Origin: an archaeon
Lineage (GTDB): Archaea; Iainarchaeota; Iainarchaeia; Iainarchaeales; CSSED10-239
Assembly (NCBI GenBank): GCA_041677685.1
Contig: JBAYPN010000006.1
Coordinates: 1-32,000 of the forward strand
Direction: 5' to 3'
Length of the DNA stretch: 32,000 bases
Made by a program: the position numbers and the translations under genes. How positions within the stretch are numbered: the stretch's first letter is position 1; each line of letters begins with the position of its first letter. Below, piece after piece: positions 1-32,000 of the stretch. Under the pieces are notes generated by a model, which searched no databases, was not told the DNA's origin, and worked only from the letters and a program-made list of their open reading frames with translations.

Positions 1-766
1 CTGTTCTTTTAACCATTTTACTTCCAGAACCTACTAAAGTTACCTTTGGTGTACTACCAAAAGAAGCTGTTTGTAATTCATAAATTCCACCCATAAAATG
101 AACTGGTAAAGTATCTCCTATAGCAAAAAATTCACCTTTATTAGCATCAAACACAATTGGATCTCCGAAAGCTAACTCATATTTTATATCTCCTCTTTCA
201 ATAAAAGTAACAAGATCTTTTACATTGTTATTTTTTGAAAAGAATGTGTTGAAATTAACATCTAATGTTTCTGTTTCTCTAACAGTAAAGTTACTATTTC
301 CTGTTATATTTCCATAAACATCATCATCATACAAAACTGAATAGTCTGTATTGATTAAAGATATATTTTTTTCATCTACATTTTTAGCCATTTGAATAGC
401 CATATCTTTATCTGATAAATAACCGTCTCCTGTTACTGTTGCTCCAGCTTCTGTACCAACAGTTACTACTACATTATTGAATGTGTAACTACCTGTTCCA
501 GCTTCTTCTGCTGACATGTAAGCTTTCTTACCGATTGCAGCAGCAATGTTACCAGCCCAAACTACATCAATAGTTTGACCCATTGAACCCACAACAATGT
601 TGTATGCAGGAACACCGCTTGTGAATAATTGATCCTTTGTTAATTCATTGAAAGAACCAAAGTCGTCACCGTTTACATTTGCAGCTACAACTGAACCTGC
701 TAAAAGAGCAGAAACACCCAGAGCAGCAGCACCTGCTACGATTTTCTTCATATTTATATTTTTCAT
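1..766 (-). CDS. Secreted S-layer-like surface protein, N-terminal part (3' end runs off the window start)
   Basis: Minus-strand frame open from ATG at 766 (in-frame ATG also at 751) to the window edge; absent from the ORF track because no stop lies in the window. GGTGA Shine-Dalgarno (rc of 774-778) lies 7 nt upstream. My translation MKNINMKKIVAGAAALGVSALLAGSVVA/ANVNGDDFGSF... is a signal peptide. The following ...PAYNIVVGSMGQTIDVVWAGNIAAAIGKKAY... resembles the N-terminal region of methanococcal-type archaeal S-layer proteins. Gly/Ala/Thr/Val-rich and visibly less AT-rich than its neighbours. Confidence 0.6.
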   Translation of the reverse strand, partial: MKNINMKKIVAGAAALGVSALLAGSVVAANVNGDDFGSFNELTKDQLFTSGVPAYNIVVGSMGQTIDVVWAGNIAAAIGKKAYMSAEEAGTGSYTFNNVVVTVGTEAGATVTGDGYLSDKDMAIQMAKNVDEKNISLINTDYSVLYDDDVYGNITGNSNFTVRETETLDVNFNTFFSKNNNVKDLVTFIERGDIKYELAFGDPIVFDANKGEFFAIGDTLPVHFMGGIYELQTASFGSTPKVTLVGSGSKMVKRT

Positions 767-1376
767 ATTTTTTTCACCTTTTTGGTTTTGTTTTTTTATT
801 AAGACTGAATCTGATTTTTTATTTCAAAAAAAATAAACTTGAAACCAACAGACCCAAACTAATAACACAGCCATTTACAACTATGCTACCGTATGATATT
901 GAAGGACAAATTCATTTAAAAAGCTTTCTTTTTTGGAAAATAGACGATATGTTTATAAAGGAATAAGATGTGAAATCTTGCTTTTTTATTACCTTAGAAA
1001 AGCTAAGATTTTTCCTTTCATATCTGTTTACCTTTAGTCATCTATTAACCTACAAGTAACCTTCCCTTTGATATTGCCTTCATTCTCTCTTTTTCTTACT
1101 TTGTCTTCTTACTGTGTCGTTCTTTTTTCTTACTGTGTTGTTTTCTTTATTTTTACTTTTGTTATATCTATATTATCAATATATAATATATGTTGAAATA
1201 TTTTTAAATATAAGTTTCTGCATTTTTAGATATAACCTTTTGTTTCTTATGGTAATAGTTAAGAAAAAAAGTGTATTTAACTCTAATCATAACAATTAGA
1301 ACTTTCTTATTTGTTTTTTAATATTTTAAATTTACAAGAAAATTAAAAGGAGAAAAGAGAAAAAAAAGGGAAAAAA

Positions 1377-2051
1377 TTATCTCTTTGTAAACATAGCTTT
1401 TAGTTTTTCATTTTCTTCCTTTAACTTATAGATCATGTCTGCATAACCATGAGTCATGTCTATTATAGTAAAAAGACTTTCTTGAAGGTCAGAGATTGGT
1501 AAACTTAACTTCTCTGGTTTAATAACATCTATTGAAGTTACACCATAATAATAAACCAATTGTAGTAGTGAAGCAAAAGTTGGACAGGAAATCTCTGCAT
1601 CAATGTATGTTGAAAAAAGATCATCGTGGACAACTACCTCTGCTAGGTTAGACTCATAAACCACTAACTGTGGATTTTCTTTTAGGTTTTTTAGAATGGT
1701 TGACATTGCAATTTCTAGCCTTTCTTTATCATTTGATTTTGATTCAATTATTACACTTACTCTTATCTTGTTGTTGTCTGCATTTTGAGTATTACTTCTT
1801 ACAGATAGTTTTTCTTTTATTTCTTCTGCTAAAAAATATTTTACAGGAAAACCTTCTTTTTTTATTAATTTTAAAACTAACATATTTCTTAAAGCATTTG
1901 AGATTTCTTCATAACTTGCATTAGGTATTTGTTTTTTTATTTCTTCTTCTGTTAAAGATTCTGCTGCATATATCTTTTTTGCAATCTCTTGTCTTAACTC
2001 TACTAGTGCTTTTAGTCTTTTATATTCTTGCTCTTTATATGTTTCTTCCAT
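1377..2051 (-). CDS. Hypothetical protein; possible N-terminal winged-helix-like segment, coiled-coil ends, unknown C-terminal domain
   Basis: 224-aa ORF that stays stop-free in very AT-rich DNA. Non-repetitive composition, charged helical N- and C-termini (MEETYKEQEYKRLKALVELRQ..., ...KLKEENEKLKAMFTKR). I recognise no catalytic motif. Confidence 0.55.
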   Translation of the reverse strand: MEETYKEQEYKRLKALVELRQEIAKKIYAAESLTEEEIKKQIPNASYEEISNALRNMLVLKLIKKEGFPVKYFLAEEIKEKLSVRSNTQNADNNKIRVSVIIESKSNDKERLEIAMSTILKNLKENPQLVVYESNLAEVVVHDDLFSTYIDAEISCPTFASLLQLVYYYGVTSIDVIKPEKLSLPISDLQESLFTIIDMTHGYADMIYKLKEENEKLKAMFTKR

Positions 2052-2303
2052 AACTAATCATTTTTTTGTTCTTTTTAATAAATATTATATACTAAGAAAA
2101 ATATATAAAAGAAAGGTTTTGTTCTTTTTTTAAATGAGAAGCGATTTACTAAGAAACAAAGTGATCTTGTTCTTAAAAAGTTAACCTCTAAAACAAAAAT
2201 TTTACTATTTAGAAAAAAATATAAACTATTTGGGACAATATTATATGTTAGTTAGACTATATTTACAGAAACTAAAAAATAAAGTAAAAAGGAGGCGAGA
2301 TGT

Positions 2304-2591
2304 ATGTTTAATTACTTATTATTAGCAACAACAGAAACTGCCACAAAAACTTTATTTAACAAACCAATAGTGTTATTATATGCCTTAATATTAATAGTTA
2401 TTACAGTTATTATTATTAAGTTTTTCAAAAATATAATAGTAAATAGTATTATTGGAGTAGTTGGGCTGTTTATTACTAATTTTATATTTGGTTTAAAATT
2501 ACCTTTTGTTGTTACTCTTATTGTCACAGCAATTCTTGGACCAGCAGGTTTAGGTATTATGCTTGTGTTAAGGTTTTTTGGACTTGTGTAA
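2304..2591 (+). CDS. Small integral membrane protein, BofA-like
   Basis: 95-aa ORF with GGAGG (2290-2294) 9 nt upstream of the ATG. Hydrophobic helices; ...NSIIGVVGLFITNFIFGLKLPFVVTLIVTAILGPAGLGIMLVL... resembles the BofA family pattern. The overlapping minus-strand ORF 2312-2620 looks like an antisense artefact. Confidence 0.5.
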   Translation: MFNYLLLATTETATKTLFNKPIVLLYALILIVITVIIIKFFKNIIVNSIIGVVGLFITNFIFGLKLPFVVTLIVTAILGPAGLGIMLVLRFFGLV

Positions 2592-2833
2592 AAGAAACAC
2601 CAACAATTTCTTTTTTTCATTTTTTAAAATTAAACTTTCTTGATAAAGAAATTTCTTATTAGAAACATTATGACAAAATTATTATTAATAGTTTATATGA
2701 GAATTAGAAATAACAAATATTATTTTTTAAATATATCATGTCTATGATATTCTAAATATAATTTTCTTCTTTTTCTTTAAATCTAAAACACACACCTACA
2801 CTTTTTATATATTTTCTTTAATAAATTAATTAT

Positions 2834-4114
2834 ATGCAAAAATATAATTTAGATCTACATTATCATTCACCATATGCTGCTGCCTGCTCTAAAAACATAA
2901 GCATCTCTCTACTTTCTAAAGAAGCAAAGTTAAAAGGACTTAACCTAATTACAACTGCTGACTCTTTACATCCAATTTGGAAAAAACATATTAAAGAAAA
3001 CATTATTGAAAAAGATGAATGCTTAATCTTTAAAGAAGACAAAAACAATTTAGAAAAAACAAACTTTTTACTTGGTGTAGAGGTAGAAAGTGCAAAAAGA
3101 GTACACCATCTATTATACTTTAGAAACTTACAACATCTTGACACCTTTAAAAAAGAAATAAACAAATACTCTCAAGACATGGAAAAATACGGAGGAGGAA
3201 GACCTAGACTATCGTTAACTCCACAAGAACTTCTTGATATCTGTGTTGATTATCAAGTGCCTTTAGGTCCAGCACATGTCTTTACACCTTACTTTGGAGT
3301 CTTTGCACATTACTCTTCTCTAAAAGAAGCCTATGGTAAAAATTGGAAAAAAATTAAATTTTTAGAACTTGGGCTTTCTGCAGACACACAAACAGCAAAC
3401 ATTATTCCTGACCTTAAAGAGGTTAAGTTTTTCTCATTTTCTGATTCTCATTCACCTTATAGCTACAGAATTGGAAGAGAGTATGTTTGTGCAGATTTAA
3501 AAAAACCAAACTATGATTCTTTCTTAGACTTACTAAATAATAAGAAAGGAAACAAAATACTTTATAATGTTGGATATAATCCTTTGGAAGGAAAATATAA
3601 TAAAAGTGCTTGTAAGACTTGTAAACAACTTTATAGCTTAGAACAAGCAACAGTAAACAACTGGAGATGTATAAAATGTAAAGGTGTTGTTAAGAAAGGA
3701 GTTGGAGATAGAGCAAAAGAGATAGCAATATTACAAGGTAATAAAAAATTATTAGAGGTTACTAAAAGACCTAACTATAAATATCTAATACCACTTGCAC
3801 AAATTATACAGATCGCAATTAAGCAAAAAAATATTCAACATAAGTCTGTTTTAGAAATATATAATCAATTTATAGAACAGCACACAGAGATAGATATTAT
3901 GTTAAATGTCTGTGAAGAAAAACTAAACAAAATAAATGAAAATATCGCAAGATATATTATAGCTTTTAGAAATGATCTTGTTGTCTTTAGACCTGGTGGA
4001 GCAGGACATTATGGAGTTCCATATATAACTTTTTCAAAAAAAGAAAAAGAAGAAAAACAAAAAGAAATAGATAAAGAAACAGAAATTGATTTGGTGCAAA
4101 AAACCTTATTTTAA
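2834..4114 (+). CDS. PHP-domain protein, endonuclease Q (EndoQ / TIGR00375)-like
   Basis: 426 aa. N-terminal PHP metal motif DLHYHSPYA, then GGGRPRL, GPAHVFTPYFG, LELGLSADT, SFSDSHSP. A four-Cys zinc ribbon (CKTCKQ...CIKCKG) follows, then a helical C-terminal domain. Size and domain order match archaeal EndoQ as I recall it. Confidence 0.6.
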   Translation: MQKYNLDLHYHSPYAAACSKNISISLLSKEAKLKGLNLITTADSLHPIWKKHIKENIIEKDECLIFKEDKNNLEKTNFLLGVEVESAKRVHHLLYFRNLQHLDTFKKEINKYSQDMEKYGGGRPRLSLTPQELLDICVDYQVPLGPAHVFTPYFGVFAHYSSLKEAYGKNWKKIKFLELGLSADTQTANIIPDLKEVKFFSFSDSHSPYSYRIGREYVCADLKKPNYDSFLDLLNNKKGNKILYNVGYNPLEGKYNKSACKTCKQLYSLEQATVNNWRCIKCKGVVKKGVGDRAKEIAILQGNKKLLEVTKRPNYKYLIPLAQIIQIAIKQKNIQHKSVLEIYNQFIEQHTEIDIMLNVCEEKLNKINENIARYIIAFRNDLVVFRPGGAGHYGVPYITFSKKEKEEKQKEIDKETEIDLVQKTLF

Positions 4115-4227
4115 TTTTAAAGAATGTTATTAATTTTTATTTTAAAAGATTTATTTAAATCTAATTAAACTTATGTTCTAAACATCTTAATTTTATTTCT
4201 TTTAACCACAATTTCTTTTCTCCACAT

Positions 4228-5259
4228 TTAATTAGATTTTACTTCTTTTAGTAAACTACTTATAGATTTAGAAGTGTGCATATTAAAGATTACTTTAGCA
4301 AAATAATCTTCTACAGAAATTTGTAGATACCAAAGATTTTTGTCTAAAAAATCTTGAGACTTGTACACAGCATTTGTTCCTATCAACTTAGTTAGTTGTT
4401 TGTTTTCAAACAACTCTTGCATTCTTTCTACTGCCTTTCCATTTAAGAAAGGTAAAGAGCATGCACAATAAATTTTGTTTGCACCTTTTTCTTTTAATAA
4501 CTTTATAGCATTGTACATAGTTCCTGCAGTGTCAATCATATCATCTACTAACAAAACATCTTTTTTGTCAACAGAACCAATTATTTCCATTTTTTCAATA
4601 GCATCTATTTTTGTGTAACTTCTTTCCTTGTAGATTGTAATTAATCCAACATTTAGTTTAGAAGCAAACAGTTCAGCTCTCTTTATCCCACCTAGATCAG
4701 GAGAACTTATAACTAGGTTAGAGGTGTCTATGTTTTTTATAAAATATGTGATTAGGTCTCTAAAGCCTTTTAGATTTTCAACAACACATTTATCAAAGAA
4801 ACCAACAATTGCTGGGTTATGTATGTCAAGAGTCATTATTGTGTTAACTCCTAAAATCTCCATCTCCTTTGCAAACATCTTAGCAGTAATACCCTCTCTG
4901 TTAAATGACTTGTCTTGTCTTGCATAAGGAAATGTTGGTAACACTACATTTATTCTTGATGCATCTGAAATTCTTGCAGAGTTAATTAATGTTTTTAAAG
5001 CTAAAACATTATCGTTAACAGAATAACCATTATTTAAATTTGAAACATCTTGAATAATGTAAACATCCTTTCCTCTTATTGATTCTAAAACATTTGATTT
5101 TATTTCTGTGTTAATAAACATCTGTTCTTCTGTTTTTGTAATTGCAATTTCAGGTTCACCATTCTGCTTTAAAAAAGAATTTAAATAAGGTATTAATTTT
5201 TCTGCAAAAAACAGACCAGATTTACAAGCCATAACACTTATTCCTACACCATATGTCAT
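4228..5259 (-). CDS. prs: Ribose-phosphate pyrophosphokinase (PRPP synthetase)
   Basis: Motifs VVLPTFPYARQDK, TLDIHNP, SSPDLGGIKRAE and the PRPP-binding loop VLLVDDMIDTAGT. The start could alternatively be the Met 10 codons downstream. Confidence 0.85.
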   Translation of the reverse strand: MTYGVGISVMACKSGLFFAEKLIPYLNSFLKQNGEPEIAITKTEEQMFINTEIKSNVLESIRGKDVYIIQDVSNLNNGYSVNDNVLALKTLINSARISDASRINVVLPTFPYARQDKSFNREGITAKMFAKEMEILGVNTIMTLDIHNPAIVGFFDKCVVENLKGFRDLITYFIKNIDTSNLVISSPDLGGIKRAELFASKLNVGLITIYKERSYTKIDAIEKMEIIGSVDKKDVLLVDDMIDTAGTMYNAIKLLKEKGANKIYCACSLPFLNGKAVERMQELFENKQLTKLIGTNAVYKSQDFLDKNLWYLQISVEDYFAKVIFNMHTSKSISSLLKEVKSN

Positions 5260-5321
5260 AATAATTACTTCCCTTTTTTTTCTTCTTTCCTTTTCTTCGT
5301 TTACAATTCTATAATTCTATT

Positions 5322-6698
5322 TTAACCAGTCAGAACTATAACTGGTATAAATCTTATAACTTTTTTTACTAATTTATTTTTTTCCATAATCTCAAGAACT
5401 TCTTTTGAAGGCTTATAAGCTAAAGGTTGTTCTTCTCTCATTAAATTCTGAGATCTTCCAGCAAGAATAATATTTTCTTTTTCCATCAATTTCTCTAATT
5501 TTTCAAAAGACATCTTTTCTTTAGCCACTATTCTGTTTAATTTTCTACCAGAGCCATGAGCTACAGAATAGAAAGTTTTTTTCACACCCTTGTCAGGAAC
5601 TAAGACATAACTATAATCAAGCATAGAGCCTGGAAGAAGAACAGGAAAGCCAGTCTCCTTAAAAGGAGAGGTTTTTTTTAAATCTTCTTTTAGAAAGACA
5701 CGAGAAGCTCCTTTTCTATGTACTAAATGTTCTTTGTTGTTGACCTTTTCAAGAGTAGCAAGATTATGTGAGTTATCACAAAGTAATTGAAAGCTTAATT
5801 TTTGTCCAAGATTTAATGTAGATTTGAAAACTTCTTCAATTTGCTTAGATAACACACTCCTATTTACAAAAGCATAATTTGCACAAGCTAACATCGACCT
5901 ATAATAGTTGTTACCTTTCTTTGAATCTAATTGTAAATAACTAATAACATCTTTATTTTCTGATCTGTTCTTCTTATTATAATCTGTTGCAACTTGATGA
6001 CCCAAACCTCTTGAACCAGAATGTAAAAATATACAGATTTGTGATTTTTTTAAACCAAATTTTTTACTTAGACTTTTGTTAAAGACATCAGTAACCTCAA
6101 CTATATCTATAAAATGATTACCTTGACCTAAAGTTCCAACTTGTGTTTGTGCTCTAGTCATTGCAGTTTTTGAAATACCTTTATAATCTGCATATTTAAA
6201 AACACCATTATAGTTTATATATTTTTTATCTTTCTTTAAACAATAGTTATTCTTAATTGCCCAATCAACCCCAGTTAATAAAATTTCATTTAAATCATTT
6301 TTTGTAATTTTTATACCTTTATCTGATAACCCCAGACCCAATTGTTTTAGGTTGTTTGCTAATTTTTGTAAAGTTGTTTTATCTAGGTCTTTTTTATATA
6401 AGTTAGTTTTAATTAATCTAACTCCACAATTGATGTCATAACCAACAGCTTCAAAACTAATAATTGCATTTTCTTTTAAAGTTGCAAAAACAGACCCAAT
6501 TGGAACACCAAAGCCAGGATGGATATCTGGTAAAGCTATGATTGGAGAAATGATGTTTGGTAGTAAAGAAATATTTTCTAATTGTTTAAAAGCAGATTTT
6601 GGAATTTTTAAAAATAGTTTTTTAGAACAAATTATTTTTATTTCCTTTCCATTTTTAGAAGCAAAATAATGATTTTCTTTTAAAATATACTTAACCAT
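5322..6698 (-). CDS. rtcB: RNA-splicing ligase RtcB
   Basis: 458 aa with the RtcB motif series DIHPGFGVPIGSV, GYDINCGVRL, GQGNHFIDI, HSGSRGLGHQVA, SHNLA, HRKGASR, PGSM, AHGSGR. Confidence 0.9.
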   Translation of the reverse strand: MVKYILKENHYFASKNGKEIKIICSKKLFLKIPKSAFKQLENISLLPNIISPIIALPDIHPGFGVPIGSVFATLKENAIISFEAVGYDINCGVRLIKTNLYKKDLDKTTLQKLANNLKQLGLGLSDKGIKITKNDLNEILLTGVDWAIKNNYCLKKDKKYINYNGVFKYADYKGISKTAMTRAQTQVGTLGQGNHFIDIVEVTDVFNKSLSKKFGLKKSQICIFLHSGSRGLGHQVATDYNKKNRSENKDVISYLQLDSKKGNNYYRSMLACANYAFVNRSVLSKQIEEVFKSTLNLGQKLSFQLLCDNSHNLATLEKVNNKEHLVHRKGASRVFLKEDLKKTSPFKETGFPVLLPGSMLDYSYVLVPDKGVKKTFYSVAHGSGRKLNRIVAKEKMSFEKLEKLMEKENIILAGRSQNLMREEQPLAYKPSKEVLEIMEKNKLVKKVIRFIPVIVLTG

Positions 6699-6954
6699 AA
6701 ATATATAATAATTGCAAACATATTAAAAAGAAAAGGTAAGTTGTTTATTGGCTATTAACAATTAGAATAATTTTTTTTAAAGTTAAATAAAAATAATTAC
6801 TTTTTTACACACCTATTTAAAAGATGGCAATTACTATTTCTTTATAAAAAAACTAAGACCTCAAATTAATTTATATATGTTTCTATTAATCTTATAAATA
6901 TAGAATGTATAAAGAATAATAAGAAAAAAATAATCTTTTTTAGAGGAAAAGAAA

Positions 6955-8100
6955 ATGGATATTAAAAAAAGCAAAAGCCCAAGAACACTTAAAGAAATTA
7001 AAAATAAATCTAAAGAACCTAAACACTTTCAATTTACAACAACTAAAGATATTAAAAAAGAAGTTAGAAAGAAAGGTGGGCCTTTAAACAAAGAACTAAT
7101 TGAAGAAAAAGAAGAAGCTTATAAACAACAACAAAAAGAACTAAAGCCAAAAAAAAACTTAAAATATTTATTTTTTAAAATCTTAAACAAAATTAGAGAC
7201 ATTCCTTCTAAATTCTCAAATGACCTGCCATATAACCTAAAATCTTTATATTGGGGAATACTTGGGACAATGGTTGGTTTTGGATTTGCAATATTGCTGT
7301 TTCCAACTAGACCTGGGTTATTTGCTGTTTTTTTCACAACAATCTTTCTAACACCATTTATTCAAAAACAAATTAAGTATAATGAAATCTTGATTGGAAG
7401 AACTGAACAGATTAAAAAAGATGGAGTTACAATTACTAAGTTTCATATAAAGCATGATAGCAAGTTTTCATTTAAAGATTTTTATTTAGAAAATAGAAAT
7501 ATACTTAACACCTATTTAAATTTTTTCTTAGGAATTATGCTTGTAATAATCTGCCTAATAGCAATAATCCCACAATCAACTTCTCAAACCCTTTTTAGTG
7601 ATCAAGGATGGGATAGTAAATTACTTCCTTCCAAAAATATTGGGTTTGAAGGACAAAATAAAAATTTAGTGTTTGCAGAGATATTTACTAACAACCTCTC
7701 AGTTTTAATTGTAACTTTTGTTATTGCCTTAGTCTTTCCCTTAGGTGCAGCCATGATAATTGTGTGGAATGCTATTTTTTGGGGGGTTGTCTTTACTCAG
7801 TATGCTTTAACTTATAGTTCTTTATACTCTGTTGCCTTTGTAAGTGTTCTTTTGCCCTTACTATTAAGCGTAGCAACACATATGATTTTAGAGATAATTA
7901 GTTATTTCTTTGGAGCAATGAGTGGAAACTTACTTGCAATTGGGTTTAAAAGAGAAAAATTGGATTCTGAAAGATTGTTTAAGGTCATAAAGTACTGCAC
8001 AATCCTTTTGTTGTTTGGGCTTGGTTTTTTGTTCCTTGGAATCTTTACAGAGGTTTATTTGTTTGATTTTTTAAAGAATTTCTTTTTTGGATTATTTTAA
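6955..8100 (+). CDS. Polytopic membrane protein, SpoIIM/DUF95-like, with Lys-rich cytoplasmic N-terminal extension
   Basis: 381 aa. The first ~90 aa are K/E-rich and followed by multiple TM helices. ...FAEIFTNNLSVLIVTFVIALVFPLGAAMIIVWNAIFWGVV... resembles the stage II sporulation protein M family core. Confidence 0.5.
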   Translation: MDIKKSKSPRTLKEIKNKSKEPKHFQFTTTKDIKKEVRKKGGPLNKELIEEKEEAYKQQQKELKPKKNLKYLFFKILNKIRDIPSKFSNDLPYNLKSLYWGILGTMVGFGFAILLFPTRPGLFAVFFTTIFLTPFIQKQIKYNEILIGRTEQIKKDGVTITKFHIKHDSKFSFKDFYLENRNILNTYLNFFLGIMLVIICLIAIIPQSTSQTLFSDQGWDSKLLPSKNIGFEGQNKNLVFAEIFTNNLSVLIVTFVIALVFPLGAAMIIVWNAIFWGVVFTQYALTYSSLYSVAFVSVLLPLLLSVATHMILEIISYFFGAMSGNLLAIGFKREKLDSERLFKVIKYCTILLLFGLGFLFLGIFTEVYLFDFLKNFFFGLF

Positions 8101-8201
8101 ATTAAAATTATGTTTAAAAAATAAAAACTAGAAAAGAAAAAATTTAGAAAATTAAAATTAAGAATTAAAAGAGAATTGAAAAAATTAAAAGAAAAAAGAA
8201 A

Positions 8202-9371
8202 CTAATCAATAAGATATTTTGAGTATCTTTTTAAAATATCTTTTTTGGTTTCCTTCTCTTCTAGAGCTGACAAGTTTTTAATTAACTTTTTATAATCTGA
8301 AGAAAGTTTACTTGGAACCTCAACAACTACTTTTACAAACAAAGATCCGTAGTTTCCACCTCTATTAACATCAGGTAAACCCTTTCCTTTTAATTTAAAA
8401 ATAGTGTTTGGTTTTGTAGATGAAGGAACTTTAACTTTTAATTTGTCACCAAAGAAATTTAATTTAAAAGTTGTTCCTAAAACAAAGTCTGAGTAAGGTA
8501 AAGGCAATTCACAAAATAGATCTCTATCCTCTCTTTTATAAAATTCATGTTCTTTAACACTTATTCTTAAAAATAAGTCTCCTTTTTCGTTTGAGTGATT
8601 GTGACCTTTCTCTCTTAACTTAATTACATCTTGGGTGTTTATTCCTGCTGGGATGTCAACTGTTAATATTTTTTTTACCTTTACATAGCCTTTTGCTGAA
8701 CAACTACTACAAGGGTCATCAATTATTGTTCCTTTACCTTTACATGTTGGACAAATTGATTCTACAGAAAACATTCCAAAAGGAGTTCTTTTTGAGTTTA
8801 AGACTCTTCCTTGTCCTTTACAGGTAGAACAGGTTTTTGGATTTTTACTTTTTGAACCAGTACCATCACACTCGCTACAAAAGTCATCGACATAGATTTC
8901 TATTTTTTTCTTTCCGCCTTTTACAGCAGTTTCAAAATCTAAATCTAAATTATGAACAATATCTAAATTTTCTTGAGAAGATTGTCTTTTTCTTCTACCT
9001 CCTGAAAACCTTGAAAAGATATTGTCTTCATCATCCATAAATGAGGAGAAGATGTCTGAGAAATTGAAGTCTTGAGTTCCAAAGCCATGAGCTCCAAATC
9101 CACGAGTACTAAAGCCTGAAAAGCCTTGGTCATTTGCTCCTGCCTGTCCACTTGCACCAGCTTGACCAAAGTGATCATATTGTTGTCTTTTTTGTGGATC
9201 AGAAAGAACTGAATAAGCATTACTTATTTCTTTAAATTTTTCTTGATCTGCATTTAGACCAGCTAAGTCAGGGTGATGCTTTCTTGCTAGTTGTTTGTAA
9301 GCAGCTTTTATTTCTTCAGGAGTTGCATTTCTTGAAACTCCTAAAATCTCATAGTAATCTTTTTCAGCCAT
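8202..9371 (-). CDS. dnaJ: Molecular chaperone DnaJ (type I Hsp40)
   Basis: J domain DYYEILGV...KHHPD, a G/F-rich linker, and four CxxCxGxG zinc motifs ([32 protein letters not shown]). Confidence 0.93.
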
Positions 9372-9419
9372 AATTTCTCAAATAAATTTTAAATTGTTTT
9401 AAAATAGAAAGATTGAAGA

Positions 9420-9448
9420 GGGAAGGAAATTAAAAAAATGCCTATCCC
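9420..9448 (-). promoter_or_regulatory. Imperfect G+C-containing hairpin in the dnaK-dnaJ spacer
   Basis: GGGAAGG (9420-9426) can pair with CCTATCCC (9441-9448), giving 7 bp with one bulge and a 14-nt A/T loop. It is the only GC-rich patch in the 97-bp spacer. Possible partial terminator or processing stem. Confidence 0.3.
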
Positions 9449-9468
9449 CTTTTTTACTTTATTGCTTT

Positions 9469-12053
<2,585 letters not shown>

Positions 12054-12197
12054 AAATACACCTTTTTATATTGAATATTAAAATTCGCTAACACAAAATA
12101 AATATGAAACAAAAATAATAAAATAGTATCGTAGGTAGTATTAAAAGACTTTGCTTTTTTTACTTAATAACAAGTAAATTCTGTAATTTTTTAAGAA

Positions 12198-12581
12198 CTA
12201 TTTTTTATTTCTTTTTCTTAAAATTACTTCTAAAAATATTGGTTCTCCTTTTTGGTTATAGGCTTTATAATCTTCAACACCAAATGGATGATAGGCAATG
12301 ATATTTACATCCTTTCCTAAAAAGAAGTGAAGATCTGCTCTTGAAGGACCCCCATAACCTGAAGGATGAGAATGAACAGAGCCTTTTAAAGAGAAAATCA
12401 TTGGGGACATGTCAAGTCTTAAAACCGCAGAATTTTCATTACTTACTGTTAGAGGTAAAAAATAGATCTCTTCAATAATGTTTTCTGATAAATATAGTAA
12501 AGCAGAAAATTCCTTAGGGTAAAATGATTTTGAAAAACCCATAATAGAAAACAAGACATCTTTATATATTTTATAAGTCAT
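12198..12581 (-). CDS. Minimal stand-alone JAMM/MPN+ metalloprotease-domain protein
   Basis: 127 aa with a complete JAMM signature: upstream Glu (PKEFSALL), then H-S-H-P-SGYGGP-S-RA-D, which matches HxH-x7-S-x2-D. Confidence 0.75.
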   Translation of the reverse strand: MTYKIYKDVLFSIMGFSKSFYPKEFSALLYLSENIIEEIYFLPLTVSNENSAVLRLDMSPMIFSLKGSVHSHPSGYGGPSRADLHFFLGKDVNIIAYHPFGVEDYKAYNQKGEPIFLEVILRKRNKK

Positions 12582-12659
12582 AGAAATATATAAAAGTGCA
12601 AAGATTATATATATATTTGTAATCTTTATAAAAATTAAATTAATTAAGAGGGAATAACT

Positions 12660-13394
12660 ATGAATGATTTTGGACTTGTTACAGGAGCAACTAGTGGAAT
12701 TGGAATGGAGTATGTTTATGAACTTGCAAAAAGAAAATATAATTTGATTGTTGTTGGGAGAAGGGAAGAGTTGTTAAAATCTCTTAAAAAAGACTTAGAA
12801 AAAAAATATAAAATTAAAGTTGTTTATTTTAAAATAGATTTATCTTTAGAAAAAGATCTAAAAATATTAGAAAATAAGATAAAAAAATATGATATTACTT
12901 TTTTAGTTAATGCTGCTGGCTTTGGTTCAGGTAATTTTTTTACATCAACCCCACTAGACTTTTCTAAGGGTATGGTTAATGTGCATGTTCTTTCTACAGT
13001 CACACTTTGTAAAGTTGTTTTAGAGAAAATGATTCTTAAAAATAAAGGAACAATAATTAATATCTCTTCAATTGCTTCTTACCTTACAGACCCAAAAAGT
13101 TTTGCATTATATAATTCTACAAAATCAGATGTTAGAGTTTTTTCTGTAACTTTACAAAGAGAATTAAAACTTTTAAAAAAGAATATAAAGATACAAGCAC
13201 TTACTCCTGGGCTAGTTAGAACTAACTTTCATATGATGAGAGGGGGAAACACTTATGACAGATATCCTGAGTTTATGTGGATGAATGTAAGAGAAGTTGT
13301 AGGATGTTCTTTTAAATCTTTAAAAAAGAAAAAAGTAATTTGTGTTCCTGGTTTTTTAAATAAGATAATTGTTTTTATATTAAAAATATTTTAG
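12660..13394 (+). CDS. Short-chain dehydrogenase/reductase (SDR) family oxidoreductase
   Basis: Cofactor motif TGATSGIG, NAAG, and catalytic S...YNSTK (YxxxK). 244 aa. Confidence 0.85.
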   Translation: MNDFGLVTGATSGIGMEYVYELAKRKYNLIVVGRREELLKSLKKDLEKKYKIKVVYFKIDLSLEKDLKILENKIKKYDITFLVNAAGFGSGNFFTSTPLDFSKGMVNVHVLSTVTLCKVVLEKMILKNKGTIINISSIASYLTDPKSFALYNSTKSDVRVFSVTLQRELKLLKKNIKIQALTPGLVRTNFHMMRGGNTYDRYPEFMWMNVREVVGCSFKSLKKKKVICVPGFLNKIIVFILKIF

Positions 13395-14572
13395 ATGTAG
13401 AAAAGTAAAGTTGGAAACATAATGTAAGCCATTAACACAACTTTTGGTTTATTAAAGACAATTGGTAGAAAACCAATGGAGATACTTAATAACAATAATG
13501 GAACTGATTTTAGACCAGCAAAGCCTAAAACAATTGCTAAAGAAACAATTAGAATTATTATATTTAATATAAATAAATTAGAAGAGTTTACAAAATCTAT
13601 AATTTTGTCTATAAACAAATATATTAGAAGAACAACTAGACATACACAAACAACAATTATTAAAGAATCATAGAAAAAATTGTAGGCGCTTGGTAATAAA
13701 TTACTATTTTGTAAAATTGCAATATATCCTAACCTTGGTTTAAAAAAATTAATTGCTAAGTATATGGAGAAAATAAAAGCACTTATACTTATACTTGAAT
13801 AAAGAACTATATATTCATTGTTCTTTAATTTCTTTAAAAACTTGTTAACAATTGTTCCTGCTTGAGAAGAACTAAAGGAAGGAATTAAAATTATAAACAA
13901 GGCAGAAAGACTACCTACAAAAGAATAAAATAAAGATCTTTTTGGGAAACTTCTAACAGATTTTGATTGCTTTACAAAACTTTCTTTGTTAAACAAAGAC
14001 ATTATTAATATTGGAAAAGCAAACAACCCTGACACACAAACAATCAATGGGTCTTTAAAAAAGAAATTATATTTTAAAGTAAAAATCCCAAGAGTGCCAG
14101 AAACACAGATTATAAAAAACATAATGGCTCTTGACCTTAAAGTTTTTTCTTGAAAAATAAATAATAATAAAACTATTAATATTGCTAAAGCTATAAACCA
14201 ATAAATTTGGAAGAAAAAAGAAAAAAGAAGAAACAAGAAAGGTAAAAAAACAACTGAAAAGATTGCTCCGAAAAAAGAACCAACCAAGCATAAAAAAATA
14301 CCAGTTTTACTTTCTCCTTTTTGAAAAAACTTCAAAAGAGGAAAGATGTGCATAATTGTTGATTCGGTCGGAATCCCAAATAAAGCTGTTGGGATATAGC
14401 TTGTTATTAAGTGAGACAAACCAATACACAAAAACAAAACAAAATGATCATGAAACACAGTAAAAAAAGAAGTTAGTAAAAAAACATAACCTAAAACATT
14501 AACATGTAAATTTGGAATTAATCCAAAAATAAAACCAATTGCAATTCCTAAAATTATATCTACAAAAATCAT
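13391..14572 (-). CDS. Polytopic membrane protein, TctA/DUF112-family-like permease
   Basis: 393 aa and almost entirely hydrophobic helices. GFIFGLIPNLHVNVLG and IPTALFGIPTESTIMHIFPLLKFFQKGESKTG resemble the two conserved PG-loop motifs of the TctA family. The start overlaps the upstream gene's stop in ATGA (14569-14572). Confidence 0.5.
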   Translation of the reverse strand: MIFVDIILGIAIGFIFGLIPNLHVNVLGYVFLLTSFFTVFHDHFVLFLCIGLSHLITSYIPTALFGIPTESTIMHIFPLLKFFQKGESKTGIFLCLVGSFFGAIFSVVFLPFLFLLFSFFFQIYWFIALAILIVLLLFIFQEKTLRSRAIMFFIICVSGTLGIFTLKYNFFFKDPLIVCVSGLFAFPILIMSLFNKESFVKQSKSVRSFPKRSLFYSFVGSLSALFIILIPSFSSSQAGTIVNKFLKKLKNNEYIVLYSSISISAFIFSIYLAINFFKPRLGYIAILQNSNLLPSAYNFFYDSLIIVVCVCLVVLLIYLFIDKIIDFVNSSNLFILNIIILIVSLAIVLGFAGLKSVPLLLLSISIGFLPIVFNKPKVVLMAYIMFPTLLFYI

Positions 14573-14937
14573 GTTTTTTCAAAATTGTAAACTATCAACT
14601 CAGGTTCAGAATTGTAAATTGTGTATTTTCCTTTCAGACAAATTTTTTCATAATTTAAATAATTTGAATTTAAAGTTGTATATTCTTTTTTAGAAATACT
14701 AAATATTACTGCATCTAAACAAACTGATCTATCACAGATTTTAAAAAACAAATTATTATTTTTTAATTCTAATTGTTTTAAATTCCCACAAACAATAACC
14801 ACTTTTTCTAAAGACTCAGAATTGTCTTTAGTTAGATCTAAGGTCTTAGAAACATATGTCTTTGAAAATAAAATTAAAAGCAAGATACCAATTATTGATA
14901 CAAAAATAACTAATCTTTTAAAAAATAAGCTATTCAT
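14569..14937 (-). CDS. N-terminally membrane-anchored OB-fold-like protein
   Basis: 122 aa. The single N-terminal TM or signal anchor (KRLVIFVSIIGILLLILF) is followed by VVIVCGNLKQLELKNNNLFFKICDRSVCLDAVIF...ICLKGKYTIYNSEPELIV, the alternating pattern of tRNA_anti-type OB folds. ATGA overlaps occur at both ends (14934-14937, 14569-14572). Confidence 0.45.
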   Translation of the reverse strand: MNSLFFKRLVIFVSIIGILLLILFSKTYVSKTLDLTKDNSESLEKVVIVCGNLKQLELKNNNLFFKICDRSVCLDAVIFSISKKEYTTLNSNYLNYEKICLKGKYTIYNSEPELIVYNFEKT

Positions 14938-15437
14938 TCTTTATCAAGCTTTACTTCCTTAATTATTTTTATTGGTTTTTTATTTATTGGAAACTTACTT
15001 AACTCCAATAACACTAAAGCATCTTTTTTATATTTTCTTCTAGTCTTAATGTCATAGATTTTTTTAGACTTATAAAAAGAGTCTGTGATCTTTACTTGAA
15101 CAGATGTTGTCTTACTTGAGACTACAACTCCATAAGTAATATTAAATAAAACTTTATATAAGTAAAAGTAAATTACAACTAAACAAATAAACACCATAAC
15201 AAAATAGATGTTATTTACGTAACCTAAGATTATGAATAATACTAAAATTGAACATAACCCATAACCTATATAATTATACTTTGGTAAAATTAGATTATAT
15301 TCTTCTTTTTCTTTAATAACAAATAGATACAATAAGACTACAAATAATATTTTTAAAAACAAATAACCTGGCAATAATAAATTAACAATTACTCCAAATA
15401 AAAAAATTAATTCTAAATATAATAAATGCTTGTCCAT
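14934..15437 (-). CDS. Membrane protein (3-4 TM) with short basic beta-rich C-terminal domain
   Basis: 167-aa ORF starting 16 nt after the preceding pilin-like gene. The hydrophobic N-terminal two-thirds are followed by GVVVSSKTTSVQVKITDSFYKSKKIYDIK... I cannot confidently assign a family. Confidence 0.5.
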   Translation of the reverse strand: MDKHLLYLELIFLFGVIVNLLLPGYLFLKILFVVLLYLFVIKEKEEYNLILPKYNYIGYGLCSILVLFIILGYVNNIYFVMVFICLVVIYFYLYKVLFNITYGVVVSSKTTSVQVKITDSFYKSKKIYDIKTRRKYKKDALVLLELSKFPINKKPIKIIKEVKLDKE

Positions 15438-15453
15438 AATATACTTTCCTTTT

Positions 15454-15807
15454 TTAATTTAAATATGAGATGTTAACTATTGTTTCATCAAACTTAGTAA
15501 CTTTGTTTATTTTGTCAATAACATCTGTATAGTTAGATTCGTCTATTAGTTCCTCTGTTGTGTTAATCTTTTGTAGATAGACATCAAAGGTAATTTTTTT
15601 GTCTTCTGTTATGTAATTTATTTTCTGTATAACAAAGGAATTGTCTGAAAGACTTATTAACTCTAAAGTTCTATTTTTTATTTTTGAAATTCCAACATTA
15701 ACATCAAAAGTAATGTATAGAGAAGAGATGTAAGCTAAAGATAATATAAAAACAACTGCAAGAATTATTAAAAATTCTACACTAGTTTGCCCTTTATACG
15801 AAAACAT
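15454..15807 (-). CDS. Class III signal peptide (archaeal type IV pilin-like) protein
   Basis: N-terminus MFSYKG/QTSVEFLIILAVVFILSLAYI. This is basic-Gly, then Gln at +1 and Glu at +5, followed by a hydrophobic helix. It overlaps the upstream gene by 14 nt. Confidence 0.7.
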   Translation of the reverse strand: MFSYKGQTSVEFLIILAVVFILSLAYISSLYITFDVNVGISKIKNRTLELISLSDNSFVIQKINYITEDKKITFDVYLQKINTTEELIDESNYTDVIDKINKVTKFDETIVNISYLN

Positions 15808-16273
15808 CTATATCTCCTGTTGTTTCATTTTTTTCAATAGTTATGTAACCACCAAAGCCAGGACCAATTGAATCACAAGAGATGTTGGAATCTCCAATGT
15901 ACAATATTTTTTCAAAAGTACAAATGCTTGTGTCATTATCACAATTTGCTATTGCAGGTTTTGGGTTCTGGCTAGAAATCATAACCTCATAAGTTATTTT
16001 TTTTGTAGTTGAGTCACAACCAACAATCTTTGAAGTTACTGGTAAATAAAAATAAACTGTTCTTTTCCCAAAACCTGAACTGTTTGAAAAACCTGTAATG
16101 TTATCAGCTAAAAGATCAATGTTTTCTTTAGTCTGAGTTAAATTAAAAACATCAGTAACTACGTTTTCTGAAAATTGAGTTGAGGGCAGTAATATTGATT
16201 GAAAAAATAATAAAAAAATAGCTATAAAAATTATATACTCAATTGCAATCTGTGCTCTTTTATTTCTAATCAT
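15794..16273 (-). CDS. Class III signal peptide (pilin-like) protein, Cys- and N-x-S/T-rich globular domain
   Basis: N-terminus MIRNKRA/QIAIEYIIFIAIFLLFF. Four Cys and six N-x-S/T sequons (NLT, NIT, NSS, NDT, NIS, NET). Starts 6 nt after the peptidase stop. Confidence 0.7.
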   Translation of the reverse strand: MIRNKRAQIAIEYIIFIAIFLLFFQSILLPSTQFSENVVTDVFNLTQTKENIDLLADNITGFSNSSGFGKRTVYFYLPVTSKIVGCDSTTKKITYEVMISSQNPKPAIANCDNDTSICTFEKILYIGDSNISCDSIGPGFGGYITIEKNETTGDIDVFV

Positions 16274-16279
16274 ATGTTA

Positions 16280-17401
16280 TCACAAAATAATCCAAATTAT
16301 GTCTCCAAAAATATTTAATAAAATAAAACCTATTAGTATTGAAGGTGTGAAGGGAAGAGACTTTTTAATTCTAATTGTCCTTCCCACTAAATTATTATTA
16401 TATGATTCTTTTAAAAATACTATGTCTTTGTTGGTAACTCCTTTTGCATACCTTGAATCAACTATTAACTTTAAATCTTTAGAAGAATTGAATATTTCTT
16501 TGATTGTTTGGAAGAAATTAAGATGTTTGTAGATTACTTTTTTGTTTTTTAAATAGTAATTGTAATATAGAATATCTCCTTCTTTTAGGTCTGAGAGATT
16601 GATGTACTTACTAAAGATGTCTTCTCTAATAACCTTGTAGACAATCATTAACAGAAGAATAATAATAATTGAAACAAGAATTGAAATAAAGTTTGAAATA
16701 AAAAAAACATTTTTTACAAAAAAAGAATAACCACTAAGCAAGAGATAACAAACACCTAAAAAAATGTAAAAATAACTAATAGAGTAATCCTTTACTTTAT
16801 TAAAAAGAAGGAACAGAACAATTGAAAGAATAAAGATTAAAAGATAAGGGGTGTTTAGGTTAAAGATATTTAAAAAACTTGTAATTAGAAATAACATTAG
16901 GGTTGTGTAAATTATATTTTTAAAATTGCTCTTTGTAAAAAACATATCCTTGATTAAAAGATATTTTCTTTTAAAGAATATATGGAAAAAAGAAATTAAA
17001 ATTAATAGTGGGGCAATTGATAAAACACTTGCAATAAATAAAGTTAAAGAGAAGATAGGTTTAGTAATTATTTCAAAACCTATAAACTGACCAATGTAGT
17101 TTGGGTTGATTGGGGCAAGAGCAGAGATTGCAACAAGTAGTTTAAAATCTCCACCTGCAAAGATACCAAGTTCCCAAAAGATATAAAAGATAACAAAAGA
17201 AATTGTGATTGCTAATAAACTAGTTAAGATAAATTTAAATGAATTAAAATAAATTGATTTGAAAATGTTTGTAAAAAGCCCAATTGCAAATAAAATAAAA
17301 ATTAGAAAGTTAGGAACAATTCTTTCTTTTATATCATAAATTGAGGCAACTATTAAAAACACTAAAATTATTAAAAAAGAAAAAATTGTAAAATCAAACA
17401 T
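16280..17401 (-). CDS. A24-family prepilin/preflagellin peptidase, enlarged (EppA/FlaK-like)
   Basis: The two catalytic Asp contexts are IYDIKERIVPN (first TM region) and FAGGDFKLLVAI (the GxGDxKL-type motif). 373 aa with extra TM helices and a ~90-aa soluble segment before the last TM. Confidence 0.8.
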   Translation of the reverse strand: MFDFTIFSFLIILVFLIVASIYDIKERIVPNFLIFILFAIGLFTNIFKSIYFNSFKFILTSLLAITISFVIFYIFWELGIFAGGDFKLLVAISALAPINPNYIGQFIGFEIITKPIFSLTLFIASVLSIAPLLILISFFHIFFKRKYLLIKDMFFTKSNFKNIIYTTLMLFLITSFLNIFNLNTPYLLIFILSIVLFLLFNKVKDYSISYFYIFLGVCYLLLSGYSFFVKNVFFISNFISILVSIIIILLLMIVYKVIREDIFSKYINLSDLKEGDILYYNYYLKNKKVIYKHLNFFQTIKEIFNSSKDLKLIVDSRYAKGVTNKDIVFLKESYNNNLVGRTIRIKKSLPFTPSILIGFILLNIFGDIIWIIL

Positions 17402-17425
17402 ACATAGTCATATAGAAAATAATTT

Positions 17426-17623
17426 TTAAACTAAAGTTGAAAGAATATTATCTCTGTAGGTTAGTATTTTTGCTTTTGCAACAGTAATAAAACTATTTAA
17501 ATTAATAATAACTATGCCTGTTGTAATAACAAGCATCATTCCAAAGATAATCATGATTAGGTATTCTACAGAGATTTGTGCTTTATTATCATTTAAAATG
17601 TTTTTTAATTTTTTTGTAAGCAT
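17426..17623 (-). CDS. Mini pilin (class III signal peptide, Flp-like size)
   Basis: 65 aa: MLTKKLKNILNDNKA/QISVEYLIMIIFGMMLVITTGIVII plus a ~25-aa tail. Lies 24 nt upstream of the peptidase gene. Confidence 0.7.
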   Translation of the reverse strand: MLTKKLKNILNDNKAQISVEYLIMIIFGMMLVITTGIVIINLNSFITVAKAKILTYRDNILSTLV

Positions 17624-17696
17624 TTTTATCTAGTCTCTTGGTTTTATTTTTGATTTTTTGATTTTGATTCTAACTTTAATTTAATTTTAATTTAAT

Positions 17697-18164
17697 CTAT
17701 TGAACTGTACAGTTAAAGGATGGTGTTGAAGGTCTTGATTGAGAATCATTTTTATAAGCAATAACTGAGATTTTGTGTTTTGTGCCTGCATTTACTTCAG
17801 CATTAAAAGTGTGTTCTATTTTTCCTGAGGAATAGTCTAAAAATGTAGTGGCAGTATTTGGTATTAGTACATCATTATCCATTTTTATTCTGTAACCTTT
17901 TACACGTGGGTCAGAAGCTGGGTTCATGTAAACTATAATTTTACTTGTTTGACAAGAAACAGAAGTAACAATTGGAGGGGTGATCGTGTTGTCAATCATC
18001 ATAGCAAACTCATTTTGAGAATCTATTGCACTTTCATTATTTGATTTTCCAATAGAGAGAATCAAAGTAACAACAATAACAGCAATAACTAATGCCCCAC
18101 CGATAATAAGAAGATACTCTAAAGCACCTTGTCCTTTTCTCTTTTTATTAAAATTTTCAAACAT
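17697..18164 (-). CDS. Archaeal type IV pilin with globular C-terminal domain (paralogue A)
   Basis: MFENFNKKRKG/QGALEYLLIIGGALVIAVIVVTLILS, then a beta-rich domain with two Cys (SVSCQTS, FNCTVQ). AGGT lies upstream of the ATG. Confidence 0.8.
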   Translation of the reverse strand: MFENFNKKRKGQGALEYLLIIGGALVIAVIVVTLILSIGKSNNESAIDSQNEFAMMIDNTITPPIVTSVSCQTSKIIVYMNPASDPRVKGYRIKMDNDVLIPNTATTFLDYSSGKIEHTFNAEVNAGTKHKISVIAYKNDSQSRPSTPSFNCTVQ

Positions 18165-18260
18165 ATTTTTACCTTTAGCTTAATAATAATTAGATATTAT
18201 ATTTTATATATAGAAGAATATATTTATAAAGATATTCATAACTGTAAAATAAATATTTTA

Positions 18261-18318
18261 AAAAAATATAAAAAAAAGAAAAAGAAAAAAAAATAATTAA
18301 TTTTTAAATTAATTATTT
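18261..18318 (-). terminator. AT-only perfect 13-bp inverted repeat overlapping the pilin stop codon, followed by long T-runs in minus sense
   Basis: AAATAATTAATTT-TT-AAATTAATTATTT at 18291-18318. Downstream in minus sense, 18261-18290 reads as oligo-T tracts, the usual archaeal termination signal. Confidence 0.3.
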
Positions 18319-18832
18319 AATTTGACCAACTAAACAAGTATCTTGATGAAGTTACAGTTTGGTTGTTTTTAGAAGTTTTTATATACATATGATATGTATT
18401 ACCACATAAATCACTTGCAGCTAAGTCAATAGTTGCAGTCAAACCTGAAAATGCATTTGGATCTATATCACTTACTGTTAAAGGATTACCACCATTATCT
18501 GTTAATCCAACAATATTCATAGCTGTTCCAGAAGAATCTTCAATTATTAATGCATGACTTCCACCTTCACCCATTGGTCTCCAAGAAAATTGTATATTTG
18601 TGTTACCAGGTGGTGTACAATCAGATCTTTTTGCTACAACTGAAACAATTTGAGCTGGTTGAGGTACATCTAATGCAGCTTGAGCTTTGTCTGCTTGAGT
18701 AGAAGCTGTATCTCTTGATTGGCCACCCATACCTACAAGTAATGCAATTACAATTACTGCAATTAAAACTGCACCACCAATTAACAAAAGGTACTCTAAG
18801 GCACCCTGTCCTTTTCTATTTTTTTTAAACAT
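18317..18832 (-). CDS. Archaeal type IV pilin with globular C-terminal domain (paralogue B; major pilin candidate)
   Basis: MFKKNRKG/QGALEYLLLIGGAVLIAVIVIALLVG. GGTGA lies 8 nt upstream of the ATG. Gly/Ala/Thr/Ser-rich and visibly less AT-rich than neighbours. Two Cys (RSDCTPP, SDLCGNT). Confidence 0.8.
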   Translation of the reverse strand: MFKKNRKGQGALEYLLLIGGAVLIAVIVIALLVGMGGQSRDTASTQADKAQAALDVPQPAQIVSVVAKRSDCTPPGNTNIQFSWRPMGEGGSHALIIEDSSGTAMNIVGLTDNGGNPLTVSDIDPNAFSGLTATIDLAASDLCGNTYHMYIKTSKNNQTVTSSRYLFSWSN

Positions 18833-19065
18833 ATAATTTCACCTTTTTTATTTATATAAACATTCTTTGTTCATTAAGATCAATAATTTATTTTGTGAAA
18901 TTATATTTTTTTGTTAAAAATATTAAATATAATATCACACAAAACTATTTTATCTATTCAAAATATTATAACATTGTCTTTATATAGTTTTCTATTTTGA
19001 AAAACTAAGCCCCTTTTTTAATAATCAAACAAACATTAATTTATTTTTAAAAAATAATGTTCAAT

Positions 19066-19284
19066 TTATGATAGTGCATGATCTTGGATTGTTGTTACGT
19101 CTGCAACTTTCTTTGCAGAAGCTTGCTTTAAATATAGACCAACTAATAAAGCTACAAGAATAACCACACCTAAAATAACTAAAAACTCTAAGGACAGTTG
19201 TGCTTTATTGTCTTCTTGTAAAAGGCTTTTCTTCACATTTAATTTTTTTAAAAAAATATTTAATTTCTTTTTTTTATAAATCAT
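19066..19284 (-). CDS. Mini pilin (class III signal peptide, Flp-like size)
   Basis: ...EDNKA/QLSLEFLVILGVVILVALLVGLYL plus a ~20-aa tail. The ATG at 19284 gives an unusually long 27-aa leader. An in-frame GTG at 19236 would give MKKSLLQEDNKA/Q, so the start is uncertain. Confidence 0.65.
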   Translation of the reverse strand: MIYKKKKLNIFLKKLNVKKSLLQEDNKAQLSLEFLVILGVVILVALLVGLYLKQASAKKVADVTTIQDHALS

Positions 19285-19323
19285 ATCTTATCAAATTTTT
19301 AATTTTTATTTCTCTTTCCAAAA

Positions 19324-19414
19324 ATTACTTCTCTTATTTTTTATCAAAACATTACTTCTCTTATTTTTTATCAAAACATTACTTCTCTTATTTTTTATCA
19401 AAACATTATTTCTC
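19324..19414. repeat. 27-bp head-to-tail tandem repeat, 3 perfect copies plus a degenerate fourth
   Basis: attacttctcttattttttatcaaaac at 19324-19350, 19351-19377 and 19378-19404, then attatttctc... Degenerate similarity extends on both flanks. It lies between the platform gene stop (19511) and the first pilin start (19284). Confidence 0.95.
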
Positions 19415-19510
19415 AAAAAAAATTTAAAAATAATTATCTTCAAAATCTTTTCAAACCTTTACTTTTTTAACACACTATAACATCATGTTAGTTAAAACCA
19501 AATATTTCCT

Positions 19511-20410
19511 CTAAATCATCCCTGACAACATTGTTGTTAAAATAAATTGAGAGATTGCGTACACAATATATGCAATTGTTAATAGTGCAGGAAAGTAAAT
19601 TGTAACATTTGTTAACTTACCTTCCCTCATCATCGCTATCATTGCTGAAGCTGCAAGTGTCATAATTACAATATAAATATCTAATAATAAATAAATTGAA
19701 CTTTGGGCCTTTATAGCAATTTCTAATGCCCCTGCAGCAGCTATTCCACTATCTATTGCAACCTGTGAAAGAAACTGAGTAATTACTCTTGTTAATCCAA
19801 AAATAAATGGAGCAATCACACCAGCAGCAGCAACAATAAAAATTGTTTGTAACATTGTTTTTGTTAACCTTTCTTTCTTTACTCTAAACAAATATTTTGT
19901 ATCATTTGCAATCTCTTCTAAAACCTCTGCCAACTGAGCACCTGTTCTTAAAGACTCTTGAATTAATGTTACTGTCCTTTTTATAATTTTAGAGTCAACC
20001 CTTATTGTTAAATAGGTAAGAGCAACATGTAGGTTGTCCCCCATCTCTAATCTCCTAATCACACCATTAATCTCTTCAGAAAGATCTCCATAATCAGAGG
20101 TTGCAACTTCCCTTAATGCAAAATCAAAAGAAGAGCCTGCTTTCATAGTGTCTGCAATTAGTTTAAGAGCATCTGGCCAATATCTTTCAATATTTTTAAT
20201 ATGATTTAAATATTTATAAATTGGGATACCTATCCCTAGATCTAAAATAATAACAAACAATAAAATCCCTACCTTTATATTAATTAAAAAACCAATTACA
20301 CCTAATAGTAAAGATGCAATAATTATTGCTAAAAACCAATAGTTTGCTGGGATCTTTATCTTTAAAGAATAAAGATATATTTGATATTTTTCTAAAAATT
20401 TTGATTTCAT
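19511..20410 (-). CDS. Type II secretion system F-domain platform protein (single domain, TadC/EpdK-like)
   Basis: 299 aa. TM helices flank a cytoplasmic T2SSF-type helical domain (ALREVATSDYGDLSEEINGVIRRLEMGDNLHVALTYL...LIQESLRTGAQLAEVLEEIANDT). Confidence 0.75.
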   Translation of the reverse strand: MKSKFLEKYQIYLYSLKIKIPANYWFLAIIIASLLLGVIGFLINIKVGILLFVIILDLGIGIPIYKYLNHIKNIERYWPDALKLIADTMKAGSSFDFALREVATSDYGDLSEEINGVIRRLEMGDNLHVALTYLTIRVDSKIIKRTVTLIQESLRTGAQLAEVLEEIANDTKYLFRVKKERLTKTMLQTIFIVAAAGVIAPFIFGLTRVITQFLSQVAIDSGIAAAGALEIAIKAQSSIYLLLDIYIVIMTLAASAMIAMMREGKLTNVTIYFPALLTIAYIVYAISQFILTTMLSGMI

Positions 20411-20417
20411 TTCATAA

Positions 20418-21560
20418 TCACAATTTTGGTTCTATCATTTTTATATAATATACTAAGACTATAAAGATTATTGGCATAGCTACTAAAAAAATTAAACTTA
20501 AAGTTGTTGGAGTCATTATTCCTGGCAAAAATAATTCCCCACCTTGCCCTAAAGGAGCATTTGCAATTGCACCTAAGATTGCTGCAAAAACAGGAAGAAC
20601 AATTGCCATAAAAATAAAAATTACACCAAAAAAGTTCATTTTCTCTCCAAACACTTTTGCTGACTCTAACAGATCAAAGGAAACTGCATCTGCAACACTG
20701 TTAATTGTGTTTGCTAAGTTACCACCTGTGTTTAATGTTCTTACAATATGTGATAAAGCAATACTATAGTTTCTTGATTGACTTCTTAAAGCTGCATGCC
20801 TTAAGGCAGTTTTTGTATCTGTTCCATTTTCAATTTCCAAAATTGATCTTGCCATCTCTTCAGACAAAACTCCATAATCGTTTTTTGCAACAGATTGTAG
20901 AACTTTATATAGTCCGATACCTGCTTGTAACTCTGTGGCAATATGTCTTAGAGCAAAAGGCAACTCTATATCAATTAAGACCCCTCTTGATTTTGCTTTC
21001 TGCATTGGTATAAAGTAAGCAAAGACTACCATTAATATTATAAAAATTAGCACTAAAATAAAAGGTATAGTTATTAGTAAAATAGGCTTTACTAAAGAAA
21101 AAAGAACTAATAAAAAAAATGAGAAAAAAGCTGCCCCTAAAACTGAAAAAATTGCAGAAAAAATTAAGTGTTGAACTAAGGTTCTTTTATTATTTGCAGA
21201 GGTTAGGTAAAAAGATATCTTTTTTGCAATTTTATTTTTTAAAATTATTAAAACAATTTTGTCTATCAATCCTTTTAGAGGTTTATATAACTTAACTGTA
21301 CTTTTCTCTAAATCTGAACTTGAATGCCCTAAGATTTTTGTTTCTGCATCAATATCTAATTTTGAAAGTTTTCCTTCTGAAATGATGTCTCTTAATTCTT
21401 TTAGATGTCCTTCTGACATGGCTGATCCTGTACCATCTAAGCTTGATTTCTTTTTCATCTTAGACACAATATTTTGCACAGCATCAAGATCAATGTCAAG
21501 TTCATCTTTTGACTTACTATCATTTTTTTTAAGTGTCTTTAAAGTTTTTGAGTCAACCAT
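20418..21560 (-). CDS. Type II secretion system F-domain platform protein (single domain, TadB/EpdJ-like) with ~120-aa charged N-terminal extension
   Basis: 380 aa. T2SSF-type domain ALRHIATELQAGIGLYKVLQSVAKNDYGVLSEEMARSILEIENGTDTKTAL...VRTLNTGGNLANTINSVAD. Lies 7 nt upstream of the second platform gene. Confidence 0.75.
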   Translation of the reverse strand: MVDSKTLKTLKKNDSKSKDELDIDLDAVQNIVSKMKKKSSLDGTGSAMSEGHLKELRDIISEGKLSKLDIDAETKILGHSSSDLEKSTVKLYKPLKGLIDKIVLIILKNKIAKKISFYLTSANNKRTLVQHLIFSAIFSVLGAAFFSFFLLVLFSLVKPILLITIPFILVLIFIILMVVFAYFIPMQKAKSRGVLIDIELPFALRHIATELQAGIGLYKVLQSVAKNDYGVLSEEMARSILEIENGTDTKTALRHAALRSQSRNYSIALSHIVRTLNTGGNLANTINSVADAVSFDLLESAKVFGEKMNFFGVIFIFMAIVLPVFAAILGAIANAPLGQGGELFLPGIMTPTTLSLIFLVAMPIIFIVLVYYIKMIEPKL

Positions 21561-21726
21561 ATCTTTTACCTTAAATTTTTATTGTAAATATTTGCATTAA
21601 ACTTTTCTTGGTTTGTAATCTTTTAGTTGTAAATTTATATTCACATCATTTTTATTACTTTATATGATATGTAAACTTATATTATATTTTGGTTATTATT
21701 ATTTATATATAACCTTTGTCTTTAAC

Positions 21727-23544
21727 CTAACTTTTACTTTTTATATATTCTAATTGTATCTCTTTAGACACATCAGAAATGCTTCTAATATTTTTTGTAA
21801 TCAAATTATTTAACACATTAATTTTATTCTCAATTTGTTTTTTAATATCTTGGTCATCAAAATTTGTGTAAGCTTTAACTGTTTCAAAAAACTTAATTGG
21901 TTTTTCTGTTCTTTCAAGAGTGTCTGTTTCTGGGTTCCATTTAAAGATAATATTTACTTTTGCATCATTTTCTAAAACATCTAAAATCTCTGCAATTGCA
22001 GTTATTCTTCTTACTTGCCCTTTTGCTGATCTTAGCCTTTTTTGAATAATTATAAAATCTACACCTGCAAGCATCAACGGAGGAACACTCATTGGAGGAG
22101 ATGTAATTCTTACAATTGTTTCTTTTGCAGAATTGGCGTGAATTGTCCCCATACATCCATCGTGACCTGTGTTCATGGCGGTGAACAATGTTGTTGCTTC
22201 TGTGTGCCTAATTTCACCTACAATTATTCTGTCAGGTCTCATTCTTAAAGTGTTTTTTGTTAAAATCTCTAAACTTAGTTCTCCTTTTCCTTCTAAACCA
22301 GGAGGCCTTCCTTCAAATCTAATTACATGCTTGATTGGAAGTTTAAGTTCTGCTGTGTCTTCAATTGTTAAAACTCTATCAGCTTCTGGAATAAAGTTTG
22401 CAAGAACATTAAGAGTTGTTGTTTTTCCTGAACCTGTTCCACCTGAGATTAAAACATTTGCTGGCTTTGCTCCAAATCCTTCAACAGCACACCATAAAAA
22501 GGCTGCAACCTCTGCGTTTAAGGTTTTAAAAGTTATTAGGTCTACTATGGTGTAAGGATCTTCTCTAAACTTTCTAATTGTTATTGTTGAACCATCAATT
22601 GAGGCTGGAGGGTAAGTTGCATTAACACGGGAACCATCTGGAAGTCTTGCATCTAACAAAGGTGTTGAAATGTCTACTTGTCTACCAAGGGTTCTTGCAA
22701 TTTTGTCAACAATATCTTGGATACCCTCATCTGAATAAAAGGTAATGTTTGTTGTCATCATACCATAAGAGACATGATAGACATACACTGGTTTTTTAGG
22801 ACCAACAACCATAATTTCCTCTAACTTGTCATCATCTAACAAAGGTTCTAAGACACCATAACCAGTCATCTCTTTAACAACTGAATTTGCATAGAAGGGA
22901 TATAGGTGTTTTGGAATATTAATTTCTGAAGCATTTTCTAAGATATCTATGATCTTTTGATAATATATGTTTTTTCTTTGTAAAGGATCTCTTATCTTGT
23001 AAGGATCTGTGGATATTAGTCTTGTTGTTGCTTCCTTTAAAGTATTAATTATTAATTTTTGAGAAGGTGTTGGTTTTGGAACTGGAATCTTATAGTGAAG
23101 TAGTGATTGGTTTTTTAATCTATAAATTTCTACATCTCCATACTTGGTTATCAAGTGAGCAGAATCATCTAACAACTTATTTTCAAATTCTCTTTCTGGA
23201 ACCTGGGAGATGTCTATTGGTTTTTTAGTTTTTGTTTCTGAAAAAGAGTCTAACTCTTCAAAGGAAGACTTTTTATTTAAAGAATCAAAGTCATTATCTT
23301 TAATTTCTTTTGATAATTTTGAAGATAAACTATTTATGGAGTTGTCTTTAGAATCTTCTTTGTCAACTACAAAATTACTTTTAGTATCTTTATCGCTTTT
23401 AAAATCATCTTCAATATCTTTAGAAATATCTCTACTATTTTGATTTAAAGAAATATCATCAATTGACTTAACTTTAAAAGAATCTTCTTCTGTTTTATAT
23501 TTTTTAATCAAATTATCTAATTGTGACCCTGCCAAAAAAAACAC
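21727..23544 (-). CDS. Type II/IV secretion system ATPase (archaeal pilus assembly ATPase, FlaI/TadA/EpdL-like) with acidic Ser-rich N-terminal extension
   Basis: Walker A SGGTGSGKTTTLN, Asp box VLTIEDTAELKL, Walker B RPDRIIVGEIR, His box TGHDGCMGTIHANS, and N-domain GYGVLEPLLDD. No ATG occurs before the conserved N-domain, so the start must be non-ATG: GTG at 23544, or TTG at 23535, which lies 6 nt after an AGGTG. Confidence 0.85.
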   Translation of the reverse strand: MFFLAGSQLDNLIKKYKTEEDSFKVKSIDDISLNQNSRDISKDIEDDFKSDKDTKSNFVVDKEDSKDNSINSLSSKLSKEIKDNDFDSLNKKSSFEELDSFSETKTKKPIDISQVPEREFENKLLDDSAHLITKYGDVEIYRLKNQSLLHYKIPVPKPTPSQKLIINTLKEATTRLISTDPYKIRDPLQRKNIYYQKIIDILENASEINIPKHLYPFYANSVVKEMTGYGVLEPLLDDDKLEEIMVVGPKKPVYVYHVSYGMMTTNITFYSDEGIQDIVDKIARTLGRQVDISTPLLDARLPDGSRVNATYPPASIDGSTITIRKFREDPYTIVDLITFKTLNAEVAAFLWCAVEGFGAKPANVLISGGTGSGKTTTLNVLANFIPEADRVLTIEDTAELKLPIKHVIRFEGRPPGLEGKGELSLEILTKNTLRMRPDRIIVGEIRHTEATTLFTAMNTGHDGCMGTIHANSAKETIVRITSPPMSVPPLMLAGVDFIIIQKRLRSAKGQVRRITAIAEILDVLENDAKVNIIFKWNPETDTLERTEKPIKFFETVKAYTNFDDQDIKKQIENKINVLNNLITKNIRSISDVSKEIQLEYIKSKS

Positions 23545-24519
23545 CTACTTTTTATTTATTAAAATTATTTGAGCTAAAAGTGCTTCAAGTTGAATTCTAT
23601 CATTTGCACCTTCAACTAATCTAAAATTTATTTCTGCAATAATTGTAATTATTTTTATTTTTGTTTTAATATCTAATTTTTCATCAGGAAAATTAACTAC
23701 TTTTTTATAAATTTGAGAAATTATATCTTCTCCTGACAACCCCTGTTCAAAAAGTAAAGTTTCTAAATAACCTCTTGCTTTTAGATAGTTTCCATTTAGA
23801 CATTCGTCAATTAAATTAATTATATCTTTTGGTTGTGCTGAATTTGAAACTTCGTAGATAATGTCTTGAGTAACTTTGTCTGTCATTGATGAAGCAGCTT
23901 GTAGATAATTGATTGCAGTTCTCATATCTCCCTCACAAACATCATACAAAGCATCAATTGCATCCTCATCAATTGAGATATTTTCATTTGCAAGTATTGG
24001 TTCTAAACCTTTTTTTACATCTTCTTTTCTTAGAGGTTTAAATTTAAATAAAGAACATCTACTTTGAATTGGGGCAATTAATTTTGAAGAATAGTTTGCA
24101 TTTAATATAAATCTTACAGTCCCTGTGTATTTTTCCATGGTTCTTCTTAGAGCTTGTTGAGCATCTGTTGTTAAAGCATCAGCTTCATCTAAAAAGATGA
24201 TTTTGAAATTTGCACCTAAAGGAATTGTTCTTGAAAAATCTTTTATTGCACCTCTTACAACATTGATACCTCTTTCATCTGAAGCATTTAATTCTAAGAA
24301 ATCTTGAGAGAAATTACTTCCAAATAATTCCTTTGCCATAGCCACTGCACAACAGGTCTTTCCAACACCTGGTGGTCCTGCAAACAAAAGGTTGGGCATG
24401 CTTTTTTTTTCCACATACTTTTGTAGCCTTGGAACTATGTGTTTTTGACCTACAACTGACTTTAATAACTTAGGTCTATATTTTTCTGTCCAAGGAAAAG
24501 AATTTTCTACAATTGCCAT
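23545..24519 (-). CDS. rfcS: Replication factor C small subunit
   Basis: WTEKYRPK...VVGQ, Walker A GPPGVGKT, Walker B IIFLDEADALT, and the SRC motif (PIQSRCSLFKF). 324 aa. Confidence 0.93.
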   Translation of the reverse strand: MAIVENSFPWTEKYRPKLLKSVVGQKHIVPRLQKYVEKKSMPNLLFAGPPGVGKTCCAVAMAKELFGSNFSQDFLELNASDERGINVVRGAIKDFSRTIPLGANFKIIFLDEADALTTDAQQALRRTMEKYTGTVRFILNANYSSKLIAPIQSRCSLFKFKPLRKEDVKKGLEPILANENISIDEDAIDALYDVCEGDMRTAINYLQAASSMTDKVTQDIIYEVSNSAQPKDIINLIDECLNGNYLKARGYLETLLFEQGLSGEDIISQIYKKVVNFPDEKLDIKTKIKIITIIAEINFRLVEGANDRIQLEALLAQIILINKK

Positions 24520-24638
24520 AATAAAACTACTTTTAAATATATATTATAAATTAACAATAAAATAATAGTCCAATATATTTATAACCCTTTTTATAGAAAT
24601 AATATATAAAGATTAACAAATATAAAAAAGAAAAACAT

Positions 24639-25031
24639 ATGAAAAAGATAAAAATAAACTATAAAGTAATTATTTTATTTATAATTGCAACAATAATATC
24701 CCAAGCACTAATCAAAGTACTATCCCCTAGTAATTTTTTAAAAAGTCCAACATATATATTTTTACCAATTGTTGGTTTTTTTGGAATGTATTATTTTAGT
24801 GCAGAAATAATGAAATACGTTAGGATAAATAATAAATTTACATTTGCTGGTTTTTTTATAGTAATTGCCTTGTTATGTTTTTATATTGCTTTGTTTATGT
24901 TCTATTGGAATGCGTTAAAAGTTTTAAACAACCAACCAATTGCTTTCCCTTATTTTAAGATCCTCTTAGATTCTGCATTTTTAGAATTTATAGTTTCTGG
25001 AGTTTTTGGAATTTTTGCAATTAAAAAATAA
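24639..25031 (+). CDS. Hypothetical integral membrane protein (about 4 TM)
   Basis: 130-aa ORF with four hydrophobic segments. I recognise no motif. Confidence 0.5.
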   Translation: MKKIKINYKVIILFIIATIISQALIKVLSPSNFLKSPTYIFLPIVGFFGMYYFSAEIMKYVRINNKFTFAGFFIVIALLCFYIALFMFYWNALKVLNNQPIAFPYFKILLDSAFLEFIVSGVFGIFAIKK

Positions 25032-25073
25032 AAAATTATTTACTTTTGTTTATTTTTAAAAAGGTAAGTGGTT

Positions 25074-26303
25074 ATGTCAAAAATATTTATAAAAACTTTT
25101 GGTTGCACCTTAAACAAGAAAGATAGTCTAAACCTTGTTTCTAATTATGATTATAGTGAAGATGAAAAAGATCTGCTCTCTGCAAATCATATTATAATTA
25201 ATACTTGTGGAGTAAAAGAACAAACAGACACAAAAATTATAAACTATTTAAAAAAATTAAAAACACAAAATATTTCTGAAAAGAAAATAATAATCTGTGG
25301 TTGTTTAGTAACCATTAACAAAGAACTACTAACAGATGTTTTTCCAAATGCAAAGTATTTTAGAATTGAAGAAACTAAAGAATTACAAAAATTATTAGAA
25401 GATTTAAAATTGAAAACTAAAGATAGAAAGATAAATCTCTCAGAACCAATAATACTTTCAAATGGGTGCCTTGGGAATTGTAATTATTGTGCAGTAAAGT
25501 TTGCAAGAGGTAGACTTAAAAGTAAAAGTGTAAATGAAATTGTTTTAGAAATTAAAAACGCAATTGGAAATGGAAGTAGAGAAATATTATTGACTTCTCA
25601 AGATAATGGTTGTTATGGCTTTGATATTAATACTAACATAATAAAGTTGTTGTTAGAAGTTATAAAAATAAAAGGAGATTTCTTAGTAAGGTTGGGGATG
25701 GCAAACCCACAACACCTAAAAACCTTTAAAAAAGAATTAATTGAAATTTACAAACACAAAAAAATATATAAATTTTTACATGTCCCAATCCAGAGTGGGG
25801 ATAATGATGTTTTAAAAGATATGAATAGATATTATAAAATTGAAGAAGTGTTTGATATTATTAAAGACTTTAGAAAAGAAATTCCAGAAATTACAATTGC
25901 AACAGACATCATTGTTGGATACCCTACTGAAACTGAAAAACAATTCCAAAACACAATCAAAGTTATTAAGAAAATAAAACCTGATGTTGTTAACATCTCT
26001 AGATTTGGGCAAAGAAAAGGGATTGAGGCAAACAAACATGAAGATCTCTTAGGTGCAATTAAAAAGAAAAGATCTAGAGAACTTACTGTTCTTTGTAGGA
26101 AATTGTTTTTAGAAAAAAATAAAAAATATTTAGATAAAGAAAAAGAAATATTGATTACTGAAGTTGGAAAGAATAACACAGTTATGGGAAGAACCATTGA
26201 ATATAAACCTGTTGGAATTAGAGGGAATTATTCTCTTGGAACCAAAATTAAAATAAAGATTATAGATTGTAAAGCTAATTTTTTAATAGCTAAAAAAATG
26301 TAG
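25074..26303 (+). CDS. Radical SAM methylthiotransferase, archaeal MiaB-like (MtaB/CDKAL1-type) tRNA-modifying enzyme
   Basis: N-terminal UPF0004 motif FIKTFGCTLNKKDS, radical SAM cluster CLGNCNYC, and a C-terminal TRAM-like beta domain. The track ORF starts at GTG 25068; I prefer ATG 25074, which has AGGT 8 nt upstream. Confidence 0.85.
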   Translation: MSKIFIKTFGCTLNKKDSLNLVSNYDYSEDEKDLLSANHIIINTCGVKEQTDTKIINYLKKLKTQNISEKKIIICGCLVTINKELLTDVFPNAKYFRIEETKELQKLLEDLKLKTKDRKINLSEPIILSNGCLGNCNYCAVKFARGRLKSKSVNEIVLEIKNAIGNGSREILLTSQDNGCYGFDINTNIIKLLLEVIKIKGDFLVRLGMANPQHLKTFKKELIEIYKHKKIYKFLHVPIQSGDNDVLKDMNRYYKIEEVFDIIKDFRKEIPEITIATDIIVGYPTETEKQFQNTIKVIKKIKPDVVNISRFGQRKGIEANKHEDLLGAIKKKRSRELTVLCRKLFLEKNKKYLDKEKEILITEVGKNNTVMGRTIEYKPVGIRGNYSLGTKIKIKIIDCKANFLIAKKM

Positions 26304-26402
26304 AAAAAACATAGTTTGTATTTCTAAATAAATGGTCATTTAAGTTAAGTATATAAACTATTTGCTATTTATTTATATATATTAAATTGAATTTGAAAAA
26401 AT

Positions 26403-27131
26403 ATGGATTTGTTTCTTACTTTTAAAAAATATATAGAAAATTACAAGATTATTCTATCTCTTAGTGCATTATTTATATTTTTATTATTTTTAATAAACCC
26501 TGTCTTTAGTCTTTTTGGAGGAACCTTAAATATAACATATAATATCTTAAATTTTGAATTAGGAAATGTTGTGATAAGTTTACTTGCTTCACTTATATTG
26601 TTATTTATATTTAGTTTAGTACAAACAATTATAATCTATAAAATAAGTAAAGACTATAGTGTTAATGAAACAGTTTATTTTAAAGAAATTAAAAAAATGT
26701 TCTATAAGTTATTAAAATTTAATTGGATTTTCTTTTTAGTAATCTTTGGGGTTTCTGTTTTTTTATATGATCTTAATCTTTTAAATAATATTATTACACA
26801 AATTATATTTTTTATAATAACAATTTCTCTTTGGTTTGTTCCACAAATTATTGTTTTAGAAAATAGAGAAATACCTTTGGCAATGTGGTATAGTGCAAGA
26901 TTTTGGAAAAACAATTTTGGGCATTTGTTAACATTATTTTTATGTGGTTTTATTTTAATATTATTAACTAGTTTGATAGAGGTCTTAATAGCTGGGATAA
27001 TTGGAATTATGATTTCTGTGTTATTTTTAGTTTTATTTGTAATACCTTTTACAGAGATTCTAAAAACTGAAATTTATTTAAATAAATATAAACTATTAAA
27101 GCCAAAACACCAATTTAAATTAAAAAGGTAG
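26403..27131 (+). CDS. Hypothetical polytopic membrane protein
   Basis: 242-aa ORF with about 6 hydrophobic segments. I recognise no motif. Confidence 0.5.
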   Translation: MDLFLTFKKYIENYKIILSLSALFIFLLFLINPVFSLFGGTLNITYNILNFELGNVVISLLASLILLFIFSLVQTIIIYKISKDYSVNETVYFKEIKKMFYKLLKFNWIFFLVIFGVSVFLYDLNLLNNIITQIIFFIITISLWFVPQIIVLENREIPLAMWYSARFWKNNFGHLLTLFLCGFILILLTSLIEVLIAGIIGIMISVLFLVLFVIPFTEILKTEIYLNKYKLLKPKHQFKLKR

Positions 27132-27142
27132 ATTGAGAAAAT

Positions 27143-27613
27143 ATGCAAGTAATAGATAAAATTGATAAACATATAATTGAAAAATTAATTGTAGATGGAA
27201 GAATTTCTTTTGCAAATATTGCTAAAGACATTAACTTAACAGATGTTGCAATTAAGAAAAGATTAGATAGACTTAAACAGAAAGGAATTGTTAAAGCTAT
27301 TTTTGCAGAAATAGATTATAGTGTTATTGGATTTATTGAGATGATTGATATTTTAATCTGTATTGATCCTTCTAAACAAAAAGAAATAATTAGAAAATTA
27401 AAAGAGAATGACGATGTTATTAAGCTAACAGAAGTTACAGGAGAATATAACTTTATAGCAAAAGTAATTGCTGAAGATAAAGAAGATCTTAAAAAAGTCT
27501 TAGATAATATTTATACTGTAGATGGGATTATTAAAGTAAACATACTTACGACTATTAAAGAACATAAAAATACAAAAAATTTACCAGGTAAAATTATTCA
27601 AACTACTTTTTAA
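27143..27613 (+). CDS. Lrp/AsnC family transcriptional regulator
   Basis: N-terminal HTH DKHIIEKLIVDGRISFANIAKDINLTDVAIKKRLDRLKQKGIV followed by an RAM/ACT-like alpha-beta domain. 156 aa. Confidence 0.8.
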   Translation: MQVIDKIDKHIIEKLIVDGRISFANIAKDINLTDVAIKKRLDRLKQKGIVKAIFAEIDYSVIGFIEMIDILICIDPSKQKEIIRKLKENDDVIKLTEVTGEYNFIAKVIAEDKEDLKKVLDNIYTVDGIIKVNILTTIKEHKNTKNLPGKIIQTTF

Positions 27614-27639
27614 TTTTAAGATTATAGGACATTTTATAA

Positions 27640-29703
27640 ATGAAGTTAATAATTTCAGAAAAAGCAATAGCAGGAAAAAAGATTGCAACAATTCTTTCTA
27701 AAAATGATTTTGCAACAACTAATGTTAATGGAGTTTCTGTTTTTGAATTTAAAAAAAATAATGAAACATATTTGTTAATACCTTTGAGAGGACACATTAA
27801 CACAGTTGACTTTGTTGGAGAAGATAGTTATTGGAGTATCTTTACACTTAAGGCTTTGGCTGATAAAAAGTTTGTTTATAAAGAGGTTGAAAAAAAGATA
27901 ATCTCCTTACTTAAAAAAGAAAGAAAAGAATTAACACAAATTATAATTGCAACTGATGCTGATAGAGAGGGAGAAGCAATTGGGCTTGAGGCATACAATT
28001 ATGTTCAACTTAAAAATAAGAAAGCTGATCTTAAAAGAGCATACTTTAGTGCATTGACTGAAAAGGAAGTTACTGATGCTTTTTCTAAACTTAGAAATTT
28101 GGATTTTAATTATGCTCACTCGGTTTTTACAAGACAAGAAATTGATCTTTTGTGGGGTGCAATACTTACTAGATATTTGTCTGTGATTGCAAATAGGAAA
28201 GGTAAAATGTTTCTTTCTGCTGGAAGAGTGCAGACCCCTCTTTTAAATCAAATTGTAGAAAGGGAAATGGAACGAAATAAGTTTGTGCCTGAAAAGTATA
28301 GAGTTATTAATATTATTTTTAAAAAAACTAAAATTAGATTTGAAGGAACACACAAACTTGGAAAGATGTTTGATATTAATAAAGCTGATCTGATCTACCA
28401 AAAAATAAAAGATGAAAAGACAGGTGTTGTAAAAAGTATAACAAAAACTCAAAAGATCTTAAAAAGACCTGATCCTTTTAACACCACTAGTTTTCTAAGA
28501 GCAGCAAGTGCTATTGGCTTTGGAACTAGTAAGGCAATGTCAACTGCTGAAAATTTATATCAACAAGGTTTTATTAGTTACCCTAGAACAGACAACACTG
28601 GGTATCCTCCAAGCTTAGACTTTAAAGGTATCTTAAACAAATTGCTTGGTTTTAAAGAACTTGAAAAAGATATTTTACAAATATTAAAAAAACCAATCAA
28701 TCCTTCAAGAGGTAAAAAAATAACTACTGATCATCCACCAATACACCCTGTTGAATTTACACAACAATTGAAAGGGGATAATAAAAAAATTTATGAATTG
28801 ATTGTTAGAAGGTTTTTGGCAACATTATCAATTGATGCAGTTACTGAGAATCTAAGTGTTTTAATTGATGTTAAAAAAGAACCGTTTATTGTAAATGGAC
28901 AAATAATTATTGAACCTGGTTGGAAAAAAATATACTATTATTCTAAACTAAATGAAGTTATTTTGCCTCACTTGGAAAAAGAGGAAATAATTTCTATAGT
29001 TGATAAGAAACTAGAAAAGAAAGAAACAACGCCTCCTCCTAGGTTTACAGAAGGAGCTTTGATTAAGTTGATGGAAGACCTTAATCTTGGTACAAAATCT
29101 ACAAGACCTGCAATTATCCAGAAATTAAGAAATAGAGATTATATTCAGGGTGGAAAGTCAGTTGAGCCAACAAAAATTGCAATCTCTGTTTGTAGTGTTT
29201 TAAATAAAAATGCAGACATTATTACCCAACCTAAATTAACAGCAGACACTGAAGAGGAAATGGAACTTGTTGCAACTGGAAAAAAAGAAAAAGACGAAGT
29301 TGTAAATAACACAAGAAAAAAACTTCATGAAATTATTGACCTTTTACTTAAAGAAAAAGATGATATTGCAAAAGAACTTAGAGGTGGAATAATCGAATCT
29401 AATTATATTGCAGTGTGCCCAAAATGTGGAAAAAAATTAATAATTAGGTATGGAAAAACTGGAAAACAATTTGTTGGATGCTTAGGCTTTCCTTCTTGTA
29501 GAAATACTTATCCTTTACCACAAAGAAGAAATATTAGTGCAACAGACAAGTTTTGTGAAGAATGTAAAGAACCAATTGTAAATGTGTCTGGCGGAAGAAG
29601 TGCTGACTTTGAAATGTGTTTAAATCCTAATTGTAAAACTAAAGAAGAATATTTGAAAAAAATTGAAGAAAAAAAACAAGAAAAAGAATCTGTGGAAAAT
29701 TAA
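27640..29703 (+). CDS. topA: DNA topoisomerase, type IA (archaeal TopA / topo III-like)
   Basis: Toprim MKLIISEK...IIATDADREGEAIG, active-site Tyr context ISYPRTDN, and C-terminal zinc ribbons (CPKCGKK...GCLGFPSC; CEECKEP...CLNPNC). Confidence 0.9.
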   Translation: MKLIISEKAIAGKKIATILSKNDFATTNVNGVSVFEFKKNNETYLLIPLRGHINTVDFVGEDSYWSIFTLKALADKKFVYKEVEKKIISLLKKERKELTQIIIATDADREGEAIGLEAYNYVQLKNKKADLKRAYFSALTEKEVTDAFSKLRNLDFNYAHSVFTRQEIDLLWGAILTRYLSVIANRKGKMFLSAGRVQTPLLNQIVEREMERNKFVPEKYRVINIIFKKTKIRFEGTHKLGKMFDINKADLIYQKIKDEKTGVVKSITKTQKILKRPDPFNTTSFLRAASAIGFGTSKAMSTAENLYQQGFISYPRTDNTGYPPSLDFKGILNKLLGFKELEKDILQILKKPINPSRGKKITTDHPPIHPVEFTQQLKGDNKKIYELIVRRFLATLSIDAVTENLSVLIDVKKEPFIVNGQIIIEPGWKKIYYYSKLNEVILPHLEKEEIISIVDKKLEKKETTPPPRFTEGALIKLMEDLNLGTKSTRPAIIQKLRNRDYIQGGKSVEPTKIAISVCSVLNKNADIITQPKLTADTEEEMELVATGKKEKDEVVNNTRKKLHEIIDLLLKEKDDIAKELRGGIIESNYIAVCPKCGKKLIIRYGKTGKQFVGCLGFPSCRNTYPLPQRRNISATDKFCEECKEPIVNVSGGRSADFEMCLNPNCKTKEEYLKKIEEKKQEKESVEN

Positions 29704-29852
29704 AAAAGCACAGTGAGATCTATGAAAAAATAATTTAATTATATAAAAATAAAAACAAATATAAAACTTCTTACAAAAGCCTTTTAAAATTTTTCTAACA
29801 CCTAATTTATATACACAAATATTATGATTATGAAACATAAGATGTGAAAAGC

Positions 29853-32000
29853 ATGATTGAAAAAATAATCTTAACTGTAAAAGAAACAGACTTTTCAGAG
29901 GTTGGGAAAGGTAAGGCAAAAATTGATCCTCTTGTTTTTGATAAAATGAAACTATCTATTGGAGATGTTATTTTAATTGAGGGGAATAATAAAAAAGCCT
30001 TAGCTTACGCAACTAGAGGGAGTGAGAAGGAAGCTGGATTAAATATTATTAAAATTGATGGTGTTATTAGATATAATGCTGGAGCAACAATTGATGAAGA
30101 TGTTTTTGTTGAAAAAACAAATATTCAAAATGCACAAACAATTAACCTTTCTCCAATCATTGATAAAGATAAAAAAATTAATCTTACAAATGATATTGAA
30201 AGTATGATTAAAGACAAACTATTAAATTTAAATGTTATTGAAAAAAATATTGTAAAAATCCCTGGACTTCCTATACTTACTGTGGATGGGTATAGAGACC
30301 TGCAATTGATAATTACAAAAACAATTCCGAAAGGAGCTGTAAGAATTTCAGAAAACACAAAATTTAATATTTCTGAAAAATCAGAAACAACAAAAACCCC
30401 AAACATCACTTATGATGATATTGGTGGCCTTAAAAAAGAAATTGAAGCAATCAGAGAAATGGTAGAGTTACCTATTAGAAGACCTGAGATTTTTAAAAAG
30501 TTAGGAATCTCTCCACCTAAAGGTGTTTTACTTTATGGACCACCTGGAACTGGAAAGACTCTACTTGCAAAAGCAGTAGCATCAGAGACAGATGCTAACT
30601 TTACAATCATTAATGGTCCTGAAATAATTGGGAGTGCTTATGGTCAATCAGAAGCAAATTTGAGAAAAATATTTGAAGATGCAGAAAAATCAGCACCCTC
30701 AATAATCTTTATTGATGAGATTGATGCTATTGCTCCAAAAAGAGAAAATATACATGGAGAAACAGAAAAAAGAATTGTTGCACAACTATTAACACTTATG
30801 GATGGACTGACTGCTAGAGGACAAGTTGTTGTTATTGCTGCAACAAACATCCCTGATGTTATTGATCCTGCTCTTAGAAGACCAGGAAGATTTGATAGAG
30901 AACTAGAGATTAGTGTGCCTGATAAAGTTTCAAGAAAAGAAATATTGCAAGTTCATCTTAGAGGTATGCCTTTAGAAAAAGATATAAATGTAGATAATAT
31001 TGTTGAACTTATAAATGGTTTCTCAGGAGCAGACATTAATGCACTTGTTAAAGAAGCTGCACTTAAAGCAATTAAAAGGCTTATGCCAAAAATAAATAAA
31101 GAAACTAATAAATATTTGTCTAAAGAAATTTTAGATCAATTGATTATTAAAAAACAGGATTTGTTGGACGCACTAAATGTTGTAGAACCATCAGCACTTA
31201 GAGAAGTACAAATACAAGTGCCTAACGTTAAGTGGGAAGACATTGGTGGCTTAGATGAACAAAAACAAACCTTAAAAGAATTAATTGAATGGCCTATAAA
31301 ATATAAAACGAAATTTGAAGAAATTGGAATTGATACTCCTTCTGGAGTTTTACTTTATGGACCTCCAGGAACAGGAAAGACATTAATTGCTAAAGCCATT
31401 GCTACAGAATCAAATGCAAACTTTATATCTGTAAAAGGTCCTGAGATCTTTAATAAATGGGTTGGAGAATCTGAAAAAAAGATTAGGGATTTGTTTAAAA
31501 AAGCAAGACAAGTTGCACCCTCAATAATTTTTTTTGATGAGATTGATTCTATAACAAGATCAAGAACTGCAAATGACACTAATGATGTTTCAAATAAAGT
31601 TGTTGCTCAGATATTGACAGAGATGGATGGAATTTCACAACTTAAGGATATAATCGTTATTGGAGCAACAAACAGAATTGATATGATTGATCCTGCATTT
31701 TTAAGACCAGGAAGATTTGATGTTAAGTTAGAAATACCTTTACCAAAATTAGAAACACGTGAAAAAATATTTGAAGTGTATATTAAAAAAATGAATGTTG
31801 ACAAGAAAATTAAAATAAAAGAACTTGCAAAAAAAACAGATGGAGCTTCAGGTGCTGATATTGAGGCTATTTGTAGAGAAGCTGGGATGTTTGCAATTAG
31901 AGAAAATATTGTTTCTAAAGAAAAATTAATAATTACTAGTAAACATTTTGAAAAGGCAATTGAAAGAATTATGAGAATTTCGGAAAGTAAAAGAAAAGAA
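29853..32000 (+). CDS. cdc48: CDC48/VCP-like AAA+ ATPase (3' end runs off the window)
   Basis: Frame open from ATG 29853 to the window end (716 codons, no stop, so absent from the ORF track). My translation shows an N-domain (...[17 protein letters not shown]...) and two AAA modules. D1 has [15 protein letters not shown] with IIFIDEID; D2 has [15 protein letters not shown] with IIFFDEID. Confidence 0.92.

Follow-up and report, generated by a model that had tools for sequence, protein, structure and literature searches.

Gene content and organisation of the locus

The window, i.e. the whole 32,000-nt stretch of DNA analysed here, carries on its minus strand an archaeal type IV pilus gene set that runs, at its 3′ end, into three membrane protein genes (referred to here as the trio). 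They encode a 167-aa DUF2101-like protein, a 122-aa single-TM OB-fold protein and a 393-aa TctA-like permease, respectively (Table 1). Seven minus-strand ORFs, from a mini-pilin to the permease, were confirmed on re-reading of the sequence, and the coordinates, gaps and both ATGA overlaps reported in the first-pass annotation were all correct. The gaps from the mini-pilin through the A24 peptidase and the two pilin-like genes to the 167-, 122- and 393-aa genes are 24, 6, -14, 16, -4 and -4 nt, and TGA is the stop codon in both overlaps. The 167-aa gene is preceded by a 16-nt spacer (AAAAGGAAAGTATATT) that contains an SD-like AGGA and leaves no space for an intergenic promoter. With this spacer and the ATGA overlaps, the co-transcription and translational coupling of the trio with the pilus genes, as first proposed from the spacing, are plausible.

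Tight gaps were also detected between unrelated genes of this compact genome (0 nt between RFC and T2SSE, 2 nt between GrpE and DnaK). Thus, close packing of genes is by itself unspecific here, and gene order is more telling than spacing as to whether the position of the trio is due to chance. A scan for sigma-70 promoters and intrinsic terminators gave 91 promoter-like sites vs 77 expected, which is uninformative for an AT-rich archaeon, and nothing was concluded from it.

Table 1 Features of the pilus genes, the trio and the downstream gene in the window
Feature	Position	Strand	Evidence and remarks
Pilus assembly ATPase, T2SSE family, the sole one in the locus	21727-23544	(-)	PF00437 E=8e-48
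Two TadC/T2SSF-like platform proteins	19511-21560	(-)	PF00482 E=4e-16, 2e-16
Three pilin genes, 155, 171 and 72 aa	17697-19284	(-)	PF04021 E=1e-7, 6e-8, 2e-6; wider gaps of 152, 233 and 226 nt
Mini-pilin, 65 aa	17426-17623	(-)	Class III signal match E=0.0017; opens the tightly spaced run; 73-nt gap upstream
Archaeal prepilin peptidase (A24)	16280-17401	(-)	PF01478 E=4.6e-13 and PF06819 E=5.3e-11
Pilin-like protein, 159 aa, candidate minor pilin	15794-16273	(-)	Weak class III signal peptide match E=0.00095
Pilin-like protein, 117 aa, candidate minor pilin	15454-15807	(-)	Weak class III signal peptide match E=0.0025
16-nt spacer with SD-like AGGA, between pilin-like and DUF2101-like genes	15438-15453	(-)	Sequence read
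Divergent DUF2101-like membrane protein, 167 aa	14934-15437	(-)	Profile and positional evidence
ATGA stop/start overlap, DUF2101-like to OB	14934-14937	(-)	Sequence read
Single-TM OB-fold protein, 122 aa	14569-14937	(-)	AF2 topology, profiles, charge bias
ATGA stop/start overlap, OB to TctA-like	14569-14572	(-)	Sequence read
TctA-like permease, 393 aa, archaeal ~400-aa type	13391-14572	(-)	PF01970 match
JAB/MPN protein, unit membership uncertain	12198-12581	(-)	PF14464 E=1.7e-4

The archaeal type IV pilus gene set comprises a T2SSE ATPase, T2SSF/TadC platform proteins, an A24 peptidase and pilins that carry class III signal peptides. Among the window ORFs, three pilins matched PF04021 above the cutoff and four others more weakly. 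The nearest NCBIfam models to the A24 peptidase were EppA and then FlaK, both far below cutoff; none of the trio proteins is covered by an NCBIfam model. The Pfam scan of the window ORFs detected one T2SSE ATPase at the locus and no second, PilT-like ATPase, which leaves the "retractile-type fibre" assumed in the first-pass annotation without basis. The prs gene, which had been mentioned as a nearby salvage gene, is 9 kb away beyond unrelated genes and does not belong to the unit.

The TctA-like permease

The 393-aa protein matched TctA (PF01970) over the full length of the model (positions 4-422 of 423) with E=7.1e-27 and 94.5 bits, the gathering cutoff being 28.9. TctA and the ComEC competence domain had both been named as candidate matches for it, and only the first was found, as none of the three trio proteins matched Competence (PF03772) or DUF4131 in Pfam at E<=1; homology to ComEC was rejected on this basis. 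Neither a metallo-beta-lactamase nuclease domain nor a ComEA HhH domain is present. A profile search returned 459 TctA-like relatives at E<=1e-5, mostly from DPANN, and among the best 120 of the 459 all those with a lineage name were DPANN. Sequence searches of the PDB with the TctA and OB profiles gave nothing useful, the TctA-like protein having no solved homolog by sequence.

A full-length PF01970 match would also be expected of an ordinary secondary transporter. In such a case the TctA-like protein would import a small solute (an organic acid or a nucleotide), DUF2101 would be the analogue of TctB, the OB protein would be an unconventional binding component and the adjacency to the pilus would be inherited synteny. 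TctABC, of the TTT family, resembles the trio in its large subunit, which is bona fide PF01970, and in a three-gene layout that has, besides the permease, a small protein with 4 TM and a component outside the cytoplasm, so that the trio mirrors TctC-TctB-TctA. On the other hand, neither TctB (PF07331) nor the TctC/Bug-type solute-binding protein (PF03401) was matched at E<=1 by the trio, nor were they found among the other window ORFs scanned, and the 167-aa protein together with 20 of its family members had no match to TctB at that threshold. Consequently, the small trio proteins were not taken to be TctB or TctC. The two systems also differ in that the permease here has ~393 aa instead of ~500 aa, that an anchored OB fold of 80-90 aa takes the place of the ~300-aa extracytoplasmic solute-binding protein, and that the small membrane protein carries a basic, predicted cytoplasmic barrel. 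Taking these data with the distribution and the genetics described below, we regard a secondary transporter as unlikely.

The single-TM OB protein

The window OB protein matched PF13742 and PF01336 weakly (20.4 and 18.1 bits vs a cutoff of 27). Its homologs in L025, L024 and L026 are above the Pfam cutoff with 54.6, 39.6 and 28.6 bits, respectively, and the OB clade profile matches Woese/Nano OB proteins which themselves pass that cutoff. With ectodomain-only profiles, hhalign gave 95.8% (E=7e-9), and reciprocal HMMs matched 49/53 and 11/11. A search with a fused profile of the 167-aa and OB proteins returned only 167-aa homologs.

In the AF2 single-sequence model (pLDDT 67), a TM helix at residues 3-24 is followed by a b1-b2-b3-alpha-b4-b5 arrangement, with strands at 46-59, 62-69 and 72-78, a helix at 83-93 and strands at 99-110 and 116-119. 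The OB fold that had been proposed from the pattern of the sequence is thus present in the model, as a five-stranded barrel with the helix between strands 3 and 4. Foldseek against the PDB returned mostly OB folds, with E-values of at least 0.2. Since the Foldseek matches are not significant for this barrel or for that of the 167-aa protein, only the fold class was used.

An N-in/C-out charge bias was found in 54 of the 68 OB family members, and the OB domain is probably extracytoplasmic, as previously deduced. Its ectodomain is mostly acidic across the family (the net charge averages -4.4 and is positive in only 9/68), which weakens a simple capture of DNA by the OB protein. An ectodomain so unlike a general DNA binder suits a transporter of small solutes. 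As OB folds also bind oligosaccharides and proteins, it would also suit an accessory of the pilus or cell surface. On that view, the type IV pilus would depend on the OB/TctA-like pair, and here on DUF2101 too, for its assembly, anchoring, modification or operation. The transformation defect of Methanococcus mutants (see below) would then be indirect, and the operon fusion would point to pilus biogenesis instead of DNA translocation. The coupled junctions of the trio, which comes after the prepilin peptidase and two minor-pilin-like genes, are in keeping with such an accessory.

The DUF2101-like protein

The 167-aa protein combines two hydrophobic hairpins at its N-terminus with a basic, beta-rich C-terminal domain folded in the AF2 model (pLDDT 87.8) as a five-stranded barrel. 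In the first-pass annotation its TM and basic beta-rich parts were recognised, as were the TctA-like and the TM plus OB nature of the other two proteins, and these descriptions agree with the PF01970 match and the AF2 models; its DUF2101 identity was missed. Pfam DUF2101 (PF09874) comprises archaeal predicted membrane proteins of unknown function, and the window protein had no match of its own to the model at E<=1, while 3 of 20 clade members matched it weakly (best E=0.033). When the clade profile was searched against 1.84 billion representatives, 13 clusters were found, including the bona fide DUF2101 protein P0170 with E=1.4e-5, which itself scores 49.1 bits against PF09874 (cutoff 22). The alignment of the clade with DUF2101 by hhalign gave 94.7% (E=6e-8). 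Moreover, the P0170 gene is located in L026 between the second pilin-like gene and the OB-TctA pair, which is the position of the 167-aa gene. From profile-profile comparison and position, we assign the 167-aa protein as a divergent DUF2101 member.

Foldseek against the PDB showed a resemblance of the barrel to CspA, RPA14, aIF5A and S1 domains that was not significant. The C-terminal part is basic in 28/28 family members, often with a poly-lysine tail extending the barrel, which is probably cytoplasmic. A basic barrel predicted on that side of the membrane is hard to link with an extracellular fibre, as would be required of a pilus accessory. A membrane-plus-OB architecture of the NfeD kind was considered for the 167-aa protein and rejected, as neither Pfam nor Foldseek showed such a likeness. 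A literature search for DUF2101 found no function or genomic association.

Conservation and distribution of the locus

The genome scan that led to 8 Iainarchaeota genomes was made with a closer TctA alignment, the 17-sequence alignment being too divergent for it. The order of the pilus genes and the trio is kept in every Iainarchaeota locus examined, with both pilin-like genes in position, and Ca. Forterrea (L023) has the same locus. The whole RFC-to-DnaK block is syntenic in the main Iainarchaeota clade, and the flanking synteny is largely kept too. This synteny, like the 0-nt gap between the unrelated RFC and T2SSE genes, is in line with a transporter that merely inherited its neighbours. 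L026 speaks against it: with TctA identity of 24%, A24 identity of 25% and 43% GC, this locus still keeps the pilus-trio order, whereas the upstream RFC neighbour is lost and an aminoacyl-tRNA synthetase is in its place. A JAB/MPN gene follows TctA in L014, L015, L018, L020, L021 and L026, and no such gene is present in the 80 Woese/Nano loci.

In L019, stop codons and frameshifts are confined to the OB and TctA genes, and both DUF2101 and the pilus genes have stayed intact. Such a pattern of decay suggests that OB and TctA form one functional unit which is dispensable for the pilus itself, and it weighs against a pilus accessory. As DUF2101 is intact despite the decay of the other two, its tie to the pair is only putative.

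Outside the phylum, the OB gene was directly upstream of TctA in 30/64 Woese/Nano-type loci and nearby in a further 21/64, with junctions that are equally tight (gaps of 1, -4, -1, -11 and -8 nt); in the other lineages seen, OB was within 3 kb of TctA. DUF2101 was found in 0/80 Woese/Nano loci and hence cannot be an obligatory subunit, as the TctB analogue of a transporter would be. A pilus gene of any kind was near the pair in 1/80 Woese/Nano loci, which is about the chance level. An A24 peptidase near TctA in L095 was considered as an independent pilus linkage and rejected, since one case in 28 well-flanked loci is again about what chance gives. In most DPANN the pair is apart from pilus genes and adjoins genes of DNA replication and repair (PolD, Cdc6, Hef), an arrangement that is compatible with a secondary transporter and unfavourable to a pilus accessory.

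The co-occurrence of trio and pilus genes asked about in the first-pass annotation was thus observed in all Iainarchaeota loci examined, whereas in other DPANN the pair occurs at loci without pilus genes. As the earlier view was that occurrence in related genomes away from pilus genes would make the adjacency accidental, these loci speak in part against the pilus-associated trio as first proposed. The OB-TctA pair is the conserved core of the module and the trio is not fixed, while the fusion to the pilus operon and to DUF2101 is specific to Iainarchaeota.

Comparison with known systems

In Methanococcus maripaludis, in-frame deletions of MMJJ_13020 or of the adjacent MMJJ_13030 abolish natural transformation, and both were complemented (PMC10133366). 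MMJJ_13020 is a single-TM OB protein and MMJJ_13030 is TctA-like with 11 TM; the TctA-like homolog is essential in M. thermophilus too, and pilus genes and the eppA peptidase are likewise essential for Methanococcus transformation (PMC10133366). The claim that no described pilus system contains such a trio is therefore outdated, and the accompanying idea of a pilus-associated nucleic-acid import agrees with the M. maripaludis genetics. The Methanococcus pair and ours are adjacent and in the same order, a single-TM OB protein and then a TctA-family permease without TctB or TctC; the function of the former depends on a type IV-like pilus and an EppA-type peptidase, and the window locus has pilus genes and an A24 peptidase. 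From family, architecture and gene order, and judging likeness by the published description, orthology to MMJJ_13020/13030 seems probable. The two loci differ in that the Methanococcus tags 13020/30 are far from the pilus genes (epd 08190-08290, 10560-10580), whereas here the pair closes the pilus operon on its 3′ side, and in that a DUF2101 gene precedes the window pair, while PMC10133366 names no DUF2101.

These genetics, which link such a pair to transformation, argue against a plain secondary transporter. Pair mutants of Methanococcus have the same phenotype as pilus mutants, and the text of PMC10133366 has no mention of "piliated" or "electron microscopy" for the mutants, both of which would be compatible with a pilus accessory. 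Set against the decay in L019, the loci beside replication genes and the predicted place of the DUF2101 barrel, we judge a pilus accessory to be quite improbable.

Bacterial competence (type IV pilus, ComEA and ComEC) is alike in outline, with a filament, a fold outside the cytoplasm that binds nucleic acids, a large polytopic membrane protein and cytoplasmic DNA-binding partners. The N-terminal domain of ComEC is an OB fold as well. Unlike in that system, the permease here is of the TctA family, and there is no homology.

The archaeon that carries the locus, a member of the Iainarchaeota (DPANN), is tiny and host-dependent. The genome of Ca. Forterrea has been reported to be without nucleotide synthesis, to gain energy only via nucleotide salvage and to recombine, and DNA uptake has already been speculated for this lineage, with no machinery named (PMC5905446). 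The argument from scavenging made in the first-pass annotation fits with Ca. Forterrea carrying the same locus. Literature searches on DUF112, DUF2101, follow-ups of TctA-like transformation genes and pilus-related DNA uptake in DPANN returned nothing beyond PMC10133366 and PMC5905446.

Proposed function

We propose, with moderate confidence, that the trio is a membrane module for DNA uptake, built around an archaeal transformation-type OB/TctA-like pair that is joined to a type IV pilus operon and to DUF2101. Extracellular DNA would be captured by the pilus, which is made up of the pilins, the two minor pilin-like proteins and the A24 peptidase together with one ATPase and two platform proteins. 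On the outer face, the OB domain, anchored in the membrane, would work with the TctA-like permease, which may be the conduit or be otherwise indispensable for the passage of DNA across the membrane. The basic CspA/S1/OB-like barrel of DUF2101, often with its poly-Lys tail, may receive or hold the incoming nucleic acid at the cytoplasmic face, and the imported DNA would feed nucleotide salvage and homologous recombination. We infer DNA as the substrate, and a need for the pair and for pili in transformation would hold here by analogy with the Methanococcus literature.

In favour of DNA uptake are the match of the pair to that of Methanococcus in family, architecture and gene order, the general pairing of OB with TctA, the decay of both genes in L019, the pilus linkage that survives in the divergent L026 without RFC adjacency, the basic DUF2101 C-terminus, which resembles nucleic-acid-binding barrels, and the biology of the lineage, with nucleotide salvage and recombination. 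Against it, the TctA family consists of small-molecule carriers, citrate being transported by TctABC, as cited in PMC10133366, and a TctA-type DNA conduit is unproven even in Methanococcus. The acidic OB ectodomain, the separation of the pair from pilus genes outside Iainarchaeota, the non-significant Foldseek matches of both barrels, the intact DUF2101 of L019, and the unspecific tight spacing in a region where flanking synteny is largely kept as well also count against DNA uptake.

Perhaps the locus is even a complete single-operon DNA-uptake machine, in which the pilus is combined with OB as the outer receptor, the TctA-like protein as the translocon and DUF2101 as the cytoplasmic acceptor and missing third translocase component. 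Its main job would then be feeding on environmental DNA, because nucleotide salvage is the only identified energy route, and recombination would be a by-product. We offer this extended version tentatively and find it rather doubtful.

Implications for DNA uptake in archaea

To our knowledge, archaea have no ComEC, and a single transposon screen has supplied the sole candidate for the passage of DNA across their membrane, the OB/TctA-like pair. While the pair was already known as a transformation determinant in Methanococcus (PMC10133366), new here are its operon fusion with the pilus, a third component, DUF2101, that was previously unlinked, and a candidate DNA-uptake machine for a lineage that is reported to recombine and to live by salvage; overall, the locus has the look of a self-contained operon for DNA uptake. 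As a tightly coupled operon is kept phylum-wide despite deep divergence, the locus adds an independent, comparative argument for linking the pair to type IV pili. It also nominates DUF2101, with its basic, predicted cytoplasmic barrel of nucleic-acid-binding type, as a new component. For DPANN that lack nucleotide synthesis, are apparently energised by nucleotide salvage and have homologous recombination, the locus offers a concrete candidate machine for DNA acquisition. As the OB/TctA-like pair is found across Woesearchaeota, Nanoarchaeia and Pacearchaeota, the capacity for uptake may be widespread in DPANN.

Organization of the pilus operon

A complete archaeal type IV pilus locus was identified on the minus strand of the AT-rich window (GC content about 25–30%), followed at its 3′ end by three genes encoding proteins of 167, 122 and 393 aa. 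From the 65-aa mini-pilin onwards, the gaps in gene order are 24, 6, −14, 16, −4 and −4 nt, both overlaps (167-aa/122-aa and 122-aa/393-aa) have the sequence ATGA, and an SD-like AGGA lies inside the 16-nt spacer 5′ of the 167-aa gene; the coordinates, gaps and overlaps recorded in the first-pass annotation were all confirmed. Taken alone, such spacing argues for co-transcription, not shared function, since in the window of this compact genome the unrelated RFC and T2SSE genes are 0 nt apart, and GrpE and DnaK 2 nt apart.

Features of the pilus locus and its surroundings
Feature	Position	Strand
T2SSE ATPase	21727-23544	minus
T2SSF/TadC-like platform protein	20418-21560	minus
T2SSF/TadC-like platform protein	19511-20410	minus
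27-nt tandem repeat (3.6 copies, 97% identity)	19319-19414	
Pilin, class III signal peptide	19066-19284	minus
Pilin, class III signal peptide	18317-18832	minus
Pilin, class III signal peptide	17697-18164	minus
Mini-pilin, 65 aa, class III signal peptide	17426-17623	minus
A24 prepilin peptidase with archaeal C-terminal domain	16280-17401	minus
Pilin-like protein	15794-16273	minus
Pilin-like protein	15454-15807	minus
167-aa gene	14934-15437	minus
122-aa gene	14569-14937	minus
393-aa gene	13391-14572	minus
JAB/MPN protein	12198-12581	minus
GrpE	11367-12053	
Perfect 9-nt repeat in GrpE (9.9 copies)	11830-11918	

The 27-nt tandem repeat lies within the 226-nt gap 5′ of the first pilin gene and may be an element for regulation or phase variation. 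The 9-nt repeat encodes (QED)n in the N-terminus of GrpE, and because metagenome strains of the same species carry GrpE of 210, 225 and 228 aa, a polymorphism in repeat length is suggested. In two loci, L001:783-3624 and L003:1953-4794, publicly available gene predictions run past the TGA stops of the A24, 167-aa and OB genes, giving 374, 175 and 125 aa versus 373, 167 and 122 aa; the gene caller probably applied a TGA-sense genetic code, and these length differences are an annotation artefact rather than biology.

The three encoded proteins

As the first-pass annotation had suspected, the 393-aa product is a full-length TctA family permease (PF01970, E = 7e-27). No ComEC-type match was obtained in the Pfam scan, and no solved homolog was found by sequence search. 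Profile searches showed that the TctA-like family is abundant outside Iainarchaeota (Diapherotrites), in Woesearchaeota, Nanoarchaeia and Pacearchaeota.

The 122-aa protein has a single N-terminal TM helix followed by a domain with sub-cutoff matches to two OB-fold models, PF13742 and PF01336; homologs from other phyla exceed the Pfam cutoff (54.6, 39.6 and 28.6 bits). With the TM helix removed, the OB profiles of the two groups aligned to each other (hhalign 95.8%, E = 7e-9), and reciprocal HMMs matched 49/53 and 11/11 members. The AlphaFold single-sequence model (pLDDT 67) places after the TM helix the order b1-b2-b3-helix-b4-b5, which is that of an OB fold; the Foldseek matches were weak and almost all to OB folds, none being significant. 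The domain is probably extracellular, as previously proposed, because the charges flanking the helix favour N-in/C-out in 54 of 68 family members and the opposite in 6. The ectodomain is mostly acidic (mean net charge −4.4 across the 68 members). A CxxxxC pair (C68, C73), which could form an extracytoplasmic disulfide or metal site, is invariant in the main Iainarchaeota clade and absent from the OB proteins of L024-L027.

By itself the 167-aa protein matched no Pfam family, and its clade profile retrieved just 13 clusters among 1.84 billion representatives. The only outlier among them, P0170, is a genuine DUF2101 member that scores 49 bits on PF09874 (cutoff 22) and is named by NCBI as DUF2101 family protein, Diapherotrites archaeon. 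It aligns with the clade over 153 columns (hhalign 94.7%) and occupies the same genomic position. In the AlphaFold model (pLDDT 87.8), the membrane part is helical and residues 100-162 fold into a five-stranded barrel. Foldseek likens this barrel to CspA, RPA14, the aIF5A OB domain and S1 domains, at high probability but with E-values short of significance. All 28 family members compared have a strongly basic C-terminal part, which often ends in a poly-lysine tail and is predicted by the positive-inside rule to be cytoplasmic. Many of the homologs P0054-P0070 carry a lysine-rich C-terminal extension of 30-50 residues ending in KKKKKK (alignment columns 165-214), which is missing from the window copy.

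Conservation of the locus and of the OB-TctA pair

The window species was found again in several metagenomes with identical layout. All eight genome matches were Iainarchaeota, among them the complete Ca. Forterrea multitransposorum genome, and all share the order RFC, pilus locus, A24, two pilin-likes, DUF2101-like, OB, TctA, then JAB, GrpE and DnaK, with an SDR on the opposite strand between TctA and JAB in some loci. By itself this synteny is weak evidence for a functional link, because the flanking genes are conserved as well, and it would also fit the rival reading of an ordinary TTT-like solute transporter placed beside the pilus by inherited synteny. The TctA family is known for small-solute carriers. 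The informative case for linkage with the pilus is a diverged Iainarchaeota lineage (L026; 43% GC, 24% identity in TctA and 25% in A24), in which the order pilus, A24, pilin-likes, DUF2101, OB, TctA and JAB is kept and the upstream neighbour is an aminoacyl-tRNA synthetase in place of RFC. We consider the solute transporter explanation unlikely.

In Iainarchaeota, the conserved downstream neighbour of TctA is the JAB/MPN protein, whose JAMM-type motif (HSHPSG...D) is intact and which may belong to the unit as its fourth member. It directly follows TctA in five loci (L014, L015, L018, L020 and L021), a 107-aa gene in L026 and the opposite-strand SDR in the window. In one relative (L007:12543-20609), JAB and GrpE are separated by a gene for a predicted 2688-aa surface protein that contains repeated CHB_HEX_C and Fn3_assoc domains, interrupting the otherwise conserved block.

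In individual contexts from Woesearchaeota, Nanoarchaeia and Pacearchaeota, OB lies directly upstream of TctA, the neighbours being PAN, LigT, Hef, PolD and Cdc6, with no pilus genes. At L024:2900-17500 and L025:1-18100 (Woesearchaeota, Nanoarchaeia), the pair stands in a conserved DNA/RNA-handling neighbourhood with PolD DP2 and DP1, Cdc6, the Hef helicase-nuclease, LigT, PAN and a TraB-like gene. Among 80 further metagenome loci of the Woesearchaeota/Nanoarchaeia type, 64 had sufficient upstream sequence: OB was directly upstream on the same strand with coupled junctions in 30, elsewhere in the locus in 21 and not detected in 13. Neither a DUF2101 homolog nor JAB was near TctA in any of the 80, and a pilus machinery gene was near it in one. 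This lone case (L095:8922-11930), an A24 peptidase (PF01478, E = 3e-14) encoded on the TctA strand roughly 1 kb further downstream and unaccompanied by ATPase or platform genes, is about what chance would give and was rejected as pilus linkage. In two further lineages, OB was 0.8-3 kb from TctA. Because OB is mostly beside or near TctA outside Iainarchaeota, where DUF2101 is absent (0/80) and pilus genes nearly so (1/80), the OB-TctA pair is the conserved core. What is particular to Iainarchaeota is the joining of this pair to the pilus operon and to DUF2101; the trio proposed by the first-pass annotation is better described as a conserved pair with a phylum-specific DUF2101 added.

In an Iainarchaeum MAG (L019, JBBISB010000001, 9600-11200), OB is interrupted by one in-frame stop and the TctA-like gene by several stops and frameshifts, whereas every other block gene detected is intact (pilus genes, A24, DUF2101-like, SDR, JAB, GrpE and DnaK). 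Although an assembly error is possible, this looks like joint decay of the pair, as a single OB-TctA unit dispensable for the pilus would show.

Possible relation to archaeal natural transformation

The earlier statement that no such system has been described is outdated. In a Methanococcus maripaludis transposon screen, the OB gene MMJJ_13020 and the adjacent TctA-like gene MMJJ_13030 were each essential for natural transformation, as confirmed with complemented in-frame deletions, and the Methanoculleus thermophilus TctA-like homolog was likewise essential (PMC10133366). Since archaea are without ComEC, the TctA-like protein was proposed as the archaeal DNA transporter (PMC10133366). Type IV-like pilus genes and eppA are required for transformation too (PMC10133366). 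A transposon hit near a TraB-like gene was not confirmed by deletion (PMC10133366). Family, architecture and gene order, rather than sequence comparison, lead us to infer that the window pair is orthologous to the MMJJ_13020/13030 pair. The Methanococcus pair lies outside the pilus operon, to which the Iainarchaeota pair is fused, and DUF2101, present beside the latter, is not mentioned for Methanococcus (PMC10133366). Our literature search found no follow-up to the screen and no paper mentioning DUF2101.

The nucleic-acid import suggested previously is therefore better supported than could then be known; the accompanying "retractile" label and the prs argument found no support. We lean towards the trio being a membrane module associated with DNA uptake and added onto the pilus operon: DNA would be captured by the pilus, the membrane step would involve the anchored OB domain and the TctA-like permease, and the basic DUF2101 barrel would work from the cytoplasmic face. 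The small-solute carriers of the TctA family and the acidic charge predicted for the OB ectodomain are weaknesses of this reading. It is improbable that the trio is instead a pilus or surface accessory with an indirect transformation phenotype; the decay in L019 spares the pilus genes.

Forterrea, which carries the same locus (L023), is reported to lack nucleotide synthesis, to have nucleotide salvage with RuBisCO as its only identified energy-yielding route, and to show a population structure shaped by homologous recombination; its describers speculated on external DNA uptake, pili and transporters being unmentioned in the text (PMC5905446). What is new is that the pair is fused to the pilus operon, that DUF2101 accompanies it, and that the setting is a DPANN lineage.
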